Origin: an uncultured Actinomycetes bacterium
GTDB taxonomy: Bacteria > Actinomycetota > Thermoleophilia > Gaiellales > JAICJC01
Direction of reading: 5' to 3'
Assembly: GCA_963809325.1 (NCBI GenBank)
Contig: CAWEIZ010000001.1
Span: 145,961 to 209,960, forward strand
DNA: 64,000 nucleotides
Under the pieces are notes generated by a model. The model saw only the letters and a list, made by a program, of their open reading frames with translations. It was not told the DNA's origin and searched no databases. This document shows positions 1-64,000 of this stretch, piece after piece; within the stretch, counting starts at the first letter, position 1; each line of letters starts with the position of its first letter. The translations under genes were made by a program, and so were the position numbers.

Positions 1-748
1 AGCCGCCGGTCTCGTCCTGAAGGTCGCGCAGGCGAAGCAGGTGGTCGATCCGCTCCTCGTAGGTCTCGACGTGGCCGTAGAGCATCGTGCAGTGCGTGGG
101 GATGCCCATGCCGTGCGCCGCGCGGTGGGTTGCGATCCAGTCGTTGGGATGCTCCTTGCCCGGCGCGATCAGCTTGCGCACGCGGTCGGCGAACACCTCG
201 GCGCCGCCACCCGGAAGCGACCCGAGGCCGGCCGCCTTGAGATCGGCCAGGACCTGCTCGCGGGTGAGGCCCGAGAGCTTCGTCATGTGGTGGACCTCGG
301 AGGCGGTGAAGAGCTTCAGGTGGACGTCCGGCAGCGCCTCGTGCAGCGCCCGGGTGACGTCGGGGTAGTAGTCGTAGCCGATGTGCGGGTGCTCGCCGCC
401 GACCATGTGGATCTCGCTGTAGCCCTCGCGGCCGTAGACGTCGACGGCGTGGGCGACCAGGTCGGGGATGTCCCACGTGTAGGCGCCGTCCTGACGGCCC
501 GTGCGCGCGAACGCGCAGAACTTGCACTTCACCCGGCACACGTTCGTGTGGTTCAGGTACAGGTTGTTGACGAAGAAGACCTCGTCGGTGCCGCCGCGCA
601 GGCGGCGAGCGGTGTCGGCCAGCTCCCCGAGCGCGAGGACGTCGTCGCACTCGAGCAGCGCGATCCCGTCGTCGGGGTCGAGCCGTTCTCCGGCGATCAC
701 CTTCTCGCGGATCGGGGCGAGCGTGTCCAGATGGGCGGCAACGGCCAT
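1..748 (-). CDS. Radical SAM menaquinone (futalosine pathway) enzyme, MqnE/MqnC family; 3' part runs off the window
   Basis: Own minus-strand translation from ATG (rc of 746-748): MAVAAHLDTLAPIREKV...NHTNVCRVKCKFCAF (CxxxCxxC radical SAM cluster)...FTASEVHHM...GGGAEVF...TMLYGHVE...LRLRDLQDETGG. Absent from the ORF track because it is truncated. MqnE versus MqnC cannot be resolved by eye. Confidence 0.8.
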   Translation of the reverse strand, partial: MAVAAHLDTLAPIREKVIAGERLDPDDGIALLECDDVLALGELADTARRLRGGTDEVFFVNNLYLNHTNVCRVKCKFCAFARTGRQDGAYTWDIPDLVAHAVDVYGREGYSEIHMVGGEHPHIGYDYYPDVTRALHEALPDVHLKLFTASEVHHMTKLSGLTREQVLADLKAAGLGSLPGGGAEVFADRVRKLIAPGKEHPNDWIATHRAAHGMGIPTHCTMLYGHVETYEERIDHLLRLRDLQDETGG

Positions 749-783
749 GGGCAGGCGGAGTCTACCCTCGGAGGTAGCGTTCG

Positions 784-1341
784 TTGTTCGTGAGGAGAGT
801 GTCGATCCAGGGCATCAGCGGGTCGGGCAAGACGACCGTGGGCGGCGCGCTCGGCGCCCGCCTCGGCGTCCGGCATCTCGAGACCGACGGGCTCGTCCAC
901 GGGCCGGGCTGGACCGAGACGCCCGATGCCGAGCTGCGGGCCGCGATCGAGCCCATACTGCGCTCCGACGGCTGGGTCGTCGACTCCGACTACCGGCGCA
1001 AGCTGGGGACGCTCGTGCTCGAGAGCGCCGACACGGTCGTGTGGCTCGACCTGCCGCTGCACGTGTGCCTGCGGCGGCTGTGGGGACGGACACTGCCGAG
1101 AATCAGGAACCGCGAGGAGCTCTGGAACGGCAACCGCGAGAGCTGGCGGGCGGCGTTCTGGGGCTGGGACTCGCTCTTCGTCTTCGCGGTGCGCAAGCAC
1201 GTCGGCCACCGCCGCCGGTTCACCGAGCTCCTGGCTCGGCCGGAGCTCGCCCACCTCGAGGTCGTGCGGCTGCGGTCGCCGGCCGCGGTGGAGGCGTGGT
1301 TGGACGGCATCGGTTCGCGGCCCCCATCTGGCGAGATCTGA
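784..1341 (+). CDS. Small P-loop NTPase/kinase (adenylate-kinase-like AAA family)
   Basis: ORF track, 185 aa. Walker A GISGSGKTT lies close to the N-terminus. TTG start sits 9 nt after GGAGG (770-774). GC-rich third codon positions. Confidence 0.7.
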   Translation: MFVRRVSIQGISGSGKTTVGGALGARLGVRHLETDGLVHGPGWTETPDAELRAAIEPILRSDGWVVDSDYRRKLGTLVLESADTVVWLDLPLHVCLRRLWGRTLPRIRNREELWNGNRESWRAAFWGWDSLFVFAVRKHVGHRRRFTELLARPELAHLEVVRLRSPAAVEAWLDGIGSRPPSGEI

Positions 1342-1483
1342 CGCGAGGCTGTCGACGCCCGAACCACCGGGGGTTGCGTAGCGTCAATCCCGCTACACCG
1401 GTCACAAACCGGCGCCGATCCACGCACCAGCGTGCGCCGGGGTCTGTCCCCGGGGTCTACGCTTCGCCGCTCGGAAGGAGCTG

Positions 1484-1503
1484 TGGTATCATGTGTACAC
1501 ATG
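1484..1503 (+). promoter_or_regulatory. Extended -10 (TGgTATCAT) overlapping a perfect 14-bp palindrome CATGTGTACACATG that includes the antitoxin ATG; probable autoregulatory operator / leaderless start
   Basis: TG-n-TATCAT at 1484-1492. Palindrome at 1490-1503. ATG at 1501 lies 8 nt after the -10. Confidence 0.45.
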
Positions 1504-1770
1504 GACGAGCAGATGGGCATTCGCGAACTCCGCGCCAGTCTCACGCAAACGATCCGCCGCGTGCGGCAAGGCAGGATCATCACTGTCACCCACGACGGCG
1601 ATCCGGTTGCGCGCATCATCCCCATCCCCGCCGACGCGCTTGATGAGATGTACGCGCGCGGAGAGATCGTCCGGGGGGCGCCGCTCGACGATCCCATCAT
1701 CCCGTATGAGCCTCTGCCCGGGACACCGCCGAGCGAGAACATCGTCTCCGAAGGACGCGACGAAGACTGA
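1501..1770 (+). CDS. Type II antitoxin, Phd/YefM family
   Basis: Frame of ORF 1432..1770. MDEQMGIRELRASLTQTIRRVRQGRIITVTHDGDPVARIIP matches the Phd/YefM N-terminal signature. Its stop overlaps the downstream PIN gene. Start at 1501 versus 1483 or 1513 is unresolved. Confidence 0.75.
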   Translation: MDEQMGIRELRASLTQTIRRVRQGRIITVTHDGDPVARIIPIPADALDEMYARGEIVRGAPLDDPIIPYEPLPGTPPSENIVSEGRDED

Positions 1771-2165
1771 ACGCGGCCCGACCGTATCTCGATTCGTCGG
1801 CGATCGTGAAGCTCGTCGTCCGTGAGCCCGAGACTCCGGCGCTCCAGTCGTACGTGCAGCGACTCCCGCCGGTGACGTACACAAGCGAGCTTGCCGTCGT
1901 CGAGGTCGAACGAGCCGCCCGGATGCGCGCCGGCGCTGAGGCCGTTCTCGGTGCCCAGCGTCTCATCAGGACGTTCGATCTCGTCGCGCCGACCCACGAC
2001 ATCCTCCGGCGGGCGGCGGGGCTCGCGGGATTCGAGCTCAGGTCGCTCGATGCAATTCACCTTGCTACGGCGCTCGCGGTGAACGCCTCGGTTCTCGTCG
2101 CCTATGACGCCCGACTGCGCGCAGCCGGGGAAGCTGTGGGACTCCACACGGCAGCTCCGGCCTAG
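1767..2165 (+). CDS. vapC: Type II toxin VapC (PIN-domain ribonuclease); start codon uncertain
   Basis: ORF track 1806..2165. The in-frame upstream codons read RPYLDSSAIVKLVV, the canonical PIN N-terminus carrying the first catalytic Asp. The C-terminal part has LRSLDAIHLATA. The frame is open from 1710, but the only start-like codon upstream is CTG at 1767, overlapping the antitoxin TGA. Confidence 0.75.
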   Translation: MNAARPYLDSSAIVKLVVREPETPALQSYVQRLPPVTYTSELAVVEVERAARMRAGAEAVLGAQRLIRTFDLVAPTHDILRRAAGLAGFELRSLDAIHLATALAVNASVLVAYDARLRAAGEAVGLHTAAPA

Positions 2166-3127
2166 ACCCGCCGCTCGACCGCGCCGCGCACCACGGCGCT
2201 GAGCGCGGCGACGTCGACCCGGCCGTCGAGCCGGGAGAGCGCACCGAGCGCGACCGCGGCGTGCCGCTCGGCCTCGGCACGCGCGTCGGTGACGGCGCCG
2301 GAGCGGGCGACGCGGGCGAGCGTCGGCAGCACGTCGGCCGGGCCCGCCCCGCGGCGGAGTACGTCCTCGACCTCGGGGTCGCGCCGCGCCGCGAGCAGGA
2401 GCGGCAGCGTGACGGTGCCGTCGAGCAGGTCGGTACCGAGCGCCTTGCCGGTCGTGTCCGGATCGCCGTCGCAGTCCAGTACGTCGTCTGCGATCTGAAA
2501 CGCGAGCCCGAGCGCCGTCCCGAACTCGCCCATCCGCTCGGTCTCGCCGACGGGCAGCCCGCCCAAGCGCGCGCCGAGCGTCGCGGCGGCCGCGAACAGC
2601 CGCCCGGTCTTGAGCCGGCAGCGCTCGAGGTACTGCTCGGGGGTCGTGTCGGCGTTCCCGGCCTGCTCGCGCTGGAGGATCTCGCCGCGGGCGAGCCCAA
2701 GGCAGGCGTCGGACAGCACCGTCACGGCCTGCATGTCGCCCGTCGTCACGAGCTCCGAGAACGCCCTGGCGAAGAGGTGGTCGCCCGCCGACGTCGACAC
2801 GAGCGGCCCGCGCGAGCGCCACACGGTCGGCCGGCCCCGCCGGAGCGGCGCGGCGTCGATCTGGTCGTCGTGGACGAGCGTCGCCATGTGGACGAGCTCG
2901 ACGGCGCAGCCGGCGGCCACGAGACCCGGGCGCGCACGACCGGCGGGCGGGGCGCACAGGTGCACGAGCATCGGCCGCAGCCGCTTGCCGCCCGAGGCGA
3001 GCGTGTCGATGCCCGCGGCCGCCACCTCGCCGCCCTCACGGGCCACCGTCTCGCGCAGCCGCTCCTCGACCGCGTCCAGGTAGGTCGCGACGCCGGGCAC
3101 CTCGAGGACGGCCGCCACGGTGCTCAT
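2162..3127 (-). CDS. Polyprenyl diphosphate synthase (trans-IPPS, menaquinone side chain)
   Basis: 321 aa. First Asp-rich motif LVHDDQID and second FQIADDVLD. Overlaps ubiE-like stop/start by 4 nt. Confidence 0.85.
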   Translation of the reverse strand: MSTVAAVLEVPGVATYLDAVEERLRETVAREGGEVAAAGIDTLASGGKRLRPMLVHLCAPPAGRARPGLVAAGCAVELVHMATLVHDDQIDAAPLRRGRPTVWRSRGPLVSTSAGDHLFARAFSELVTTGDMQAVTVLSDACLGLARGEILQREQAGNADTTPEQYLERCRLKTGRLFAAAATLGARLGGLPVGETERMGEFGTALGLAFQIADDVLDCDGDPDTTGKALGTDLLDGTVTLPLLLAARRDPEVEDVLRRGAGPADVLPTLARVARSGAVTDARAEAERHAAVALGALSRLDGRVDVAALSAVVRGAVERRV

Positions 3128-3810
3128 GCGGGCACGGTCCCCACGTGGAGGGCGACGGCACCGCCGGACAGCCGCTTGTACTGCACGCGGTCAAGTCCGG
3201 CCGCGCGCATGATCGCCGCGAGCTCGGCGGCCGGCGGGAACCGGTGGACGGACGCCGGCAGGTAGCGGTAGGCGTCGGTCTCGCGGGCGATGAGGCGGCC
3301 GAGCAGCGGCACGCCCCGGTCGGTCCAGAGCCGGGCGAACGGCGCAACGAGGCGCGGCGGCTCCGTCAGCTCGAGACAGACGACCCGGCCCCCCGGACGG
3401 ACGACGCGCGCCATCTCGCGGAAGCCGCCCTCGATGTCGGGCAGGTTGCGGACGCCGAAGCCGACCGTGCATGCGTCGAACTCGCCGTTCCCGAACGGCA
3501 GGTCGAGGGCGTCGCCCCGGAGCCACTCCACCTGCGAGCTCTTGGCGCGCGCGGCCTCGAGCATCCGCTCCGAGAAGTCGACGCCGACGACCCGGCCCCG
3601 CGTCGAGACCGCGTCGAGGAGCGCGATCGCGAGGTCGCCCGTCCCGCAGCACACGTCGAGGGCGCTCGATCCCGGCGCGAGACCGGCGCAGCGAACGGCC
3701 CGGGCGCGCCAGGGGCCGTCCATGCCCATGCTCATCACCCGGTTCATGCGGTCGTACGACGGCGTGATCCGGTCGAACATCTCGCGCACCTGATCGGGCT
3801 GGAGGGTCAT
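3124..3810 (-). CDS. menG: Demethylmenaquinone methyltransferase (UbiE/MenG family)
   Basis: 228 aa. FDRITPSYDRMNRVMS and SAM motif LDVCCGTGD. Sits in the operon with the polyprenyl synthase and ubiX. Confidence 0.85.
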   Translation of the reverse strand: MTLQPDQVREMFDRITPSYDRMNRVMSMGMDGPWRARAVRCAGLAPGSSALDVCCGTGDLAIALLDAVSTRGRVVGVDFSERMLEAARAKSSQVEWLRGDALDLPFGNGEFDACTVGFGVRNLPDIEGGFREMARVVRPGGRVVCLELTEPPRLVAPFARLWTDRGVPLLGRLIARETDAYRYLPASVHRFPPAAELAAIMRAAGLDRVQYKRLSGGAVALHVGTVPA

Positions 3811-4400
3811 CGTGTCCCCCAGCGCTCGTACAGGGTCGCCTCGACCCCGGCGGTGTCGAGCACCCGGCCGGCGACGAAGTCGACGAGGTCGTCGATGCTC
3901 TGGGGGAGGTGGTAGAAGCCGGGCATGGCGGGGACGACGGATGCGCCCGCCCTCTTGATACGGAGCAGGTTCTCGAGGTGGATGTCCGAGAGCGGCGTCT
4001 CGCGCGGCACGAGGACGAGCCGGCGCCCCTCCTTGAGCTGCACCGCGGCCGCGCGGTGGATCAGGTTGGCCTCGGCCCCGCCGGCGATCGTGCCGACGGT
4101 CGCCATCGAGCAGGGGCAGATGATGACCGCGTCGGTGCGGCTCGAGCCCGAGGCGTAGGGCGCCGAGTAGTCGGACTCGCCCCAGACCCGCACGTCGGCG
4201 TCGCCGTGATCCACGACGAAGCGCTCGACCGCGCCGTCGGGGTTCATGTCGCGATCGCCGTAGAGCTCGAGCGCGATCACCTGCGCGCCGGCCCGCGAGA
4301 CGACGACGCCCACGTCGGCGCCCGAGGCCACGAGCGCTCGCAGCACCCGCGCGGCGTACGGCGCGCCGGAGGCGCCGGTGAGTCCGAGCATCACCTGCAC
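3807..4400 (-). CDS. ubiX: Flavin prenyltransferase UbiX
   Basis: 197 aa. N-terminal GLTGASGAPYA and overall UbiX/Pad1 pattern (ICPCSMATVG). GTG start at 4400, or ATG at 4391. Confidence 0.85.
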   Translation of the reverse strand: MQVMLGLTGASGAPYAARVLRALVASGADVGVVVSRAGAQVIALELYGDRDMNPDGAVERFVVDHGDADVRVWGESDYSAPYASGSSRTDAVIICPCSMATVGTIAGGAEANLIHRAAAVQLKEGRRLVLVPRETPLSDIHLENLLRIKRAGASVVPAMPGFYHLPQSIDDLVDFVAGRVLDTAGVEATLYERWGTR

Positions 4401-4414
4401 GGCGAGAGCCTAGC

Positions 4415-5471
4415 TGTCCTGCCTACAGAGGTTGTGAACGGCTGAGGGTACGTCCGGCCCTCCTTTGAGGCTGTGGGTCTTCCGGGACTCACGCTCAAAG
4501 GAGGGCGCGGATGCGTGTGCACGCTAACGCCAAGCTCGGACCGGGTGGCCGTGTCGCGTTGGTGCGGGCGATTGAGGGGGGTTTGTCGCTGAGGGCGGCT
4601 GCTGCTGCCTTCAGCGTGTCGCCGGCGACCGCTCATCGATGGTGGCATCGGTGGCTGGACGGTGGTCGTCAGGTCGCTGCTCTGGTTGATCGGTCGAGTC
4701 GACCACGGCGCGCTCCACGGCTGTTGCCGGTGGAGCTGCAGGAGCGGATCTGTGAGTGTCGCCGCCAGACGGGGTGGGGGCCACGCCTGGTTGCAGGTGC
4801 GACTGGGTTTGCCCACTCGACGGTCTGGAAGGTGCTCAAGCGGGCTGGCATGTCACGACCAACGAAGCCGTCGGACGAGCCGGCAAACAGCTATGAGTGG
4901 CCCTGTCCGGGCGATCTCCTACACATGGACACCAGCCGCTATGCACGCTTCGCGCGGCCAGGTCATCGCGTCACCGGCGACCGCTCCCAGCGATCCCGAC
5001 GCTGGATGCGACCAGAAACCCGCGTTGGCTACGACTACGCGCACGCGATCGTCGATGACCACTCCCGGCTCGCCTACGTCGAGCTGCACCCAGACGAGAA
5101 GGCCATCACCGTCACCGCCTTTGTCCAGCGCGCCCTCGCCTTCTACGCCCACCACGGCATCGCCGCCAAGCGGCTGATGACCGACAACGGGTACAGCTAC
5201 GTGAAGAACCGGTCGCTAGCCAGCCTGCTCGCCCAATCCGGCATCCGCCACCTCACCACCCAGCCCTACCGGCCCCGCACCAACGGCAAGGTCGAACGCT
5301 TCCACCAGACCATGGCCCGCGAATGGGCCTACGGACTCACCTACCGCTCATCTCGACACCGCGCCCACGCCCTGCCACACTGGCTCCACCACTACAACCG
5401 GACACGACCACACAGCTCAATCGGCGACCGGCCACCAATCAGCCGCGTTCACAACGTCCGTGAGTAGGACA
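4415..5471 (+). mobile_element. IS481-family insertion sequence (1057 bp) with imperfect ~26-bp terminal inverted repeats and a 6-bp target duplication CCTAGC
   Basis: IRL is TGTCCTGCCTACAGAGGTTGTGAACG (from 4415). The rc of the right end is TGTCCTACTCACGGACGTTGTGAACG (to 5471). Direct repeats CCTAGC at 4409-4414 and 5472-5477 fit the NCTAGN target described for IS481. Confidence 0.85.
4511..5467 (+). CDS. IS481-family transposase (HTH + rve/DDE integrase core)
   Basis: 318 aa. N-terminal HTH region (LSLRAAAAAFSVSPATAHRW). DDE-type core LLHMDTS...MTDNGYSY...PRTNGKVERFHQT. SD AAGGAGGG lies 5 nt upstream of the ATG. Confidence 0.9.
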   Translation: MRVHANAKLGPGGRVALVRAIEGGLSLRAAAAAFSVSPATAHRWWHRWLDGGRQVAALVDRSSRPRRAPRLLPVELQERICECRRQTGWGPRLVAGATGFAHSTVWKVLKRAGMSRPTKPSDEPANSYEWPCPGDLLHMDTSRYARFARPGHRVTGDRSQRSRRWMRPETRVGYDYAHAIVDDHSRLAYVELHPDEKAITVTAFVQRALAFYAHHGIAAKRLMTDNGYSYVKNRSLASLLAQSGIRHLTTQPYRPRTNGKVERFHQTMAREWAYGLTYRSSRHRAHALPHWLHHYNRTRPHSSIGDRPPISRVHNVRE

Positions 5472-5472
5472 C

Positions 5473-6279
5473 CTAGCTAGGCGGCGGTGTGCCCGTCCGG
5501 AGGCCGTCGATGAAAGCGACGAGTTGCTGCACCTCATCCGGCGTGAAGGCGTCCTTGAACGGGGGCATGCCGTTGCCGCCGTTCACGATCTGCGCCTCGA
5601 TGTCCGCCTTCGACGGGCGCGGCGCGCCGTGGGACAGATCCGGGCCGACGGATCCGCCGCCTGCGCCGAAGTTGTGGCATGTGACGCACCCGTGTGTTGA
5701 GATCAGCGTCGCGGCGGGCAGTGCGTCGAACGCTGGGTTGCCGGTGATGTTCGACCCTGACACCGCACCGGGCGCGACCCCGCCGGCGATGGTGAGGGCG
5801 ATCAGCACGGCCGGCACGCTCAGGCCGACCGCCATGCCGACCGGCCGCCTCGAGATCCGGCGGTCGCGCCCGCGATCGAGGAACGGCCACACGACCAGCA
5901 ACACCATCAGGATCGTCGGGATGATGATCGTGGCGAATATCAGCTCCCATGGCGACTTGAAGATCCGAAGGAGCTCGAAGAGGAACAGGAAGTACCACTC
6001 CGGCCGCGGCTCGGTGACCTGGACGGCCGGATTCGCCTTGCCCTCGTAGAGCGGCCCGAGCAAGCCGTTCTGGCCGTTCGGGTGGTGGGCATCGATCGGG
6101 CCCGCGGTCTCGTGCCAGATCACGGCCATCGCCACGATCATGAGAACGATGATCAGGTTCACGACCGTGTCGTGGAACATCGCGTACGGGAAGAAGGGGT
6201 GGCCCTCCTTCTTCTGCGCCGCGAGCTCGGTCTCGTAGCGAACCCGGCGGTTGATCACCTTGCGGGCGGCGACGGCCAT
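5473..6279 (-). CDS. qcrC: Menaquinol:cytochrome c reductase QcrC-type subunit (cytochrome b subunit-IV-like domain fused to a c-type cytochrome)
   Basis: 268 aa. PEWYFLFLFELLR (subunit IV / C-terminal cytochrome b motif). C-terminal heme-c motif CVTCH and a distal NGGNGMPPF. Same architecture as Bacillus QcrC. Confidence 0.85.
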   Translation of the reverse strand: MAVAARKVINRRVRYETELAAQKKEGHPFFPYAMFHDTVVNLIIVLMIVAMAVIWHETAGPIDAHHPNGQNGLLGPLYEGKANPAVQVTEPRPEWYFLFLFELLRIFKSPWELIFATIIIPTILMVLLVVWPFLDRGRDRRISRRPVGMAVGLSVPAVLIALTIAGGVAPGAVSGSNITGNPAFDALPAATLISTHGCVTCHNFGAGGGSVGPDLSHGAPRPSKADIEAQIVNGGNGMPPFKDAFTPDEVQQLVAFIDGLRTGTPPPS

Positions 6280-6992
6280 CAGTCGCCGGCCGCCTCTTCA
6301 TGCGAAACCGGCCGGCTGGGCCACGGCGTCACGCCCAGCTTCACCACGAGCCACAGGTGGACGAAGATCAGCCCGCCGATCAACCCCGGGATCATGAGCA
6401 TGTGCAGGGCGTAGAACCTCGAGATGGTCTGCGCCCCGAACACGGGCCCTCCCAGCAGGAACTTCGAGATGAACGGCCCGAGCACGGGCGCGGTGCCGTT
6501 GATGTTGACCGCGACGACCGACGCCCAGTAGGCCCGCTCGTCCCACACGAGCAGATAGCCCGTGAGGCCCATCGCCATCGTCGACAGGAAGATCAGCGAC
6601 CCGGTGAGCCACGTCAGCTCCCGCGGGTACTTGTAGGCCCCGTAGAAGAACACCCGGCCCATGTGCAGGAAGAGCAGGATCACCATCATCGAGGCGCCCC
6701 ACTTGTGCATCCCGCGGATCAGCCAGCCGAGGGTCTCCTGGTCGGTGATGTAGCGGATCGACTCGTACGCCCCGGTCGGCGACGGGTTGTAGGTCATCGC
6801 GAGGAGCGCGCCCGTCACGGCCTGGATGATGAAGACGGTGAGAAGGGAGCTTCCGAGCGTGTGGAACCAGCCCGTGGGCGGCACCTTGCGGAAGAGGAAC
6901 TTGCGGACGAGGGTCGGGAACCCCGAGCGGTACTCGATCCAGTCCTCCGTCTGGAGGACGAGCTGCTTCGCGTCAGGGGTGGGGATCGGCAT
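6279..6992 (-). CDS. qcrB: Cytochrome b6-like subunit of menaquinol:cytochrome c reductase
   Basis: 237 aa. Conserved heme-ligand helices (IRGMHKWGASMMVILLFLHMGRVFF, FYALHMLMIP). 1-nt overlap with qcrC. Confidence 0.9.
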   Translation of the reverse strand: MPIPTPDAKQLVLQTEDWIEYRSGFPTLVRKFLFRKVPPTGWFHTLGSSLLTVFIIQAVTGALLAMTYNPSPTGAYESIRYITDQETLGWLIRGMHKWGASMMVILLFLHMGRVFFYGAYKYPRELTWLTGSLIFLSTMAMGLTGYLLVWDERAYWASVVAVNINGTAPVLGPFISKFLLGGPVFGAQTISRFYALHMLMIPGLIGGLIFVHLWLVVKLGVTPWPSRPVSHEEAAGD

Positions 6993-6995
6993 CGG

Positions 6996-7648
6996 TTACT
7001 TGGCCTGCGGCACGGCGCCGTGGTCGTACGTCACGTTCGGGTAGAGCACGTCGGCGACGATGCTCGGTCCGGGAGGCGCGACGGGCTGGCCGGGCATCTT
7101 GACCGGGAAGTAGAGGATCTTGCCGTCGCCGTTGAAGTCGACCGACCAGCGCTGGGTGATCCACAGCTCGTCCGTGTTCTTGATCTCCCACTGGAAGCGG
7201 TCGAGCGGGCGGATCGGCGGGCCGGCGGTCCGCTGACCCTCCTTGTTGTACTGCCCGCCGTGGCAGGGGCACGCGAAGCCCACGCCCTGGGCAACGGCGA
7301 CGGGGCACCCAAGGTGCATGCACCGGTTCGAGAACACAATGAACATCGCGTCGGCCGCCAGCCAGTCGGGGTTCGTCTTGCCGGTGTTCTGCACGAACGC
7401 AAGCCCAGGGCTCGTGGCCGGGTTCTGCGGGTCCTCGACATAGGTCGCCGGGGTCGGCTTGAAGCCCTGGGGTCGGCCGGGAACGCATCGACCTTCCCCA
7501 GGAATACGGGCTGGAACGTGGCCTCATCCGTGACGGGAGCCAGGAAATAGGCGGTCGCCGGCACGCCGATGATGCCGCCGATCATGGCTCCCATGCCGAC
7601 GGTCGAGAGGCTGAGGAATTGGCCCCTGGTCGTCCCGTCGTCAGCCAC
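6996..7648 (-). pseudogene. qcrA: Rieske 2Fe-2S subunit (qcrA) split over two reading frames by an apparent 1-nt deletion near 7469-7472
   Basis: The N-terminal 57 aa are in the frame of ORF 7031..7648 (MADDGTTRGQFLSLSTVGMGAMIGG...KVDAFPADP). The remainder is in the frame of ORF 6996..7394 (QGFKPTPATYVEDPQNPATSPGLAFVQNTGK...CMHLGC...CPCHGG). The junction lies at a C4/G3 homopolymer pair. Confidence 0.8.
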
Positions 7649-7750
7649 GCAGGTCCCTTCGCTCGCACACGTCGGCGGCGATCATAGCCGCGCCCCGCGG
7701 GAGCATAGTCCTCGCTGCGGCGCCCGTCGAGAACGTTTCAAACGGCGCGT

Positions 7751-9190
7751 TCACCGGCTCGGAATCCCATATTCGGCCCAGCGGCGGTCGACCAGCGCCC
7801 GCACCTCGTCGCTCATCCGGATGACCTCCGGCCACTCACGCACATAGCCCTCCGCCTCGAGCTTCGCCGTGGCATCGATGCCGATCTTCCCTCCCATGAA
7901 CTGGCGGGTCGGCGCGTGGTCGAGGTGGTCGAGCGGGCCCTCGGACATGAGGACGTCCCGCGCCGGGTCGACGTTGGCCCCGACCTGCCACATCACCTGG
8001 CCGTAGTCGTGGACGTCGACCCAGTCGTCGACGACCACAACGCCCTTGGTCAGCGACAGGAGGCCCGTGCCCCAGACCGCGTGCATGACCTTGCGCGCGT
8101 GCCCGGGAAACGCCTTCTTGATCGAGACGATCGCGAGGTTGTGGAAGGCGCCCATGAACGGGAGGTCGTAGTCGATCACCTCGGGCAGCGTCATCCGCAC
8201 CGCCGGCAGGAACAGGCGCTCGGTTGCCTTCCCCAGCCACACGTCCTCCTGCGGCGGCACGCCGACGATGATCGACGGGTAGATCGGGTCGCGCCTGTGC
8301 GTCACGCAGGTGACGTGGACGACCGGGAACGGCTCGGCCGGCGTGTAGTAGCCGGTGTGGTCGCCGAACGGGCCCTCGTCGCGCAGCTCGCCCCTCTCGA
8401 TGTAGCCCTCGATCACGATCTCGGAGCGGGCCGGCACCTCGAGGTCGACCGTCTTGCAGCGCACCAGCTCGACCGGCTCGCCCCGCAGGAAGCCGGCGAG
8501 CATGAGCTCGTCGATGTGCTTCGGGAGCGGCGCCGACGCCGTGTAGCAGGTCGCCGGGTCGGTCCCGAGCGCGATCGCGACGTCCATCCGCTCGCCCATC
8601 CCGCGCCAGTCGGCGGCGGCGTCCTTGTGGATCTGCCAGTGCATCGCGGTCGTCGTCGAGTCGAACTTCTGCACCCGGTACATGCCGACGTTCCGCGTCC
8701 CGGTGCGGGGATCGTTCGTGATCACCGCGGGGAGCGTGATGTAGGGGCCGCCGTCGCCGGGCCAGCAGGTCATGATCGGGAGCGAGTCGAGCGAGGGCGG
8801 GTCGAGCACCACCTCCTGGCACGGCCCCGACCCGACCACCTTGGGCCGCGAGTCGGCGATCGACTTCAGCTTCCCGAGCGCGCGGATCTTGCCGACGAAG
8901 CCCTCGGGCGGGGTCATCTCGAGCACGTCCGAGACCCGCGCCCCGAGGTCGTCGAGCCGCTCGACGCCGAGTGCCATGCACATCCGCCGCTCGGTCCCGA
9001 ACTGGTTGATGAGGAGCGGCATCGCCGAGCCGCGGACGTTCCGGAAGAGGAGCGCCGGGCCGCCGGACTTGGTGACGCGGTCGGTGATCTCGGCGATCTC
9101 GAGGTCCGGGTCGACCTCGGCCGTCACCTCGACCAGCTCGCCGTGGCGGCGCAGGTGGTCGAGCCAGTCACGCAGGTCCGAGAAGGCCAT
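7751..9190 (-). CDS. ubiD: UbiD-family (prenylated-FMN dependent) decarboxylase, menaquinone biosynthesis type
   Basis: 479 aa. N-terminal LRDWLDHLRRHGELVEVTAEVDPDLEIAEI and UbiD-like length and pattern. Genomic context includes ubiX, ubiE and mqn genes. Confidence 0.85.
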   Translation of the reverse strand: MAFSDLRDWLDHLRRHGELVEVTAEVDPDLEIAEITDRVTKSGGPALLFRNVRGSAMPLLINQFGTERRMCMALGVERLDDLGARVSDVLEMTPPEGFVGKIRALGKLKSIADSRPKVVGSGPCQEVVLDPPSLDSLPIMTCWPGDGGPYITLPAVITNDPRTGTRNVGMYRVQKFDSTTTAMHWQIHKDAAADWRGMGERMDVAIALGTDPATCYTASAPLPKHIDELMLAGFLRGEPVELVRCKTVDLEVPARSEIVIEGYIERGELRDEGPFGDHTGYYTPAEPFPVVHVTCVTHRRDPIYPSIIVGVPPQEDVWLGKATERLFLPAVRMTLPEVIDYDLPFMGAFHNLAIVSIKKAFPGHARKVMHAVWGTGLLSLTKGVVVVDDWVDVHDYGQVMWQVGANVDPARDVLMSEGPLDHLDHAPTRQFMGGKIGIDATAKLEAEGYVREWPEVIRMSDEVRALVDRRWAEYGIPSR

Positions 9191-9237
9191 GGGGGTCGCC
9201 GAGTCTAACCGTGGCGCCGCGGTACCGTCACACCGCG

Positions 9238-9500
9238 TAGATGGGTGATTCCCAATTCACGGGATGTCCCAGCCGCAAGCCTTGGCTTGCGGCGATCGCG
9301 AGCGACCTGCTACCTAAGCAGGTCGCGAACGGGCGAGAACCGAGCAGCGCAAGGACGCAGGGAGGGTCAATATTGGTACGAGATATTGACCCGACCGAGG
9401 ACACAGCGATGCGAAGGTTCGCAGCCGCAGCCCCACCGCAACACGCCCCCAGTCCACAGCCGGACGTCCAGGCGCACGTGAGTTGGGAATCACCCATCTA
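9238..9500 (+). repeat. Family-1 structured repeat, copy 1 (longest; carries a ~48-nt insertion with two extra hairpins)
   Basis: Terminal arms are TAGATGGGTGATTCCCAATTCAC and GTGAGTTGGGAATCACCCATCTA. Conserved core is GCGAGAACCGAGCAGCGCAAGGACGCAGGGA-[hairpin]-CGACCGAGGACACAGCGATGCGAAGGTTCGCAGCCGCAGCCCC. Confidence 0.85.
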
Positions 9501-9501
9501 A

Positions 9502-10431
9502 GTGAGCACTCCGCCAGACCAGCCGCCGCCTGGACCGCTCTCGGCCGCCCGCACGGCTGCGCTCGCGGCGAGTATCGTCGTCCTCCTCGCCGTCGTCTCG
9601 CTGGCAGCCAGGTCGGGTGACCACGATCGAGCGGTACCCGGCGGCACCGCCGCCGGGACGGCCGGCCACCACGCACTCACCTGGGTGCTGCTCGTGCTCG
9701 GCCCGATCGTCGCGGTGGTCGGACTCGGCGTCTTTCTCTACGCACAGGTGATGCGACGGCGAGACGACCCGCAAATGGCCGAGATCCGCCGACGGTCACG
9801 CCTTCGCCGAAGAATCGCCCTGCTCGCCCTCGCCGCGTTCATCGGCTACTGCTGGCTGACGGGCCAGAACCCCCTGGATGTCCTGACCGGCTTCCTTCGC
9901 GGCATCTTCGGCAACGTCAATGTGGGCGGCCTGCTCCCCTTCGCCCACCAACCGCCCGGCCAGCGCCACCACGCTCAGGGCCACAGCGGAGGTGTGAGTG
10001 GCATCGATTGGGGCATCGCCGCGGTGACCTGGCTCCTGCTGATCGTCGCGCTTGCAATCACCGTCCCGCGCCTGCGCCGGCGGATGCGGGCGAACGCCGC
10101 GAGCGCCGCGGCCCCCGATGTCGAGGAAGGGCTCGAGGACCTCGGCCTCGAACGCCTGCGCGCCGAGCCGGATCCGCGGCGGGCGGTGATCGGCGCCTAT
10201 GCCCTCATGGATCGCGTGATGGCCGACCGGGCGCTTGGGCGACGGCGCTCGGAGGCACCGCTGGAGTACCTTGGGCGCATGACGGCCGCCGGGTACGCGC
10301 GCATCACCGCCCTGGGCAGGCTCACACGCCTCTACGCGCGGGCCCGCTTCAGCACCCATCCGATCGACCGGACGATGCAGGCCGAGGCGGTCGACGCCGT
10401 CGAGACCATCGCCGCCGAGGACGCCGGATGA
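9502..10431 (+). CDS. DUF4129-like membrane protein (first gene of the MoxR/DUF58 operon)
   Basis: 309 aa. Several TM segments. The C-terminal pattern EAPLEYLGR...LTRLYARARFS is typical of DUF4129. GTG start lies 1 nt after the repeat end. Confidence 0.6.
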   Translation: MSTPPDQPPPGPLSAARTAALAASIVVLLAVVSLAARSGDHDRAVPGGTAAGTAGHHALTWVLLVLGPIVAVVGLGVFLYAQVMRRRDDPQMAEIRRRSRLRRRIALLALAAFIGYCWLTGQNPLDVLTGFLRGIFGNVNVGGLLPFAHQPPGQRHHAQGHSGGVSGIDWGIAAVTWLLLIVALAITVPRLRRRMRANAASAAAPDVEEGLEDLGLERLRAEPDPRRAVIGAYALMDRVMADRALGRRRSEAPLEYLGRMTAAGYARITALGRLTRLYARARFSTHPIDRTMQAEAVDAVETIAAEDAG

Positions 10432-10834
10432 CGGCCACGAGCGCCGTCCTGCTTGCGGTCGGAGCGGTCGTCGCCGTCGCGCTCCTGCCGCCCGTCCCGC
10501 GGGTCGAGCGGCGCCGGAGGCGCAGGCCCGAGGAGCCGGCTCGCCCGCAGGGCCTGCGGGCGATGGAGCGCCAGGTCGGCATGGCCGGTGGGAGCGCGGG
10601 CGACCTGCACGAGCGCCTGTGCCCGCTGCTGCGCGACATCGCACGCGACCGGCTCGCGACGGCCGGGATCGACCTCGACCGCGATCCGGAGGCCGCGGCA
10701 CAGGCAGTGGGCCCGGAGACATGGGAGCTCGTGCGCGGCGACCGGCCGCCGCCCGATGACCGCCATGGCGCCGGGGTCCCCCTGGCCGACGTCCGCGGCG
10801 CGGTCGATCGCCTCGAGCGGATCGGTGCACCGCG

Positions 10835-10838
<4 letters not shown>
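10428..10838 (+). CDS. Hypothetical membrane-anchored protein
   Basis: ATGA overlap with the upstream stop and GTGA overlap with the moxR start. N-terminal TM helix (MTATSAVLLAVGAVVAVALL). Tail of ORF-track frame 10008..10838. Confidence 0.55.
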
Positions 10839-11814
<976 letters not shown>

Positions 11815-11818
<4 letters not shown>

Positions 11819-13071
11819 GGCCCTCCGCCACCATCCGGCTCCGGGCGTATCCGGCCCTGTGCGCCGCCATGCTGCTCGCAGCGGTCGGGCTGCGCCGGCC
11901 CGAGCTGGTCGCGGTGGCAGCCCCGTTCGGGCTGATCGCCGCCGTCGGCCTGGCCCGCTCGTCGCCGCCCGGCGTGACGGCGCGGATGACACCAGGCGAG
12001 CTGCGCGCGATCGAGGGCGACCACGTGTCGGCCGCGGTCGAGCTCTTCTCGCCGCGGCCGCAGTGGCAGGTCGAGGTGGGCCTGGGCGTTCCGGGCGGCC
12101 TGACTCCGGTCGGAGGACCGCCGCGCCGCGCGCTGCCCCTCGGCAGCGGCGCCGCGACCGTGCCGTTCGAGCTCTCGTGCGACCGGTGGGGCGGGTTCGT
12201 CGTCCCGGCCCGGATCCGGGTGCGGGAGCCGCTCGGCCTTCGCGTGTGGGACGGTGAGGTCGCCGCACCGCTCCAGGTCAGGGTGCACCCCCAGATCGAG
12301 CCGCTGAGGCAGGCGCCGCGGCCCGTCCGCACCCAGGCGTCGGTCGGGTCGGACACGAGCCGGACGGCGGGCGAGGGGCTCGAGTTCGCCGACCTGCGCC
12401 CGTATCAGCACGGCGATCGGCTGCGGCGCGTGAACTGGCGGGTGAGCGCGCGCCGGGGCACGCTCCACACGAACGTCCACCACCCCGAGCGCAACGCCGA
12501 CGTCGTCCTCTTCCTCGACTCGTTCGCCGAGTCGCCTGTTTCGCTCGATCTCGCCGTCAGGGCGGCGTCCGCGCTTGCGACCATGTACCTGCGCGGCCGC
12601 GACCGGGTCGGAGTCGTCGGCTTCGGCGGCGTCCTGCGCTGGGTGCTGCCGTCGACCGGCCGGGCGCAGACCTACCGCGTGCTGGACTCGCTCATCGACA
12701 CCGAGGTCGTCACGAGCTACGCGTGGCGCGACGTCGACGTCATCCCCTCGCGGACGCTGCCGCCCGGCGCGCTCGTCCTCGCGCTGACGCCCCTCGCGGA
12801 CGACCGTGCGCTGGCCGCCCTCGCGGCGCTCAGGGCACGCGGGTTCGATCTGGCGGTGGTCGACGTCTCGGCGACCGGCCGGACGCCCGCGAGCGCCGGG
12901 GCGGTCGGGGACCTGGCACACCGCCTCTGGGTGCTCCGCCACGACGGCCTGCGCGCCCGGTACCGGCGGCTGGGCGTGCCGGTGGTGGAGTGGGACGGGA
13001 GCGAGCCGCTCGCGGGCGCGCTGGCGCAACTTCGGGAGGCGCGGCGATACGCCCGAACCGTGCGCAGCTGA
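11815..13071 (+). CDS. DUF58 (vWA-like) protein
   Basis: Tail of ORF 10453..13071 from GTG at 11815 (GTGA overlap with moxR). Signature GEGLEFADLRPYQHGDRLRRVNWRVSARR. Confidence 0.85.
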
Positions 13072-13073
13072 TC

Positions 13074-13586
13074 GTGCTCGCAGGCGCGCTGGCGGCGGGC
13101 GCAGCGGTCGCCGTTCGCGCCGCGCTCCTGGCGGGCGCCCAGTCCGAGGCGGGCGCCCAGTCCGAGGCGGTCGCAGCGGCCGGGGCGGCGGGGTGCGCCG
13201 TCCTGCTCCTGGGCGGGATCACCGGCTGGGCCGGCGGAGCCCCGTGGGGTGTGGCCGCGCTCGCGGCAGCCTACGGCGGCGCCCTCGCCGCGGGCCCGTC
13301 CGCGCTCGACGCGTGGGCGCCGGCGGTGGCCGCCGGGATCGTGGTCGCCGGCGAGGCGGGAGCGTGGGCGGCCGAGCTTCGGACGCCGCTTCGCCTCGAC
13401 CGTGGCGTCGTGCTCCGGCGAGCGACCCTGGTGCTCGGGGCGGGGATCGCCGCGGCCGGCGCCGGCCTGGCCCTGATCGCCCCGGGCGCAGGGCCGGCGC
13501 TGGCGGGCCCGCTCATCACGGCCGCGGGTGTGGCGTCGGTCGTCGCCGCGGTGGCCGTGATCCGCACGCTGGCCCGGCGCGCGTAG
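13074..13586 (+). CDS. Ala/Gly-rich multi-pass membrane protein, function unknown
   Basis: Tail of ORF 12723..13586. Candidate GTG start right after the DUF58 stop. Contains a perfect 18-bp tandem duplication (13133-13168, giving AQSEAG AQSEAV). Confidence 0.5.
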   Translation: MLAGALAAGAAVAVRAALLAGAQSEAGAQSEAVAAAGAAGCAVLLLGGITGWAGGAPWGVAALAAAYGGALAAGPSALDAWAPAVAAGIVVAGEAGAWAAELRTPLRLDRGVVLRRATLVLGAGIAAAGAGLALIAPGAGPALAGPLITAAGVASVVAAVAVIRTLARRA

Positions 13587-13606
13587 ATGGTTGATCCGAC
13601 CATCTA
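13584..13606. repeat. Mini-palindrome TAGATGGTtgatccgACCATCTA resembling abutted family-1 termini
   Basis: 8-bp arms are identical to the outer family-1 arm sequence. Its first TAG is the stop codon of the preceding CDS. Confidence 0.6.
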
Positions 13607-13617
13607 GACTCACGCAC

Positions 13618-14280
13618 ATGCCGCACCTTCTCGTCTTCGGAGCGCGGAACCTGGGGCGCGTGATCGGCGAGCACTTCCTCGCCCAGGGGTGGGATGTGAC
13701 CGGCGTCGCGCGCTCGCAGGAGACCGCGGATGCCTTCCCGGGCACCGGGATCGTCGCGGACGCGACGTCGGCCGACAGCATGCGAGGAGTCGTCGAGCAG
13801 GTGGCCCCGTTCGACCTGGTGGTGAACGCGGTGTCGCCGAAGGGCCGCTTCGGCGGCGGCGACCTCGTCACGACCGACGACGACGCCATGGCGCCCTATC
13901 TCGAGCAGGTGCTGCCGACCGCGTTCGCGTTCTTTCGCATCTGCGGTGGCGCGCTCATCGAGCGCGGCGGCGGGACGATCGTCCAGGTGACCGGTGGCTC
14001 GGCCCGCCGTGCTCTCCCCGGACGGGCGCCGTGGGGCGCCGGTGCCGCCGGCCAGCGGGCGCTCTCACAGGCGGCGGCGAACGAGCTCAAGCCGCACGGC
14101 GTGCACGCCGCGCTCCTCGTGTGCGACGGCACGTTCGGCGGCCCGGGCGACGATGCGGGCGGCGAGCGGATCGACACCCGCGAGCTGGCGAAGGCCATCC
14201 AGTTCCTGCACGAGCAGGGGCGGGGGGCGTGGACGCATGAGCTCGTCGTGACACCCGTCGGCGACCGCTGGACGCCGTAG
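13618..14280 (+). CDS. Short-chain dehydrogenase/reductase-like NAD(P)-binding protein
   Basis: N-terminal Rossmann motif MPHLLVFGARNLGRVIG and SDR-like length. ATG at 13618 was chosen inside ORF 13591..14280. Confidence 0.65.
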   Translation: MPHLLVFGARNLGRVIGEHFLAQGWDVTGVARSQETADAFPGTGIVADATSADSMRGVVEQVAPFDLVVNAVSPKGRFGGGDLVTTDDDAMAPYLEQVLPTAFAFFRICGGALIERGGGTIVQVTGGSARRALPGRAPWGAGAAGQRALSQAAANELKPHGVHAALLVCDGTFGGPGDDAGGERIDTRELAKAIQFLHEQGRGAWTHELVVTPVGDRWTP

Positions 14281-14434
14281 ATCCGGATAAAGATCCGGAG
14301 GCCGAATCAGGTCATGCAGGTGTGGGGAGCACCTCCGTGATCGAGCCAACCGCCGCCAGGGGCGCGACGCCCGGTTGCGGTCGCGAGCGGAGGGGCGCGC
14401 CCTACGTCTTTTCGCGAAGCCGCGACTTCCCGGA

Positions 14435-14824
14435 CTACTGAGGGCCGAGGCCGGCGACCGTGGAGTCCCACAGGCCGTCGTCCGGCTCGGGCTCGCGCTC
14501 GCCGCGGCGCGCCGCGCAGGCGGCGATCAGCTCCGCCAGCGCGCCGACCGCGTGCAGGTCGCCCGTCGCGCAGATCTCGCGCAGGCCGGCGGCGTACAGG
14601 TAGTCGCCGGTGAGCAGGGCCAGGTCGCGGTCGTCCTGGTCGAAGAGCCGGGACGTCCCGTGGTGGAGCAGGTAGCCCTCGTAGATCGTCTCGACGCCGA
14701 GCAGATGGCGCTCCGGGCAGCGGCCCGAGAAGCGCAGGTCGCCCCGCGGCTCGGGGAGGAGCGCCGAGGCCCAGAGCGGGCTCGCGGCGGCGGCGCGCTC
14801 GGCCACCGTCTCGAGCACGCTCAC
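14435..14824 (-). CDS. Hypothetical protein translationally coupled to hemL
   Basis: 129 aa. GTGA overlap with the hemL stop. The segment IYEGYLLHHG...DLALLTGDYLYAAGL faintly recalls polyprenyl-synthase helices but has no DDxxD motif. Confidence 0.55.
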   Translation of the reverse strand: MSVLETVAERAAAASPLWASALLPEPRGDLRFSGRCPERHLLGVETIYEGYLLHHGTSRLFDQDDRDLALLTGDYLYAAGLREICATGDLHAVGALAELIAACAARRGEREPEPDDGLWDSTVAGLGPQ

Positions 14825-16104
14825 CCGCGGAACTCCGCCGCGGCGGCCGCCGTCAGCTCGAGCTGCTCGCCGGTGTGGGCGAGCGACGGCATGGCGGCCT
14901 CGAACTGGGACGGCGCCAGGTAGACGCCGCGGTCGAGCATGTGGGCGTGGAACGCCGCGAACCGCGCGGTGTCGGCCGCGGCGGCGTCGGCGTAGCTCCG
15001 CACGGGCCCGGGGTGGTGGAATGCCGTCAGCATCGCCCCCACCCGATTGACCGTGATGCCCGGCCCCGCCAGGGCCGCCTCGAGCGCGGCGCCGGTACGC
15101 TCGAGCCGCTCGTAGGCGCCGGGCTCGCGCAGGAGCGCCAGCGTGGCCAGGCCCGCGGCCATCGCGAGCGGGTTCCCCGACAGCGTTCCCGCCTGATAGA
15201 CGTCGCCGTCCGGTGCCAGAAGCGCCATGACGTCGGACCGCCCGCCGAACGCGGCGGCGGGGAGGCCGCCGCCCACGATCTTCCCCAGGCAGGTCAGATC
15301 GGGCCGGACGGCGAGCCGCTCCTGGGCGCCGCCGTACGCCACCCGGAAGCCCGTGATGACCTCGTCGGCGATCAGGAGGGCGCCGGTCCCGTTGCAGATG
15401 GTGCGCAGGCCCTCGAGAAACCCCGGGAGCGGCGCGACCACGCCCATGTTGCCCGCCACCGGCTCGACGATGATGGCCGCCAGCTGGTCGGAGTGGCTCT
15501 CGGCCAGCGTTCGCACGGCGTCGAGGTCGTTGTACTCGGCGACGAGCGTGTCGGCCACGACGGCGTCGGGGACGCCGGGGCTGGACGGGATCCCGAGCGT
15601 CGCGAGCCCCGAGCCGGCCCGCGCCAGGAGCGCATCGGCGTGCCCGTGGTAGCCGCCGGCGAACTTCAGGATCCGGTCGCGGCCCGTGAAGGCCCGCGCC
15701 AGCCGGAGCGCGCTCATGGCGGCCTCGGTCCCCGACGAGACGAACCGCACCTGCTCGACCGACGGCACCGCCTCGACGATCGCCCGGGCCAGCTCGACCT
15801 CGATCTCGGTCGGAGCCCCGAACGTCGTCCCCCGGCCTGCCGCGTCACGCACGGCCTCGACGACCGCGGGATGAGCATGGCCGGCGATCAGCGGGCCCCA
15901 CGACATCACCCAGTCGACGTAGCGGTTGCCGTCGGCGTCCCACACCCAGCCGCCCTCGCCGCGGGCGAGGAAGAGCGGATGCTCGCGGCCGACCGACCGC
16001 ATGGCCCGGACGGGGCTCGAGACGCCGCCGGGGATGACATCGCGCGCCTGGGCGAAGAGCTCGGCCGACCGGCGCTCTGTGCGGGCTCCCCCTACGACAG
16101 CCAT
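14821..16104 (-). CDS. hemL: Glutamate-1-semialdehyde 2,1-aminomutase
   Basis: Tail of ORF 14821..17595 from ATG at 16104 ([17 protein letters not shown]...). Motifs VSSPVRA, GGYHGH and PLP-lysine region [11 protein letters not shown]. Confidence 0.9.
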
Positions 16105-17060
16105 TGCGCCGCGCGGGCCGCGTGGTAGGTGATCACCATGTCGGCACCTGCCCTGCGGATGGCCGTCAGCGCTTCGAGCACCGCGGCGCGCTCGTCGATA
16201 AGGCCCTGCGCAGCCGCCGCGGCGATCATCGCGTACTCCCCGCTCACCTGATAGGCGGCCAGCGGCACCCGGGTCTGGTCGCGCAGGCTGCGCAGGATGT
16301 CGAGATACGGCAACGCCGGCTTCACCATCACCATGTCGGCGCCCTCCTCGATGTCGAGCAGCGCCTCGCGCACGGCCTCCCGGCCGTTTGCGGGATCCAT
16401 CTGATAGCCGCGCCGATCCCCGTGGCTGGGCGTCGAGTGCGCGGCGTCGCGAAACGGCCCGTAGAAGGCCGAGGCGAACTTCGCGCTGTAGGCGAGGATC
16501 GACGCCGTCTCGTACCCCTCGGCGTCGAGGGCCGACCGGATCGCGCCGACCCGGCCGTCCATCATGTCGGACGGCGCGACGATGTCGGCTCCGGCCCGGG
16601 CATGGGACACGGCCGTGTCCGCGAGCACCTCGAGGCTGACGTCGTTTGCCACCTCGCCGTCCTGGATGATGCCGCAGTGGCCGTGCGACGTGTACTGGCA
16701 CAGGCAGACATCGGTCATCACCACCAGATCGGGAACGTTGGCCCGCAGGGCGCGCACGCCCATCTGCACGATCCCCTCGTCGTCGAAGGCCTCGCTGGCG
16801 GCCTCGTCCTTGCGTGCGGGCAGGCCGAACACGATCACGGCCGGGACGCCGGCGGCGTGCGCCTCGGCGGCCCGCTCCACGAGCGAATCGACCGACAGGT
16901 GATACTGGCCGGGCATCGAGGCGATCTCCTCCTGGCCCGTTCCGTGCCGCACGAAGAACGGCTGGATCAGGTCGGCGGGCGACACGCGCGTCTCGCGAAC
17001 GAGGTCCCGCACCCCGGCCGTACGGCGCAAACGGCGCATGCGGGTGACCGGGAACGCCAT
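16092..17060 (-). CDS. hemB: Porphobilinogen synthase (delta-aminolevulinate dehydratase)
   Basis: ORF 16092..17252 trimmed to ATG at 17060 ([13 protein letters not shown]). Zn-type motif [14 protein letters not shown] and active-site MVKPA. Confidence 0.9.
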
Positions 17061-17118
17061 GGGCGCAGTGTACCGCCGGCCTTGTTCCGGCCACGGCAAA
17101 GGTGTAGTCTTGCCAAGA

Positions 17119-18534
17119 GTGGACGGGCAATGGAGCGATGTTGACGGACCGGTGGGGGAGCCGACCGTGGAAGAGCACACAGGGCAGGACGACGAGTATT
17201 CGAACGAGGCGCTGCGCAAGCTCGGCGCCCGCGTGCGCCATCTGCGCCGCAAGAACGGGATGACGCAGCGGGAGCTCTCGTTCGACGGGTGCTCCTACAG
17301 CTACCTGGCTCGCATCGAGGCCGGCGACCGCCGCCCCAGCCCGCGCGTGCTCATGGAGATCGCCCGCCGCCTGGGCGTCACCGCCGAGGAGCTCTCCGGC
17401 GAGACGTCGACCGAGCAGCGCTCGCGGTCGCTCGAGCTCCTGGACGCGGCGATGATGATCCGCGCGGGCGACCTCGACGACGCCGAGGAGCTCCTGCGCG
17501 GCGTCCTTCGCGAGGCCGAGGTGAACGGCGACTCCCAGCGGATGAGCGAGGCCTACGAGGGCCTCGGCGCGGTCGCCGCCGAGCGGGGCCAGCACGCCGC
17601 CGCGATCGGCCTCCTCGAGCAGGCTCGCGATGCCGGCGCGCCGCCCGACCCGGCCGAGCGGGTCGAGCTCTTCGGGCGCCTCTTCGAGCTGTACCGCCGC
17701 TCCGGGGACGTCGCCCGGGCGCTGGCGCTCCTCCAGGACTGCCTGCTCCAGCTTCGGCGATCGCCGGTCGTCGACGCGACCAAGGTCGTGCGCTACGCCG
17801 TGTGGCTGTCACGCGCCTACACCGAGGCCGGCGATCCGGCGCGGGCCGCCGACGTGCTCGGCTCGGCGCTCGCCGACGGCGGCGATCAGGTCGACCTCCG
17901 CAGCCGCGCAGCGGCGCAGTACGAGCTGTCACGGCGGCTGGCGGCCGCCGGCGAGGTCGAGCAGGCGCTGCGCTCGGCCGATCGCTCACTCTCGCTCTAC
18001 GAGCTCGACGAGGACAACCGCGCGCTCAGCGAGGCCCACCTCGCGTACGCGCAGAGGCTGCTCGACGTCGGCGACGCCGAGGCCGGGCGCCATCTCACCG
18101 CGGCCCGGAACCTCCTCGGCGCGCATCCGAGCGCGACCGACCACGGACGAATCCTCGTCGAGGACGCACGCCAGGCGTTGCTCATCGGCGATGCTGCCGC
18201 GGCGGCGCAGCGGGCCGCCCAGGCCGTGCGGGCCCTGGCCGACGGCGACGGCGCCCACCTCGGCGATGCGCACCTCGTGCTCGCCCGCGTCCAGGACGAG
18301 CTGGGCGAGGTCGAGCGGGCGGACGCCGCGTACACGGCCGCCATCGAGGCGATCCGCGCGCAGGACGCCTCCGCGCGCGACCTGGCGCGGGCGTACCGCT
18401 GGTACGGCAAGTTCCTGAAGCGGATCGGGCGGGCCGAGGCGGCCCTCGAGGCGTTCGAGCTCGCCGCCGACCTGGCGCCGTCGAACCAGGATGCGCTGGC
18501 GCCGGCCGAGGCGCGCTCCGGCACCACCTCCTGA
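17119..18534 (+). CDS. XRE-type HTH transcription regulator with C-terminal TPR repeats
   Basis: ORF 17038..18534. HTH sequence [28 protein letters not shown]. Long TPR-like helical repeats. Start is ambiguous (GTG at 17119, 17152 or 17167). Confidence 0.75.
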
Positions 18535-18552
18535 CCGTCGCCTGAGAGGGTC

Positions 18553-18755
18553 AGATGGGTTGTTCCGAACCCTCGCGCGCCTGGCCGCACAACTCCGGCA
18601 TCTAGGCCGCCGTGGTGGGGCTGCGGCTGCGAACCGTCGCATCGCGGCGTCCTCGGTCGCGCCGATATTTCGGTCAATATCGGCGCTTCCTGCGTCCTTG
18701 CGCTGCTCGGTTCTCGCCGCCCAGGACATCACGACGGTTCGGAACAAACCATCTA
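18553..18755 (-). repeat. Family-1 structured repeat, copy 2 (inverted relative to copy 1)
   Basis: Arms are AGATGGGTTGTTCCGAACCCTCG and CGACGGTTCGGAACAAACCATCT. Same core as copy 1 in reverse complement. Confidence 0.85.
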
Positions 18756-18765
18756 CGCTCCTCGG

Positions 18766-19902
18766 GTGCTCGATTCCGGCATGCCGCCCCTCGACGCTCC
18801 GACCCCGGCCGCGCGCGTCGACGGTGCGCTCGTCCAGATCGGGCTCGAGCGCCTCGACGAGGCCGAGGAGGACCTGCTCGTCGCCCTTCGGGGCGCGGAG
18901 GCCGCCCGCGACGACGAGACCGCCGCACGGGCGCAGGAGGGGCTCGGCTCGATCGCCGTCCGGCGCGGGAAGACCGCTGCGGCGATCGACTGGTTCGAGC
19001 GCGTGCTCCAGACGACCGGGCGCCCCGACCCGGCCGAGCGCATCGAGCTCTACCGCGCGCTGGGCCAGGCCTACTCCGAGAGCGGCCGCAGCGGCCCGGC
19101 CATCGCCCTCTTCGAGGAGTGCCTCGCCGAGCTGGAGCAGCGCCCGGACGCCGACCCGGCCACCGTCGTGCTCTACTCGATCTACCTGTCGCACGCGTAC
19201 GGCGACGCCGGCGACTACGGGCGGGCGGCGGCGGCGCTGGCGGACGCGCTGCGGCGCGACGTCGAGGACATCGACCGGCGGGTGCGCGCGTTCGCATACC
19301 ACGCGCTGGCGCGGCTCTACTGCACGACGGGCCACACCGCTCAGGCGCTCGTCTACGCCGACAAGCAGGTCGAGCTGACCGAGGCCAGCGGGAATGACTG
19401 GCATGCCGCGAACGCCCATCTCGTGCGGGCCCACATCCTGCTCGACGACGCCCAGACCGACGCGGCGCGCGAGGCGCTCCAGGCGACGCGCCGGCTGTAC
19501 GGCACGCGCATGAGCGGCCTCGACGAGGGCTGGGTGGTCGTGGAGGAGGCGCGGCTCGCGCTCCAGGCCGGCGATCCCGAGGGCGCGATCGAGCAGGCGC
19601 GCCTGGCGATCGAGCTCCTGGGGACGCAGTCGGCGCCGGGCGAGCTGGGCGACGCGTACCTCGTCCTCGCTCGCGGCTACGACGAGCTGGGCCTGGCCGA
19701 GCGCGCCGAGACGGCCTACGCGGCCGCGATCGACGCGCTTCAGAAGCAGAACGGCTGGCACTGTGAGCTCGGCCGGGCGTACCGCTGGTACGGCAAGTTC
19801 CTGCGGAGGGCCGGACGCGCCGAGGCGGCGATGGACGCGTTCGAGCGGGCGGCCGACCTCGCGCCGTCCAATCTGGCCGTCCTCGAGCTCCCCGACGTAT
19901 AG
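18766..19902 (+). CDS. TPR-repeat protein, paralog of the upstream regulator but lacking the HTH
   Basis: 378 aa. Collinear with residues after the HTH of the 17119..18534 product. Near-identical C-terminal block [33 protein letters not shown]. Confidence 0.75.
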   Translation: MLDSGMPPLDAPTPAARVDGALVQIGLERLDEAEEDLLVALRGAEAARDDETAARAQEGLGSIAVRRGKTAAAIDWFERVLQTTGRPDPAERIELYRALGQAYSESGRSGPAIALFEECLAELEQRPDADPATVVLYSIYLSHAYGDAGDYGRAAAALADALRRDVEDIDRRVRAFAYHALARLYCTTGHTAQALVYADKQVELTEASGNDWHAANAHLVRAHILLDDAQTDAAREALQATRRLYGTRMSGLDEGWVVVEEARLALQAGDPEGAIEQARLAIELLGTQSAPGELGDAYLVLARGYDELGLAERAETAYAAAIDALQKQNGWHCELGRAYRWYGKFLRRAGRAEAAMDAFERAADLAPSNLAVLELPDV

Positions 19903-20077
19903 CGCGGGGGAACCCAGGGTTCCCCCGCGAGCCCCCTCCTTAAGGGGTGCCGCGTGGTTTGCCGCGCTCCGGCGAAGAGCGCGGTCTTCGCCGGAGCCAC
20001 GACTGCCAGTACATGTGTGAGTGCAGCCGCAACGATTCCCCGTGCGCGCGAAACGGAGTTTCTGCGTGCGCCCCGCC
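19900..20077 (+). repeat. Family-2 multi-palindrome repeat, copy A
   Basis: Starts on a TAG stop codon. Contains CGCGGGGGAACCCaGGGTTCCCCCGCG, CCTTAAGG and GCTCCGGCGAAGA-6-TCTTCGCCGGAGC. Alignable by eye with the rc of 56826-57000. Confidence 0.8.
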
Positions 20078-20281
20078 TAGATGATTGATTCCTAATTCCC
20101 GCGCGCCTGGACGCGTGACGGTGGCAGGGATGCCGGCTGGTTGTGGGGGCTGCGGCTGCGAACCGTCGCATCGCTGTGTCCTCGGTCGCGCCGATATTCC
20201 CGATATCGGCGCTCCCTGCGTCCTTGCGCTGCTTGGTTCGCAGCCGCCCAGGACATCACGGAATCAGGAATCAATCATCTA
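20078..20281 (-). repeat. Family-1 structured repeat, copy 3
   Basis: Arms are TAGATGATTGATTCCTAATTCC and GGAATCAGGAATCAATCATCTA. The core is conserved. Its last CTA is the TAG stop of the AI-2E gene. Confidence 0.85.
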
Positions 20282-21505
20282 GGAGTCCGCAACATCGGGG
20301 TCAGACCCCAGTGTTGCAGCCGTCTCCGCCGGCGGCGGCGGGTGGACCTCGACCGGGACGTCGACCGTCAGCGGGCCGCCGGGCCACGGCTGGAGGCCGA
20401 TCCGCTCGCCGAGGAACGTGCCGATCTCGCGCCCGACCGCGACGAGCGGCATGGCGATGAGGACGCCCGCCAGCCCGTACAGCTCGCCCGCTGCGAGGAG
20501 CGCGAAGATCACCACCAGCGGGTGCACCTTGACGGCGCTCCCCATCAGCTTGGGGATCACGATGTGGCCCTCGATCTGGTGGATGAAGAGGAAGAGGAGC
20601 GCGACGCCGACCACCGCCTTGCCCGACTCGGTGGCCGCGACGGCCGCCGGGGCGAGCGCGCCGAGCCACGGGCCCACATACGGGATGATCTCGACGACGG
20701 CCGCCCAGGCGCCGAACCCGAGCGCGTACGTGGAGCCGCCGGGGAAGACCCCGGTGATGCCGAGGATCCACAGCCCGATGCCGGCCGTCGTCCCGATGAC
20801 GAGCGAGACCAGCGTCTGACCCTTGACGTAGGCCAGGAGGGCGCGCTCGATGCGCGTGAGCAGGTCCTCGTCCAGCTCCCCACCGCGGAACACGCGTCTC
20901 AGGAAGCGCGACAGGCGGGGCGCGTCGAGCAGCATGTAGACCGAGATGACGATCACCAGCACCAGGTTGAAGAGGCTCTCGAAGAGCGTGATGAGAAGCG
21001 TCCGGGCCACCTCCACCGCGCGCCCGGAGTAGCGCTGGAGATGGGCGACGTCGACCGAGTTCAGGAGGCGCTCGCCCGGTGCCTTCACGTCGACCTTCAC
21101 GGGGCTCGAGCTGTCGATCCAGCGCTGGAGGTCGGCGAGCCGCTGGTCGGCCGGCGTGACCCCGGCGCTGTTCTCGGTGAACTGGTCCTCGACCTGGTTT
21201 GCGACATCCTGCACCTCCCGCGCGATCACGGTGCCGGCGATGACGCTGAGGCCGCCGACGACGAACGCGAAGAACAGGTACACGAGCAGCACCGAGGCGG
21301 CCCGCGGGATGCGAAGGGCGCAGAACGCCCGCACGATGGGGTTCAGCAGGATGGCGATCAGCGCAGCGACCACGAACACGAACACGGCGTGGTTGACCGC
21401 GGAGACCAGCAACCACACGCCCACGATCGCAAGCGGAAGGCCTACAAGCTGAACCCACCGCGGGACCAGGATCTTCCCGGGCGCGTCGGGCGGCATCGCG
21501 GCCAT
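20279..21505 (-). CDS. AI-2E family transporter (PerM/UPF0118)
   Basis: 408 aa polytopic membrane protein. The pattern (FVFVVAALIAILLNPIV..., C-terminal GELYGLAGVLIAMPL) is typical of this family. Confidence 0.75.
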   Translation of the reverse strand: MAAMPPDAPGKILVPRWVQLVGLPLAIVGVWLLVSAVNHAVFVFVVAALIAILLNPIVRAFCALRIPRAASVLLVYLFFAFVVGGLSVIAGTVIAREVQDVANQVEDQFTENSAGVTPADQRLADLQRWIDSSSPVKVDVKAPGERLLNSVDVAHLQRYSGRAVEVARTLLITLFESLFNLVLVIVISVYMLLDAPRLSRFLRRVFRGGELDEDLLTRIERALLAYVKGQTLVSLVIGTTAGIGLWILGITGVFPGGSTYALGFGAWAAVVEIIPYVGPWLGALAPAAVAATESGKAVVGVALLFLFIHQIEGHIVIPKLMGSAVKVHPLVVIFALLAAGELYGLAGVLIAMPLVAVGREIGTFLGERIGLQPWPGGPLTVDVPVEVHPPPPAETAATLGSDPDVADS

Positions 21506-21537
21506 CCTACCAGCGGCCCCATGCTAGGCTGGCTCTC

Positions 21538-22326
21538 GTGATCGCTACTGGAAGGCGGCCTCCGCGCCGGCGGCCGCGCCGCCGGCCGCCCCGTACCCGC
21601 GCTCGTCGCATCGGGTTCGCGATCGCCCTTCTGGCGATCGTGGTGCTCGTCGCGACCGCACTTCGCGGCGGGTCTGCGCCGCGTATCCAGGCCGCCGTCA
21701 CCGTGTCGCCGCCGAAGCACGCCCTGGCGCCCGACGGCCCGCCGATCCCGACCCTCATGGCCGGCGGCCCGAACGGGCTCGAGCTCGACGTGCCCATCGC
21801 CCAGGCCCGGGTGACGGCGATCGTGTACCACGGCGTGGGGGACGCCGGCGTCATCGCCCTCGCGCCGTCCGGCCACCAGAGGAACGCCGGCATCGTCACG
21901 AAGCTGAGCAACCTCCTCACGGGGACGTCCACGGGAGCCGGGCCGGCGTACTACGTCGACAGCGCGGGAGGCGGCGCCTCGACGGGATCGGTCGACGTCG
22001 GTGCCGTCGCCGGAACGCGCGTCTACTCGCCGGTCGACGGCACGATCGTCGGCATCCGGCCGTACGTGCTGGACGGCTCGCCGCACGGCAGCGTGCTCCA
22101 GATCCAGCCGACGTCGACGCCGGCCGACATCGTGACGCTCACGAACATCCGCACGGCGAGCCAGATCGCGGTCGGCGACCAGGTCATCGCCGCGCGGACG
22201 CGACTCGGCACCGTGATCGACCTGAGCCGGGTGATCACGCAGGAGCTCGCCAAGTACACCTCCGACGCCGGAAACCACGTTCACCTCGAGGTCGGCCCGG
22301 CGCCGGCCGCGTCTCTTCTGCTCTAG
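21538..22326 (+). CDS. Membrane-anchored M23/LytM-like peptidase-domain protein (possibly degenerate)
   Basis: 262 aa. Arg-rich N-terminus plus a TM helix. C-terminal GNHVHLEV resembles the M23 HxH motif. Stop TAG is shared with family-1 copy 4. Confidence 0.55.
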   Translation: MIATGRRPPRRRPRRRPPRTRARRIGFAIALLAIVVLVATALRGGSAPRIQAAVTVSPPKHALAPDGPPIPTLMAGGPNGLELDVPIAQARVTAIVYHGVGDAGVIALAPSGHQRNAGIVTKLSNLLTGTSTGAGPAYYVDSAGGGASTGSVDVGAVAGTRVYSPVDGTIVGIRPYVLDGSPHGSVLQIQPTSTPADIVTLTNIRTASQIAVGDQVIAARTRLGTVIDLSRVITQELAKYTSDAGNHVHLEVGPAPAASLLL

Positions 22327-22488
22327 TGGGTCGTCCGGTAACGTTGCCTGCGTCGATGGCGAGCGAAAAGCAAGCGATGCAAGGACACAGGGAGCGTCAA
22401 TAGTGGAACTATTGGCGCGACCGAGGACGCAGCAGCGCGCCGCTTTGCAGCCGCCAGAACCCGGCGAACGTTGCCGGACGATCCACTA
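22324..22488 (+). repeat. Family-1 structured repeat, copy 4 (most divergent)
   Basis: Arms are TAGTGGGTCGTCCGGTAACGTTGCC and GGCGAACGTTGCCGGACGATCCACTA. The core is retained, with compensatory changes in two inner stems. Confidence 0.8.
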
Positions 22489-22498
22489 GGCGCCGGTC

Positions 22499-23281
22499 TT
22501 GCGGATCCTCTTCATCGCCGACGCCTTCGCGGCGGCCGGTCGCAGGATCATCGAGGAGCGCCTCCCCACGCTCCGGCGCGATCGCGAGATCGACTTCGTG
22601 ATCGCCAATGCCGAGAACGTCGCCGACGGCGTGGGCATCACCAGCCGCATCGCCAAGCGGCTGCTCGCGGCCGGCGTCGACGTGATCACGCTCGGAAACC
22701 ACGCCTACCGCCAGCGCGAGGTGTATCCGTACCTCGACCAGGAGGAGCGGATCCTGCGCCCGGCCAACTACCCGGAAACGGCACCCGGGCACGGCACCTG
22801 CGTCGTCGAGTCCGGCGACGGGACCCGGGTCGCGGTCATCAACCTCATCGGGAATCTCTTCCTGGACGCCGCGATCACCCCGTTCGCAGTGGCGGAGCGG
22901 CTCGTGGACGAGGCCCGCAAGGAGGCATCGGTGGTGGTCGTGGACTTCCACGCCGAGGCGACCAGCGAGAAGGTCGCCATGGGGCACCTGCTCGCCGGCC
23001 AGGCGACCGCAGTCCTGGGCACGCACACGCACATCCAGACGAACGACGCCCACGTGCTGCCCGGCGGCACCGCGTACATCACCGACGCGGGGATGACCGG
23101 TCCGCACGACTCCGTGATCGGCGTTCGCACCGATCTCGTCCTGCGCCGCTTTACGACGCAGCTTCCGATCCGCTTCGAGCCGGCCGAGGGAGACGTGCGG
23201 ATGGAGGGCGTGATCTTCGAGTGCGATGGGGACGGGCGCGCGACCGCGATCGAGGCGTTCCGGCTGCTCGACAACCGGTGA
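22499..23281 (+). CDS. YmdB-like metallophosphoesterase (TIGR00282 family; 2',3'-cyclic-nucleotide phosphodiesterase-like)
   Basis: 260 aa. Motifs IANAENVADGVGIT, TLGNHAY, DFHAEATSEK and GTHTHIQTND. Confidence 0.85.
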   Translation: MRILFIADAFAAAGRRIIEERLPTLRRDREIDFVIANAENVADGVGITSRIAKRLLAAGVDVITLGNHAYRQREVYPYLDQEERILRPANYPETAPGHGTCVVESGDGTRVAVINLIGNLFLDAAITPFAVAERLVDEARKEASVVVVDFHAEATSEKVAMGHLLAGQATAVLGTHTHIQTNDAHVLPGGTAYITDAGMTGPHDSVIGVRTDLVLRRFTTQLPIRFEPAEGDVRMEGVIFECDGDGRATAIEAFRLLDNR

Positions 23282-23282
23282 T

Positions 23283-25187
23283 CTAGGGCTCCGCCGGAGC
23301 CGGGTCGGGCTCGGCGCGCGGCAGAAGCAATCCCGCCAGCACGAGCGGGAGCCACCAGCACACGTAGGGGTAGAACCAGTAGCTGGCCGTGATCTGGAGG
23401 CCGATCACGGCGGCGGCGCCGATCGCGGCCACGGCGACCGGGTCCTTGGTCACCCGCGGGAAGACGGCGAGCAGCACGATGCCGATCACGACCAGGAACT
23501 GGAGCGCGTGCTGGAGCCAGGTGATGTCGGGCCAGCCCGGGTGGTAGCTCGGCAGCGTCCAGATCGCCATCGGCGTCACCCGGCCGAACTGGTAGTCGAG
23601 CGTGCGGTGCCAGAAGAGCGAGAGGCCGTCGGCGTCGAGCGCCAGCATCGCGAGGAGCGCGATCAACGAAACGGCGAAGCCGACCAGCGTTGCCAGCCGG
23701 TGCCGGAGCGACGCAAAGAGCGGGACGAGCGCGAGCGGGGCGAACTTCGTGAGCGACGCCGCCGCCAGCAGCGCGCCGCGGAGGACGGGGACCGAGAGCG
23801 CCGCCAGCGTCCACGCGAGGAGCGCGCCGACGAGGGCGTCGTTCGTGTTCATGTTGAGCGCGTAGAGGGTGAACGGGTTCGCCGCCCACCCGAACGCGAG
23901 CAGGAGGCCGATGCGCCCGCTCGCGAGCCGCCAGCCGGCGACGAAGAGCCCCGCGACGGCCAGGATGTCGAACGCCGACGCGGTGACATGCGCCGCCGGC
24001 AGGGAGTCCCAGAGGCCGCTCCAGCCGAGGATCGCGACGGCCGGGATGTACGTCAGGTAGATCGTCGGCCCGTACGTGTCGCCCTGGCCGATCGGCGACT
24101 CGCACTGCCCGTTCGACTGGATGTAGGCCTTCGGGTCGCCGTTGGAGTACTTCCCGGCGCACGGCTTGGACGTCTTGTCGGGCATGTGGCCGTACGGCAG
24201 CACCCCGTCAATCAGCCGCGACGCCCCCGCCACGCCGGCGTAGCCGACGTCGATCACGTTGGAGTCCTGGTTGTTCAGCCCCAGCCGGAAGCCCATGAGG
24301 CCGAAGAGGAGCGCGATCAGGAGCAGCATGTGCGTCTCGCCGACGCGCACCTGGCGCGGGCCACGGTGGATCCCGATCCACACCATGCGCACCCCGAGGT
24401 AGATGAGCGGCGGGTACACGAGCGGGGTCGCGCGGAAGATGTCGCCGTGGTTGAACTCGACGAGCGAGGCGACGAACCCCAGGGTCACGACCAGGTCGAG
24501 CGTCCGCATCGACCGCAGCCGGCGCCAGTCGACGAGGCCCGCCAGGAAGATGGCGCACATCGGCCAGAGCACGAACGACCGGTTCACCTTGCGCCCGTAG
24601 GCGTCGGGCAGGCCGCGGGCCAGCATCCACCCCACCTGCGGCCCGGTCCACACCTCGTAGGCCCGCCCCGTCGAGTCCTCGATATGCACCTGCGCGATCT
24701 CGTCGCCGCCCTTGTAGTAGCTCACCGTCCACACGCGCAGGGGGCCGAGGCTCGCCGAATGGGTGACGTCCGAGTACTGGCCGATCCAGGCCTTGACCGC
24801 TCGAGAACGGCTCGCGACGACGAACGCGTCGTTGCTCGTGAGATTCGGCGGTCCCTGGGTCGGGGTCAGCTTGACGCCGGTGACTGCATGCCGCCGCTCG
24901 GACACGGTGACCACAGCGAGGACGTTCTGCGCGCCCTTCGGCTCGAGCAGGACCGCCCAGACGCGGCGCGGCGGGTGGTACTCGGCCACGAAGTGCGCCC
25001 CCGGGTTCTGCGCCAGGAGCGGCACGATCCGGCGGTCGGCCTTGGCCAGCGCGATCGCCTGGGCCGCCGTCAGATGCCGGACGGCGGCGTGCGCAGGCGG
25101 CGCGGCCGCCAGGACGACCGCAGCCGCGATCAGCCCGGCGACGAGCCCTGCGCCGCGACTACCTAAACGTCCAGAGCTTGTTGCCAA
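23283..25187 (-). CDS. Large polytopic membrane protein, GT-C-type glycosyltransferase-like, with N-terminal extracytoplasmic domain
   Basis: 634 aa. Signal/anchor, then a ~190-aa soluble domain, then more than 10 TM helices. Neighbours GtrA. The only start candidate is TTG at 25187, overlapping the gtrA-like 3' end by 29 nt. Confidence 0.55.
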   Translation of the reverse strand: MATSSGRLGSRGAGLVAGLIAAAVVLAAAPPAHAAVRHLTAAQAIALAKADRRIVPLLAQNPGAHFVAEYHPPRRVWAVLLEPKGAQNVLAVVTVSERRHAVTGVKLTPTQGPPNLTSNDAFVVASRSRAVKAWIGQYSDVTHSASLGPLRVWTVSYYKGGDEIAQVHIEDSTGRAYEVWTGPQVGWMLARGLPDAYGRKVNRSFVLWPMCAIFLAGLVDWRRLRSMRTLDLVVTLGFVASLVEFNHGDIFRATPLVYPPLIYLGVRMVWIGIHRGPRQVRVGETHMLLLIALLFGLMGFRLGLNNQDSNVIDVGYAGVAGASRLIDGVLPYGHMPDKTSKPCAGKYSNGDPKAYIQSNGQCESPIGQGDTYGPTIYLTYIPAVAILGWSGLWDSLPAAHVTASAFDILAVAGLFVAGWRLASGRIGLLLAFGWAANPFTLYALNMNTNDALVGALLAWTLAALSVPVLRGALLAAASLTKFAPLALVPLFASLRHRLATLVGFAVSLIALLAMLALDADGLSLFWHRTLDYQFGRVTPMAIWTLPSYHPGWPDITWLQHALQFLVVIGIVLLAVFPRVTKDPVAVAAIGAAAVIGLQITASYWFYPYVCWWLPLVLAGLLLPRAEPDPAPAEP

Positions 25188-25608
25188 GGAAGCTCACCGG
25201 CAGCGCCATGAGGATCGCGATGGCCGCCGCCGGCGGCTTCGGCATGCCGGCCAGCTCCACGAGCGCCCGCAGGACGACCAGGTCGAGCAGGAGCGCGGCA
25301 ACGCTCACGCCCAGGAAACGGGCGTACTGGTGGTGGGGGCGGCCGTGCTCGACCCGAAACGTCCACAGCCGGTTCCAGAGGAAGTTGCTCGTCGCAGCGC
25401 AGATGAACGCCACCGTGAAGGCGAGCGTGTACGGCATGCTCGGGTCGGCGAGCACGAACACGCCGAGGTTGATCAGGTATCCGGACCCGCCCACGCAGCA
25501 GTAGCGCATGAGCTCCATCCAGTTGGAGGGGCGCCCCGCGGCGAGCCGGAAGCGCTGCGCGTGCCGCCGCATGACGGCCGAAGCGGCTTCGGCGGGAGCG
25601 TCCTCCAT
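25159..25608 (-). CDS. GtrA-family membrane protein
   Basis: 149 aa. MRYCCVGGSGYLINLGVF...NFLWNRLWTF...FLGNKLWTFR is the characteristic GtrA pattern. Confidence 0.8.
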   Translation of the reverse strand: MEDAPAEAASAVMRRHAQRFRLAAGRPSNWMELMRYCCVGGSGYLINLGVFVLADPSMPYTLAFTVAFICAATSNFLWNRLWTFRVEHGRPHHQYARFLGVSVAALLLDLVVLRALVELAGMPKPPAAAIAILMALPVSFLGNKLWTFR

Positions 25609-25618
25609 CCCGGCGATG

Positions 25619-27067
25619 CTATCTGACCGAGGTCGCCGGGGCGTGCGGTCGGCTCACACGGGGCGCGCCGAAGTGCCGGCAGACGTAGGGCTGGATGTCC
25701 GTGATCGACGGCTGGGAGGCGAAGACCTCGGCCTCGGCGAACCCGGCGGTCACGAGCGGGACGAGCGAGTCCTCGACCCGCAGCGACCCGTGGCTGCCGC
25801 CGCCGAGATGGTGGATTCCGCCGGAGTCGGCGAACTCCCAGCCCGGCGCGGCCGAGACGATGACGTCGCCGGCCGTGGAGCACAGGACCGCCCCCTCCAG
25901 CCGCTCGAGCGCGTTCGGGTAGAGGGCCGGGTCGAGCAGGCCGGCGTCGCCCTCGACGTCCCAGGCGTTGCCGCGCTCGTCCGTCGAGCCCGATCCGCGC
26001 CGGAAGCGGAAGCCGCCGTCACCGCGCCGGACGGCGAGCCAGTCGCCGTCGCGGTAGGCGATGACGTCGGCGGCATCGAGCGCCCCCAGCCGGTCGGCGA
26101 CCTCGCCGGGCCCGATCCGGGCGCCGGGGAGCAGATACGCCATCGCGGCGCGGTTCGACGCTGCGACGGCCACGTCGCAGCGGTCGGGGTCGGAGCGCCG
26201 GCTCGAGCGGAAGAGGCGCAGATCCTCGAGCGGCACCGCGGCGTCGGCGATCTGCTCGACCTGGCTCTGGGAGTGGTCCGCCACCACGATCACGCCGTAC
26301 CGGGCCAGGAACCGCTCGAGCCCGCCCGCAGCCTCGACCATGAGCGCGAGCCCGTTGTCGGCCTGCTCGACCGCGCCCATCACGTCGCCTCCGCGATGGC
26401 CCGCCGCGTCGGTCTCGTACAGGTAGAGGAACAGGAAGTCGAACCCGTCGCGGGTGACGAGCCACCGGGCGACGGCGCCGCCGTGTCGATCGATCCCGGT
26501 CCCGAAGTTGCGCGGCGCGCCGGTGAGGTCGGAGAAGAAGAGATCGCCCAGGAAGTACCGGCGCGGCCCGTACACCGCGTCGACGATCCCGATCGTGCGG
26601 GCGAAGCGGCGCGCGGCGGGCCGCGTGATCTGATGCCGGACGCGCCCGCGGCACACGTAGAGGTTGACGGCCGCGGAGACGAGCCCGGCGTCCTCGAGCG
26701 CCTCGAACACGGTCGTCGCTCGAGGCGAGAGGTGGAGCAGGTTCAGGTTGACCAGGATGTCGTCGACCATCTGCCGCGTCCCCTCGGCGAGCGTCGCCGC
26801 GAACGACGATCCGTACTCCACGAACCGGCCCTCGCCGCGGTGGTACCACGTCATCCCGGGGATGTGCGAGCCGACGGGATGCTCGCCCGTGACGAGCGCC
26901 GACAGGCAGACCGGCGTCAGCGACGGGAACGTCGAGACACACCGGTCGGTGCGCGACCCGGCGTCGATGAGGGCCGCGATCGTCGGCGCGCGGCCCGCGG
27001 CCAGCACGCGATCGAGAAGCTCCGGCCCGAGGCCGTCGACGACGGCCAGGACAACCTTCTTCGTCAC
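25619..27067 (-). CDS. Alkaline-phosphatase-superfamily enzyme (type I phosphodiesterase/nucleotide pyrophosphatase-like)
   Basis: 482 aa. N-terminal VVLAVVDGLGPELL...FPSLTPVCLSALVTGEHP and later DHSQS and GGGSHGSL motifs. Confidence 0.7.
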   Translation of the reverse strand: MTKKVVLAVVDGLGPELLDRVLAAGRAPTIAALIDAGSRTDRCVSTFPSLTPVCLSALVTGEHPVGSHIPGMTWYHRGEGRFVEYGSSFAATLAEGTRQMVDDILVNLNLLHLSPRATTVFEALEDAGLVSAAVNLYVCRGRVRHQITRPAARRFARTIGIVDAVYGPRRYFLGDLFFSDLTGAPRNFGTGIDRHGGAVARWLVTRDGFDFLFLYLYETDAAGHRGGDVMGAVEQADNGLALMVEAAGGLERFLARYGVIVVADHSQSQVEQIADAAVPLEDLRLFRSSRRSDPDRCDVAVAASNRAAMAYLLPGARIGPGEVADRLGALDAADVIAYRDGDWLAVRRGDGGFRFRRGSGSTDERGNAWDVEGDAGLLDPALYPNALERLEGAVLCSTAGDVIVSAAPGWEFADSGGIHHLGGGSHGSLRVEDSLVPLVTAGFAEAEVFASQPSITDIQPYVCRHFGAPRVSRPHAPATSVR

Positions 27068-27123
27068 GAGCGAATCCTAGGTCGCCCTACCGGAGAGCCG
27101 ACTGTCCACGGTGAGCGACCACC

Positions 27124-27188
27124 GGGGTCAGACCCCGCATCTGCGGCCGTGACGCCGGCGTGACGCTTTCGATGCGGGGTCTGACCCC
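27124..27188. repeat. REPIN-like inverted pair of GGGGTCAGACCCC palindromes
   Basis: Left arm GGGGTCAGACCCCGCATC (27124-27141). Right arm GATGCGGGGTCTGACCCC (27171-27188). Each arm is itself palindromic. Confidence 0.75.
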
Positions 27189-27192
27189 ACGC

Positions 27193-27738
27193 TCAGCGCA
27201 GTACGCGCAGTCCCTCGTACCGGCGCCCCTCGCGTGCCCTGACGCGCCGGAGCAGGACGCCCGCGCCCAGCGCCAGGAAGTACCCGGCGATCGGGATCAC
27301 TGCGATCGCTGAACCGGCGAGACCGGCGCCGTCCTCGATCATCGCGGTTCCGCGGATGTCTCCGCCGCCCTTCACGGCGCCCGCCCGGAGGCTGCGCATG
27401 GCGATCGCAGCCGCAGCAGCGACGAGCGCCCCGAGCGCGAGGCCCACGTACGGGATCGTGCCGCCCGCGCTCAGCTCGAACGCCAGGCCGCCCGCGATCA
27501 CGCGCCGCCCGAGCCGTGCACCCGCCTGCGCACCGGGCCACACGGCGTCGACGGCCAGCTCTGCGACGACCAGTGTCCACGTTGCCACGAGGACGATCCC
27601 GTCGTCGGCGATACCGAGCGGGCCGCGCAGCCAGCCCGCGGCGGCCGCCGTCGCGGCGGCGGCGAGCGGAGCCGAGGCGAGGAGCCCGGCTGCGGCGGCC
27701 AGGCCCAGCCCCTGGCCGAGCGCGATCACGACGTCCAT
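27193..27738 (-). CDS. DUF4126-like membrane protein
   Basis: 181 aa. Gly/Ala-rich TM helices in an arrangement typical of DUF4126. Confidence 0.55.
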   Translation of the reverse strand: MDVVIALGQGLGLAAAAGLLASAPLAAAATAAAAGWLRGPLGIADDGIVLVATWTLVVAELAVDAVWPGAQAGARLGRRVIAGGLAFELSAGGTIPYVGLALGALVAAAAAIAMRSLRAGAVKGGGDIRGTAMIEDGAGLAGSAIAVIPIAGYFLALGAGVLLRRVRAREGRRYEGLRVLR

Positions 27739-27761
27739 CGGCCGGGAATCATACGGCGGCG

Positions 27762-28688
27762 TCAGCCGTCATCGCTGGGCGGTACGAAGGCCCGGATGGC
27801 GTCGCGCTCGTAGCGGAAATGCACCCGCTCGACCTCGCCCAGGTACTCCCCGTCGATCTGGATGGCGGTCGGGACGTCGCACAGCACCGAGAAGTCGTTC
27901 ATGTCATGGAGATAGCCCACTCTGCGCGAGCCGTGGCTCGCATGCCGCGGCCAGAGCAGGCCGTAGACCGGCAGCCGCCACAGGTCGCGCCGCCTGAGCT
28001 CGCGCGTGAACACGACGTCGAGGCCGTGCTCGAAGTCGGCGCGCGGCGCGGCCTTCACCGGCATGCGGCCGAAGAACGTGTACGGATGCTGGTTCGCGAC
28101 CGCGACGTACGACGCGCGGTGGAAGCTGCCGCGATCCGTCCGGATCGTCATCCGCTCGTGCAGCGCGAAGCCCTCCTCGCGGAGGATGCCGAGCGCCGCC
28201 TGCACGACCTTGAGATCGCCCGGCCGATCGTGGGATGAGCGCTCCTCGCGGATGCGGTCGACGGCGGCCGTCGCCTCGGCGTCGAGCCCGAGCCCGGCCG
28301 CGAACGTGAACTTGCGCTCGTCGGCCACTCCGAGCCCGATGCTCTTCGTGCTCTCCTGACGGATCGCCTCCGCAAGCATCCCGCCCGCGGCGACGATGTC
28401 GCGCGGGAAGCCCAGATGGCGGGCGAAGACCGACGACGCCCCGGCCGGCAGGAAGCCCACGAGGACGCCCGGCCGGACGCCGTTCGCCACCTCGTTGGCC
28501 GTGCCGTCTCCGCCCATCCCCACCACCGCGCCGGACTCGATCTCCCGGGCCAGTTCAGCCCCGTGGCCGGCCCGCTCCGTCTCGGCCACCTCGAGCTCGC
28601 AGACGCGCTCGAGCTGCGCGACGACGGCGTCGAGCACCGGCCCGCGCACTCCGGTCGCCGTGGGATTCACGATCAGGCGGACGCGCAT
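27762..28688 (-). CDS. Diacylglycerol/lipid kinase family protein (YegS/DagK-like)
   Basis: ORF 27762..29069 trimmed to ATG at 28688 (MRVRLIVNPTA). GGDGT motif (VVGMGGDGTANEV). Confidence 0.8.
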   Translation of the reverse strand: MRVRLIVNPTATGVRGPVLDAVVAQLERVCELEVAETERAGHGAELAREIESGAVVGMGGDGTANEVANGVRPGVLVGFLPAGASSVFARHLGFPRDIVAAGGMLAEAIRQESTKSIGLGVADERKFTFAAGLGLDAEATAAVDRIREERSSHDRPGDLKVVQAALGILREEGFALHERMTIRTDRGSFHRASYVAVANQHPYTFFGRMPVKAAPRADFEHGLDVVFTRELRRRDLWRLPVYGLLWPRHASHGSRRVGYLHDMNDFSVLCDVPTAIQIDGEYLGEVERVHFRYERDAIRAFVPPSDDG

Positions 28689-28710
28689 CTGACGGCTACC
28701 ATAACCGCCG

Positions 28711-29109
28711 GTGGACGCCCGATCCCTGCGCACGTACGCAACGGCCGCGGCCGTGCCCGCCGCGGTCGTGATCCTGAGCCACCTCGCCTGGGCCTGGTAC
28801 GCCCACCCCGCGAGCGCCGATCGCCGCGCGGCGGCGTTCGACCACGGGCTCGCGGTCGCGGCGATCCTGGCTGCGACCCTGGTCGCGGGGCGGATCGCGC
28901 TGTGGATGGAGGGGCGCACGCGGTACGTCTGGGCGGACGCCGTCGCCGTGCTCGGAGCGATCGCCGTGGTGGCGCACCTGGCCGTGGCATGGCGTGACGA
29001 GGGCGTGGGAGACGTCGGCGTGGCGGTGGTCCACGCCGTCGCGCTTGGTGCCCTCGCAGTCGCCGTCAACCTGATCCGGGCCTTCGAGGAACCGCGGCCG
29101 GGCCGCTAA
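28711..29109 (+). CDS. Small membrane protein, unknown function
   Basis: 132 aa. Four predicted TM helices and strong GC3 bias. Confidence 0.5.
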   Translation: MDARSLRTYATAAAVPAAVVILSHLAWAWYAHPASADRRAAAFDHGLAVAAILAATLVAGRIALWMEGRTRYVWADAVAVLGAIAVVAHLAVAWRDEGVGDVGVAVVHAVALGALAVAVNLIRAFEEPRPGR

Positions 29110-29163
29110 CACCTTCCCAATTCCCAATTCCCGGCCAATGGCCCGCGCCTATCACTAGAAGGC

Positions 29164-30336
29164 ATGAAGTCATCAATCCGTCAAGCAGTCATCGTCGTCG
29201 TCGCGGCAGTCGCCGGAGGCGGCGCAGCCGTGGCCATCGGCACCGCGACAACCTCCAGCTCCACCACGACCGTCCAGGCGGCCGCCCCGATTCCCGCCGC
29301 GAACGTCAGCCAGACCTCGAGCGGCATCAGCCCGGCCGCGATCTACCGCAACGACGCGCCGGGCGTCGTCCTGATCACCGCGACGAGCACCTCGAGCGCG
29401 CCTGATCCGGTCGACCCGTTCGCCCCCAACCAGAGCCAGAAGTCAGTCGCGATCGGCTCGGGATTCGTCGCCGACGCGGCCGGCCACGTCTACACCAATG
29501 CCCACGTCGTGCTGGGCTCGTCGTCGGTGAAGGTCGCATTCTCGGACGGCGCCTCCTACAACGCCAAGGTGCTCGGCGCCGACAAGGCGACCGACGTCGC
29601 GGTGCTCCAGGTCGAGAGCGTCCCGGCCGGCCGGCTGCACCCGCTGCCGCTGGGGAGCCTGAGCTCCGTCCACGTGGGCGATCCGGTCGTCGCGATCGGG
29701 AACCCCCTGAACGAGCAGAGCACGATCACGTCGGGCATCGTCTCGCAGATCGGGCGCACGATCGACTCGCTCGAGCCCGGCCAGCAGATCTACCAGGCCA
29801 TTCAGACCGACGCCGCGATCAACCACGGCAACTCGGGCGGCCCGCTGATCGACCGGTTCGGGCGCGTGATCGGCATCACGAGCCAGATCCTGACCGGGAA
29901 CAACGACCCGAACGCCGGCAACATCGGCATCGGCTTCGCGATCCCGATCGACAAGGTGAGCCAGATCGCCCGGCAGCTCATCACGAGCGGCCACGCCGAG
30001 CACACCTACCTCGGGATCGAGGGCACCGAGATCACCCCTGACCTCCAGCAGGCGATCAACCTGCCGGTGGGCGAGGGCGTCCTGGTCGGCCACGTCGTGC
30101 CGGGCTCCCCCGCCGACATGGCCGGGATCCGCGGCGGATCGACGACCGCCACGATCGCCGGTCAGACGCTGACCCTGGGCGGCGACATCATCACGTCCAT
30201 CGACGGGCACAAGATCACGTCCTTCGCCAACCTGGCCGGGCCCATCGCCTCGAAGTCCGCCGGCGACCGGGTGACGCTCGGGATCCTGCGTGACGGGAAG
30301 GCCCAGACCATCTCGGTGACGCTCGCCAACAAGTAG
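29164..30336 (+). CDS. htrA: HtrA/DegP-family serine protease (S1C) with PDZ domain
   Basis: 390 aa. Catalytic triad contexts TNAHVV, DVAVLQV and GNSGGPL. C-terminal PDZ-like region. Confidence 0.9.
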   Translation: MKSSIRQAVIVVVAAVAGGGAAVAIGTATTSSSTTTVQAAAPIPAANVSQTSSGISPAAIYRNDAPGVVLITATSTSSAPDPVDPFAPNQSQKSVAIGSGFVADAAGHVYTNAHVVLGSSSVKVAFSDGASYNAKVLGADKATDVAVLQVESVPAGRLHPLPLGSLSSVHVGDPVVAIGNPLNEQSTITSGIVSQIGRTIDSLEPGQQIYQAIQTDAAINHGNSGGPLIDRFGRVIGITSQILTGNNDPNAGNIGIGFAIPIDKVSQIARQLITSGHAEHTYLGIEGTEITPDLQQAINLPVGEGVLVGHVVPGSPADMAGIRGGSTTATIAGQTLTLGGDIITSIDGHKITSFANLAGPIASKSAGDRVTLGILRDGKAQTISVTLANK

Positions 30337-30374
30337 AGCCTGACGAGAGATCGCGCCGCCTGCAGGCGCGAACC

Positions 30375-30409
30375 GCCGGGGCCCCGCCCACCTGCCACGG
30401 GGCCCCGGC
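30375..30409. terminator. GC-rich hairpin between convergent htrA and CDF genes
   Basis: GCCGGGGCCCC-12 nt-GGGGCCCCGGC. No obvious U-tract. Confidence 0.5.
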
Positions 30410-30421
30410 ACCACTCTCTCT

Positions 30422-31768
30422 CTAACAGACCTCGACGATGACGTCGTCGACCGACGCGATCGCGTCGCGTACGGCGTCCTCGACCCGGCTGGCCAGCGTG
30501 TGCGCCTCGCCCACCGAGAGCGCCGGATCGGCCCGGACGGAGGTCACGACCAGCAGCCGTGCGCCCTGCCGGTAGACCACGAGCTGCTCCGCCTCACCGG
30601 CCACGGAGCGGATCGCCTCGGCGGCCAGACGGTGAAGGAACGGCTCCTCGGCCCCGATGTCGCGCGCCGGCTGGGCGCCCGGCGCGGACGGCTCGACGTG
30701 GGCGTAGACGCGCGCGATCCCGACCTCGCGCCTGATCTCGTCCTTCAGCCGCTCGACGACGTCCCAGGCCGAGCGCAGGGTCTCGTCCTGCGGAAGCCGG
30801 ACGTGGAGCGTCACCGCCCGCCCGGACGCGTCGTCGAGCACGGCGATGTTGTGGGCCTCGACGACGCCGGGAACGCGCAGGGCCGCGGCCGCCACACGGT
30901 CGTTCAGCGTCTCATCGGCCGCCGCGGGCTCGACGTGCACCGTCACCTGGGCCCGGCCGAGCGAGTCGCGGACGGCCCCCTCGACCATGTCGGTGGTCTC
31001 GTGGCTGCGCTCGACGCCCGCCAGCCGCGGGACGCCGATCACGACCTCGGCGAAGCTCTCGCCGCCGGCCTCGCGCACGCGCACCGAGCGCACCTCGCTC
31101 ACTCCGGGCACCGAGCGGGCCGCGCGCTCGACCCGCCCCGCCACGCCCGACGGCGTCCGGTCCATCAGCGCGTCGATGTTCTGGCGCGCGAGCCGCAGCG
31201 CCCCGAATAGCACGATCGCCGCAACGAAGATGGCGGCGAGCGAGTCGCCGGCCGGCACGCCCGCGGCGACGAAACCCAGGCCGACGAGCACCGCCAGGGT
31301 GCCGGCGAAGTCCGAGCCGAAGTGCCACGCATTCGCCATGAGGGCCGCGTTCCGCTCGATCCGGCCCTGCCGCAGCGAGATCCCCGCCCGCGCCGCGTCG
31401 ACGACCAGCACGACCACGAGCGCCGCGAAGGCATACCAGCGAGCCTGGACCGGTGACGAGCCCTCGTCCAGCCTGGTCACGGCCTCGACGGCGATCCACG
31501 TCGCGGCGGCCGCCAGGAACGCCGCCTCGCCCAGGGCCGCGAGATGCTGGGCCTTGCCGTGCCCGAACGGGTGCTCACGGTCGGCCGGCCGCTCCGCGAT
31601 ACCGACCGCGTACAGGGTCAGGCCGGCGGCCGCCGCGTCGATGCCCGAGTGCACGGCTTCGGCCAGGATCCCGAGGCTGCCGCTCGCGAAACCCACCGCG
31701 AGCTTGAGGAGCGCGAGGCCGATCGCCGCAACCAGCGACGCCACCGCGGTGCGCCGCGCGGGTGACAT
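30422..31768 (-). CDS. Cation diffusion facilitator (CDF) transporter with extended/duplicated cytoplasmic C-terminal region
   Basis: 448 aa. Motifs HSGIDAAAA and HPFGHGKAQ. Confidence 0.8.
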   Translation of the reverse strand: MSPARRTAVASLVAAIGLALLKLAVGFASGSLGILAEAVHSGIDAAAAGLTLYAVGIAERPADREHPFGHGKAQHLAALGEAAFLAAAATWIAVEAVTRLDEGSSPVQARWYAFAALVVVLVVDAARAGISLRQGRIERNAALMANAWHFGSDFAGTLAVLVGLGFVAAGVPAGDSLAAIFVAAIVLFGALRLARQNIDALMDRTPSGVAGRVERAARSVPGVSEVRSVRVREAGGESFAEVVIGVPRLAGVERSHETTDMVEGAVRDSLGRAQVTVHVEPAAADETLNDRVAAAALRVPGVVEAHNIAVLDDASGRAVTLHVRLPQDETLRSAWDVVERLKDEIRREVGIARVYAHVEPSAPGAQPARDIGAEEPFLHRLAAEAIRSVAGEAEQLVVYRQGARLLVVTSVRADPALSVGEAHTLASRVEDAVRDAIASVDDVIVEVC

Positions 31769-31816
31769 CCGCGCAGTTTACGGACGTCCGGTTTCCTTTT
31801 CGCGTTCCGAAGTGCA

Positions 31817-32497
31817 ATGATTCACGGACCCATGGCGGTGTCACAGGCCAGCGGGGGGGACGGCGAAATCCGCACCCAGGTTCGTTGCCTGGTGGTGGAC
31901 GATCACGCTGCCGTGCGGGAGGGCGTCAAGATGATCCTCACCCGCGACCGCGAGATCTCGGTCATCGGCGAGAGCTCGTCCGGCGACGGCGCCGTCGAGA
32001 TGGCCGAGAAGCGCCGTCCCGACGTGATCGTGATGGACGTGCGCATGGAGGGCATGGACGGGTTCGAGGCCACCCGCCAGATCACGGCCTCGCATCCCGA
32101 GATGGCGGTGATCCTGTACACGGCCCACGGCGAGCGCGGGCTCCTGGCGGAGGGCCTCGACTGCGGCGCGCGCGGCTACGTCCTCAAGGAGGCGCCGCCC
32201 GACGACATCGTGCGGGCGGTGAAGCGCGTGGCCGAGGGAGGCGCCTACGTCGACCCGACGCTCGCATCGGAGCTTGTGACCCCGAAGGCAACGGAGCGTC
32301 TGCCGGCGCTCTCGGGGCGCGAGCGCGAGATCCTCGGACTCCTGGCGAACGGGTTCTCGAACCCCGACATCGCCCAGCGGCTCTTCATCAGCCCCGAGAC
32401 GGTGCGAACGCACGTCCGGAACGCCATGACGAAGCTCGAGGCCGACACTCGCACCCAGGCCGTCGCGCTGGCGCTGCGGTATGAGTTCATCGACTGA
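31817..32497 (+). CDS. Response regulator, NarL/LuxR family
   Basis: 226 aa. Receiver motifs VVDDH and DVIVMDVRMEGMDG. LuxR HTH sequence LSGREREILGLLANGFSNPDIAQRLFISPETVRTH. Confidence 0.9.
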   Translation: MIHGPMAVSQASGGDGEIRTQVRCLVVDDHAAVREGVKMILTRDREISVIGESSSGDGAVEMAEKRRPDVIVMDVRMEGMDGFEATRQITASHPEMAVILYTAHGERGLLAEGLDCGARGYVLKEAPPDDIVRAVKRVAEGGAYVDPTLASELVTPKATERLPALSGREREILGLLANGFSNPDIAQRLFISPETVRTHVRNAMTKLEADTRTQAVALALRYEFID

Positions 32498-33326
32498 CCG
32501 CCGTCTGCTGCGCATCGCAGCGGTCACGGCGTCCGGCGCGGTCGCCGCAGCCGCTGCTTCGCTCGCAGGCGCTCCGGCCGCTCTCGCCGCCGCGGTCACG
32601 GCGCTCGCCGTTGCGGCCGGCGCGGCGCTCGCCTGGCCGCGACCGGCCCGCGGCTCGCGCGGTCGCGGGGGCCCGCGCGAGCAGGGGGAGCTCTTCGACC
32701 ACATGCTCGACGCGATCGATGCCGAGCGCGAGACGCTCGCCCACTGCCTGCACGACGGCCCCCAGCAGACGCTGACGGCGGTCAGGCTCATGTGCGACGT
32801 CGTCCGCGACGCGGTGTCGAAGGGCGACGTCCACCACGCGGAGGAGGTGCTCGGGAGGCTGGAGCGACTGGCCGCGGACGCCGCCGACGACCTGCGCCGA
32901 ACGGTTGCGCGCCTGCACCCCGTGGTGATGCAGCAGCAGGGGCTCGTGCAGGCGCTCGGCTCGCTCGCAGAGACGGTGCACGAGGAGTACGGGGTCCCGA
33001 CGTCGTTCAACCGCCCCCGGGGCGGCTGGGAGGCCGAGGAGGACCGCGACACGGCGATCTTCCAGATCGCTCGTGAGGCGGCGGTGAACGCCGCTCGGCA
33101 TGGGCGGCCGCCGGTCCTGATCAGCCTCCAGCGCTCGCCCATGGATATCCACCTCTCGGTCGAGGACCGGGGCGGCGAGCTCGGCAGCAACGGCCATGTG
33201 CCGCGGGAGGGCGTCGGCATCCGGATGATGCGCGAGCGGGCCGCACGGATCGGCGCGGAGCTCACGCTCGAGTCCGCCCCGGGAACGCGGACGATCGTCT
33301 CGCTTCACGTCCCCTCCGCCCGGTGA
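32481..33326 (+). CDS. Sensor histidine kinase (HisKA_3/NarX-DesK type)
   Basis: 281 aa. H-box CLHDGPQQTL, N-box REAAVNAARHG and G-box GVGIRMMRERA. Short Ala-rich N-terminal hydrophobic region. Confidence 0.85.
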   Translation: MSSSTDRRLLRIAAVTASGAVAAAAASLAGAPAALAAAVTALAVAAGAALAWPRPARGSRGRGGPREQGELFDHMLDAIDAERETLAHCLHDGPQQTLTAVRLMCDVVRDAVSKGDVHHAEEVLGRLERLAADAADDLRRTVARLHPVVMQQQGLVQALGSLAETVHEEYGVPTSFNRPRGGWEAEEDRDTAIFQIAREAAVNAARHGRPPVLISLQRSPMDIHLSVEDRGGELGSNGHVPREGVGIRMMRERAARIGAELTLESAPGTRTIVSLHVPSAR

Positions 33327-34042
33327 GGATCGGCGTGATCGGGCACAGGGCAGCCGACGCGGTCATGACCGAGGCCGGCACGGAGCACCGGCCCGGCGGG
33401 ACGCCGCTCTACGCGCGCCGCTCGCTCGAGGCGCTCGGTGTCCCGTGCGTCGTGGTCGAGCGCGGCGGGTTCGGAAGCCGCCTGCACCACCACGACGGCG
33501 TCGTCGAGCAGTGGGTCGAGGCGGTCGGCGAGCCGTTCGCTCCGGAGGACGTGCTCGCGGCGGTCGACGGCTGCGAGTGGGTGATCCTCGGAGGCCAGAC
33601 CGCGGGGGACTTCCCGCCCGAGACGATCGCGGCGCTCGCCGAGGCCGGGCATCGGGTGTGCCTCGACGGCCAGGGGCTGTGCCGCGGCGACGCGCCGGGG
33701 CCGGTGCACCTGCGGCCGTTCCCCTCCGAGGCGATCCGCGGCGTCTCGATTCTCAAGCTCAACCGGGCCGAGGCGGAGGCGGCGGCGGGTGGCCTCGATC
33801 CCGAGTCGCTCCGGGAGCTCGGAGCGCCGGAGGTCGTCGTCACGCTCGGGCGGGACGGCGCGCTGGGCGTCACGGCGGACGGCGAGTGGCACTCGGCGCC
33901 GAGCGGGACGGGGATCTACGCCGACCCGACCGGCGCGGGTGACACGTGGACCGCGGCGTATGTCGTCCGCCGGGCCGGCGGCGAATCCCCGGAGGGCGCG
34001 GCGCGGGCCGCCGCCGTACACGCCGACCACCTCTACCTGTAG
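33323..34042 (+). CDS. PfkB-family carbohydrate/small-molecule kinase-like protein
   Basis: 239 aa. C-terminal DPTGAGDTW motif. 4-nt overlap with the kinase gene. Confidence 0.7.
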   Translation: MRIGVIGHRAADAVMTEAGTEHRPGGTPLYARRSLEALGVPCVVVERGGFGSRLHHHDGVVEQWVEAVGEPFAPEDVLAAVDGCEWVILGGQTAGDFPPETIAALAEAGHRVCLDGQGLCRGDAPGPVHLRPFPSEAIRGVSILKLNRAEAEAAAGGLDPESLRELGAPEVVVTLGRDGALGVTADGEWHSAPSGTGIYADPTGAGDTWTAAYVVRRAGGESPEGAARAAAVHADHLYL

Positions 34043-34056
34043 GGTTGCCAAGGGAC

Positions 34057-34434
34057 GTGAGCAGCGAGGGCATCAAGATCCTAATCGCCGAGGACAACGC
34101 GCTTCTCCGGGGTGTGCTGCGAGACGCGTTGGAAGAGGCTGGGATGGACGTGGTCGGCGAGGCCTCGGACGGGGCGGAGGCGGTCGTCTCGGCGGAGCGT
34201 GCGCACCCCGACGTCGTCGTCATGGACATGCGGATGCCGAACGTCGACGGCATCGAGGCGACCGAGCAGATCGCAGCCGCGGAGTGGGCGATGCCCGTCG
34301 TCGTGCTCTCGGCCTACGACGAGCCGCAGATGATCGAGGCCGCGCTCAACGCCGGAGCGGCGAGCTGCCTCAAGAAGGGCGTCGGGCTCGACGAGCTGAT
34401 CGACGCGATCCGCGCCGCGCACACCGCCCGGTAG
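34057..34434 (+). CDS. Stand-alone receiver (CheY-like) domain protein
   Basis: GTG at 34057 inside ORF 33946..34434. Motifs ILIAEDN, DVVVMDMRMPNVDG and VVVLSAY. Confidence 0.8.
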   Translation: MSSEGIKILIAEDNALLRGVLRDALEEAGMDVVGEASDGAEAVVSAERAHPDVVVMDMRMPNVDGIEATEQIAAAEWAMPVVVLSAYDEPQMIEAALNAGAASCLKKGVGLDELIDAIRAAHTAR

Positions 34435-34446
34435 CCGCGGCGAGGG

Positions 34447-34899
34447 TCACGGATGGCGGACGCCGTCGCGCAGCATGCCGACGGCGCGCTCCAGGCGGGC
34501 CCGCCGCGTCTCCTCGCGCTTCGCGCCGGACACCCATTCGACGTACTCCCGCCGGTGCGTGTACGAGAGGCCGTCGAACGCCGCCCTCGCCGCGTCGTCG
34601 GCCGCGAGCGCGGCCTTGAGCTCCTCCGGCACCTCCACGGTCCGCGGCTCGTCATCGAGCTCGAGAACGACCGAGAGCCGGTCGCCGTCGTCGAACCCGG
34701 CCGCGTCGCGGATCTCGCGCCGGAACCCGAGGAAGTAGCGCCCGCCGTAGGTCGCGACCGTCGTCCGGAACGGATACCCGTTGACCGTCCCGCGGACCGG
34801 CGCCCGGGCCCTGCCGAACGCGGCCCGCACGTCGAACGGCACCTCGAGGAGCGTGCCCGACCCGTGCTGCTCCAGCCTCCCCTCGAACCGCTCCGCCAT
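34447..34899 (-). CDS. DUF1905 / YdeI-like (bacteriocin-protection family) protein
   Basis: 150 aa. N-terminal LEVPFDVRAAFG...VRGTVNGYPFRTTV and C-terminal LSYTHRREYVEWV. Confidence 0.65.
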   Translation of the reverse strand: MAERFEGRLEQHGSGTLLEVPFDVRAAFGRARAPVRGTVNGYPFRTTVATYGGRYFLGFRREIRDAAGFDDGDRLSVVLELDDEPRTVEVPEELKAALAADDAARAAFDGLSYTHRREYVEWVSGAKREETRRARLERAVGMLRDGVRHP

Positions 34900-34934
34900 A
34901 CGTCGCAGTATCTCGCAGGTGTACTCTCGGGATC

Positions 34935-35435
34935 GTGCCCGCGGAGATGCACATCGCCCAGGTGAACGTCGCCCGGGCCCTCGAGCCGCTCGACTCGCCG
35001 CTCCTGGCCGGCTTCGTCGCCGCGCTGGCTCCGGTGAACGCCCTGGCGGACGCCGCGCCCGGGTTCGTCTGGCGGCTCCAGACCGAGGACGGCGACGCGA
35101 CCGCGGTGCGCATCGACGACGACCCGCGGGTGATCGTGAACCTCTCGGTGTGGGCGTCCCTCGAGGCGCTGTGGGCCTTCGTCTACGGCGGCCCGCACGT
35201 CGGCGTGATGCAGCGCCGGCGGGGGTGGTTCGAACGACCCGTCGAGACGCACCTCGCGCTGTGGTGGGTCCCCGCCGGGCGGACGCCGACCGTCGCCGAG
35301 GCGGTCGCGCGCCTCGCCGAGCACCGGCGCAACGGGCCCGCCCCGGGTGCGTTCGACTTCAAGCACCCGTTCACGCCGGACGGCCGGCCGCTCGACCCCG
35401 CGGCGCTTCGCATCCTGCCGGCGGCCTGCGGCTGA
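34935..35435 (+). CDS. DUF3291-like protein
   Basis: 166 aa. Motifs HIAQVNVARA...GFVWRLQ...NLSVWASLEAL. Confidence 0.6.
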   Translation: MPAEMHIAQVNVARALEPLDSPLLAGFVAALAPVNALADAAPGFVWRLQTEDGDATAVRIDDDPRVIVNLSVWASLEALWAFVYGGPHVGVMQRRRGWFERPVETHLALWWVPAGRTPTVAEAVARLAEHRRNGPAPGAFDFKHPFTPDGRPLDPAALRILPAACG

Positions 35436-35438
35436 CCC

Positions 35439-35858
35439 TCACGGCCAGCCCAGGTACTCGCTCTCGTGCTCCTCGAACAGTGCCGCGACGGTCTCGGGCG
35501 TTGGTGCCGCCAGGGCGTGGAGCGCGTCGATGAGCGCGCGGATCCGTGGCGTCATCACGAGGAGATACCGGGTCGGATCGGGGCGCGGATTCCAGTACGT
35601 GTGAGGCGTGCCCCGCGGCACGATCACGGCGCCTCCGGCAGGGACCTCGATGTCCCGGTCGCCCGATCGCACGACGAGCGCACCCTCGAGGACATACCAG
35701 CACTCGTCGTCGGCACGGTGCACGTGCAGCGGTGCGATGTACCGCGGCGGATCGCCGCCGCCGCCCGGATCCGCCCACTGCGCGACCACGATCTGCGCGT
35801 CCGGGGCCGCCACGAGGCGACCGGCCAGGTCCGCCGAGAACGCGCCGTCCGCCGTCAC
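35439..35858 (-). CDS. Cupin-domain protein
   Basis: Tail of ORF 35439..37535 from GTG at 35858 (GTGA overlap with the ALDH stop). Cupin motifs PLHVHRADDECWYVLEG and VIVPRGTPHTY. Confidence 0.7.
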   Translation of the reverse strand: MTADGAFSADLAGRLVAAPDAQIVVAQWADPGGGGDPPRYIAPLHVHRADDECWYVLEGALVVRSGDRDIEVPAGGAVIVPRGTPHTYWNPRPDPTRYLLVMTPRIRALIDALHALAAPTPETVAALFEEHESEYLGWP

Positions 35859-37300
35859 TCGGTCGAGATGAAGACGCTCTTCAGCTCGGTGTTGTGCTCG
35901 AGGGCGTGCATCCCGAGCTCCTTGCCGACGCCCGACTGCTTGTAGCCGCCGAACGGCGTCTGCGGGAAGACGCTCGAGTTGGAGTTCACGCCGAGGACGC
36001 CGGTGCGCATCGCCCGTGCGACCCGCAGCTGGCGCGCGCCGTCGCGCGTCCAGAGCGACCCCGAGAGGCCGTACGGCGTGTCGTTTGCGATTCGTACCGC
36101 CTCGGCCTCGTCGCGGAACGTGATGACGCCGACGACCGGCCCGAAGATCTCCTCGCGGGCGACCCGCATGTCGTTGGTCACGCCGTCGAGGACGGTCGGC
36201 CGGTAGAAGAAGCCGGCCTCGAGCTCGCCTCCGGGGCGCTCGCCGCCGGCGACGACCTTCGCGCCCTCGTCGACGCCCGACCGGACGTAGCCCTCGACCG
36301 TCTCGCGCTGGGCCGCCGAGATGAGCGGGCCGATCTCGGTCGCCGCGTCCGCGGGCATCCCGACGCGAAGCCCGCTCGCCGTGGCGGCATACCGCTCGAG
36401 CAGCTCGTCCTTGACCGACTCCTCGACGATCAGCCGCGAGCGCGCGCAGCAGTCCTGCCCGCAGTTCTCGAACACCGCGTACGGGGCCATCCGCCCGACC
36501 TTCTCGATGTCCGCGTCGGCGAAGACGACGCACGCCGACTTCCCGCCCAGCTCGAGCGTGACGCGCTTGATCGTCGCCGCCGCCTGGCGGGCGATCCCCG
36601 CCCCGACCTCGGTCGAGCCGGTGAAGCCGATCTTGCCGACGCCGGGGTGCTCGACGAGCGCGGCGCCGACCGTCCCGCCCGGGCCGGGGACGACGTTCAG
36701 CGCCCCCTCCGGGATCCCCGCCTCGATCGCCAGCTCCGCGTAGCGAAGGACGGAGAGCGGCGTGAGCGACGCGGGCTTCAGGACGACCGTGTTCCCGGCG
36801 GCGAGCGCCGGTGCGATCTTCCAGTTCGCGATGTTGAGCGGGAAGTTCCAGGGCGTGATCAGGCCGACCACGCCGATCGGCTCGCGGAACGTGAGCGCGA
36901 TGCCGTCGCGCTCGACCGGGATGGTGTGGCCGAAGAACTTGTCGACGGCCCCGGCGTAGTAGCGGATGACGTCCACGATCATCCCGAGCTGGCCGCGGGC
37001 GTCGGAGATCGGCATCCCCACGTTCTGACACTCGAGCAGGGCAAGCTCCTCGGCGTGCTCCTCGACCAGGGCCGCGAAGCGGTGCATCCGCCGCCCGCGC
37101 GTCACCGGCGACAGCGCACCCCAGCCCTCGTACGCCTTCGATGCGGCCGCCACGGCGCGGTTCACGTCCTCGACGCCGCCCTCGGCGACCGTGGCGAGCG
37201 TCGTCGCAGTCGCCGGGTTCACGACCTCGAACGTCCGCCCCTCCGCCGCGTCGACCCGCTCGCCCGCGATGACGAGGCCCTCGATTGCCTGCACGCTCAT
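35855..37300 (-). CDS. NAD(P)-dependent aldehyde dehydrogenase (PuuC / gamma-glutamyl-aminobutyraldehyde dehydrogenase-like)
   Basis: Tail of ORF 35855..39196 from ATG at 37300. Motifs ELGGKSA and FENCGQDCCARSR. 481 aa. Confidence 0.85.
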   Translation of the reverse strand: MSVQAIEGLVIAGERVDAAEGRTFEVVNPATATTLATVAEGGVEDVNRAVAAASKAYEGWGALSPVTRGRRMHRFAALVEEHAEELALLECQNVGMPISDARGQLGMIVDVIRYYAGAVDKFFGHTIPVERDGIALTFREPIGVVGLITPWNFPLNIANWKIAPALAAGNTVVLKPASLTPLSVLRYAELAIEAGIPEGALNVVPGPGGTVGAALVEHPGVGKIGFTGSTEVGAGIARQAAATIKRVTLELGGKSACVVFADADIEKVGRMAPYAVFENCGQDCCARSRLIVEESVKDELLERYAATASGLRVGMPADAATEIGPLISAAQRETVEGYVRSGVDEGAKVVAGGERPGGELEAGFFYRPTVLDGVTNDMRVAREEIFGPVVGVITFRDEAEAVRIANDTPYGLSGSLWTRDGARQLRVARAMRTGVLGVNSNSSVFPQTPFGGYKQSGVGKELGMHALEHNTELKSVFISTE

Positions 37301-38010
37301 GCCGCCACCCTCCGATACGTCGTCGCCTGGTCGACCAGCGCGCGGAAGAGCGCAGCGCCGCCCGCCTCGTCCTCCTCGGGATGCCACAGGACGCCGACCA
37401 CGTAGTGGGCGGCCGGGTCCTCGATCGCCTCCACCGTCCCATCCTCGGCCCTCGCCGCGACCCGCAGCCCCTCGCCAAGCCGGCCGGGCGCCTGATGGTG
37501 GCAGGAGTGGGTGTGGGCGTCGGTGCCCAGGACACCCGCCAGGTGCGTCCCCGCGAGCACGGTCACCGAGTGGCGGGTGTACATCCCCGGCGGCCCCTTG
37601 TGGGTGTCGCCCTCGAGGTGCTGGATGAGATCGCCGCCGCGGGCGACGTTCAGGAGCTGCATCCCGCGGCAGATGCCGAGCACCGGCATCGCCTGCCCGA
37701 GCGCGGTGCGCATGAGCTCGAGCTCGGCCGCGTCGCGGTGGTCGTAGAAGCCGCTCGACGCCGGGTGCGGGTCCTGCCCGTACACGGCCGGATTGATGTC
37801 GGAGCCGCCCGTGAAGACCATCGCATCGACGTCGTCGAGGATCTCGGGCGAGACCTCCGTGGGCGGGATCAGGACCGGAACGCCGCCGGCCGCGACCACC
37901 GACCGAACGTAGCCCTCCGGCACGAGCACGCAGCGCATGTCCTTCCACTGCCCGAAGTCGACAGGGACGTCGTAGGCGCTGATCCCGATCACCGGCCGCT
38001 TGCGGTCCAT
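37297..38010 (-). CDS. Gamma-glutamyl-GABA hydrolase-like class I glutamine amidotransferase (peptidase C26, PuuD-like)
   Basis: ORF 37297..38115 trimmed to ATG at 38010 (MDRKRPVIGISAY). Nucleophile elbow LGICRGMQLLN. Confidence 0.8.
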   Translation of the reverse strand: MDRKRPVIGISAYDVPVDFGQWKDMRCVLVPEGYVRSVVAAGGVPVLIPPTEVSPEILDDVDAMVFTGGSDINPAVYGQDPHPASSGFYDHRDAAELELMRTALGQAMPVLGICRGMQLLNVARGGDLIQHLEGDTHKGPPGMYTRHSVTVLAGTHLAGVLGTDAHTHSCHHQAPGRLGEGLRVAARAEDGTVEAIEDPAAHYVVGVLWHPEEDEAGGAALFRALVDQATTYRRVAA

Positions 38011-38035
38011 CCCGGAAGCAGTATATGAATGGCGC

Positions 38036-39382
38036 GTGCCGCTGACCTTGGAGGAGTTGCGCGCAGACGTCGAGAGCGGCGAGATCGACACCGTTCTCCT
38101 CGTGATGACCGACATGCAGGGGCGGCTCCAGGGAAAGCGCCTGCACGCGCCGTTCTTCTGCGACGAGGTCGCCGCGCACGGAGCCGAGGGCTGCTACTAC
38201 CTGCTGACCGTCGACGTCGACATGATGCCGGTCCAGGGCTTCGAGATGGCATCCTGGGAGTCGGGGTACGGCGACTTCGTCTTCCACCCCGACATGGCGA
38301 CGCTCAGGCGCATCCCGTGGCTCGAGAAGACCGCGCTCGTCGTCTGCGACATCGAGTGGCAGGACGGCCGGCCGGTCGCGCCGTCGCCGCGGCAGATCCT
38401 GCGCCGCCAGCTCGACCGGCTGGCCGAGCGCGGCCTCGTGGCCAACATCGGGTCGGAGCTCGAGTTCTTCCTGTTCCGCGAGACCTACGACTCCGCGCGC
38501 GCCAAGCGCTACCACGACCTGATGCCCGCGAACGCCTACAACGTCGACTACTCGATCCTCGGCACGACGATGGTCGAGGATGTCATCCGACCCATCCGGC
38601 TCGGCATGGCCGGCGCCGGGATCCGCGTCGAGGACTCGAAGGGCGAGTGCAACTTCGGCCAGCACGAGGTGAACTTCCGCTACTCCGACGCGCTCACGAT
38701 GGCGGACAACCACACCATCTACAAGAACGGCGCGAAGGAGATCGCCCACGCGCACGGGTACGCGCTGTCGTTCATGGCCAAGTACGACGAGCGCGAGGGC
38801 AACTCGTGCCACATCCACTGCAGCCTGTGGGACGAGCACGGCACCGCCTTCGCCGACGGCGACGGCCATCAGACCGAGATCTTCCGCCACTTCCTGGCCG
38901 GCCAGCTCGCCGGCACCCGCGAGCTGACGCTGTGCTTCGCGCCGAACATCAACTCGTACAAGCGCTACGCGTGGGGCTCCTTCGCGCCGACGACCCTCGC
39001 CTGGGGCGTCGACAACCGGACGTGCGCGTTCCGCATCGTCGGGCACGGCCCGGGGCTGCGCGTCGAGAGCCGGCTCGCCGGCGCCGACACCAACCCGTAC
39101 CTCGCGTTCGCCGCGATCATCGCTGCCGGCCTCCACGGAATCGAGAACAGCCTCGATCTGGAGGACGCGTACGGCGGCAACGCGTACGACGCCCACGACA
39201 AGCCGCGGGTGCCCTCGAGCCTCGGGGCCGCGATCGACCTGTTCGAGGGCTCAGCGCTCGCGCGCGAGGCGTTCGGAGCGCAGGTCGTCGATCACTACCT
39301 GCACTACGCGCGTACGGAGCTCAGGTCGTTCGAAGCCGCGGTCACGGACTGGGAGAAGTTCCGCAGCTTCGAAAGGCTCTAG
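38036..39382 (+). CDS. Glutamine synthetase-family enzyme, gamma-glutamylpolyamine synthetase-like (PuuA/GlnA3-type)
   Basis: ORF 38000..39382. GS catalytic-domain pattern (NSCHIHCSLW, NSYKRY, DNRTCAFRI). Divergent from the puuD-like gene. Start GTG at 38036 is preferred over TTG at 38000. Confidence 0.8.
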   Translation: MPLTLEELRADVESGEIDTVLLVMTDMQGRLQGKRLHAPFFCDEVAAHGAEGCYYLLTVDVDMMPVQGFEMASWESGYGDFVFHPDMATLRRIPWLEKTALVVCDIEWQDGRPVAPSPRQILRRQLDRLAERGLVANIGSELEFFLFRETYDSARAKRYHDLMPANAYNVDYSILGTTMVEDVIRPIRLGMAGAGIRVEDSKGECNFGQHEVNFRYSDALTMADNHTIYKNGAKEIAHAHGYALSFMAKYDEREGNSCHIHCSLWDEHGTAFADGDGHQTEIFRHFLAGQLAGTRELTLCFAPNINSYKRYAWGSFAPTTLAWGVDNRTCAFRIVGHGPGLRVESRLAGADTNPYLAFAAIIAAGLHGIENSLDLEDAYGGNAYDAHDKPRVPSSLGAAIDLFEGSALAREAFGAQVVDHYLHYARTELRSFEAAVTDWEKFRSFERL

Positions 39383-39406
39383 CCGATCCCGTAAGACCCC
39401 CATGGC

Positions 39407-39430
39407 GCCAGGTCCCGTTCGGGGCCTGGC
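39407..39430. terminator. 10-bp GC hairpin (GTTC loop) between convergent GS-like gene and small ORF
   Basis: GCCAGGTCCC-GTTC-GGGGCCTGGC. Confidence 0.5.
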
Positions 39431-39453
39431 CCCCGGTGGAGCCTTGTACGCGT

Positions 39454-39627
39454 CTATGCAGCCTTGCGGAGGTGCGTGATGCGGTGCACCAGCTCGCGGC
39501 GGCGCTCGGTGCGCCGCTCGATCTTGCGCTGGCGGGCGAGCCGCATGAAGTACTCCCGCTCGCTCTCCCGGGCAGGATGGCGTGTTTCGAAGCTCGAAGC
39601 CGTAAAGAGTTGGGATAGCTGTGTCAT
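39454..39627 (-). CDS. Small (57 aa) basic protein, apparently leaderless; unknown function (alternatively a 30-aa peptide or an sRNA)
   Basis: Own translation: MTQLSQLFTASSFETRHPARESEREYFMRLARQRKIERRTERRRELVHRITHLRKAA. Below the ORF-track length cutoff. The ATG lies 6 nt after a perfect TATAAT. An internal ATG (M28) is preceded by GGGAG. Confidence 0.45.
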   Translation of the reverse strand: MTQLSQLFTASSFETRHPARESEREYFMRLARQRKIERRTERRRELVHRITHLRKAA

Positions 39628-39633
39628 AGACAC

Positions 39634-39661
39634 ATTATATCATCGGCCAAACCGCCGTCAA
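39634..39661 (-). promoter_or_regulatory. Near-consensus housekeeping-sigma promoter TTGACG-16 nt-TATAAT
   Basis: rc of 39656-39661 is TTGACG and rc of 39634-39639 is TATAAT. It sits in a locally AT-rich island (about 39600-39720) in an otherwise very GC-rich window. Confidence 0.6.
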
Positions 39662-39715
39662 CCCATACGAATCACACTAAAGGGGGAATTAATGGAGAAA
39701 AAGTGGTAGTGAAGA

Positions 39716-41212
39716 CTACGGAGAACCCGCAGACGGTGCGTCCGCCGCGTAGCGAACGATCATCTGGTCGGTCATCCACTCCACCGGCGCCCGATCGTCG
39801 GTCAGAGGATCGTCTGAGGCGGGGACCAGCCGGAGCTGCTGCGCGAACCCTGCGGCGGGCTGGAGCGCCGCCGGCGCAGCGGCCAGGCGGGCGCGGAGCT
39901 CGGCGGCGGTCGTCGGCGACGTGAAGCCCGCGACGATGTCGTTGAACCCGCTCACGCGCCATTCGAACACCGACGCGAACCGGGTCGCCATCGTCCCCGC
40001 GATGGCATCCGGGAGGCCGGCGTCGTTCGGGATGCGGCCGACGTTGGCCATCACCATGCCGCCGGCATCGAGCCGGTCGCGGGCCAGGCCCCAGAACTCC
40101 TGCGTCGTCAGGTAGAACGGGATGTAGGGCTGGCGGAAGGCGTCGAGGAAGACGGCGTCGTAGCGGGTGTGGTGCTGCTCCAGGTACACGCGGCCGTCGG
40201 CGGTCGCCACCCGGACGCGGGGGTTGTCGGCGAGCCCGAAGTACCGGCGTCCCACATCGGTGACCAGCGGGTCGAGCTCGATGCCGAGCACGTTGACCGA
40301 CGGCCAGTAGGTGCCGTAGGCGCGTCCAACCGTCCCGCCGGCGTACCCGATCATGCTGAGGCTCCGAAAGCCCGGGCCGTGCAGGATCGGCGCGAGCAGG
40401 AACTGGTCCCAGTAGCCGCCGGTCAGCACCTGGCCCGGGCGGTACACCGAGTGGTCGGCCCAGCCCTCGTTCAGGTGCAGTACCCGGCCGCCGCCCGGGA
40501 GCGACTGCACCTGGACGAACTGGTAGGCGGACTCGCCCTCGTAGATGATGTGCGAGCCGGGCTTGACGGCGCCGGGCGGGACGAGGGCGACCGCGCCGAT
40601 CAGCGCCGGCACGGCGAGGTAGCGGCGGCCGAGCACCGGCGAGGCGGCCAGGGCCAGGAGGCAGGCCGTCGCGAGCATCGTGCGCCGCGTCCCGATCGCG
40701 GGGATCAGCACCGCGACCGGCAGGAACGTGCCGATGATCGATCCCGACGTCGAGAGGGCGTACATGCGCCCGGCGACGGCCCCGGCCTCCTCGATCGTCG
40801 TCACCCCGAGCCGCACCGCGAAGGGCGAGGCCATCCCGAGGAGCGTGATCGGCGCCGAGAAGAGCAGCATCACCGCGAAGAAGGAGCCCAGGAAGGCGCC
40901 CACCGACGCGCCGGCGAAGGCGTCGACCGCGGCGCTCAGGAAGGGCTCGGCGACGAAGGGCAGGACCGCGACGCACCCGGCCGCGGCGAGCATCAGCCAG
41001 CACAGGAACCGCATCGTCGGATGGCGGTCGGCCAGGCGTCCCCCGACGAAGTAGCCGACCGACAGGTAGATCAGGATCAGGCCGATGATGTTGGCCCAGA
41101 TCAGGATCGACGCGCCGAAGAACGGGGCCAGGAGGCGCGAGGCGCACATCTCGGTGGACATCGTCGTCGCCCCGGCGATGAACACGAGCGGCGGAAGCAC
41201 GCGGCGGTTCAC
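39716..41212 (-). CDS. Fused membrane domain + spermidine-synthase-like (SpeE-type) aminopropyl/methyltransferase-fold protein
   Basis: ORF 39716..41374 trimmed to GTG at 41212. About 7 TM helices, then GYAGGTVGRAY, IELDPLVTDVGRRYF and DAVFLDAF motifs. Confidence 0.75.
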   Translation of the reverse strand: MNRRVLPPLVFIAGATTMSTEMCASRLLAPFFGASILIWANIIGLILIYLSVGYFVGGRLADRHPTMRFLCWLMLAAAGCVAVLPFVAEPFLSAAVDAFAGASVGAFLGSFFAVMLLFSAPITLLGMASPFAVRLGVTTIEEAGAVAGRMYALSTSGSIIGTFLPVAVLIPAIGTRRTMLATACLLALAASPVLGRRYLAVPALIGAVALVPPGAVKPGSHIIYEGESAYQFVQVQSLPGGGRVLHLNEGWADHSVYRPGQVLTGGYWDQFLLAPILHGPGFRSLSMIGYAGGTVGRAYGTYWPSVNVLGIELDPLVTDVGRRYFGLADNPRVRVATADGRVYLEQHHTRYDAVFLDAFRQPYIPFYLTTQEFWGLARDRLDAGGMVMANVGRIPNDAGLPDAIAGTMATRFASVFEWRVSGFNDIVAGFTSPTTAAELRARLAAAPAALQPAAGFAQQLRLVPASDDPLTDDRAPVEWMTDQMIVRYAADAPSAGSP

Positions 41213-41336
41213 CGGCCAAGGGTAGCGCCCCGGCGCCGGTGAAAAGGTGGTGAACGATGTATGGGGTTTCTGCGGTTTGTGCAGTACTTTCAAGGTGAGC
41301 AAGCGGATTCCGACCGAAGGGATCGCCAGACTACGC

Positions 41337-42218
41337 ATGATGCGCATCGGGATCATCGACATCGGATCGAACACCGCGCGGCTGCTCGTGGCGACCGTCG
41401 ACGGCGTCTGTATCGACCGGCTCGACGAGCAACGCGCCTACCTCGGCCTCGGAGCGGTGATCGAGCGCACGGGCAAGCTGCCGCAGCGAAAGCTGTCCGA
41501 GGCGGCGGCCCTCGCGGCGGAGTACGCCGAGCGCGCGGCGTCACACAACGTCGACGTGCTCGACGTCATCGTGACTGCTCCCGGGCGCCAGAGCCGAAAC
41601 GGCGAGGAGCTCGTCCAGAGCCTGCGGTCGGCGACGGGCGCCGGGGTGCGTGTGCTCACGTGCGACGAGGAGGGCCGGTACGCCTACGAGGGCGCTGCGG
41701 CCATGCTCGACCGTGAGCCCAAGGTCCTCGCCGTCTGCGACATCGGAGGCGGATCGACCGAGGTCGTCGTGGGTCTGCGCGATCTCGGGCCGGTGTTCCT
41801 GCGCTCGTTCGACATCGGCTCCATGCGGCTCACGAGCCGGTTCTTCGAAGGAGGCCGGACCGCGGCCGATGTGAAGGCCGCACGCGACTTCGTGCGCGGC
41901 CGGCTCCTCGACCTCGACGCTCCGGCTCCCACGGCGGCGCTCGCGACGGGCGGCACCGCCGGGGCGCTTCGCAAGATCGCCGGTCGCAACCTCGACGCCG
42001 ATCTGCTCGAGAACGTGATCGCGGATCTCGCCTCGCGGACGCCCGGGAGGATCGCGACAGCCTACGGCCTCCGGCGCTCGCGGGCGCGGACGATCCTTGC
42101 GGGGGCGCTCATCCTCGCCGAGGTGCAGCGGTGCCTGGGCGTGCCGTTCGAGGTCGCCCGCGGCGGCCTGCGCGAGGGCGCGGCGCTGGCGCGCGCCAGG
42201 GTCGCCCAGGCGGCCTGA
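41337..42218 (+). CDS. Ppx/GppA-family phosphatase
   Basis: ORF 41247..42218 trimmed to ATG at 41337 (MMRIGIIDIGSNTARLLV). Second ATPase-fold motif DIGGGSTE. Confidence 0.8.
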   Translation: MMRIGIIDIGSNTARLLVATVDGVCIDRLDEQRAYLGLGAVIERTGKLPQRKLSEAAALAAEYAERAASHNVDVLDVIVTAPGRQSRNGEELVQSLRSATGAGVRVLTCDEEGRYAYEGAAAMLDREPKVLAVCDIGGGSTEVVVGLRDLGPVFLRSFDIGSMRLTSRFFEGGRTAADVKAARDFVRGRLLDLDAPAPTAALATGGTAGALRKIAGRNLDADLLENVIADLASRTPGRIATAYGLRRSRARTILAGALILAEVQRCLGVPFEVARGGLREGAALARARVAQAA

Positions 42219-42226
42219 TCGGCCGT

Positions 42227-42652
42227 CTACCTCGGCGCAGGTATGTGCCGCACGACGGTCACGCCGCGCGCGCCGATCTCGACGACCCAGGCCGAGCCCT
42301 TCGGCGTCTTGCGCAGGCCCACGAGCTCGTGGCACACGTCGCCGTGGGTGCAAAGCACGGTCCCGGCGGCCGTCGTCGCGAGGAGCGGCATCACGTCAGC
42401 CCGCGCCGAGCCCTCGGCCAGCGCCGGGGTCTCCTCCACGTCCACACCGAGCACGGCGCCGAGCGGCGCGACGGTCTGAACGCAGCGGACGTACGGGCTC
42501 GTCAGGATCCTGCGGACGGGAACGCCCGCGAGCGCCGTCGGCAACGCCGCAGCCTGCCGCATGCCGCGACCGTCGAGCGGCCGCAGCTGATCCTCCCCAC
42601 GCCATCTCGCGCGGTCTCCGGCGGCGCCATGGCGGACGACCACAGCCAGCAT
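42227..42652 (-). CDS. Histidine phosphatase superfamily protein (SixA-like)
   Basis: 141 aa. RHG motif VVRHGAAG and distal CTHGDV. Confidence 0.7.
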   Translation of the reverse strand: MLAVVVRHGAAGDRARWRGEDQLRPLDGRGMRQAAALPTALAGVPVRRILTSPYVRCVQTVAPLGAVLGVDVEETPALAEGSARADVMPLLATTAAGTVLCTHGDVCHELVGLRKTPKGSAWVVEIGARGVTVVRHIPAPR

Positions 42653-42656
42653 GCGG

Positions 42657-44099
42657 CTACCCGATGAGCGTCCAGCGCTTCGCAGCGCGGGCGAGCGCCC
42701 TCAGCGTCTCCGGAAGCTCGTCTCGAGCCTGAGCGCGGCGGACGGTCTCCTGCTCGACCAGCCGACCGGCCGCGACCGCCACGGCCGAATCGGCACCGGC
42801 AGCCAGGGCACGCAGGCGCTCCTCGGCGACGACGGCGTCCTGGTGGGTGCCGAGCACGTCCTGGAGGCCCTTCGCGGCGCGGACGAACGCCTGCCCCTGG
42901 CGGTCGTCCGGGAGCGCCGCCAGCTCGCCCGCGTACCGCGCGCGCTTGCCCGCGATCCGGAGGCGGTGCATCGCCGCATCGTCGGGCTCCGCGCCCGCCC
43001 GGCGCGCCGCCTTGCGCATCCGCCTGTACTCGCTCCTGACGAGCGCCCCCATCCGCAGGCCGCGCCCCGCGAGCTGCGGGCTCCCTGCCTCGGCGACCAG
43101 GCGCTCGACCAGCGCGAAGTACCGCGGGCTGCCGAGCGCGGCGAGCACTCGAGCCCGGGCAGCCGCCCGGTCGGCGGTGAGGCCGTCGAGCACGTACGCG
43201 CCTCCCTCGGAGTCGGCCTCGCCGAGCCGTTCGACTCGCGGCAGGAACTCCTCGACGAGGACGTCGAGATCGCGCGCGGCGCTCGTCTCGCCTGCCAGCC
43301 ACCCGAGCTCTGTGCGAAGCCCCTCCGCCCACCGCTCGTCGAGCCCCGGCCGCGCGGCTCGGAGCAGGGCGCGCATGCGCCGCGTCGCAACCCGGAAGTC
43401 GTGCAGCGGCTCGGAGCCCAGCCCGAGGCGAACGGCGGGATCGGCGCGCAGCATCGCCCGGACCTGCGCGTCGAGCATCGCGGCGAGGCGCCCCTCGGCC
43501 GTCGTCTCCGCAGTGACGGCCGTCCCCGCGGCGGCCGTCAGATCGAGCACGCGGAACACCTTCGGCCGCTCGTCCCCGACCACCGCCCCCGCGCGGCGCA
43601 GGGTCTTCACAAGCCGGCGCATGTCGGCCTCGCCACCGGCCGGCAGGAGCTCGACCTCGACCTCGTCGAGCCGGGTCTGGACAGCCGACTCGTCCTCGAC
43701 CGTCACGACATCGTGGAAGACGTCCGCAACGGCGACGTCGTCGCGGAATACCCGCCGGCCCAGGCGGCGCGTGCGAAGCGTGGCGACGAGGCCGAGCGGC
43801 GCGCCGTGCAGGTGTGCCGCGAGCAGCTCCAGGGCCTCCGGCGGCGGGTCGGTCCCGCGGCCCGCGAGCTCGATCTCGAACCTGCCGCCCTCGGCGGGCA
43901 GCTTCAGCTGCCAGCGGACGCTGCGCGCACGCGTCCGCCGGCGCAGCGTGATCCCGGCGGCGGCGAGGCGGTGGTCGGGCGTGTCGTAGTACGCCGAGAC
44001 GAGCGTGACCGTGCGCAGGCGCTCACCGGGCAGCTCCGGGAGGAGGAACCCCTCCGAGACGTCCAGCTTGCGCTCCCGCTCGAGCTCGTAGACGGCCAT
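42657..44099 (-). CDS. CYTH + CHAD two-domain protein (triphosphate-tunnel / polyphosphate-associated)
   Basis: 480 aa. N-terminal ELERERKLDV (ExExK). CHAD-type HDFRVATRRMRALLR and repeated RIAGKRARY helices. Confidence 0.8.
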   Translation of the reverse strand: MAVYELERERKLDVSEGFLLPELPGERLRTVTLVSAYYDTPDHRLAAAGITLRRRTRARSVRWQLKLPAEGGRFEIELAGRGTDPPPEALELLAAHLHGAPLGLVATLRTRRLGRRVFRDDVAVADVFHDVVTVEDESAVQTRLDEVEVELLPAGGEADMRRLVKTLRRAGAVVGDERPKVFRVLDLTAAAGTAVTAETTAEGRLAAMLDAQVRAMLRADPAVRLGLGSEPLHDFRVATRRMRALLRAARPGLDERWAEGLRTELGWLAGETSAARDLDVLVEEFLPRVERLGEADSEGGAYVLDGLTADRAAARARVLAALGSPRYFALVERLVAEAGSPQLAGRGLRMGALVRSEYRRMRKAARRAGAEPDDAAMHRLRIAGKRARYAGELAALPDDRQGQAFVRAAKGLQDVLGTHQDAVVAEERLRALAAGADSAVAVAAGRLVEQETVRRAQARDELPETLRALARAAKRWTLIG

Positions 44100-44157
44100 T
44101 CGCAGAGTCTACGGGACCGCTGCGGACGCGGCATGGGGTTGTATGCCGCGAACGGCA

Positions 44158-44230
44158 TGCCCTCGCCAGGATTCGAACCTGGGACGCCGGCCTTAGGAGA
44201 GCCGCGCTCTATCCCCTGAGCTACGAGGGC
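44158..44230 (-). tRNA. tRNA-Arg (anticodon CCU)
   Basis: Manual cloverleaf, 73 nt. Acceptor GCCCTCG/CGAGGGC, D arm GCTC-AGGGGATA-GAGC, anticodon stem CGGCT/GGCCG with loop CTCCTAA, T arm CCAGG-TTCGAAT-CCTGG. No encoded CCA. Confidence 0.9.
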
Positions 44231-44239
44231 GGACGCCCT

Positions 44240-44608
44240 CTACGATACTTCGCCGTCGCCGTCCTCCTCGAGCCACGTCGTCTCCATGGCCGGCGCCGTG
44301 TGGATGGTGACCATCCGCAGCCGCCCGGGGCCGAGGCCCTTGAAGCCGTGCGCCGTGTTGGGCGGGACGACGACGATCTCGCCCGCCTCCGCCTCGATGA
44401 ACCCGTCGCCGTACCGGAACCGGCCGCGGCCCTCGAGCACGATGAACGTCTCCGAGTACGGGTGGGTGTGGGGGTCGGGACCCTCGCCCGGGCCCGAGTC
44501 GACGACGAAGCCGGACACATCCGAGCCACCGGCGTCGCGTCCCTCCCAGCTGCCCTTCGTCGCGCCCGCTTCGTCGCGCCAGGTGGGGAGCGCGTCCTCG
44601 GTCGCCAT
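44240..44608 (-). CDS. Cupin-domain protein
   Basis: 122 aa. Cupin motifs HTHPYSETFIVLEG and VVVPPNTAHGF. Confidence 0.7.
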   Translation of the reverse strand: MATEDALPTWRDEAGATKGSWEGRDAGGSDVSGFVVDSGPGEGPDPHTHPYSETFIVLEGRGRFRYGDGFIEAEAGEIVVVPPNTAHGFKGLGPGRLRMVTIHTAPAMETTWLEEDGDGEVS

Positions 44609-44634
44609 ACGGCAGATCCTAGATGGCCGCGGAA

Positions 44635-44698
44635 TGAAACATTGGCATCAGGCGCCGGTGTTTCACCTGAAACACAGGTACCAGGTACAGGTGTTTCA
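44635..44698. promoter_or_regulatory. Array of four TGAAACA/TGTTTCA half-sites (two TGAAACA-N17-TGTTTCA units sharing a central 18-bp palindrome)
   Basis: Half-sites at 44635-41 (+), 44659-65 (-), 44668-74 (+) and 44692-98 (-). Central GTGTTTCAccTGAAACAC at 44658-75. AT-rich gap upstream of the cupin gene. Confidence 0.55.
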
Positions 44699-46783
44699 GC
44701 TGCCGATCAGGGGGCGCTCGCGCAGGTAGGGGAGTGCCACCGCGGGGTCGGGCCGGTCGATCTCACGCGCCAGCCGGTGGCCGTCGAAGATCGCGTCGGC
44801 GATGAGCCGCGGGGCGACGCAGTCGCCGACCCGGTAGACGGCGTCGATGCCGGCCTCCGAGAGGGCCTCCGGATCGGCGGTCAGGTCGAGATAGAGCGCG
44901 TCGTCTGAGAGCCGCTGCGTGACGAGCACGGTCGCGTCGGCCTCGATCTCGACGGGCCGCCCGACGCCGTCCTCGACCCGCATTCCACCGTCCAGGATCT
45001 CGGTCGGCGTGAGGCCGGTGCGCAGGTCGACGCCCAGCACGTGCAGGTGGAGGCGCAGCCGCAGACCCTCGAGCGTCTGGTCGCACGTCGGCGCGACGAC
45101 GTCGTACGGCGTCACGAAGGTCACGTCGTAGCCCTCGGCGCGCAGCACCTCGGCGAGGCCCACTCCGGTGAAGTAGCCCTCGCAGTCGAGGATCGCCACC
45201 CGCCGGCCCTCCGGGCGGGCGCCGTCGACCATGATGTCCTCGGGGAGCAGCACGTGCGGAAGCGCCGCGTCCGCCCCCGGGATCGGCGCCCGGGTGATCC
45301 CGTTCATGCCGTCGCCCGTCCATCGCGCACCCGTCGCGACCACGACGATCCGGGCGCCGTAGTCGCGCACCGCGTCGGCGTCGAGCGCGCTCCCGAGCAC
45401 GACGTCGACGGACGGCAGACGCTCGAGCTGGGTGCGCCGGTAGGCCACGACGTGCCCCCACTCCCCCAGCCCCGGCAGCCTCGTCACCCAGCGCATCTGG
45501 CCGCCGATGTCGTCGCCGGCGTCGGCCAGATGGACGAGGTCGAACCCGCGCTTTCCGAGCACCATCGCGCACTCCATGCCGGCCGGCCCCGCGCCGACGA
45601 CGAGCACGCCCTTGTCGGCGTTGGCCGCCCTGTCGAACCGTTCGGGATGCCAGCCCCGCCGGTGCTCCTCGCCCGCCGTCGGGTTCTGGGTACACCCGAG
45701 GTGCAGGCCCCAGACCGAACGCGAGTAGCACGCGTTGCACCCGATGCACTCGCGCACCTCGTCGTAGCGGCCCTCCTCGATCTTGCGCGGAAGGAACGGA
45801 TCGGAGATCGACGGCCGCGCGGCGCCGATCAGGTCGGCGTGGCCGCCGCGGATGACCTCGGCCATCTTGTCGGGGTCGGTGAACCGGCCGACGACGACCA
45901 CCGGCTTGGAGGTGGCCTCCTTGGCCCGACCCGACCATTCGAGCTGGTAGCCCTGCTCGTAGAACCGCGACGGGCCGGCGTCGAGCCGCCCCATGCCGGC
46001 CATCGACCCGATCGTGACATCCCAGAGGTCGACCATCGGGTCGGCAGCGCGAATGAATTCGAGCCCCTCCTCGAGCTGGACGCCGGACAGCTCGAGTGTG
46101 TCGGCCGCGATGCGCACCGCGATCGCGCAGTCGTCCCCGATCTCGGTCTTCACCCGCTCGATCGCCTCGAGCCAGAACCGGCTGCGGTTCTCGAACGAGC
46201 CGCCGTAGGCGTCGGTGCGGCGGTTGAAGACGGGAGAGAGGAACTGGGTGGGCAGGTAGGTGTGCGACCCGTACACGTAGAGGATGTCGAACCCCGCCGT
46301 GCGGGCCCGCCGCGCCGCCGCGACCCACTCGTCCTGCACCCGGCGGATATCGGCTGCCTCCATCACCTTGGGCACCGTGACGCCGTCCCAGTCGCTTGCG
46401 ATCTGGGACGGCGCAAGCGGCGGGAGGCGCGACTCGCGCTGCTCGGCGAAGAGCCCGCCGTGCCACAACTCGACCCCGGCGAGCGCGCCGTTCTCGTGCG
46501 CGGCGTCGGCCATGAGCGCGAGGGCGCGCATGTCCTCGTCGTCCCACAGGCGGGCCGACGTGTAGGGCTTCTCGTCCGACTCGGGGCTGATCGAGCAGTA
46601 CTCGGTGCACACCGCCGCCCAACCGCCCTCGGCCTTCATGCCGCGAAACGCCGCCTGCGTCCACGGCTTCTCGACACCGAAGCCCGTGCAGTGCGGCACC
46701 TGGTAGAAGCGGTTCCGCAGTGTGCGCGGCCCGATGGGCACCTCCTCGAAGAGGATGTCGTGACGGGCGAGGCGCTCGGGCAT
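44696..46783 (-). CDS. Trimethylamine/dimethylamine/histamine dehydrogenase-family flavoprotein (FMN + 4Fe-4S + ADP-binding domains)
   Basis: 695 aa. N-terminal LRNRFYQVPHCTGFG closely matches the TMADH segment carrying the Cys that binds 6-S-cysteinyl-FMN. Also KAEGGWAAVCTEYCSISPESD, the FeS motif ECIGCNACYSR, and a GxGxxG dinucleotide fold VVGAGPAG. Confidence 0.85.
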   Translation of the reverse strand: MPERLARHDILFEEVPIGPRTLRNRFYQVPHCTGFGVEKPWTQAAFRGMKAEGGWAAVCTEYCSISPESDEKPYTSARLWDDEDMRALALMADAAHENGALAGVELWHGGLFAEQRESRLPPLAPSQIASDWDGVTVPKVMEAADIRRVQDEWVAAARRARTAGFDILYVYGSHTYLPTQFLSPVFNRRTDAYGGSFENRSRFWLEAIERVKTEIGDDCAIAVRIAADTLELSGVQLEEGLEFIRAADPMVDLWDVTIGSMAGMGRLDAGPSRFYEQGYQLEWSGRAKEATSKPVVVVGRFTDPDKMAEVIRGGHADLIGAARPSISDPFLPRKIEEGRYDEVRECIGCNACYSRSVWGLHLGCTQNPTAGEEHRRGWHPERFDRAANADKGVLVVGAGPAGMECAMVLGKRGFDLVHLADAGDDIGGQMRWVTRLPGLGEWGHVVAYRRTQLERLPSVDVVLGSALDADAVRDYGARIVVVATGARWTGDGMNGITRAPIPGADAALPHVLLPEDIMVDGARPEGRRVAILDCEGYFTGVGLAEVLRAEGYDVTFVTPYDVVAPTCDQTLEGLRLRLHLHVLGVDLRTGLTPTEILDGGMRVEDGVGRPVEIEADATVLVTQRLSDDALYLDLTADPEALSEAGIDAVYRVGDCVAPRLIADAIFDGHRLAREIDRPDPAVALPYLRERPLIGS

Positions 46784-48225
46784 CAGTCGGCTTCCAGCTG
46801 AGTCTTACGGCGGGCGATGAACTCGCGCAGCTCCTCGTCGAGGGCGTCGTCGATCCCGGGGTCCTCGTAGCTCTCGAGCAGCTTCTTCCACTCGTCGGTG
46901 GCCGCCCGGTCGGCCGTCACGGCGCCGCGCTTCTCCCAGGTCACGTAGGCCTGCGAGCGGAAGAGCGGGCTCATGAACACCCAGTCCTTGAAGTGCGCGA
47001 GCGTGTGGTCGGAGGCGAGGAACATCCCACCCGGGCCCTCCTGACGGACGGCGTCCATCGCGAACTCCTCCTCGCTCATCCCGATCCCGCCGGAGAGGAC
47101 GTCGAACACCCGCAGGAGCTCGAGGTCGAGCACGAACTTCTCGTACGAGGCGGTGAGGCCGCCCTCCAGCCACCCGGCGGCGTGCATCACGAGGTCGCAG
47201 CCGCCGATCATCGTCGCCCACAGCGTGTTGGTCGTCTCGGCCGCCGCCTGGAAGTCGAGGGCGTTCGACGAGCACAGGCCGCCGCCGCCGCGGTACGGCA
47301 GCCCGTAGCGGCGGGCGAGGAGGCCGCCGGCGAGGGTGCCGAGGATCGACTCGGGCGTCCCGAACGCGGGGCCGCCGGTGCGCATGTCGACCGCGGTGAA
47401 GAACGACCCGAAGAGGCACGGAGCGCCCGGGCGCACGGCCTGGACGAGGGCGATGCCCGAGAGGGCCTCGGCCACCTGCTGGGCGAGCCCGGCGGCGATG
47501 CTGACGGGTGCCGTGGCGCCCGCGAGCAGAAACGGCGTGACGATCACCGGCTGGCCGGCGACCGCCCACTCCATGAGGGCGTCGGCCATGAGGCCGTCCC
47601 ACACGAGCGGGCTGTTGGGGTTGACGACACCCATGATCGCGGGCGTCTCCTCGATCGTCTCGCGCCCGCCGAGCGCGATCGCGGCCAGCTCGACGGCGTC
47701 GCGAGCCTTCGGGCCGGACGTCCCGTAGCAGATGAGCGGCTTGTCCGACCATCGCAGGATGGCGTAGTCCATGTCCATGTGGCGCGTGCGCTCGTCGAGG
47801 TCGCAGGCCTCGACCGTGCCGCTCTGCTGGCACGTCATGAGGTCGGCGGCGTGCGCCATCTTGATCAGCTCGAGGTAGTCGGAGATCGCGCCCTCGCGGC
47901 GGCCGCGCTCGAGGTCGGCGCAGAACGGCGACCCGCCGACGGGCGTGAGCACCGGCTTCGCCCCGCCGATCCTGACCGACCGGGCGGGGTTCCGGGCCCC
48001 GAGCGTGAACGACGCCGGTGCGCGCCCGGCCATCTCCATCACGAACTCGCGGTCCCAGCGGACGCGCTCGCCGTCGATGTCCTGGCCCAGCCCCGCGAGC
48101 AGGGCCAGAGCGCCCTCGTGGCGGACGTCCGTCCCGATCTCCTCGAGGATGGTCATGGCGTGCTCGTGGACGGCGTCGAGCGCCTCGCCCGAGAGCACGG
48201 CCGAGATGCCGGCGTCAGCGAACAT
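46783..48225 (-). CDS. MttB-superfamily methyltransferase, non-pyrrolysine type (glycine-betaine/quaternary-amine methyltransferase-like)
   Basis: 480 aa uninterrupted ORF with no in-frame TAG. MttB-like pattern throughout (e.g. IHEHAMTILEEIG-type N-terminus, NPNSPLVWD, AGWLEGGL). Confidence 0.75.
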   Translation of the reverse strand: MFADAGISAVLSGEALDAVHEHAMTILEEIGTDVRHEGALALLAGLGQDIDGERVRWDREFVMEMAGRAPASFTLGARNPARSVRIGGAKPVLTPVGGSPFCADLERGRREGAISDYLELIKMAHAADLMTCQQSGTVEACDLDERTRHMDMDYAILRWSDKPLICYGTSGPKARDAVELAAIALGGRETIEETPAIMGVVNPNSPLVWDGLMADALMEWAVAGQPVIVTPFLLAGATAPVSIAAGLAQQVAEALSGIALVQAVRPGAPCLFGSFFTAVDMRTGGPAFGTPESILGTLAGGLLARRYGLPYRGGGGLCSSNALDFQAAAETTNTLWATMIGGCDLVMHAAGWLEGGLTASYEKFVLDLELLRVFDVLSGGIGMSEEEFAMDAVRQEGPGGMFLASDHTLAHFKDWVFMSPLFRSQAYVTWEKRGAVTADRAATDEWKKLLESYEDPGIDDALDEELREFIARRKTQLEAD

Positions 48226-49372
48226 CGCCGGCGAGCGTATCGGATCGCCTGATGGAGAGGCCGAGGGAGGCCGCCGCCCCGACGGCGACGGCGATGCAGC
48301 ACGCGGCGACGACGGCGTGCCAGCCGTCGTCGAGCCACAGGCCCGGCAGATAGGCGCCGGCCCCGCCGAGCACGTAGTAGATCGTCTGGTGCAGGCTCGT
48401 GGCCGTGCCCCGGTGGTGGCTCACGAGCCGGGGGATCAGGAGCTGGCACGTGGTCACGGTCGAGAACATCGCCGCGGCCAGGAGCGCCAGGCCGGCGATG
48501 ACCGCGGCCAGGTTGTCGACGAGCGTGAGAACGGCTCCGGCTCCGGCGCAGGCCAGCAGGAACGGCAGCAGCCGCTGCGGCCCGATCCGCGCGGCGGCGT
48601 GGCCGACGAACGGCACGATCGCGCCGACCACCCACACCGCGTAGACGAGTCCCGCAGCGCCGAGCGTGAGGTCGAACGGCGCCGCGGTGAGGCGGTGGGT
48701 GGCGAAGGTGAAGATGCCGACGAACGCGAAGAACGTCGCCCCGGCCGCCACGGCGTTCAGGAGCAGCGAGACGTTCCGGGCGTGCTCGGCGACGACGGCG
48801 CGCAGATCGCGGCGGACGTGGCGCGGCTCGTCGCGCGGCAGCCAGAAGTGCATGGCGAGCGCCCCGGCGACGGTCGGGACGGTCAGCGCCTCGAGGGCGA
48901 CGCGCCAGCTCGTCCAGTCGGCGACGATCGCTGTCCCCACCCGCCCGACGAGCCCGCCGAAGACGAGCGAGGCGGTGTAGGCGCCCATCGCCGCCCCGGC
49001 GGCCGGCCCGCGGAACCGCTCGGTGACGTAGGGCACGGCCACGGTCAGGAGCCCCGGCATGAGCAGCCCCTGGCAGGTCCGGATCGCGAGCAGGGCCGGC
49101 AGGCTCGGTGCGAGGCCGGCGACGGCGGTCGGGACGCAGATCATGGCGGCGGCGGCCGCCATGACCCTGGCCCGGCCGAGCCGGTCCGAGAGCGGCCCGG
49201 CCACCCAGCCGCCCGCCGCCACCGCCAGGACGACGACCGTGATCGTGAGGCCGGCCGCAGCGGGCGACGTCCCCAGGCCGCGCTCGATGTCGGGCAGGAT
49301 CGCCTGCGTCGAGTACATGTTTGCGAACATCGCCGACGCGCCCAGGAAGAGCGCGATGCCGGGGCGGGTCAC
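48215..49372 (-). CDS. MFS transporter
   Basis: 385 aa. 12-TM pattern and MFS loop motif GPLSDRLGRARV. Overlaps both neighbours. Confidence 0.8.
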   Translation of the reverse strand: MTRPGIALFLGASAMFANMYSTQAILPDIERGLGTSPAAAGLTITVVVLAVAAGGWVAGPLSDRLGRARVMAAAAAMICVPTAVAGLAPSLPALLAIRTCQGLLMPGLLTVAVPYVTERFRGPAAGAAMGAYTASLVFGGLVGRVGTAIVADWTSWRVALEALTVPTVAGALAMHFWLPRDEPRHVRRDLRAVVAEHARNVSLLLNAVAAGATFFAFVGIFTFATHRLTAAPFDLTLGAAGLVYAVWVVGAIVPFVGHAAARIGPQRLLPFLLACAGAGAVLTLVDNLAAVIAGLALLAAAMFSTVTTCQLLIPRLVSHHRGTATSLHQTIYYVLGGAGAYLPGLWLDDGWHAVVAACCIAVAVGAAASLGLSIRRSDTLAGDVR

Positions 49373-50523
49373 GACTCGGCGACGTGCGGCGGCCCGGGCA
49401 GGACGCGCAGCGAGATCTCGCCGCGCAGGAGTCGCAGGAGCGATTCGCCGGCGAGCTCGTGCCGCCAGCCGGAGAGCAGCGGGTGCGGGCGGCCGGAGTC
49501 AACCGCCTGGCCCGCGATGAACGCCTCGAGATCGGCCCTCGTCGCGACGAGCTCCGACGCCACCCCTGCCGCCGCGCACCGGGCCTGGAGCACGGCGGAG
49601 GCGAGCGGCAGCACCACGCGGATGCGGCGGCGGACATCGCCGGGAAGCTCCGCGTCGGCCTCGGGCGGCGGGCCGGGATCGGCGAGGGCGGCCAGCAGCT
49701 CGTCGAGCTGACGCCCGCGGCGGATCTGGAGCCCGCGCACGCCCTCGGCCTCCTTGGGCGTCGCCGGGCGGCGGCGGGCGAGCTCCACGAGCGTCGCGTC
49801 CTTCACGAGCCAGGCGGCGGGCAGGTCGCGGCGGCGGGCCTCGCGCTCGCGCCACGCCGCCGCCGCGCGGAGGGCCGCCAGGCCCTCGGCGCGGACCTTC
49901 CCGCGTCCGGCGACGCGGCGCCAGGCCGTCTCGGGATCCTGGACGAACGGCGCCTCGGGGCCGTAGCGAGCGGCGAGCTCCTCGGCGACCCAGGCCTCCC
50001 GGCCCTGCGAGCCAAGCCGCTTCCGGAGGGCGTCCACCGCCGCCAGGAGATAGCGGACGTCGTCGGCGGCGTACTCGATCTGCGTCGGCGTGAGCGGCCT
50101 CCGCTGCCAGTCGGTGAACCCCTCGTCGTGGCGGAGGCGGACCCGGATCGACGCCTCGAGCAGCCGCTCCAGCGACAGGGTGCCGCCGTAGCCCGCGAAC
50201 CCCGCGGCGAGCTGGGTGTCGTAGACCCGCTGCGGGCGCACGTCGTGGTGGAGGACGAACGCGGCGAGGTCGCCCGACGGCGCGTGCATCACCTTCTCGA
50301 CGGCCGGATCGGCCATGAGCTCGGCCACCGGGCCGAGCGGCGCCCCCTCGACCGGGTCGATCACGGCCAGCCGCTCGGCGGTGGCGATCTGGACGAGGCA
50401 CAGGCCGGGCGCGTACGTCCGCTCCCACACGAACTCGGTGTCGATGGCGCACCGGCCCTCGCTGCGAGCGACGTCGAGCAGCGGCCCGAGCGCCTCGGCC
50501 GTTGTGATCTGCTCGATCCGCAT
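49369..50523 (-). CDS. rnd: Ribonuclease D (DEDD 3'-5' exonuclease + HRDC)
   Basis: ORF 49369..50577 trimmed to ATG at 50523. Exo motifs AIDTEF, HAPSGDL and YAADDVRYL. Confidence 0.85.
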   Translation of the reverse strand: MRIEQITTAEALGPLLDVARSEGRCAIDTEFVWERTYAPGLCLVQIATAERLAVIDPVEGAPLGPVAELMADPAVEKVMHAPSGDLAAFVLHHDVRPQRVYDTQLAAGFAGYGGTLSLERLLEASIRVRLRHDEGFTDWQRRPLTPTQIEYAADDVRYLLAAVDALRKRLGSQGREAWVAEELAARYGPEAPFVQDPETAWRRVAGRGKVRAEGLAALRAAAAWREREARRRDLPAAWLVKDATLVELARRRPATPKEAEGVRGLQIRRGRQLDELLAALADPGPPPEADAELPGDVRRRIRVVLPLASAVLQARCAAAGVASELVATRADLEAFIAGQAVDSGRPHPLLSGWRHELAGESLLRLLRGEISLRVLPGPPHVAES

Positions 50524-50594
50524 CGCGCCCGACAGTATGCAACACGGGGTCAGACCCCAATGGTGCATGCGCATCACTGTAATCTCATGTCCGC

Positions 50595-51071
50595 ATGGAT
50601 CCCTGGGTCGTATGGGTCGTCATCGCGGTCGTCCTGATCGTGGCCGAGGCGACCACCACGGCGTTCGTCGCCATCTACTTCGGCGTCGCGGCCCTGGCGG
50701 CGGCGGGGCTCGCGCTGCTCGGGCTGGGGGTGGCGCTGCAGCTGGTGGCATTCGGCGCGCTGTCCGTCGGCGCGCTGCTCCTCACCCGGCCGGCGCTGCG
50801 CCGGTCGATGGGGCGGTCGTCCGGCCTTCGCACGGGCGTCGACGCCATGCAGGGCAAGATCGGCGTCGTCACGAGGCCGATCGCCGAGCTGGATCCGGGA
50901 CAGGTCAAGGTGGGCGGCGAGATGTGGACGGCCCGCAGCTTCTACGACGGCGAGTCGATCCCGGCCGGCACCCGCGTCGAGGTGGTCAAGGTCGAGGGCG
51001 TCACGGCGCTCGTGATCTCGGCGCCGTCACCCCACGAGAAGGACGACACGAAAGAGGGCCCCGATGCCTGA
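50595..51071 (+). CDS. NfeD-family membrane protein
   Basis: 158 aa. N-terminal TM helices and a C-terminal OB-like segment GQVKVGGEMWTARS. Precedes the SPFH gene with an 8-nt overlap. Confidence 0.8.
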   Translation: MDPWVVWVVIAVVLIVAEATTTAFVAIYFGVAALAAAGLALLGLGVALQLVAFGALSVGALLLTRPALRRSMGRSSGLRTGVDAMQGKIGVVTRPIAELDPGQVKVGGEMWTARSFYDGESIPAGTRVEVVKVEGVTALVISAPSPHEKDDTKEGPDA

Positions 51072-52047
51072 GCTGATCGCGACTGGTGCGCTGGTACTCC
51101 TGACGCTCGTGCTGGTGGCGATGTCCGTGCGGGTGATCCAGCAGAGCTACGTCGGCATCGTCCAGCGGATGGGGCGGTACCAGCGGACGATCGGCCCGGG
51201 CGTCCACCTGCTGGTGCCGATGCTCGACCGGGTGGCCACGGTCGTCGACATGAAGGAGACCGTGCAGGCGTTCGCGCCGCAGCCGGTGATCACCGAGGAC
51301 AACGTGACGATCGGCATCGACACGGTCGTCTACTACCAGGTCACCGACTCGGTCAAGGCGACCTACGAGGTCGCCAATGTGCTTCAGGCGATGGAGCAGC
51401 TCACGATCACCACGCTTCGGAACGTCGTCGGCGCGATGACGCTCGAGGAGACGCTCACGAGCCGCGACTCGATCAACTCGGAGCTTCGGTCCGTGCTCGA
51501 CGAGGCGACCGAGAAGTGGGGCGTGCGCGTGACACGCGTCGAGTTGAAGTCGATCGACCCCCCGCGGACGATCCAGGAGGCGATGGAGCAGCAGATGCGG
51601 GCCGACCGCGCCAAGCGCGCGGCTGTGCTCCAGGCCGAGGGCGAGAAGCAGTCGGCAATCCTGCGTGCCGAGGGACTGCGACAGGCGGCGATCCTGAACG
51701 CCGAGGCCGACCAGCAGGCCAACGTGCTCCGGGCGCAGGGCGAGAAGCAGGCGCGTGCCCTGCGGGCGGAGGGCGAGGCCGAGGCGCTCCACAAGATCTT
51801 CAGCACCGTTGCCGACACGGGCATCGACGCCAGCGCGATGCTCGGCTACAAGTACCTCGAGACCCTCCCGCTGGTGGCCGCCGGCGACGCCAACAAGCTC
51901 CTGCTCCTGCCCGCGGGCGCGGCACAGGCGATGGGAGCCGCGGTCGGCCTCGGCGCGGCATTCGCGGAGGGGGTCACTCCCACGCCTCCCGCCGACCCGA
52001 AGCAGTCGCGACCAGGCCCGGCCGACGACCGCGGCGACGCGCAGTAG
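51064..52047 (+). CDS. SPFH/band-7 (stomatin-like) protein
   Basis: 327 aa. SPFH core (VIQQSYVGIVQRMGRY...VELKSIDPP) and an Ala/Glu-rich coiled-coil tail. Confidence 0.9.
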   Translation: MPELIATGALVLLTLVLVAMSVRVIQQSYVGIVQRMGRYQRTIGPGVHLLVPMLDRVATVVDMKETVQAFAPQPVITEDNVTIGIDTVVYYQVTDSVKATYEVANVLQAMEQLTITTLRNVVGAMTLEETLTSRDSINSELRSVLDEATEKWGVRVTRVELKSIDPPRTIQEAMEQQMRADRAKRAAVLQAEGEKQSAILRAEGLRQAAILNAEADQQANVLRAQGEKQARALRAEGEAEALHKIFSTVADTGIDASAMLGYKYLETLPLVAAGDANKLLLLPAGAAQAMGAAVGLGAAFAEGVTPTPPADPKQSRPGPADDRGDAQ

Positions 52048-52059
52048 AATCCCCCGGCC

Positions 52060-52797
52060 GTGACCGTCGCCCACCGACTGCGCACGCTCGTCGCTGCCGT
52101 CACGGCCCTCGCTGCGCCCCTCGTGCTCGCCCCCGTGGCGCTGGCCGACACGGCCACCCCCGAGAACCCCGCCGGCCCCGCGTCGCACGCGATCGACAAC
52201 ATCTACCGCGCCGTCATCGGCACGACGATGGTCATCTTCATCCTCGTCGGCGGCTGGCTCGTCTACTCCGCGATCCGCTTCAGGGCGCGGCCCGGCCGGC
52301 AGATCGACCCGCCGCAGGTGCACGGGTCGAGCAGGCTCGAGTGGGGCTGGACGATCGTGCCGGTGCTGATCCTGATCGGCCTCGCCGGCTACACGTTCCA
52401 CAAGCTGCCCGACGTGAAGGACGCCCCGTCGGACTCGATGGTCGTGAACGTGACAGCCCAGCAGTTCTCGTTCTCGTACAGGTACGGCGCGAACTCCGGC
52501 GCGGCCCTGGGGAAGGCGCCGTCGGATGCGGCGACCCTGGTCGTCCCCGAGGACACGCCCGTGAGGCTCGAGGTGCGCGCGAAGGACGTCGTCCACGACT
52601 GGTGGGTGCCCTCGCTCGGCCCGAAGGTCGACGCCATCCCCGGCCAGACCACCACGACGTGGTTCAAGGCCACCGAGACGGGGACGTTCCACGGCCAGTG
52701 CGCGGAGTTCTGCGGAGTCGGCCACTCCACGATGCTGATCACGGTGAAGGTGGTCTCGGCCGCCGACTGGCAGAGCTACGCGGGAGGGCTCAGGTGA
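52060..52797 (+). CDS. ctaC: Cytochrome c oxidase subunit II (CuA)
   Basis: 245 aa. Motifs HDWWVPSLG and CuA motif CAEFCGVGHSTM. Confidence 0.9.
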   Translation: MTVAHRLRTLVAAVTALAAPLVLAPVALADTATPENPAGPASHAIDNIYRAVIGTTMVIFILVGGWLVYSAIRFRARPGRQIDPPQVHGSSRLEWGWTIVPVLILIGLAGYTFHKLPDVKDAPSDSMVVNVTAQQFSFSYRYGANSGAALGKAPSDAATLVVPEDTPVRLEVRAKDVVHDWWVPSLGPKVDAIPGQTTTTWFKATETGTFHGQCAEFCGVGHSTMLITVKVVSAADWQSYAGGLR

Positions 52798-52804
52798 GGC
52801 GCGC

Positions 52805-54442
52805 ATGGTGACCGAGGCCGTCGCCTCGCCGGCCGCCGCCCGGCACGCGCCGGCGCGCTCCGGCTTCTGGTCGTGGGTGACCACGGTCGACCACAAGCGG
52901 ATCGGCGCCCTCTACCTGATCACGACGCTCTTCTTCTTCGTGACCGGGGGCCTCATGGCGCTCGCGATGCGGATCCAGCTCGAGCACGCCAACAACCAGG
53001 TCATCTCGGCCGATGCCTACGACCGCATCTTCACGATGCACGGGACGACGATGGTGTTCCTGTTCGTCGTCCCGGTCATGGCAGCGTTCGGCAACTACAT
53101 GGTGCCGCTCATGATCGGCGCGCGCGACATGGCCTTCCCGCGCCTGAACGCCGCGTCGCTGTGGCTCCTGATCCTCGGCGGGCTCGTCATGTACCTGGGC
53201 TTCCTGTGGGGCGGCGGCGCCGCGGACGCGGGCTGGACCGCCTATCCGCCGCTCTCGGTGCAGTCGCCCGGGCACGGGATCGACCTCTGGATCGTGGGCC
53301 TCCACATCATCACGATCAGCTCGGTGATCGGGGCCGTCAACTTCATCTGCACGATCCACAACATGCGCGCGCCCGGCATGCGGCTCACCCGGATGCCGCT
53401 CTTCGTCTGGACCGTCGACGTCTACGCGTTCATGCTGCTGCTCGCGCTGCCGCTGCTCTCGGGGGCGCTCACGATGCTCCTGCTCGACCGCAACTACGGC
53501 ACGTCCTTCTACGCCGCCGGCACCTACGGGCCGCTGCTCTACCAGCATCTCTTCTGGGCGTTCGGGCACCCCGAGGTGTACGTGGTCGCCCTGCCGGGCT
53601 TCGGGATGATCTCCGAGATCGTGCCAGTGTTCTCGCGAAAGCCGCTCTTCGGCTACCGCGCGCTCGTGTACGCGACCGTTGCGATCGCGTTCCTCGGCTT
53701 CCTCGTGTGGGGCCACCACATGTTCGCTGTCGGCATGTCGACGCCGCTCCAGGTCTGGTTCATGCTGGCGTCGATGGCGATCGCCGTCCCGACCGGGGTG
53801 AAGATCTTCAACTGGATCGGGACGATGTGGATGGGCCAGATCCGGTTCGAGCCGCCGATGCTCTTCGCCACGGGGTTCATCCTCGTGTTCCTGATCGGCG
53901 GCCTCTCGGGCATCGCGCTCGCGATCTTCCCGTTCGACCTGTACGTGACCGACAGCTACTTCGTCGTCGCCCACTTCCACTACGTGATGGGGAGCATCCC
54001 GGTCTTCGCGGTCCTCGGCGGCCTCCACTACTGGTATCCGAAGATGACCGGCCGGATGCTCGACCGGACGCTCGCGATCAGAAGCTTCTGGGTGCTCTTC
54101 GTCGGCTTCAACCTCACGTTCTTCCCGATGCACGCGATGGGCCTCTCGGGCATGCCGCGTCGCATCGCGACGTACACCGATCCGGGCTGGAACATCTACA
54201 ACCAGATCGCGACCGTCGGGGCGTTCGTGCTCGGGATCGGCGTGCTCCTGGTGCTGATCAACTGCCTGCGGTCGCTGCGCAGCGGGCGGATCGCTCCGGC
54301 TGACCCGTGGGGCGGCTACACGCTCGAGTGGTACACGTCCTCGCCGCCGCCGCCGCACAACTTCGACAGCCTGCCTCCGATCCGCTCGGAGCGCCCACTC
54401 GACGACCTGCGCCGGGCTGCGGCGGCCGAAGCGCGCGCGTGA
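52805..54442 (+). CDS. ctaD: Cytochrome c oxidase subunit I
   Basis: 545 aa. Motifs WFFGHPEVY-type (FWAFGHPEVYVV) and VWGHHMF. Confidence 0.95.
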   Translation: MVTEAVASPAAARHAPARSGFWSWVTTVDHKRIGALYLITTLFFFVTGGLMALAMRIQLEHANNQVISADAYDRIFTMHGTTMVFLFVVPVMAAFGNYMVPLMIGARDMAFPRLNAASLWLLILGGLVMYLGFLWGGGAADAGWTAYPPLSVQSPGHGIDLWIVGLHIITISSVIGAVNFICTIHNMRAPGMRLTRMPLFVWTVDVYAFMLLLALPLLSGALTMLLLDRNYGTSFYAAGTYGPLLYQHLFWAFGHPEVYVVALPGFGMISEIVPVFSRKPLFGYRALVYATVAIAFLGFLVWGHHMFAVGMSTPLQVWFMLASMAIAVPTGVKIFNWIGTMWMGQIRFEPPMLFATGFILVFLIGGLSGIALAIFPFDLYVTDSYFVVAHFHYVMGSIPVFAVLGGLHYWYPKMTGRMLDRTLAIRSFWVLFVGFNLTFFPMHAMGLSGMPRRIATYTDPGWNIYNQIATVGAFVLGIGVLLVLINCLRSLRSGRIAPADPWGGYTLEWYTSSPPPPHNFDSLPPIRSERPLDDLRRAAAAEARA

Positions 54443-56223
54443 CCCGCGGGCGCCTGGTCACGTTCGCCGCGCTCGTCGCGGCGCTGGCCTGGGCGCTCAT
54501 GACGGTCGGGGCGTACGTGCGGGTGTCGGACTCCGGGCTCGGCTGCCCCGACTGGCCCGCGTGCCACGGCCAGCTCGTCGCCGGCGGCCACCACGCGCTG
54601 ATCGAGCAGGTGCACCGCTGGATCGTGACCGTGCTCTCGGTGGCCCTCGTCGTCCTGGCGGCGCTCGTCTACCGCCTGCGCCGGGGCGAGCGGCGGGTGA
54701 CCACGGCGATGACGATCACGCTCGCGCTGCTCGCGCTGCAGGTCGTGCTGGGCGGGGTCACCGTCCTCCTGAACAACGTCTCGTGGACGGTGGTCATGCA
54801 CTACGGAGCCGCTGCGGCGCTCCTCGCCGCCGTCCTCCTCGTCGTCGTGCGGCTGGCGTTCCCCGAGGCGGACCCTCCGCCTCGCGACGCATACGTCCGC
54901 CTCGTCACGTGGCTGGCAGGCGTCACCTTCGGGCTCCTGCTGGTGGGGGCGACCGTCGCGACCACCGACTCCCACGAGTCGTGCGGCAAGAGCTTCCCGC
55001 TGTGCAAGGGCTCGGTCGCGCCGTCGATCGACCACCACGTCGTCATCCACATGACCCACCGCCTGTGGGCCGGCGTCGCGCTGGTCCTGGCGCTGTGGAC
55101 GTGGCGGCAGACGGGCCGGATGCGTCCGGGCGTGTGGCAGCTCGAGGCGGCGGCCCGCGGCATGGCGAGCCTCTTCCTCGCCCAGGCGGCGATCGGGGTC
55201 GCCGTCGTCGAGGCGGGCGAGAACGACGTGCTCGAGGTGCTCCACTCGTCGCTCGCCTCGCTCACGTGGCTGTCGGTCGCTACGCTCCTGTGGATGGCGC
55301 GGACGCTCCCGGCTCCCGAGCTCGTGCGGTCGAGCGACGCCGCTCCACGCAGCCAGTGGCGCACGTCCATCGCCGACTACCTCACCCTCGTGAAGCTGCG
55401 GATCATGCTGCTCATCCTGATCACGGCGTTCGGGGCGATGGCATTCGCAGCGGACGGGCTCCCCCGGGCCGGCCTGGCCGCGTGGACCCTGCTCGGCCTC
55501 GGCCTCTCGTCGGGCGGCGCGAGCGCGATCAACCACTACCTCGATCGCGACATCGACGCCCGCATGACGCGCACGGCCGGGCGGCCCGTCCCGAGCGGGA
55601 GGGTTGCGCCGGAGGCGGCGCTCGGCTTCGGAGCGGGCCTCGTGATCGCGTCGATGGCCGTGCTTGCCCTCAACGTCAACCTCGTCGCCGCGGCGCTCGC
55701 GCTCTCGGGCGCCTTCACCTACGTGGTCGTCTACACGTACTGGCTGAAGCGGCGGACGCCGCTCAACATCGTGATCGGCGGAGCGGCCGGCGCGGTGCCA
55801 CCGCTGGTCGGGTGGGCGGCGGTGACGGGCCACGTGGGGCTGCCGGCGGCGTTCATGTTCCTGATCATCTTCCTCTGGACGCCGCCCCACTTCTGGGCGC
55901 TCGCGATCCTGATGAAGCGCGAGTACGCGAACGCGGGCATCCCGATGCTTCCAGTCGTCCGCGGAGAGCGGGAGACGGCCCGCCAGATCCTGCTCTACAC
56001 CCTGCTCCTGGTCGGGATCTCGCTGCTCCCGTTCGCCGACCGCACGTTCGGGTGGGTCTACCTCACGGGCGCCGTCGTGCTGGGCGCCGAGTTCGTCCTC
56101 CTCGCCGTGCGGCTGCTGCGCGACACGTCGCCGCCGGCGGCGCGGCGGCTCTTCCTCTACTCGCTCGCCTACCTGGCGCTGCTCTTCTTCGTGATCGGGC
56201 TCGACCGCGCCCGGCTGACATAG
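54439..56223 (+). CDS. Fused heme A synthase (CtaA/COX15) - protoheme IX farnesyltransferase (CtaB/COX10)
   Basis: ORF 54307..56223 trimmed to GTG at 54439 (GTGA overlap with ctaD). N-terminal half has GLGCPDWPACHG and conserved His pairs. C-terminal half has the UbiA-type motif NHYLDRDIDARMTRTAGRP. The junction lies around 55330-55375. Confidence 0.85.
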   Translation: MTRGRLVTFAALVAALAWALMTVGAYVRVSDSGLGCPDWPACHGQLVAGGHHALIEQVHRWIVTVLSVALVVLAALVYRLRRGERRVTTAMTITLALLALQVVLGGVTVLLNNVSWTVVMHYGAAAALLAAVLLVVVRLAFPEADPPPRDAYVRLVTWLAGVTFGLLLVGATVATTDSHESCGKSFPLCKGSVAPSIDHHVVIHMTHRLWAGVALVLALWTWRQTGRMRPGVWQLEAAARGMASLFLAQAAIGVAVVEAGENDVLEVLHSSLASLTWLSVATLLWMARTLPAPELVRSSDAAPRSQWRTSIADYLTLVKLRIMLLILITAFGAMAFAADGLPRAGLAAWTLLGLGLSSGGASAINHYLDRDIDARMTRTAGRPVPSGRVAPEAALGFGAGLVIASMAVLALNVNLVAAALALSGAFTYVVVYTYWLKRRTPLNIVIGGAAGAVPPLVGWAAVTGHVGLPAAFMFLIIFLWTPPHFWALAILMKREYANAGIPMLPVVRGERETARQILLYTLLLVGISLLPFADRTFGWVYLTGAVVLGAEFVLLAVRLLRDTSPPAARRLFLYSLAYLALLFFVIGLDRARLT

Positions 56224-56234
56224 ACTTTCGACTC

Positions 56235-56351
56235 ATGCTCGACCGCGACACCGCCACCCGCAACCTGACTCTGGCCCTCAAGCTGGGGCTCGTGGCGGTC
56301 ACCCTCTTCGCCGGCACGCTCGTGATCGGGATCCTCGTCCGCTATGGCTGA
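56235..56351 (+). CDS. Tiny (38 aa) single-TM protein, oxidase-operon associated
   Basis: MLDRDTATRNLTLALKLGLVAVTLFAGTLVIGILVRYG. Its stop overlaps the next ATG (ATGGCTGA). Confidence 0.4.
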   Translation: MLDRDTATRNLTLALKLGLVAVTLFAGTLVIGILVRYG

Positions 56352-56550
56352 CCACGAGGACTTCCACCTGCCCGAGCCGTCGGGGCTCCCGATCGTCGTC
56401 TCGTTCGGGATCGCGCTCATGCTCTTCGGGTTCGTCCCCGACTCGCGCCTGTGGCGCCTCGCGCTGGTCTCGCTCGGCGCGACGATCGCGCTGGGCGCGG
56501 GCTGGCTGTGGCTGCGCGACTCGATGAACGAGTACCGCGAGCTCGACTGA
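56344..56550 (+). CDS. Small (68 aa) two-TM protein, possibly oxidase subunit IV-like
   Basis: ORF track. FHLPEPSGLPIVVSFG...WLWLRDSMNEY loosely resembles the C-terminal half of actinobacterial CtaF. Confidence 0.5.
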   Translation: MADHEDFHLPEPSGLPIVVSFGIALMLFGFVPDSRLWRLALVSLGATIALGAGWLWLRDSMNEYRELD

Positions 56551-56554
56551 GCGC

Positions 56555-56683
56555 GGGGACAGTCCCTGAACGCTTGCCGTGACGACGCCGCTCCGCGTTC
56601 GTGACACGCGGCGGACCGCGCCAGGCCGGTCAGTCACACCGTCGTCACGGACGTTCAACGCGAAAAGTTCAGGGACTGTCCCC
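56555..56683. repeat. REPIN-like element with GGGGACAGTCCC arms (variant of the GGGGTCAGACCCC family) and nested inner inverted repeats
   Basis: Arms are GGGGACAGTCCCTGAAC (56555-71) and GTTCAGGGACTGTCCCC (56667-83). Inner pair is CCGTGACGACG / CGTCGTCACGG. Confidence 0.75.
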
Positions 56684-56825
56684 ACCCGCTAGCGCTGGCG
56701 GGCCGTCCTCTGCGAGCAACGGCACGACGTGGTGCTGTACTCACGTCTGGCCACGGACTGAGCACGCCCGACCAGTCACAAACCACCGCCAATCGCCACG
56801 CGAGGGCGAAATGTCGGCCACACCG

Positions 56826-57000
56826 ACGCGCGGGGGTCAGACCCCGGTTCACGCCCGCGGAAAATCGTTGCAGCTCCGCAACACATGCACCCAACGCTGA
56901 TGGCGCCGGCGAAGACCACGCTCTTCGCCGGAGCGCGGCGAACACAACGCCAGCCCTTAAGGAGGGGGCTCACGGGGGAACCCTGGGTTCCCCCGTGCTA
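56826..57000 (-). repeat. Family-2 multi-palindrome repeat, copy B
   Basis: The rc begins TAGCACGGGGGAACCCAGGGTTCCCCCGTG...CCTTAAGG...GCTCCGGCGAAGAGCGTGGTCTTCGCCGG. It embeds one GGGGTCAGACCCC (56833-45). Its TAG is the stop of ctaE. Confidence 0.8.
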
Positions 57001-57609
57001 AAGGAGGTACACGACGGTGTAGAGCAGGATCCACACGACGTCGACGAAGTGCCAGTAGAGGCCCGTCACCTCGAGGCCGATGTGCTCGGCGCCGGAGTAG
57101 TGCCCCCGGCAGGCGCGGATGAAGGCGATGGCGAGAAGCGTCGCGCCCACCGCGACGTGCATCCCGTGCAGGCCGGTGAGCGAGAAGAAGCCCGAGGCGA
57201 ACGCGTTGTCCGACGGTGTGAAGCTCAGGTTCACGTACTCGTGGATCTGGAGGCTCAGGAACGTGAGCCCCATCGCAAGCGTGAGGAAGAGGCCGACGAT
57301 GAGCCCGAACCTCCGGTCGCGCTTGATCGAGACGAGCGCCCAGTGCATCGTGAACGACGACGAGATCAGGATGGCCGTGTTGATGCCCGTCGCCTCCACG
57401 GGGAGCTCGATGCCCGCCGGCGGCCACGTGGTCTGTGTGAAACGGATGTAGAAGAAGATCGTGAAGAACGACCCGAAGAGCATGATCTCCGAGCCGAGGA
57501 ACATGACCATGCCCAGGAAGACGGGCGAGCGCAGCAGGCTCTCGTGATAGGCGGAGACCTGCCCGCCGCCGGCGTGGTGGCCGTCGGCGGTGGCGGCGTG
57601 GGCGCTCAT
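56998..57609 (-). CDS. ctaE: Cytochrome c oxidase subunit III
   Basis: 203 aa. Five- to seven-helix pattern ending YWHFVDVVWILLY. Confidence 0.9.
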   Translation of the reverse strand: MSAHAATADGHHAGGGQVSAYHESLLRSPVFLGMVMFLGSEIMLFGSFFTIFFYIRFTQTTWPPAGIELPVEATGINTAILISSSFTMHWALVSIKRDRRFGLIVGLFLTLAMGLTFLSLQIHEYVNLSFTPSDNAFASGFFSLTGLHGMHVAVGATLLAIAFIRACRGHYSGAEHIGLEVTGLYWHFVDVVWILLYTVVYLL

Positions 57610-60014
57610 CGGCGCGGCATCTCCGGCGCGTCGGAGACCACGTGCTCGACCGGGAGCTTCGTCCCGTCGCGCAGCCGCTCGATGAGGTCACGGCGCAGCC
57701 AGCCGGAGCGGGTCTGCGGGAGCGTCCCGACAACGATCTCGGACGGCGGATCCTCGTCGACCACGTCCATGACCGCCGTGTACGGGTCACGCTCCACGAC
57801 GTAGCCGTTGGCCTCGATCCCGGCCCGCCGGAGCGCCGCGAGCATCCCGTCGAGCCGGGTCTGTGTCGCCGCACGCACCTCGGCCTCGTCGACCACCCAC
57901 GCGTCGGTCGGGTCGTTCTGCGGGCAGATGACCGTCACGCGCACGGGGTCGGTCGCCGCCCGGCTCCGGACCGCTGCGATCAGGCGATCTCCGGAAACTG
58001 TCTGGTTCGCAACGACCAGGATGTGCTTGAGCGAGCTCATGATCGCCTCTCTCTCCTCACGGCTGGCGACGGCCAGCGCAACCGGCACCGGCACCTCCTC
58101 GGGCTGCGGAGGCGCATGGACGGTGACGATGGCATGGCGGGCACCGGGAACGCCGTAGGCGTACGGGCTTCCGACGATCTGGGGCGGCTCGTCGAAGTTG
58201 AAGATCGGCGGCGGTGAGGTCACCTGCCACTCGAGCGTCAGCGCCCGCCACGGGTTGGCCGGCGCGGGCTCTCCCCGCCACCACGAGTGCGCCATGTTGT
58301 AGAGGAAGACGAGCGTCGAGGCCCCGAGGATGAACGCGAAGATCGAGATGACGAAGTTGAGCGTTCCGAACTGGGACGGGTAGTCGGCGATCCGCCGCTG
58401 CATGCCCTGGAGCCCGAGCCAGTGCATCGGCATGAAGGTGGCGTTGAACGCGACGAACGTGAGCCAGAAGTGGAGCTTCCCGAGCCCCTCGTCGTACATC
58501 TTCCCGGTCATCTTCGGGAACCAGTGGTAGATGCCGGCGTAGATCGTGAAGACGGAGCCGCCGAAGAGCACGTAGTGGATGTGCGCGACGACGAAGTACG
58601 TGTCCGACGTCGCGATGTCGACCGGGATCACGGCGAGGAAGATCCCCGACAGGCCGCCGACCACGAACGTCGCCAGGAACCCGCACGCGAACAGCATGGG
58701 CGTCGTCAGGTGGATCACGCCCCGCCACATCGTCGCGAGCCACGAGAACATCTTGATGCCCGTCGGGACGGCGATGGCCATGGTCGTGAACATCATCGGG
58801 ATGCGAAGCCACGGCGCCATGCCCGAGACGAACATGTGGTGGGCCCAGACCGTGAACCCCAGCACGCCGATCGCGACGGTCGAGATCGCAATCAGCTTGT
58901 AGCCGAAGATCGGCTTTCGCGAGTGGATCGCGATGACCTCGGAGATGATCCCGAACCCGGGCAGCATCATGATGTAGACCGCCGGGTGGGAGTAGAACCA
59001 GAAGATGTGCTGGTAGGCGATGGCGTTGCCGCCGTGCGTCGGGTCGTAGAAGTGGGTGTGCATGATCCGGTCGAACAGCACCTGGAACTGGGCGCCGGCG
59101 ATGAACGGCGTCCCCAGCACGACCAGGGTGGACGTCGCCAGGTTGGCCCAGACGAGGAGCGGCATCCGCCAGAATCCCATCCCGGGCGCCCGCATCGTCA
59201 CGATCGTGACCAGAAAGTTGACCGCCGTCGCGATCGACGACGCGCCGGCGAACTGGACGCCCATCACCCACATCGTCTGGCCGGCGGGACCGTGCACAGC
59301 CAGGGGTACGTAGTTCGTCCAGCCGGCGTCGAAGGGCCCCACCAGGAACGACGAGACCATGCACATGCCTGCGACCGGCAGCATCCAGAAGCTGAGCGCG
59401 TTCAGACGCGGAAACGCCATGTCCTGCGCGCCGATCATGATCGGGATCACGAAGTTGCCGAGGCCGGCGAACGCCGGGATGACGAACAGGAAGATCATGA
59501 GCGCCGCGTGCACCGAGAAGAGGCCGTTGAACGTGCCGGGCGCGAAGTACTGCTGGCCCGGCGTCGCGAGCTCGGCCCGCATGAGCTCGGCGAGCAGGCC
59601 GCCGATCATGAAGAAGATGAAGGTCGTCACCAGGTACTGGACGCCGATCACCTTGTGGTCGGTGTTGACCTTGAAGTAGTCCTTCCAGGTGTAGGCGCCG
59701 TGGTTGGAGTGGTCCTCGTGCGCCGGCGTCGGGCGGCCGATCAGGTAGCCCCACCAGTAGTCCCAGCAGCCGATGCCGATCGTGAAGCCGATGCCGGCGA
59801 AGAGCATCCCGAAGGTCTGCACGACGCCTTCGCTGTACGGGGTCCGGCCGGAGAGGTCGCGGATCCCCATGACGATGCCGGCGGCGGCGAGGCCCATGAA
59901 CGCGGCGACCCAGATCGCCCGCACCCAGCTCCCGCGCAGCCAGACGCTCCGCCGCGGCCCCTCGCCGCCGGCGTGGTGGACCGGTCCCGTCATCTCTTCG
60001 GCATGTGCAGCCAA
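57606..60014 (-). CDS. ctaD: Cytochrome c oxidase subunit I with ~105-aa two-TM N-terminal extension and ~145-aa C-terminal USP-like alpha/beta domain
   Basis: 802 aa uninterrupted. Core motifs FWFYSHPAVYIM and VWAHHMF. C-terminal KHILVVANQTVSGDRL...VTVICPQ...EIVVGT. Start is TTG at 60014 or ATG at 59993. Confidence 0.85.
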   Translation of the reverse strand: MAAHAEEMTGPVHHAGGEGPRRSVWLRGSWVRAIWVAAFMGLAAAGIVMGIRDLSGRTPYSEGVVQTFGMLFAGIGFTIGIGCWDYWWGYLIGRPTPAHEDHSNHGAYTWKDYFKVNTDHKVIGVQYLVTTFIFFMIGGLLAELMRAELATPGQQYFAPGTFNGLFSVHAALMIFLFVIPAFAGLGNFVIPIMIGAQDMAFPRLNALSFWMLPVAGMCMVSSFLVGPFDAGWTNYVPLAVHGPAGQTMWVMGVQFAGASSIATAVNFLVTIVTMRAPGMGFWRMPLLVWANLATSTLVVLGTPFIAGAQFQVLFDRIMHTHFYDPTHGGNAIAYQHIFWFYSHPAVYIMMLPGFGIISEVIAIHSRKPIFGYKLIAISTVAIGVLGFTVWAHHMFVSGMAPWLRIPMMFTTMAIAVPTGIKMFSWLATMWRGVIHLTTPMLFACGFLATFVVGGLSGIFLAVIPVDIATSDTYFVVAHIHYVLFGGSVFTIYAGIYHWFPKMTGKMYDEGLGKLHFWLTFVAFNATFMPMHWLGLQGMQRRIADYPSQFGTLNFVISIFAFILGASTLVFLYNMAHSWWRGEPAPANPWRALTLEWQVTSPPPIFNFDEPPQIVGSPYAYGVPGARHAIVTVHAPPQPEEVPVPVALAVASREEREAIMSSLKHILVVANQTVSGDRLIAAVRSRAATDPVRVTVICPQNDPTDAWVVDEAEVRAATQTRLDGMLAALRRAGIEANGYVVERDPYTAVMDVVDEDPPSEIVVGTLPQTRSGWLRRDLIERLRDGTKLPVEHVVSDAPEMPRR

Positions 60015-60015
60015 T

Positions 60016-61041
60016 TCAGCCCCCGCCTTCCAGGAGATACTTGACCAACGCGTCGATCTGGGCCGGCGACAGGCTCGTCCCGAAGTTCGAGGGCATGACG
60101 CCGGCCGGGTAGCCCGAGACGACGACCTTCCCCGGGTCGGCGATCGACTCCCGCACGTAGTCCTCCGGCGACTGGCCGGCGCCGTACTTTGCGGCGTCGG
60201 CCACCAGGTTGTCGAGGTCGGGGCCGATGGTGCCGCTCGCGTTGGCGGGCTTGAACGTGTGACAGCTCGCGCACGTCGACGAGAAGAGCGCCGCCGGGTC
60301 GGTGTTCCCGCCTCCGGCGGGCTGTGCGGCGGCCTTCTTCTGCTCGGCGATCCAGGCCGTGAAGTCGGCCGGGCTCAGCACGTGCAGCACCGTCCGCATC
60401 TGGCTGTGGCCGATGCCGCAGAGCTCAGCGCACGTCACCATGTAGGTGCCGAGCCGGTCGGGCGTCGCGATCATCTTCTGCGGCACGCCCGGCACCGCGT
60501 CCTGCTTCAGCCGGAACGCCGGGATGAAGAAGGAGTGGATCACGTCGTGCTCGACGGCCGTGATGCGGAACTCGACCTGGCGGCCGACCGGGAGCGCGAG
60601 GATCCCGGTGGTGAGCTTGCCGTAGCTGGGGTACGTGAACGTCCACGCGAACTGCTGAGCCTTGACGTCGACGATCAGCCGGTCCTTGGCGAGCGCCTCG
60701 TTCCGGCCCAGGGCTGCGGCGCCGTAGATGGCGAAGCCCAGCACGATGACGATCGGGATGACCGTCCAGACGATCTCGAGCCCCGTGTGCCCGTGGATGG
60801 GCGCGCCGTCGGAGTCGTCGCCCGGCTTGGCCCGGAACTTCACCATCATGTAGACCAGGAACACGATGACGAGCGCGAAGATGAACGAGCTCATCACCAG
60901 CAGCCAGAAGTAGAGCGTGTCCTGGCGGTCGGCCTGCACCGCCGCAGCGACCGGGAACCACGACGGCGTGAGCCATACGGCCAGCGACCCCAGCGCGCCG
61001 AGGACCACGGCGACGAATCCAACTCTCAGAAACGCTGACAC
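60016..61041 (-). CDS. ctaC: caa3-type cytochrome c oxidase subunit II fused to a cytochrome c domain
   Basis: 341 aa. Motifs HSFFIPAFRLKQD, CuA motif CAELCGIGHSQM and C-terminal heme-c motif CASCH. Confidence 0.9.
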   Translation of the reverse strand: MSAFLRVGFVAVVLGALGSLAVWLTPSWFPVAAAVQADRQDTLYFWLLVMSSFIFALVIVFLVYMMVKFRAKPGDDSDGAPIHGHTGLEIVWTVIPIVIVLGFAIYGAAALGRNEALAKDRLIVDVKAQQFAWTFTYPSYGKLTTGILALPVGRQVEFRITAVEHDVIHSFFIPAFRLKQDAVPGVPQKMIATPDRLGTYMVTCAELCGIGHSQMRTVLHVLSPADFTAWIAEQKKAAAQPAGGGNTDPAALFSSTCASCHTFKPANASGTIGPDLDNLVADAAKYGAGQSPEDYVRESIADPGKVVVSGYPAGVMPSNFGTSLSPAQIDALVKYLLEGGG

Positions 61042-61102
61042 CGCGGGGCATCTTATGCGGGTCGCGGGACGGGGGCAATGCCGGTGGAGCTACGCTGGAG
61101 AG

Positions 61103-61741
61103 GTGCAGTTCGTGCTCCTGCACATCCCGCACTTCCTGCCGGCCGTCGTGGGGCTCGGCTTCCTGGCGCGTTTCGGCGTGTACGCGATGCGGCTGCCCCC
61201 GGCCCACCTGTCCGACGAGGAGCTGGCGGAATGGCACCGCCAGAAACAGGCCGCCCAGGCGCCGCCGCGAGCCGTGGCGACCGCCACCGCCCGCCTCTCG
61301 ACCGCAGCGCTGCCGCTCCTGATCACGGGGCTCGTGACGGGGCTTCTGATCTACACCGTCGACCTGCGCGGTGACCGGCCGTCGGCGGCGATGGCGTGGA
61401 CGCACACGCTCACGTCGACGGCCGGCCTCGTCCTGATCGCGTTCAAGCTGCGGGCGCTCGAGCCGGGCCGCCTGCGGGAGGGGACGCGCCGCCGGAACGC
61501 GCTCACCGAGGGCATGTCCCTCCTGCTCCTGGCCACATCGGTGCCGCTGCTCCTGTCGGGCCTGCCGCTCATCTGGAACTCGTCGAGCACATCGCTCATC
61601 GCCCACATCCACCTGGTCATCGCCGCGGTCTGGATGGTCGTCTTCCAGATCCACGTGTTCCGCTACATCGGCCGCGCCCTTCGGGCCACGCAGGTCGGCA
61701 CCGGCGAGGGCGCGCCGCCGCCCGCCCGGCAAGCCGGGTAG
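61103..61741 (+). CDS. Membrane protein of unknown function (divergent from the caa3 operon)
   Basis: ORF 60917..61741 trimmed to GTG at 61103 (or 61112), after GGAGAGG. About 5 TM helices. Confidence 0.5.
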   Translation: MQFVLLHIPHFLPAVVGLGFLARFGVYAMRLPPAHLSDEELAEWHRQKQAAQAPPRAVATATARLSTAALPLLITGLVTGLLIYTVDLRGDRPSAAMAWTHTLTSTAGLVLIAFKLRALEPGRLREGTRRRNALTEGMSLLLLATSVPLLLSGLPLIWNSSSTSLIAHIHLVIAAVWMVVFQIHVFRYIGRALRATQVGTGEGAPPPARQAG

Positions 61742-62941
61742 TCAGGTCTCGAGGCGGAGGAGCGGCACCGAGACGGCCGCGACGCCCACCGTGGCAACCG
61801 CCGCGACCGCGAACACGTCCCCGGCCGACAGCACGGCCACAAGGGCGCTCGCGGCGACCGCGCCGATCGAGGCCGCCAGCAGCGCCGCCATCCGGCCGGT
61901 GATGCCCACCCGGGCCTGCTGGGCGGGCGCGGCGCGGGTCTGGCGCTCGCCGATCACGAGCGTGATGAAGAAGAGGCCGGTGATCTCGAGGCCGGCGAAC
62001 GCGACCGTGGCCGCGCCGAGCCCCGGGGCGAGCGCGAGGCCCACCGCAGCCGTCGCCGAGCCGAGGAGGCCGAGGCGAAGGGCAGCCGTTGCGCCCAGCC
62101 GGTGGCGGGCGAGCGGGGCGAGCGCCCCTCCCGCGAGCCCGGCCGCGCCGCCGACGGCCAGCATCCGGCCGGCGGCCGGCCCGCTGGCATGAAGCTCCGT
62201 GCGCAGGAAGACCACCATCAGGGCGTAGAAGACGTTCACCGTCAGGTTCCACGCCATGCTGATCGAGGTGAGCCGGCGCAGGGAGCGGTCGCGGGCGACC
62301 ACCTCGAGGCCCGACAGGACGCCGGCGCTCGGACCCGTATCGTGCTCCGGTCCGAGGTCGGACCGGATCGACGCGAGCAGCGCTGCGGCGACGGCGAAGC
62401 CGGCCGCCTCGACCCACAGCGCCTCGACCGCACCGACGAGGCCGATCAGCCCTCCGCCGAGCGCCGGGCCGATCAGGAACCCGAGCGACCAGACGAGCGA
62501 GAGGTTGGCCTGCCCCTCGACGAAGTGGGAATCGCCCACGAGCCGCGCGGTCGCGCCGAACGCCGCGGCGTCGACGAACACCCGGCCGGCGGTCACCCCC
62601 ATGCCGGCGGCGAAGATGAGCGCGACCGGCAGGTCGCTCGCGGCCGGCCCGAGGGCGACGATCGCCGGCAGCACCGCCGCAGCCAGCGCCTGGATCGCAG
62701 CCGCCCACACCATGATCGGCTTGCGCCGGCGGCGGTCGCCGAGCTCGCCCGCGTGGAGGCCGAGGGCGAGATACGGGATCGTCGCGATCAGGAACGCCGC
62801 TCCCGCGAGCGACCGCGAGCCGCCCGCGTCGAGCACGATCCAGGGCAGGACGACGAGGCTGAGCCCGCCCGCCATCGAGTCCATCAGCTGCGCGACCAGG
62901 AACCGGCGCCCGTCGCGCGACCGGAGAAGGACGCCCCTCAC
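61742..62941 (-). CDS. MFS transporter
   Basis: ORF 61742..63118 trimmed to GTG at 62941 (GTGA overlap with the upstream stop). 12-TM pattern. Confidence 0.7.
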   Translation of the reverse strand: MRGVLLRSRDGRRFLVAQLMDSMAGGLSLVVLPWIVLDAGGSRSLAGAAFLIATIPYLALGLHAGELGDRRRRKPIMVWAAAIQALAAAVLPAIVALGPAASDLPVALIFAAGMGVTAGRVFVDAAAFGATARLVGDSHFVEGQANLSLVWSLGFLIGPALGGGLIGLVGAVEALWVEAAGFAVAAALLASIRSDLGPEHDTGPSAGVLSGLEVVARDRSLRRLTSISMAWNLTVNVFYALMVVFLRTELHASGPAAGRMLAVGGAAGLAGGALAPLARHRLGATAALRLGLLGSATAAVGLALAPGLGAATVAFAGLEITGLFFITLVIGERQTRAAPAQQARVGITGRMAALLAASIGAVAASALVAVLSAGDVFAVAAVATVGVAAVSVPLLRLET

Positions 62942-63987
62942 TCCCAGACCGGTGGGCCCGAGCGCAGCCTGAGCGTGGTCCCGAGGCCGGCGTCCTTCGC
63001 CCGGTCGAGCACGTGCTTGGCCGCGGTCACGTCGTCGAGCGCGAGGCCGACGGGGCTCACCACCACCCGGTCGGCGGCCGCCGACCGGCCGGGATGGCGT
63101 CTCGTGACGACGTCGCACAGCTCAGCGACGCCGGGGCCCGCCGCGTCGAGCGCGCCGGCAGCGACCAGCCGCTGGGCGTAGCGGCCCTCGTGCGTCGACT
63201 CGTGCTCCCAGTCGTCGACGACGAGGAGGTCGGTGACGGCGTGCAGCTCGACCGGCCCGTCGAGGCTCGAGACCAGGACGACCGTCGTGCCCTCGTCGAT
63301 CCACTCGGGCGCGAACGTGGGATCGACCGCGATGGTGGCCGGCACGACGACCGCCGCCCCGCGCACCGCCTCCTCGGCGCTCGCGGCCGGCCGCACGTCG
63401 AGCCCGGTCGCGGCCGACCGCCCGGCGCAGAAGGCGCTGCACCGCTCGGTGCGCGGGTCGTAGACCCGCACCTCGGCCAGGTCCGGCATGGCGATGCGAA
63501 GCGCATCGAGCTGCGTGTGGGCCAGCACGCCGGCCCCGATCAGGCAGGCGACCCGCGAGCCGGGCACGGCCAGGTGCCGCACCGCGAGGCCGGTCACGGC
63601 CCCGGTGCGCATCGCGCTCACGACGGTGCCGTCCATGACAGCCAGCGGAAGCCCCGTGGTCCGCTCCGAGAGGATGACGAGCGCGTTCGCGCGCGGCAGG
63701 CCGTTTCGCTCCGGGTTGTCGGGGACGCTCGGGATCCACTTCAGGCCGGCGACGTCGAACTCGCCGCCCACGTATGCCGGCATGGCCATGATGCGGCCGT
63801 CGCGCTCCTCGGTGCCCGGCCCGTCCGACCACGTGATCATGACCTTCGGCGGCATGAACACCTCGCCCGCGGCCTTCACGGCGAATGCGCGCGCCATCAC
63901 GTCGATCATCGCCGCCATGTCGGTGCCGCCCGCGGCCACGACATCCTCCTGGCTCAGGTACAGGAACTCGGTCGACGGGGCGCTCAC
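62938..63987 (-). CDS. Ornithine cyclodeaminase / mu-crystallin family NAD-dependent enzyme (SbnB-like)
   Basis: 349 aa. Motifs MPAYVGG, AMRTGAVTGLA and Rossmann GAGVLAHTQ. Confidence 0.75.
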   Translation of the reverse strand: MSAPSTEFLYLSQEDVVAAGGTDMAAMIDVMARAFAVKAAGEVFMPPKVMITWSDGPGTEERDGRIMAMPAYVGGEFDVAGLKWIPSVPDNPERNGLPRANALVILSERTTGLPLAVMDGTVVSAMRTGAVTGLAVRHLAVPGSRVACLIGAGVLAHTQLDALRIAMPDLAEVRVYDPRTERCSAFCAGRSAATGLDVRPAASAEEAVRGAAVVVPATIAVDPTFAPEWIDEGTTVVLVSSLDGPVELHAVTDLLVVDDWEHESTHEGRYAQRLVAAGALDAAGPGVAELCDVVTRRHPGRSAAADRVVVSPVGLALDDVTAAKHVLDRAKDAGLGTTLRLRSGPPVWE

Positions 63988-64000
63988 GACTCGACGAATA
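63984..64000 (-). CDS. 3' end of an unidentified upstream gene (only 5 codons visible)
   Basis: A TGA (rc of 63984-86) overlaps the GTG of the OCD-like gene. Too short to name. Confidence 0.2.

Follow-up and report, generated by a model that had tools for sequence, protein, structure and literature searches.

A previously undescribed small mobile DNA element with a conserved twin-box hairpin core, common in soil Thermoleophilia

The closest known counterparts of the element described here are the TA-flanked bacterial MITEs (non-autonomous mobile elements) ERIC (also IRU/RU-1), Correia/NEMIS, and RUP. Like the element of Thermoleophilia, they are short non-coding sequences between genes that have inverted termini and a duplicated TA. 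Their transcripts form long stable stem-loops and have orientation-dependent effects at the RNA level, and RUP is linked to IS630-Spn1, with its IS630-family transposase (PMC2229807). There is no sequence similarity between these repeats and the Thermoleophilia element, and the host class is different. The Thermoleophilia element also differs from them in the following respects: its invariant part consists of non-palindromic, two-fold symmetric unpaired boxes in the middle of the element, its termini have diversified between sub-lineages, and a strong strand asymmetry of mismatches has been quantified for it. Unlike RUP, it has no partner IS in the loci, plasmid, and phage collections searched.

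Thermoleophilia are abundant soil Actinomycetota, and their genetics has hardly been studied. The element was noticed as a four-copy intergenic repeat in a 64-kb stretch of DNA, referred to here as the window, the whole of which was analysed (G+C content, 71.6%). The four copies and their parts are listed below with their coordinates in the window and the strand that carries the conserved boxes.

9238..9500, plus strand: copy 1, full element, 263 nt; termini TAGATGGGTGATTCCCAATTCAC and GTGAGTTGGGAATCACCCATCTA, flanking TA included in each
9332..9425, plus strand: copy 1 core, comprising P1-P2, the twin-box loop, and the apical hairpin P3; 82.6 bits
9351-9363, plus strand: copy 1 box 1, AAGGACGCAGGGA
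9364-9392, plus strand: copy 1 apical hairpin
9393-9405, plus strand: copy 1 box 2, GACCGAGGACACA
18553..18755, minus strand: copy 2, full element; missing from sister strains L120 and L122
18626..18718, minus strand: copy 2 core by the covariance model, 85.2 bits
18687-18699, minus strand: copy 2 box 1
18659-18686, minus strand: copy 2 apical hairpin
18646-18658, minus strand: copy 2 box 2
20078..20281, minus strand: copy 3, full element; missing from L120, inner hairpin deleted in L119 and L121
20155..20244, minus strand: copy 3 core by the covariance model, 88.4 bits
20213-20225, minus strand: copy 3 box 1
20188-20212, minus strand: copy 3 apical hairpin
20175-20187, minus strand: copy 3 box 2
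22324..22488, plus strand: copy 4, full element, 165 nt (167 if the C and G of the CTAG site are counted)
22362..22451, plus strand: copy 4 core by the covariance model, 85.6 bits
22381-22393, plus strand: copy 4 box 1, AAGGACACAGGGA
22394-22418, plus strand: copy 4 apical hairpin
22419-22431, plus strand: copy 4 box 2

A covariance model of the core, built from 64 diverse copies and run on the window with filters off, finds exactly four sites in the 64 kb (82.6-88.4 bits, E ~1e-21); the next match scores 14.5 bits. A 21-nt core string alone occurs three times in the window at up to three mismatches, where 0.01 occurrences are expected. The preliminary description had placed the four copies at the coordinates and on the strands listed above, and re-reading of the sequence confirmed both. 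The terminal arms, the apical hairpins, and the inner stem (GAACC:GGTTC in three copies, AAAGC:GCTTT in copy 4) also read as it stated, and the covariance-model search that it proposed recovers just these four sites in the window. For the core of copy 2, the fold energy is -45.1 kcal/mol (z = -5.6 relative to shuffled sequences). Copies 1-3 are not simple palindromes and have about 45 extra unpaired bases in the 3' arm, while the 5' arm of copy 1 contains two additional small hairpins at ~9270-9330. The genes adjoining the four copies encode UbiD, a DUF4129 protein, two paralogous HTH/TPR proteins, an AI-2E transporter, and YmdB; as had been noted at the outset, no transposase, reverse transcriptase, or Cas gene is among them.

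The window copies belong to a large family. When genomes were scanned, one per species, with GCAAGGAC.CAGG and GACCGAGGAC as the sole requirements, at least 118 loci or stretches matched, and the hosts among the matches listed are all MAGs of Thermoleophilia or of unclassified Actinomycetota, bearing the names Solirubrobacterales, Gaiellales, Thermoleophilaceae, Miltoncostaeaceae, Thermoleophilia, and unclassified Actinomycetota. In soil metagenomes the element is present in at least 120 contigs. In total, more than 230 copies, scattered over more than 200 contigs, were collected from Thermoleophilia genomes and soil metagenomes, and the covariance model finds in the same loci further copies in which one base of a box deviates; as many as three copies lie within 8 kb. 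A full copy, the concatenated termini, and the core pattern had no match in the IMG/VR, phage, and plasmid collections; the element thus appears to be chromosomal. The expectation that the repeat belongs to no described RNA family was borne out by Rfam 15, in which a tRNA is the sole match in the window at the gathering threshold and nothing overlaps copies 2-4 at E values up to 10. A literature search by host taxon, structure, and box sequences found no report of the element. All four repeats thus represent a small mobile DNA element that had not been described before and that is common in soil Thermoleophilia. The family has spread through Thermoleophilia chromosomes and soil metagenomes, and it is still polymorphic between near-identical strains.

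The element is about 100-265 nt long, with size classes of ~100-115, 160-172, 200-215, and 263 nt. Each copy is a single long imperfect hairpin, the arms of which are self-paired over 13-25 nt at the termini. From the base up, the parts occur in the following order: variable terminal arms, helix P1, a small internal loop, the 7-bp helix P2, in which a central purine-purine pair is often present, box 1, the apical hairpin P3 (~10 bp), and box 2. Box 1 reads AAGGACGCAGGGA and box 2 reads GAC(C/T)GAGGACGCC. Both boxes are unpaired and near-invariant, and they oppose each other across an internal loop that is closed by GG:CC and tandem G.A/A.G pairs between the end of box 1 and the start of box 2. 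The remaining loop is 9 x 9, and because both of its strands read (A/G)AGGACGC(A/C), it is two-fold pseudo-symmetric. The conserved boxes are direct repeats and are not inverted. The C/T site of box 2 faces the G of the CAGG in box 1, forming G-C in 31 copies and G.U in 58. The distance from box to box is ~49-62 nt and is not a multiple of three.

The conservation of the boxes is no artefact of the search pattern. A scan of metagenomes for the termini only, which was confined to one sub-lineage (GGAGGGCTTGGCG, 120-150 nt, CGCCAAGCCCTCC) and left the core unconstrained, gave at least 113 unique copies. The core is carried by 104 of 113 termini-collected copies, among the matches listed, and about nine copies have a different right half. 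In the termini-collected copies listed, the box positions are 91-100% identical, save for the known C/T site and the last base, and the stem positions adjoining the boxes are 39-95% identical. Throughout the family, stems and termini have split into many sub-lineages across several orders while the boxes have stayed 91-100% identical. Even in 10 copies that the exact-match pattern had missed, GGA is kept in most of the 20 boxes.

Every helix around the twin-box loop covaries. When 64 copies are aligned with MAFFT alone, 74% of the cells are paired, compared with 36-43% when the partners are slid, and the covariation score is 0.385, compared with 0.168 in shuffles, none of which reaches it in 500 trials. 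In an alignment of 94 independent soil copies, which was fitted to the covariance model and thereby favours pairing, 90% of the cells are paired (30-40% when slid, with 0 of 500 shuffles reaching the score) and 23 of 26 pairs are altered on both sides. The covarying stems that had been proposed from four copies are therefore found far beyond chance in both the 64-copy and the 94-copy alignment. The accompanying argument, that mutations had been compensated between the window copies, stands in part: the helices do covary family-wide, but the differences among the four window copies reflect distinct sub-lineages of the family and not site-by-site compensation. Orthologous copies in sister strains show single differences, in which one allele is paired and the other is unpaired (A.C, C.C, or a 1-nt deletion).

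The mismatches that remain in the arms distinguish one strand from the other. With the 5' arm of each copy paired with its own 3' arm and read on the box strand, G:T and A:C mismatches number 316 and 80 in the genome set (p = 3e-34), and 185 and 12 at more than 25 pairs from the core. If each sequence context is counted only once, the ratio in the genome set is still 196:31. In the independent soil set it is 561:33. Purine-purine mismatches likewise exceed pyrimidine-pyrimidine ones in the genome set (293:84). Base composition is ruled out as the source of the G:T excess since it predicts just 1.17:1. Local transcription is ruled out as well, since the excess is found in all four gene contexts (sense 35:12, antisense 92:21, convergent 59:17, divergent 42:1). 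Because it is present in every orientation of the flanking genes, the excess is a property of the element lineage. When the 64 full-length copies are folded as RNA, the box strand has the more stable fold in 63 of them, with mean energies of -116.8 kcal/mol for the box strand and -97.0 kcal/mol for its complement. It is the box-bearing strand, as a single-strand fold, that is the folding strand. G-containing mismatches are the more stable ones in DNA as well, and for this reason the mismatch spectrum cannot tell RNA from single-stranded DNA.

These observations bear on one reading of the family, that it is a purely selfish MITE with a functionless core, in which recent spread keeps the boxes alike and mutational bias creates the strand asymmetry. 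It is in keeping with such a reading that unpaired changes accumulate after insertion and that a function of the core is putative only. However, recent spread sits poorly with boxes that are 91-100% identical when stems and termini have diverged across several orders; a G:T to A:C ratio of 4:1 to 17:1 is far from the 1.17:1 expected and persists with distinct contexts only; and 23 of 26 pairs are changed on both sides. We consider this reading very improbable.

The ends of the element are G...C inverted repeats of the form TA-G(A/T/G)G... ...C-TA. Among the matches listed in the termini-collected set, 57 of 99 copies have TA on both flanks; a C lies ahead of the left TA in 59 and a G behind the right TA in 37, on which grounds the preferred target is taken to be C/TA/G. 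Other sub-lineages have direct repeats of TAA, TTA, or TCA at their flanks, and some copies have 3-bp TNA or CA. Sister strains, found as contigs that encode an identical YmdB protein, differ in their complement of copies. The window, L119, and L121 carry copy 2, which L120 and L122 lack. The window and L122 have copy 3 in full and L120 does not have it, while in L119 and L121 exactly the inner hairpin of copy 3 (88 nt) is gone. Copy 1 is present in all three strain contigs that span its site, and copy 4 in every strain contig that spans its own. The flanks of copies 2 and 3 are otherwise identical between filled and empty alleles, and strain comparisons over the rest of the window revealed no further insertion polymorphism.

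Thus the repeats are a non-autonomous mobile element, a MITE, which is intergenic, lacks an ORF, and duplicates TA. This identification follows from the TA/TNA duplications, from the dispersal over more than 200 contigs, and from presence and absence between near-identical strains. The initial choice offered was between a structured RNA and a non-autonomous element. The repeats are indeed both structured and non-autonomous; what does not hold is the opposition of RNA to MITE, given that the duplications and the strain polymorphism mark them as a MITE.

The empty alleles give a hint as to how the element moves. In the element's orientation, the empty allele of copy 3 reads CC-T-TC-TA-GG where CC-TA-GG would be expected, and that of copy 2 reads GCG-TA-TC-CCTC compared with GCG-TA[...ATC]TGA-CCCTC in the filled allele. 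Both contain TC, the last two bases of the element, and both have small losses on one side. Neither of the two empty-site junctions is a clean restoration of TA. IS630-family transposases duplicate TA and cut 2 nt inside the 5' ends (PMC2170065). Since a cut at that position predicts that TC is kept, the two empty alleles can be read as excision footprints, on the strength of two sites. With IS630/Tc1-mariner elements such as ISY100, the Thermoleophilia element shares the duplicated TA target and inverted termini of ~24 bp, and the cut that these elements make 2 nt inside the 5' ends would leave a TC remnant such as that of the two empty sites (PMC2170065). In contrast to them, it has no transposase gene, and some of its copies have the 3-bp TNA or CA flanks mentioned above. 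Flanks of this kind suit IS5/Harbinger-like targets equally well. From the TA duplication and the 2-nt terminal remnant at empty sites, we infer that the element is probably moved in trans, in cut-and-paste fashion, by a DDE transposase of the IS630/Tc1-mariner type.

An autonomous element with matching termini was found neither in ~1.8 Mb of locus sequence nor in the plasmid or phage collections, and among all collected loci there are no unpaired termini that enclose an ORF. One locus with orphan or widely spaced termini, L166, was considered as the autonomous partner and rejected, as it is another variant copy. No RAYT-like gene lies between paired copies; at the two loci inspected, L097 and L094, there are just fragments of the element or ordinary genes.

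The position of the copies relative to genes was determined for 90 copies with genes on both sides, genes being called by G+C content at the third codon position. The neighbours are convergent at 25 copies and divergent at 10. Between co-directional neighbours, the folding strand is antisense in 40 copies and sense in 15 (p = 0.001), and in the soil set the corresponding numbers are 19 and 13 among the matches listed. Since the folding strand is more often antisense to its neighbours, read-through would usually yield the non-folding strand. Copies often touch stop codons, with a median distance of ~35 nt from the core edge to the stop. Two window copies overlap one: the flanking TA and first G of copy 3 form the TAG stop (20279-20281) of the AI-2E transporter gene, and the TA and G at 22324-22326 of copy 4 are the stop codon of ORF 21538-22326.

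At the other end of genes, 12 copies (flank CATCA/G) abut by two bases the start codon ATG of an opposite-strand gene. From their N-termini, judged by eye, the genes started at these ATGs look like those for S13, S11, L24, NusG, DnaG, GyrA, and others. The reverse complement of the element arm sets an SD-like run 5-6 nt before the abutted ATG, and the reading frame that terminates at the overlapping TGA stays open across the whole element in 12 of 12 copies. The mirror arrangement occurs in no copy. The gene-start arrangement fits host-level filtering against the box strand in operon mRNAs.

ERIC, Correia, and REP-type repeats have been proposed to stabilise transcript ends or to act as factor-dependent terminators. 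A similar role at mRNA 3' ends, with the boxes serving a nuclease or a termination factor, would agree with the abutment of stop codons at a median of ~35 nt, with the surplus of convergent over divergent sites (25 and 10), with the great stability of the hairpins, and with the orientation-dependent RNA effects of ERIC and Correia (PMC2229807). But the window copies are followed neither by a U-tract nor by a terminator-like tail, insertion at TA/TNA in a genome of 72% G+C would on its own place copies near stops, and such a role leaves two invariant unpaired boxes of 13 nt unexplained. It is a distinctly unlikely account of the core.

It might also be argued that the repeats are not mobile at all and represent stationary small-RNA or riboswitch genes, or a small protein-coding gene. 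The conserved structure, one copy in the leader of a small ORF, and the opposite-strand frame, uninterrupted across the element in all 12 gene-start copies, could be so understood. Presence and absence between strains and the TA duplications at the flanks contradict a stationary gene, as do unrelated neighbour genes and insertion in both orientations. A coding element is ruled out: the hairpin length breaks any frame, the boxes are read in different frames between copies, and element length modulo 3 is uniform. Stop codons within the element are only mildly depleted, on both strands. The twin-box module in particular is not coding, as the box-to-box distance is variable and not in threes. Hardly any weight can be given to stationary genes as an explanation.

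The reading that we favour, with a probability of roughly 0.55, is that of a TA-duplicating MITE with a strand-specific structured module, which is probably an RNA to which a dimeric protein binds, CsrA being one candidate. According to this proposal, the module would act as RNA when the box strand is transcribed. Its two single-stranded A(N)GGAC sites, which are ~50 nt apart, would be offered to an RNA-binding protein that is a dimer, a binder suggested by the twin unpaired sites on a symmetric platform, and every insertion would plant a post-transcriptional binding or decoy site. If the box-strand RNA were very stable and active, sense insertions between co-directional genes would be counter-selected, and the antisense excess observed would arise. 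RNA is favoured on account of the double-strand cut-and-paste signature of mobility, the transcription-related orientation filter, and the tandem G.A and purine-purine pairs. Both kinds of pair are common RNA motifs.

CsrA is named as a candidate binder of the core for the following reasons. It is a homodimer that binds single-stranded GGA, in CsrB within CAGGA(U/A/C)G, and that bridges two sites 10-63 nt apart (PMC7652899). The unpaired boxes contain AAGGAC and GAGGAC ~45-55 nt apart, within the bridging range. With RNAs of the CsrB/RsmZ type and CsrA-regulated leaders, the core may thus be said to share the single-stranded A(N)GGA, here CAAGGACG and CGAGGACG compared with CAGGA(U/A/C)G, and two sites at a spacing that falls in the 10-63 nt range of the homodimer (PMC7652899). 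It differs from them in that its motifs lie in the internal loop of a long helix and not in short hairpin loops, and in that it is mobile, multi-copy, and conserved well past GGA; it is a candidate binding site only. Each box is conserved over 13 nt, which is beyond the needs of a GGA-type site and counts against CsrA. In 1.2 Mb of sampled loci there is one CsrA homologue (in L006), which lies 260 nt from a copy, a single case where ~0.26 would be expected by chance. The 3' arm of that copy contains the SD of a small ORF.

A serious rival to an RNA is a functional fold of single-stranded DNA, which would be the substrate of a mobilising or processing enzyme, so that strand selection acts on propagation. 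Folded single-strand substrates are known from integron attC sites, REP/REPIN-RAYT, and the ends of IS200/IS605. The Thermoleophilia element has in common with attC and REP/REPIN the conservation of structure over helix sequence, a strand-specific fold, unpaired bases as apparent recognition features, here within variable helices, and a location just after genes. The rival is serious because no sigma-70-like promoter was found in or beside the window copies, because the folding strand is often antisense to its neighbours and abuts their 3' ends, and because inserted copies differ between strains by single unpaired changes. The bottom strands of attC sites are likewise antisense and abut gene 3' ends. 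The lineage-wide excess of G:T over A:C, independent of the local transcription context, points in the same direction. Against a DNA fold, the TA duplication, the CTAG preference, and the 2-nt remnants point to cut-and-paste of double-stranded DNA. The R''/R' core sites of attC (RYYYAAC ... GTTRRRY) are absent at the base of the hairpin, which in addition has the TA duplication; the GTAG of REP/REPIN is absent as well, and the boxes are direct and not inverted. Neither an integrase or RAYT gene nor any other gene for an HUH enzyme or tyrosine recombinase was found beside copies or between paired copies. Finally, both orientations occur within 13 kb of the window, which argues against a strict replication-strand rule. 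On balance, single-stranded DNA is the less likely form, and we regard it as rather unlikely.

The single paired or unpaired differences between orthologues suggest that selection acts on propagating lineages and not on each inserted copy. Such selection would agree with a mobility role no less readily than with an RNA function in the host. If the form of the folded strand is left aside, the family may be viewed as a new kind of mobile hairpin, a TA-duplicating element whose folded single strand, RNA or DNA, displays twin boxes that are read by a dimeric protein. This broader view is put forward tentatively.

If the broader view is true, the conserved core is a portable protein-binding module, for example a decoy of the CsrA type or a single-strand recognition site that spread requires, and it is distributed around Thermoleophilia genomes by transposition. 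In this MITE of Thermoleophilia it is the middle and not the ends that is conserved, and the fold of one strand is protected by 4:1 to 17:1. Should the favoured reading hold, the strand-protected fold would provide measurable evidence for selection acting on a MITE lineage by way of a single-stranded form. Why ERIC-like repeats remain so conserved is a long-standing puzzle, which could then be put to the test in a new system. Should a global RNA-binding protein recognise the boxes, regulatory or decoy sites would be spreading through these genomes by transposition. In practical terms, the covariance model can be used to mask or annotate hundreds of intergenic hairpins in soil MAGs, and the insertion polymorphisms are usable as strain markers.

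In the window, the element contributes to the ends of coding sequences. The flanking TA and the element's first G form the stop codon of the AI-2E transporter gene (20279-20281) and that of the ORF at 21538-22326 (stop codon at 22324-22326). In the strain without copy 3, the AI-2E transporter has one additional residue and ends in ...ADSF instead of ...ADS. Copy 3 also occurs as a shortened allele in sister strains.

L119 and L121, ~7600-7700, orthologous to window 20138-20260: copy 3 deletion allele

The 88 missing nt correspond exactly to the inner hairpin (helices P1 and P2, the boxes and apical hairpin P3), and the outer arms are retained. Imperfect direct repeats flank the deletion (GCGGCTGC and GCAGCCGC).

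At other loci, 12 element copies lie 2 nt ahead of the start codon (ATG) of an opposite-strand gene, with the flank CATCA followed by the element's first base, G (L003, L014, L017, L045, L077, L085, L088, L104, L108, L115 and L117). The element arm contributes an SD-like run located 5-6 nt ahead of this start codon, and in 12/12 copies an open frame runs through the element and ends at an overlapping TGA. Judged by eye from their N-termini, the adjoining genes look like those for S13, S11, L24, NusG, DnaG, GyrA and others. One further copy lies near a CsrA gene.

L006, 1181-1270 and 1532-1786: element copy and CsrA homologue

The homologue (84 aa) is 260 nt away from the element copy. This copy serves as leader to a small membrane-protein ORF; the SD of that ORF (CAAGGAGG) lies within the 3' arm of the element.

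Individual copies vary in structure. Copy 1 carries two additions that are absent from other copies, and it is the sole copy whose complement folds slightly better than the box strand.

9270-9330, within copy 1: two additional small palindromes in the 5' arm (CCGCAAGCCTTGGCTTGCGG, GCGACCTGCTACCTAAGCAGGTCGC)

In a minority variant, box 1 is retained but unrelated sequence stands in place of box 2, for example ...GACTGCGWWACCAGGGCGGAGCC... or ...CCGTSATTCTGAACGCGGATGCGTTG... (L146, L164, L173, L185, L189, L227, L232 and L166:2615-2790). In L097 (5760-6300), partial element arms form a tandem array that adjoins two full copies and creates repetitive pseudo-ORFs on both strands.

Two other features were recorded.

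44158-44230 (-): tRNA gene, the sole Rfam match in the window
L122 377-2630 / L124 2638-4891: strain-specific indel

In one sister strain, the indel comprises three ORFs, two small ones with sigma-70 domains and one of 588 aa; the remaining strains have a different gene set at this place. It is unrelated to the element.

A second repeat of ~100-120 nt, also unrelated to the element, is present as two inverted copies (19900-20000 and 56901-57000) whose 100-nt arms are 89% complementary. Each begins directly after a TAG and contains a pair of G+C-rich hairpins (CGGGGGAACCCAGGGTTCCCCCG, CTCCGGCGAAGAGCGCGGTCTTCGCCGGAG). One copy is located between a TPR gene and element copy 3. This gene belongs to a tandem pair.

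17038-18534 and 18781-19902: tandem pair of HTH/TPR-type paralogues

The paralogues share 74% DNA identity across their 3' parts, and an element copy comes after each of them, both copies being in (-) orientation. Joint duplication of gene and element is one possibility, independent insertion of the two copies the other.

Follow-up and report, generated by a model that had tools for sequence, protein, structure and literature searches.

Introduction

Members of the IS481 family, among them IS481 of Bordetella and ISLxc2 and ISLxx4 of Leifsonia, are about 1.06 kb long, with imperfect inverted repeats, a 6-bp NCTAGN duplication, and a DDE transposase carrying leucine-zipper, HTH and rve domains. 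NCTAGN is the published target of actinobacterial relatives of this family (PMC2516522). IS630, as described in PMC2170065 and in the work of Tenzen & Ohtsubo cited there, inserts at TA with a preference for CTAG. The IS630/Tc1-mariner elements and their miniature derivatives, or MITEs (those of IS630 and ISY100 and the pneumococcal RUP), have terminal inverted repeats and duplicate TA; the MITEs are short, non-coding, long-hairpin derivatives that vary in presence or absence among close relatives. IS1237 of Leifsonia, from the IS5 family, has GAGATGGTTTCAG ends and a TTA/TAA duplication.

Small structured repeats at gene ends that supply expression signals include BOX, Correia, ERIC and RPE. 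In 36 pneumococcal genes the stop is encoded by a BOX repeat, with no obvious truncation of the gene (PMC3049150); Correia elements show TA duplications and create promoters, and further MITEs are transcribed or translated together with adjoining genes (PMC2229807). The REP/BIME repeats of proteobacteria are GC-rich palindromic hairpins that lie outside genes, often a few nucleotides from a stop, in either orientation and sometimes in tandem.

The 64-kb stretch of DNA analysed here (64,000 nucleotides; the window) comes from an uncultured Actinomycetes bacterium, a Gaiellales relative and GC-rich soil actinobacterium whose genome is 72% GC. It contains three kinds of mobile element, unrelated to one another, whose ends fall on TAG stops and each of which would have inserted at a TA-containing target: an IS481-family element and two repeats that we call Family 1 and Family 2. 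Insertion at such targets probably explains the TAG-stop ends of all three, because in a genome of this composition TA and CTAG targets survive almost only at stops and gene junctions.

Results

Stop codons and repeat ends in the window

Our own codon model, rather than curated annotation, supplied the gene calls.

Gene identities at the junctions are backed by Pfam. What is reported on junctions, duplicated targets, empty sites and site statistics was obtained directly. It gives 27 TAG, 35 TGA and 1 TAA stops for the window, so that the earlier remark that most other genes end in TGA holds only weakly: TAG, far from rare, accounts for 43% of the window's stops and 38% of spacer-followed stops in related DNA, where the compared loci were all chosen for carrying repeats. 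The initial annotation had listed six TAG stops at repeat ends. Each is present where it was placed, as direct reading of the junctions confirms, and the association that it drew is borne out in the window, where repeat ends fall on 6 of 27 TAG stops and on 0 of 36 others (Fisher p=0.004). The elements are these:

4409..4414, unstranded, target duplication CCTAGC (6 bp), left copy, which fits NCTAGN
4415..5471, plus strand, IS481-family insertion sequence, 1057 bp (Pfam LZ_Tnp_IS481, HTH, rve/rve_3)
5472..5477, unstranded, right copy of CCTAGC, containing CTA 5473-5475
9240..9498, unstranded, Family-1 MITE copy 1 (c1), 259 bp; TA at 9238-39 and 9499-9500, target gTAa
13586..13604, unstranded, mini-palindrome GATGGTTGATCCGACCATC, 19 bp; TA at 13584-85 and 13605-06
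18554..18753, unstranded, Family-1 MITE copy 2 (c2), 200 bp; TA on the right, decayed to CA on the left
19902..20077, plus strand, Family-2 copy A; TA(G) flanks on both sides
20080..20279, unstranded, Family-1 MITE copy 3 (c3), 200 bp, GATGATTGATTCC...GGAATCAATCATC; TA at 20078-79 and 20280-81
22326..22486, unstranded, Family-1 copy 4 (c4), 161 bp, with ends GTGGGTCGTCCGG...CCGGACGATCCAC of type B; TA at 22324-25 and 22487-88
56830..56997, minus strand, Family-2 copy B; distal boundary approximate

The mini-palindrome consists of the Family-1 terminal repeats alone; because it thus derives from Family 1, the families involved are three, as the annotation had it, and not four.

The IS481-family element

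The element at 4415-5471 is a true IS481-family member that uses the family's known NCTAGN target, and nothing essential sets it apart from the described relatives. Its ends, TGTCCTGCCTACAGAGGTTGTGAAC and GTTCACAACGTCCGTGAGTAGGACA, are imperfect terminal inverted repeats of 25 bp, and its transposase ORF (4511-5467) stops within the right-hand one, whereas in IS481 relatives the transposase stop is part of the duplicated target. What the element hit here, at an operon junction, is the stop of a host gene: CTA 5473-5475 is the TAG stop of the minus-strand gene 5473-6279, a cytochrome b C-terminal/cytochrome c fusion. The element would have taken an NCTAGN site that happened to be this upstream gene's stop, duplicating CCTAGC. 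Nesting at CTAG is seen in L194, where a Family-1 copy has an IS481 relative directly against its terminal CTAG.

Family 1

Family 1 is a MITE with a duplicated TA on its flanks, in most cases inside CTAG, as for IS630. Like the IS630 MITEs it is short, non-coding and able to fold into a long hairpin. The statistics rest on 50 well-defined copies from Gaiellales genomes, with GATG...CATC ends; TA is present on both sides in 25 of the 50 and the full C-TA...TA-G in 19. The non-CTAG sites (c1, gTA...TAa; c2, empty site aTAc) establish that the duplication is TA and that G and C belong to the element. Since the first base of Family 1 is G, TA followed by the element re-forms TAG.

Three stops in the window are built in this way. 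TAG 13584-86, the stop of ORF 13074-13586, is TA plus the G of the mini-palindrome, whose sequence follows and is itself followed by TA-G; a comparable 19-bp element (CTA GATGATCGATTCAATCATC TAG) occupies a known CTAG site in L242. The duplicated TA of copy 3, which sits in the TA adjoining Family-2 copy A (a second case of nesting), lies inside CTAG at both ends, and the last base of the element, C20279, forms with it the CTA stop (20279-81) of the AI-2E transporter gene on the minus strand (20279-21505). At copy 4, whose duplication also lies inside CTAG, TAG 22324-26 ends the gene 21640-22326 and is composed of TA and the first base of the element, G22326. The remaining copies, c1 and c2, touch no stop codon: c1 lies between divergent gene starts, and c2 lies 19 nt past a TGA stop and 12 nt ahead of the next GTG start. 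The empty site of c2 is gggaTAcgct in L231, L232 and L234, and L233 has an internally deleted copy there.

The supply of targets accounts for the frequency of such stops. In a 1.74-Mb census, CTAG is depleted about 7-fold (629 observed, 4647 expected). The 572 unoccupied sites divide into 244 at stops, 250 between genes and 78 in coding sequence, so that stops make up about 49% of CTAG outside coding interiors (244/494 usable sites). Family-1 copies lie on stops in 24 of 50 cases (48%), indistinguishable from that supply (OR 0.95, p=0.88). Because CTAG and TA are depleted and stops are about half of the usable CTAG sites, the link to stop codons needs no special affinity for stops.

Family 1 would thus be a non-autonomous inverted-repeat transposon that duplicates TA and prefers TA in CTAG. 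On insertion into C-TA-G both junctions would read CTAG again, the terminal bases being G...C; a stop that supplied the TA would be rebuilt as TA plus the G of the element, and the frame would end at the same codon. Insertions within coding sequence were presumably lost through selection, and with about half of the remaining CTAG being stops, about half of the copies would therefore come to lie on one. No transposase gene with ends matching Family 1 or Family 2 was found in 2.9 Mb of related DNA, a difference from the IS630 MITEs, and the transposase families of both repeats are putative; for this reason IS630-like and IS5/IS427-like parents are both candidates for Family 1.

Family 2

Copy A begins with the head hairpin cgcGGGGGAACCCAGGGTTCCCCCgcg (19903-19929), directly 3' of TAG 19900-02 of the TPR gene 18766-19902, and continues with AGCCCCCTCCTTAAGG, a second hairpin and a tail. 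The head hairpin of copy B (core 56974-56994) lies directly 3' of the ctaE (COX3) stop, CTA 56998-57000. Similarity of the two copies starts at TAG 19900-02, and the flanks in the window are aTAG and tTAG. Across the family 41 of 101 heads lie 1-12 nt past a called stop (41%, against 19% predicted from random non-coding TA sites; p=6e-7), and the stops ahead of the element are TAA in 17 cases, TAG in 16 and TGA in 8. Family 2 therefore favours TAA family-wide (OR 5.8), not TAG, and does not use CTAG. The CTAG/TAG specificity that had been proposed as common to the families is accordingly true of IS481 and Family 1, through separate mechanisms, but does not extend to Family 2.

The window lineage and L235 each acquired Family 2 at the TPR stop, and L241 acquired it at the stop of a different gene. 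Two gains carry an identical TAR triplet on either flank (TAG/TAG in one, TAA/TAA in the other), consistent with duplication of a TA or TAR target. The head lies 0-5 nt past stop codons. The insertion chemistry is one that we infer: the distance from head to TA varies (0 nt in about 10 copies, 1 nt in about 11, longer in the rest), Family 2 has no clear terminal inverted repeats, and a filled/empty comparison of L096/L108 with L077 gives a junction without TA. Family 2 is a mobile, hairpin-headed repeat, separate from the others and confined to the Gaiellales lineage, with a mechanism that is partly resolved. The hairpin has 21 perfectly conserved nucleotides followed by CCCCCTCCTT, and its 3-bp extension covaries, with 299 of 303 cells paired and five pair types. 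Family 2 resembles REP/BIME as a GC-rich palindromic hairpin that is placed outside genes, often close to a stop, in either orientation and at times in tandem, but it has no GTAG/GTGG head tetranucleotide, occurs at low copy (about 1 per 170 kb), and carries a long conserved non-palindromic tail with the CCCCCTCCTT box and second hairpin.

Discussion

That repeats between genes should adjoin TAG stops by coincidence might be entertained from the high share of TAG given above, but six element boundaries coincide with the codon at single-base precision, the contrast of TAG with other stops in the window argues against it, and 29 of 100 Family-1 termini in other genomes make called stops. The family-wide junction data already refute it, and we give chance almost no credence. 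It is also very unlikely that the elements created the stops by inserting into coding sequence, their terminal TAG truncating the gene. An in-frame TA taken by Family 1 would indeed turn into TAG, and BOX offers a precedent; in L241 the stop beside Family 2 is TAA where most relatives have TAG, and the AI-2E gene has its final ~15 codons inside a hairpin repeat (GGGGTCTGACCCC) that is absent from more distant orthologues. Against this stand the empty sites, whose reconstruction had been suggested and which reveal, in sister genomes, TAG stops older than the insertions. The empty site of copy 4 in L232 is exact (gctCTAGgcgccggtcttgcggatcc, also read gctCTAGgcgcc; gctCTAGgcg). Copy A is missing from the orthologous site in L231-L234 and L236-L239, and where the window has copy A and copy 3, L232, L234, L236 and L239 have a single CTAG, the stop common to two convergent genes. 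At c3, c4 and copy A the stop thus occupies the same codon position in orthologues, and no gene is truncated. The TPR C-terminus LELPDV* is as long as LELPD[LIV]* in most orthologues, with or without the Family-2 element, and the Pfam COX3 match of ctaE runs to profile position 255/258. At the three junctions for which empty sites exist, creation of stops by insertion is already largely ruled out. The related suggestion, a 3' module carrying a stop of its own, survives only in that the elements give the third base (TA + G or R).

Two other explanations would add function to TA-target insertion. It is quite possible, if somewhat doubtful, that element termini have been shaped or filtered for translational neutrality, so that the elements colonise stop/start junctions within operons. 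TA plus the terminal purine would restore the stop of the upstream gene, and the end-proximal GGAG of Family-1 types B and C, or AAGGAGG of Family 2, would serve as the downstream ribosome-binding site, sometimes with the start codon. Indeed, among 50 Family-1 copies that are not of type A, 35 occupy exactly the gap from the stop of one gene to the start of the next in the same direction, with a spacer of 160-169 nt in about 20 and of exactly 163 nt in 11; such filling of junctions, with GGAG near the end, is another difference of types B and C from the IS630 MITEs. Some of the filled junctions separate neighbouring ribosomal-protein genes: rplW-rplB (in six species), rpmI-rplT, rpsL-rpsG, rpsJ-rplC, rplV-rpsC and rpsQ-rplN, gene names that were read off protein sequences rather than obtained by database search. 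GGAG or GAGG occurs at -4 to -18 in 16 of 22 junction copies, against 28% of all genes, and inverted Family-2 copies give AAGGAGGGGG-N5-ATG-hairpin-ATG ahead of der-like genes. However, type A ends have no such motif, and the terminal G and purine-rich repeat could be mere transposase-binding sequence, with survivorship accounting for the rest. More tentatively, Family 2 may be mainly a selected 3'-end RNA module rather than a passive insertion, its post-stop position being functional as a terminator-like or mRNA-stabilising hairpin or through action on terminating ribosomes; the CCCCCUCCUU box, an anti-Shine-Dalgarno look-alike, would be part of that function. Family 2 is kept at orthologous gene ends across species, at ctaE (the window and, with stops TAA and TAG, L025 and L028) and in L022/L106 and L001/L003. 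Its stem has compensatory changes (CGC/GCG to CAC/GTG), the second hairpin covaries too, and the RNA fold z-score is -4.1. Two convergent genes in L035 each have their own head-proximal copy, and copies also lie 3' of tRNA genes. The TAA that is enriched at adjoining stops is typical of highly expressed genes. Yet the repeat is polymorphic between close relatives and therefore mobile. About 16% of heads are inverted, directly 5' of start codons, with the reverse complement AAGGAGGGGG as predicted ribosome-binding site, so that one RNA-level function cannot cover every copy. No U-tract follows the hairpin, a terminator scan gives no call, and no Rfam family matches Family 2.

Target specificity accounts for most of the observation, and what is seen at these stops is mostly known transposon behaviour by newly seen element families, found only in Gaiellales/Thermoleophilia. 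Unlike those of BOX and similar repeats, the stops in the window are hybrids of a duplicated target TA and the first base of the element, and the signals appear to act in translation, not as promoters: completion of the stop, a ribosome-binding site and in some cases a start codon. For Family 2, compensatory changes and conservation at orthologous loci point to selection atop any target preference. To judge from their sequences, the junction-filling copies appear to supply the Shine-Dalgarno (SD) sequence of the downstream gene, even in ribosomal-protein operons.

Repeat Ends on Stop Codons

The initial annotation placed the ends of mobile or repeated elements on TAG stop codons at six junctions, and direct reading of the sequence finds all six as described:

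5473-5475, stop within the target duplication of an IS481-family element
13584-13586, stop on which the mini-palindrome (13586-13604) begins
19900-19902, stop of a TPR gene, on which copy A (19902-20077, plus strand) of the hairpin-headed repeat Family 2 begins
20279-20281, stop on which copy 3 (20080-20279) of the TA-flanked MITE Family 1 ends
22324-22326, stop on which Family-1 copy 4 (22326-22486) begins
56998-57000, ctaE stop, on which Family-2 copy B (56830-56997, minus strand) ends

The association of TAG stops with repeat ends that was proposed from these junctions also holds when it is tested in the window, where repeat ends occupy 6 of 27 TAG stops versus 0 of 36 other stops (Fisher p=0.004). 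The remaining Family-1 copies, c1 (9240-9498) and c2 (18554-18753), have no contact with any stop.

The window has a G+C content of ~72%, and its 63 complete genes, called by a codon model with the window itself as training set, end in TGA (35), TAG (27) or TAA (1); TAG is therefore a common stop here, not a rare one. The TGA stops of the window are concentrated at overlapping ATGA/GTGA junctions. In 1.74 Mb of related DNA the stops are 55% TGA, 35% TAG and 9.5% TAA, and the share of TGA depends on context: it is 64% where the stop overlaps or abuts the next gene versus 50% before a spacer. With spacers of 40 nt or more, the stops are 50% TGA, 38% TAG and 12% TAA.

The IS481-Family Element

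The 1057-bp element at 4415-5471 is a plain member of the IS481 family. Its transposase ORF (4511-5467) combines a DDE (rve) domain with an N-terminal HTH and an IS481-type leucine zipper (Pfam rve_3, 4e-19; rve, 5e-12; HTH_32; LZ_Tnp_IS481, 1e-6). Imperfect inverted repeats of 25 nt lie at 4415 and 5471, the size falls in the family's range of ~1-1.3 kb, and the element is flanked by a 6-bp duplication of NCTAGN form, CCTAGC, at 4409-4414 and 5472-5477. NCTAGN with 6-bp duplication is a documented target of the family in actinobacteria (PMC2516522). Within the duplicated site lies the stop of the cytochrome b/c gene upstream, originally separated by ~8 nt from the next gene's start. A second example of the family target, CCTAGG, occurs in L194, one of the related loci (L numbers) from Gaiellales, Gaiellaceae and Thermoleophilia MAGs that were compared with the window; there, at ~1113-1250, a relative of the window element is inserted at the CTAG that ends a Family-1 copy (...GGAATCAATCAC CTAGG TGTCGTGCCTACAGAGGTTGTGAAC...).

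Family 1 Duplicates TA

Family 1 has the inverted repeats and the short, ORF-less body of a MITE: its copies measure 161-320 bp, begin and end with GATGRTTGATTCC...GGAATCAAYCATC, and have arms that covary among copies. The four window copies and the mini-palindrome have common ends, TA-GATGG...CCATC-TA, which in copy 4 read GTGG...CCAC. The mini-palindrome consists of the Family-1 ends alone (19 bp) and has a near-twin at the same sort of site in L242. A scan of the genome collection with a 19-nt core motif gathered more than 110 copies. Statistics for type A, the copies with GATG...CATC ends, rest on 50 well-defined examples, mostly ~200 bp long. TA is present on both sides of 25 of these and on one side of the majority of the remainder, and 19 of the 50 have the form C-TA...TA-G, despite a 7-fold depletion of CTAG. 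Family 1 thus resembles IS630 both in duplicating TA and in preferring CTAG (PMC2170065 and references therein).

The G...C ends of the element are retained outside CTAG, as in c1 (gTA...TAa) and in c2, whose empty site reads aTAc in L231, L232 and L234. What is duplicated is therefore TA, and the element itself contributes the G of TAG; a 4-bp duplication of CTAG is ruled out by the differing outer bases at the gTAa and aTAc sites. Reconstruction of empty sites from related genomes, which the annotation had called for, yielded CTAG and TA sites. The L232 sequence ...gtcgctcctgctCTAGgcgccggtcttgcggatcc... is that of the window minus copy 4 and contains CTAG, and at the site of copy 3 the two convergent genes stop in one shared CTAG in L232, L234, L236 and L239. 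The stops are therefore older than the insertions of copies 3 and 4 and have been preserved as TA plus G, and the proteins were not shortened. The suggestion that the elements bring their own stop codon survives for the third base of the codon only.

Copy c2 shows a patchy distribution. The copy (region 18551-18755) is also found, internally deleted, in L233, whose AI-2E protein is 93% identical, and is missing, leaving a clean TA, from L231 and L232, though these are closer to the window (97%) than L233 is. The pattern suggests either precise loss or recombination between lineages. The two TPR genes between which c2 now lies, at 17152-18534 (with an N-terminal HTH) and 18766-19902, are tandem paralogues, with 74% identity over 251 nt at their 3' ends (18259-18509 and 19645-19895). 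In the region of L241 orthologous to window ~18500-18800, a copy-4-type element (CTAGTGGATCGTCCGGCAACG...CCGGACGACCCACTAG) lies on the TAG stop of the HTH-TPR orthologue; here the subfamily has inserted independently, at a different stop of the same region.

An autonomous partner of 0.7-3 kb with the same ends, encoding an IS630-type DDE transposase, was not found in 2.9 Mb of related loci. The search covered two patterns, Family-1 ends paired at 0.4-3 kb and TA-flanked inverted repeats of any kind, 18 nt long and separated by 0.7-2.2 kb, and gave chance matches only. Since these loci yielded no cognate transposase, the parent could still be of the IS5/IS427 type. Family 1 is a new TA-duplicating MITE family of known type.

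The Supply of CTAG Targets

CTAG is scarce, with 18 occurrences in the window where base composition predicts 165, and 629 in the 1.74 Mb of related DNA where 4647 are expected. The unoccupied sites in the related DNA are distributed as follows.

Location of unoccupied CTAG sites in 1.74 Mb of related DNA (n=572)
On a stop codon: 244 (30 of them a single palindromic CTAG that is the stop on both strands for a convergent gene pair)
Intergenic: 250
Within coding sequence: 78

Stops thus make up 49% of CTAG sites once coding interiors are excluded, and 24 of the 50 type-A copies (48%) touch a called stop with one or both ends (OR 0.95, p=0.88, against the CTAG supply). Target choice together with target distribution therefore fully accounts for the association of Family 1 with stops. 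Each insertion into CTAG in addition yields two CTAGs, which can seed nested insertions. Nesting is seen at two places, where copy 3 adjoins Family-2 copy A and where the IS481 relative abuts the terminal CTAG of the Family-1 copy in L194.

Copies That Fill Gene Junctions

Among non-type-A Family-1 copies, 35 of 50 lie exactly between a stop and the next co-directional start, in a spacer that is often exactly 163 nt, with the layout gene 1...TA-GTGG...GGAGAnCCAC-TA-ATG...gene 2. In these types B and C (~162 nt) the upstream stop is TA plus the G of the element, the downstream ATG or GTG follows the right-hand TA, which has often decayed to TG, and GGAG stands 7-9 nt upstream of the start. GGAG or GAGG precedes the start in 16 of 22 junction copies versus 28% of genes generally. 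Window copy 4, with type B ends, is a junction-filling copy. Rfam has no matching family for such copies, and several separate consecutive ribosomal-protein genes.

Junction-filling copies in ribosomal-protein operons (gene names read off protein sequences)
rplW-rplB: L117, L142, L146, L151, L193, L217 (common to six species)
rpmI-rplT: L133
rpsL-rpsG: L177
rpsJ-rplC: L129
rplV-rpsC: L181/L191
rpsQ-rplN: L161/L181/L204
rplN-rplX: L124
nusG-rplK: L159

The arrangement fits insertion into overlaps of the TAATG type, with the stop restored and a putative ribosome-binding site supplied.

Family 2: Structure and Position

Copies A and B are alike from the TAG onward for ~165 nt, in which a hairpin, CRY-GGGGGAACCCWGGGTTCCCCC-RYG, is followed by AGCCCCCTCCTT and by a second strong hairpin. 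Among the matches listed in a scan of the genome collection, the 21-nt hairpin is widespread in Gaiellales with the same architecture, and its 3-bp stem extension pairs in 299 of 303 cells, with five pair types. Called stops lie 1-12 nt before 41 of 101 oriented heads, mostly 3-4 nt from the core. Their types are TAA (17), TAG (16) and TGA (8), where the background counts are 80, 262 and 389, so that TAA is enriched (OR 5.8), TGA is depleted and TAG shows no enrichment (OR 1.15). The link of Family 2 with TAG is therefore limited to the two window copies. The flanks of the repeat are not CTAG, and the target specificity that had been proposed for all three families is shared by IS481 and Family 1 alone.

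The distal end of the repeat is poorly conserved and shows no clear inverted counterpart of the head. The consensus upstream reads T-(T/A)-A-(A/G)-C-R-Y, and identification as a REP or BIME was rejected since the palindrome head lacks the tetranucleotide GTAG/GTGG. A canonical intrinsic terminator was likewise rejected, because the GC-rich hairpin is followed by RYGAGCCCCCUCCUU, not by a U-tract, and a consensus scan made no call. Rfam matched neither family, only tRNAs reaching the gathering score in the window and 14 loci, and a search of 19850-20300 returned nothing below E=0.4.

Another short repeat, the third, is GGGGTC(A/T)GACCCC, whose extended stems covary (e.g. gcaacattGGGGTCTGACCCCgatgttgc). 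It occurs as follows:

20282-20330, minus strand
27120-27190
56830-56850
related loci L231-L240

In the window and its close relatives, the final ~15 codons of the AI-2E transporter gene consist of this repeat, and GC at third positions falls there; the orthologues in L241-L247 are without it. The repeat also lies 4 nt after the TGA stop of the gene at 27193-27738 and in the Family-2 tail.

Mobility and Possible Co-option of Family 2

At the TPR stop, the window and L235 carry Family 2 and L231-L234 and L236-L239 lack it, and L241 has gained a copy at the stop of a different gene. Identical triplets flank the element, TAG/TAG in the window and TAA/TAA in L241, which fits duplication of TA or TAR; a third comparison of filled and empty sites has no TA at the junction. 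For copy B, a universally conserved COX3 peptide was used to look for empty sites, and the matches listed came from distant taxa. The ending ...LELPDPA* in L231 and L232 had raised the idea that copy A had entered 6 nt before the original stop of the TPR gene, which was dropped because most orthologues end LELPD[LIV]*, as the window does. We conclude that Family 2, an undescribed repeat specific to the lineage, is mobile and targets sites close to stops, by a partly resolved mechanism.

Co-option of some copies is probable. Orthologous loci retain the element, with compensatory changes in the stem, and ~16% of heads are reversed and stand directly before start codons, with AAGGAGGGGG as a well-spaced putative ribosome-binding site and ATG or GTG supplied by the stem extension. 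At seven loci (L016, L020, L030, L074, L078, L095, L096) the reversed element reads AAGGAGGGGG-N3-ATG-GGGGGAACCCTGGGTTCCCCC-ATG-gene. Both ATGs share one reading frame, so that an N-terminal extension, MGEPWVPP, may be translated from the hairpin, as on der-like GTPase genes; or else the hairpin may serve as a bridge from the ribosome-binding site to the second ATG.

Implications

Gaiellales are an uncultured, abundant soil lineage, in which two undescribed repeat families can now be recognized. Our literature search found nothing specific on Gaiellales repeats, or on MITEs that supply ribosome-binding sites at stops. Repeats that encode stop codons are already known from the pneumococcal BOX elements (PMC3049150).

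A tentative reading of these sequences, which we regard as possible rather than probable, is that MITE ends in Gaiellales act as portable translation punctuation, rebuilding the stop, re-initiating the downstream gene, colonising overlap sites and seeding nesting. The duplicated TA and the first purine of the element would rebuild the stop of the upstream gene, while GGAG or AAGGAGG a little within the opposite end, together with ATG in some Family-2 copies, would allow re-initiation of the downstream gene. With both functions provided, elements of ~162 nt could occupy exactly the former stop/start overlaps of the TAATG type, and might persist there long-term, even between essential ribosomal-protein genes. 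Because the copies in ribosomal-protein operons carry ribosome-binding motifs, the comparison suggests that small transposons may be able to survive in essential operons by supplying translation signals.

In high-GC, CTAG-poor genomes, stops and stop/start overlaps are the main reservoir of TA and CTAG targets, and elements that seek such targets are therefore funnelled to gene ends. Many TAG stops at gene ends combine bases of the target with bases of the element. In annotation, repeat boundaries within stop codons are to be expected and should not be taken for truncations.

Follow-up and report, generated by a model that had tools for sequence, protein, structure and literature searches.

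The genes for a non-pyrrolysine methyltransferase of the MttB superfamily (hereafter MttB1) and for a flavoprotein of the trimethylamine dehydrogenase (TMADH) clade form a conserved pair in a Gaiellales soil actinobacterium and in its relatives. Judging from the sequences, we consider it rather probable that the pair is a two-step N-demethylation unit for a betaine-type quaternary amine with an acidic group, working with a corrinoid protein encoded in trans. A literature search returned nothing relevant on an MttB-TMADH gene pair or on betaine metabolism in Gaiellales.

Genetic organisation of the locus

The locus comprises four genes, all on the (-) strand of the window, i.e., the whole stretch of 64,000 nt that was analysed. 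From upstream to downstream these are rnd (49369..50577), an MFS transporter gene (48215..49372), mttB1 (46783..48225) and the dehydrogenase gene (44696..46783), with a GC3 of 0.95-0.97 across all four. The overlapping ends described in a first-pass annotation of this DNA are present upon re-reading: GTGA at the rnd/MFS junction (a 4-nt overlap), 11 nt at the MFS/mttB junction, and TGATG between mttB and the dehydrogenase gene. A scan of the locus for promoters and terminators, in DNA of 72% GC, gave nothing usable.

The product of rnd, a housekeeping neighbour, has the exonuclease and HRDC domains of RNase D (PF01612, DNA_pol_A_exo1, 106 bits; PF00570, 43 bits) and scores 280 bits against TIGR01388, slightly below the cut-off of 299; the ATG at 50523 is a likelier start than the one at 50577. 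The MFS protein (385 aa) matches MFS_1 with 145 bits and has weak, generic matches only among the NCBIfam models, which give no hint of its substrate. A small cupin of 122 aa (44240..44608, (-) strand; Cupin_2, 59 bits) is encoded 88 nt downstream of the dehydrogenase gene and is possibly co-transcribed with the pair. It is kept in this position in the closest relatives only, and a paralog, 43% identical, follows betA-tetR on contig 2.

The methyltransferase

MttB1 (480 aa) matches the MTTB model PF06253 with 560 bits over profile positions 32-499 of 500 and is a predicted quaternary amine:corrinoid methyltransferase (MT1). Its reading frame is uninterrupted, with no in-frame stop and no in-frame UAG, as expected for the non-pyrrolysine branch. 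It aligns with 4yyc at 381 bits and with Desulfitobacterium hafniense MtgB (9yce) at 335 bits over 467 residues, and is 42% identical to the second MttB of the same genome (MttB2). Arg312 and His348 (D. hafniense MtgB numbering), the ligands of the substrate's acidic group in MtgB (PMC13080624), are kept in MttB1 and in 59 of the 59 clade members examined, which points to an acidic substrate. The positions of Y97 and F356, which in MtgB engage glycine betaine's quaternary nitrogen through cation-pi interactions (PMC13080624), are both Gly throughout the MttB1 clade, so that specificity for glycine betaine is not to be assumed. MttB2 retains Y97, and the genome encodes four GCV_T proteins of the size of DMGDH/SARDH, which means that the pair is not needed for the breakdown of glycine betaine. 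We did not adopt this compound as the substrate of MttB1, since the aromatic pair of MtgB is missing and MttB2 together with the four DMGDH-like genes already covers the route.

The dehydrogenase

The dehydrogenase (695 aa) aligns over its full length (residues 6-690; 736 bits to 1djn, E 4e-220) with the TMADH of Methylophilus methylotrophus W3A1 (EC 1.5.8.2; 2tmd/1djn), whose three-domain FMN/4Fe-4S/ADP-binding architecture it shares. A score this high against a solved structure leaves no doubt about the fold. The motif NRFYQVPHC, previously read as a covalent-FMN site, is indeed there with its Cys30, and the protein is a genuine member of the TMADH clade. Besides Cys30 (6-S-cysteinyl FMN in TMADH), it keeps the four cysteines of the 4Fe-4S cluster, the Tyr169-His172-Asp267 triad, Y60, S74, W105, Y174 and R222, and is predicted to be a tertiary-amine oxidative N-demethylase. 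Other positions are changed relative to TMADH: E263 is Gly, W264 is Met, E266 is Arg with a 1-aa insertion, and W355 falls in an alignment gap where the loop is one residue shorter. In TMADH, Y60, W264 and W355 form the aromatic bowl that binds trimethylammonium, and only Y60 is retained here. As Y60, S74 and W105 are those of true TMADH, trimethylamine itself may be a substrate.

In the phylogenetic tree, the MttB-linked dehydrogenases, including the window's enzyme, form a single clade (SH-aLRT 99). All members carry a common signature (G263, R266 and a 1-aa insertion next to the catalytic D267), and position 264 varies among them (M, P, A, T, Q, S, E or W); unlinked paralogs read E-W-S-K-D, as TMADH does. 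Sequences of other Thermoleophilia with the canonical motif ISRWEIGGPPM branch apart from this clade. The linked genes are always preceded by an MttB gene, whereas no MttB match was found for the canonical-motif relatives within the fetched 1.5-kb flanks. One idea, which comes from its loop position in the alignment, is that R266 could contact the carboxylate of the substrate. Relatives are publicly annotated as 'dimethylamine/trimethylamine dehydrogenase', and for the linked sub-clade the automatic annotation 'trimethylamine dehydrogenase' is probably wrong. Two ETF alpha/beta pairs, on contigs 7 and 8, make this electron acceptor available. The genome encodes other TMADH-family paralogs on contig 8 (~84 kb), contig 7 (~1,179 kb) and contig 2 (~528 kb), and the neighbourhoods of these three gave no clue to a pathway.

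A corrinoid system encoded in trans

We found no gene for a corrinoid protein in the window, as the first-pass annotation had stated for the locus, but a complete corrinoid set is encoded on contig 7 (1,446.6-1,451.8 kb). It consists of an MtgC-like corrinoid protein (CoP), a methyl-THF:corrinoid methyltransferase (MT2), a RACo-type activase, DUF1638, MTHFR, an MtgE-like module and MttB2; the order in L006 is ADH-DUF1638-RACo-MT2-MTHFR-CoP-IclR, then MttB2-aminotransferase-2-hydroxyacid dehydrogenase, then MtgE. The CoP, MT2 and RACo of contig 7 are the sole such set in the genome. The CoP has the domains B12-binding_2 and B12-binding, with MtgC as the best NCBIfam match (213 bits, below the cut-off), and MT2 scores 300 bits against PRK07535, above the cut-off. 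No full-length MetH was found in the genome, where the matches to metH models are three split modules only. The claim that a corrinoid protein is missing thus holds for the locus and fails for the genome, and the MtgC-like partner on contig 7 largely undoes the corrinoid-free scheme built on it. MttB1 would presumably use this corrinoid protein in trans.

Conservation and context of the pair

Adjacency of the MttB gene and a following TMADH-like gene was observed in 46 of 55 species-level loci, with a gap of <=20 bp (larger, up to ~200 nt, in three genomes). Of the 151 genomes sampled from the order, 49 have the pair adjacent, and these belong to three families across which both proteins are down to ~60-63% identity, although such counts overstate the number of independent events because the genomes are related to each other. 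Given these frequencies and the support for the dehydrogenase clade, the coupling of a non-pyrrolysine MttB to a TMADH-family flavoprotein, first noticed in this one locus, is conserved far beyond chance. Among 400 sampled genomes of Actinomycetota, six TMADH-like matches were found outside the order, none with an MttB within the fetched 1.5-kb flanks. The pair also occurs in G060, an unpublished genome on which no claim rests.

The flanks of the pair differ by lineage (rnd-MFS; DUF72/SAM-MT/MtgE; DAO and cobUT; MocR and a PHP-like protein) and, taken together, point to no single compound. A BHMT-like mtgE neighbours the pair in nine loci (L029, L030, L033, L037, L039, L041, L052, L053 and L055), and in seven of these the pair is also 2-4 kb from MttB2; in L030 and L041 an IclR-CoP follows within the fetched stretch, and L030 also has betA (831 bits). 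One genus carries the pair inside a corrinoid supercluster, another has the order DAO-MttB-TMADH-like-CobU-CobT, and in a third the pair is flanked by MocR and a PHP-like protein. At 59-64% identity there are MttB relatives whose gene closes a (CoP-)MT2-RACo-DUF1638-MttB operon. The pair is distant from the corrinoid genes in most genomes, yet an MtgC-like CoP (E<1e-70) is encoded in every sampled pair-bearing genome except two, which are 66-73% complete.

Proposed route and alternatives

In the route that we propose, MttB1 would bind the betaine and move one N-methyl group onto the Co(I) corrinoid carried by the MtgC-like protein of contig 7. By homology, the pterin-binding methyltransferase would hand this methyl to tetrahydrofolate and MTHFR would oxidise it, with the RACo-type activase repairing oxidised cobalt. 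The tertiary-amine product, now with a lone pair, would be oxidised in a second step by the TMADH-clade enzyme, whose electrons would pass from the covalent 6-S-cysteinyl FMN to the 4Fe-4S cluster and on to ETF, and the products would be formaldehyde and a secondary amine. We infer the chemistry of both enzymes from their sequences. The idea of an aerobic module with a different division of labour, put forward when the locus was first described, survives in its aerobic amine-demethylation look but not in its corrinoid-free part, given the contig 7 system and the clusters of the relatives.

The dehydrogenase could be an ordinary trimethylamine/dimethylamine dehydrogenase, with MttB1 acting on an unrelated or loosely related methylamine pool (e.g., converting tetramethylammonium to trimethylamine), in a general catabolism of methylated amines that involves no betaine pathway. 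Its high score against M. methylotrophus TMADH, the conserved Cys30, Y60, S74, W105, triad and Fe-S cysteines, and the public annotation of the relatives all fit this view. We nevertheless find it unlikely, as conservation fails in the linked clade at two of the three positions of the aromatic bowl (264 varies and the W355 loop is shorter), an Arg and an insertion are fixed beside D267, the canonical-motif sequences of Thermoleophilia branch apart with no MttB match in the fetched flanks, and MttB1 still has the Arg and His that bind a carboxylate, for which a substrate such as tetramethylammonium would have no need. A functional four-gene operon, in which the amine enters through the MFS protein and RNase D serves the pathway in regulation or RNA processing, would explain why stop and start codons overlap at each of the three junctions, both in the window and in the closest relatives, but seems to us quite unlikely. 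The sister genera (L091 and L092) have rnd-MFS without the pair, with the same 4-nt overlap in genus g2 and a 50-nt gap in g3; rnd occurs without MFS in G083 and G005, and the block of SPFH-NfeD and rnd is conserved in genomes carrying the pair elsewhere. Outside the closest relatives the pair is in other contexts: an MFS gene lies upstream in 12 of the 46 pair loci, all with an MttB identity of at least 84% (10 of these 12 also have rnd), and the family matches of the MFS protein are weak and generic. The rnd-MFS neighbourhood is older than the insertion of the pair, which leaves both genes with no demonstrated place in the pathway; as rnd-MFS exists without the pair in sister genera, the MFS protein is no established partner either. 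The pair would have been inserted into the transcription unit of the upstream rnd and MFS genes, and the presence of RNase D in a coupled unit, which had seemed odd, is accounted for by this older neighbourhood.

The pair could also be a self-contained demethylase independent of corrinoid proteins, as initially suggested, with MttB1 as a substrate-binding or channelling partner or with another methyl acceptor. The overlapping or close ends of the two genes in all lineages (TGATG, or mostly within ~20 bp) and their distance from the corrinoid genes in most genomes are compatible with this, but we judge it very improbable: the MtgC-like protein co-occurs with the pair in all but the two incomplete genomes, two independent lineages have the pair within a corrinoid supercluster or before cobU-cobT, and close MttB relatives are found in CoP-MT2-RACo-DUF1638 operons. 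Moreover, unlinked MttB paralogs with one common MtgC are a published pattern (PMC12478193), and every characterised member of the MttB superfamily methylates a corrinoid (PMC13080624). That MttB1 would pass its product, or even the methyl, straight to the coupled TMADH-like enzyme with no separate corrinoid protein seems to us very improbable as well; if true, the MttB superfamily of aerobes would divide the labour in a novel way.

Comparison with known systems

The corrinoid system of the genome matches the layout of the aerobic MtgBCD(E) glycine betaine demethylase/split methionine synthase of Ruegeria pomeroyi DSS-3, with multiple PF06253 paralogs and one unlinked MtgC common to them (Mausz et al. 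2025, PMC12478193). Both organisms have several MttB paralogs per genome, with PF06253 methyltransferase genes located away from that of the one MtgC-type corrinoid protein. They further have in common a pterin-binding MtgD, metF2 as a second MTHFR, genes for reductive activation and a BHMT-like MtgE (in one contig 7 locus in the Gaiellales genome), and the lack of a full-length MetH recalls the split methionine synthase. Unlike in R. pomeroyi, the host is an actinobacterium (Gaiellales) and not a proteobacterium, MttB1 lacks the glycine betaine aromatic pair, and its gene is fixed beside that of a TMADH-clade flavoprotein; in the marine bacteria, other demethylases are credited with the downstream steps. 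The conceptual gain beyond the published aerobic system is little (PMC12478193).

Characterised relatives of MttB1 include D. hafniense MtgB (2qne/9yce) and the MtpB, MtcB, MtyB and MthB of Eubacterium limosum (Picking et al. 2026, PMC13080624). MttB1 resembles MtgB as a TIM-barrel protein of the superfamily without pyrrolysine, with R312 and H348 conserved, and differs from it in the two glycines that replace Y97 and F356. The systems of D. hafniense and E. limosum belong to anaerobes in which the tertiary amine is the end product, with no further oxidation, in contrast with the route proposed for Gaiellales.

StcD, HpbA (both N-methylproline) and DgcA (dimethylglycine) are members of the OYE/TMADH superfamily. 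The role proposed for the dehydrogenase, i.e., removing, as formaldehyde, the methyl that is left once a betaine has lost its first one, resembles theirs by functional analogy only; their pathways begin with a Rieske monooxygenase and not with a corrinoid methyltransferase. TMADH-family paralogs in the same genome, 30% identical, may be of this type; the window's dehydrogenase is far closer to true TMADH. Genetic evidence shows that growth on N-methyl-L-proline requires HpbA (Kumar et al. 2014, PMC3950512).

Implications

The pairing offers a handle on what orphan MttB paralogs, few of them characterised so far, use as substrates, since the product of the methyltransferase is the likely substrate of the neighbouring dehydrogenase. 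The probably misannotated sub-clade is relevant where dmd-tmd gene counts serve as markers of methylamine cycling. For Gaiellales, abundant and almost uncultured soil actinobacteria, our results suggest a hybrid route for consuming betaines of plant or microbial origin, in which the first methyl would be saved on folate via cobalamin and the second burnt via a flavoprotein to formaldehyde and ETF.

The MttB-dehydrogenase pair and its neighbourhood

The window (72% GC) belongs, judging from its nearest relatives, to a member of the Gaiellales (Thermoleophilia, Actinomycetota). The locus at 44696-50577 on its minus strand consists of four genes with GC3 values of 0.95-0.97. They encode RNase D (rnd; DNA_pol_A_exo1 and HRDC domains, TIGR01388 at 280 bits), an MFS transporter (385 aa), a non-pyrrolysine MttB-family protein (MttB1, 480 aa; PF06253, 560 bits) and a flavoprotein of 695 aa that aligns end to end with the trimethylamine dehydrogenase (TMADH) of Methylophilus (736 bits, E 4e-220). 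The first-pass annotation had described this association of MttB with a TMADH-family flavoprotein and overlapping rnd and MFS genes, and we observe the same, including the three junctions (GTGA, 11 nt and TGATG). The rnd start that it assumed, ATG at 50523, is the probable one: alignments fit it better, and it gives a 71-nt intergenic region between the divergent rnd and nfeD, of which the longest rnd ORF would leave 17 nt (50577-50595). A small cupin gene lies 88 nt downstream of the TMADH-like gene. Nearby, a 480-aa ORF (42657-44099, minus strand) has a strong coding signal (GC3 0.92) and is 75-89% conserved in the closest relatives; it matches nothing in Pfam or NCBIfam.

The pair of MttB1 and the TMADH-like protein is real and old. 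At 46 of the 55 species-level Gaiellales loci carrying a relative of MttB1, a TMADH-like gene lies directly downstream of it. When the order was sampled evenly (151 genomes), direct adjacency with MttB first, mostly with gaps of at most 20 bp, was found in 49 genomes, one unpublished genome being left out of this count: 38 belong to the family of the window and 11 to two other families. As the genomes are related to one another, these counts cannot be read as independent events. Across the sample the two proteins have diverged in parallel, to as little as about 60-63% identity. In a maximum-likelihood tree, the MttB-linked dehydrogenases form a single clade (SH-aLRT 99), whose branching tracks the three families and which stands apart from two other sets, the unlinked paralogs that occur in these genomes and the sequences elsewhere in the class that bear the canonical TMADH motif. 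That three families have retained the pair, in several neighbourhoods unrelated to one another, is strong evidence for functional coupling.

The other two genes have a different history. The SPFH-NfeD/rnd block is conserved in genomes where the pair lies elsewhere. In two sister genera, the MFS gene follows rnd, with neither MttB nor dehydrogenase: the two genes overlap by the same 4 nt in g2 and are 50 nt apart in g3. In two genomes from the genus of the window itself, rnd lacks the MFS neighbour. An MFS gene precedes the pair in only 12 of the 46 pair loci, those whose MttB is at least 84% identical, and 10 of these 12 also show rnd. The pair was evidently inserted behind a pre-existing rnd-MFS unit in the window's sub-lineage. 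The presence of RNase D, which had seemed odd, thus ceases to be so, and the MFS protein is no more than a candidate for the importer.

A corrinoid system is encoded elsewhere in the genome

The genome of the window is 98% complete and encodes a second paralog, MttB2, on contig 7 (42% identical to MttB1). It is divergent from an operon that encodes an IclR regulator, a corrinoid protein (CoP, with B12-binding_2 and B12-binding domains; best NCBIfam match MtgC), MTHFR, a methyl-THF:corrinoid methyltransferase (MT2; PRK07535, 300 bits, above cut-off), a RACo-type reductive activase, a DUF1638 protein and a class III/mycothiol-type alcohol or formaldehyde dehydrogenase-like protein; a BHMT-like homocysteine-binding module is encoded nearby. 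A genome-wide search showed this to be the only such set. The first-pass annotation had stressed that no corrinoid protein accompanies the pair and had itself named a CoP and an MT2 encoded elsewhere and co-regulated as evidence against its reading. Both are on contig 7, so the part of this evidence that concerns gene content exists, and the central puzzle has an ordinary resolution.

The layout is that of the system described in aerobic bacteria, where a genome may encode as many as seven MtgB paralogs, often located away from its one MtgC/MtgD core, which functions in methionine synthesis as well (Mausz et al. 2025, PMC12478193). The metH model found no full-length MetH in the genome, its matches being three split modules only: MtgE-like, pterin-binding MT2 and CoP (contig 7, 1,445.5-1,459.0 kb; L006 3487-17012). 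The corrinoid system at the MttB2 locus may, by analogy with Ruegeria, double as a split methionine synthase. CobT (PF02277) was not found in this 98%-complete genome, a hint of cobalamin salvage.

In relatives, the pair is linked to corrinoid and cobalamin genes. In one genus-level group (9 loci), it adjoins a BHMT-like mtgE gene, in the layout DUF72/MttB1-TMADH-like/SAM-MT/MtgE/MttB2/IclR-CoP; MttB2 lies within 2-4 kb of the pair in 7 of the 9 and IclR-CoP within the fetched stretch in two (L030, L041), and L030 also has a betA choline dehydrogenase above the equivalog cut-off. A second family (L068, L069, L070, L083) has the gene order DAO-type oxidase-MttB1-TMADH-like-CobU-CobT; among NCBIfam models, this FAD oxidase best matches aminophosphonate oxidoreductase and pipecolate oxidase rather than SoxB. 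Operons of the layout (CoP-)MT2-RACo-DUF1638-MttB end with MttB relatives of 59-64% identity. Of the sampled genomes with the pair, all have an MtgC-like protein (E<1e-70) but for two, which are only 66-73% complete; several genomes with unlinked TMADH paralogs only (e.g., G124, G106) had neither an MttB match nor an MtgC-like protein. In a third lineage (L066, L067, L084), the genes ahead of the pair encode a MocR-type regulator (GntR plus aminotransferase) and a conserved protein of 308 aa that has a PHP-like HxH...DH metal motif and no Pfam match.

Split MttB, CoP or TMADH genes occur in several related long-read MAGs, consistent with assembly indels. In the window's genome, the closest TMADH paralog (60% identity; contig 8, about 84.1-85.4 kb; L062 8139-9422) aligns over residues 93-406 only, in a 427-aa ORF, and is probably truncated or frameshifted. 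A betA ortholog (contig 2, 538.2-541.1 kb; L101 14163-17111), 77% identical to the BetA of L030, is followed by an MftR-type TetR gene and a cupin gene, whose product shares 43% identity with the cupin encoded behind the dehydrogenase in the window; this genome thus has small cupins after amine-oxidising genes in two places.

Active sites and proposed pathway

In MtgB of Desulfitobacterium hafniense, R312 and H348 bind the carboxylate of glycine betaine, and Y97 and F356 form the cation-pi pair (Picking et al. 2026, PMC13080624). In the alignment to MtgB, the MttB1 clade shares R312 and H348 and has Gly at both other positions, so MttB1 likely binds an acidic quaternary amine, not necessarily glycine betaine. 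MttB2 keeps Y97.

The dehydrogenase, aligned to TMADH, retains Cys30, in agreement with the covalent-FMN site that had been predicted for it, the four Fe-S cysteines, Y169-H172-D267, R222, Y60, S74 and W105. The trimethylammonium bowl of TMADH is formed by Y60, W264 and W355. G263, R266 and one additional residue ahead of D267 are common to all MttB-linked sequences; position 264 (Trp in TMADH, Met in the window) varies, and the loop bearing W355 is shorter by one residue. Unlinked paralogs have E-W-S-K-D, resembling the AEWGE-D of TMADH. A fixed Arg beside the catalytic Asp would fit a carboxylated substrate.

A flavin amine dehydrogenase cannot oxidise a quaternary nitrogen, which lacks a lone pair; a corrinoid methyltransferase requires a cationic leaving group of exactly this kind. 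In the pair, MttB1 then TMADH-like, the order of the genes follows that of the chemistry. MttB1 would methylate Co(I) of the CoP encoded in trans, with the methyl group passing to THF, and the TMADH-like enzyme would then oxidise the tertiary amine to formaldehyde and a secondary amine, reducing ETF. ETF genes are present: alpha/beta pairs lie on contig 8 (48.0-50.6 kb) and contig 7 (516.1-518.7 kb), one directly after a gene for a DMGDH-sized GCV_T protein and the other adjoining one for a small B12-binding-domain protein. In the second family, a third demethylation could fall to the DAO-type oxidase encoded upstream of the pair.

The two enzyme families are already known, as is the aerobic corrinoid system acting in trans; in the literature searched, we found no altered-pocket TMADH-clade enzyme permanently coupled to an MttB paralog. 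Since MttB2 and four DMGDH/SARDH-sized GCV_T proteins already cover the glycine betaine route in this genome, we lean towards another betaine as the substrate of the pair, with proline betaine, gamma-butyrobetaine and carnitine as unranked candidates.
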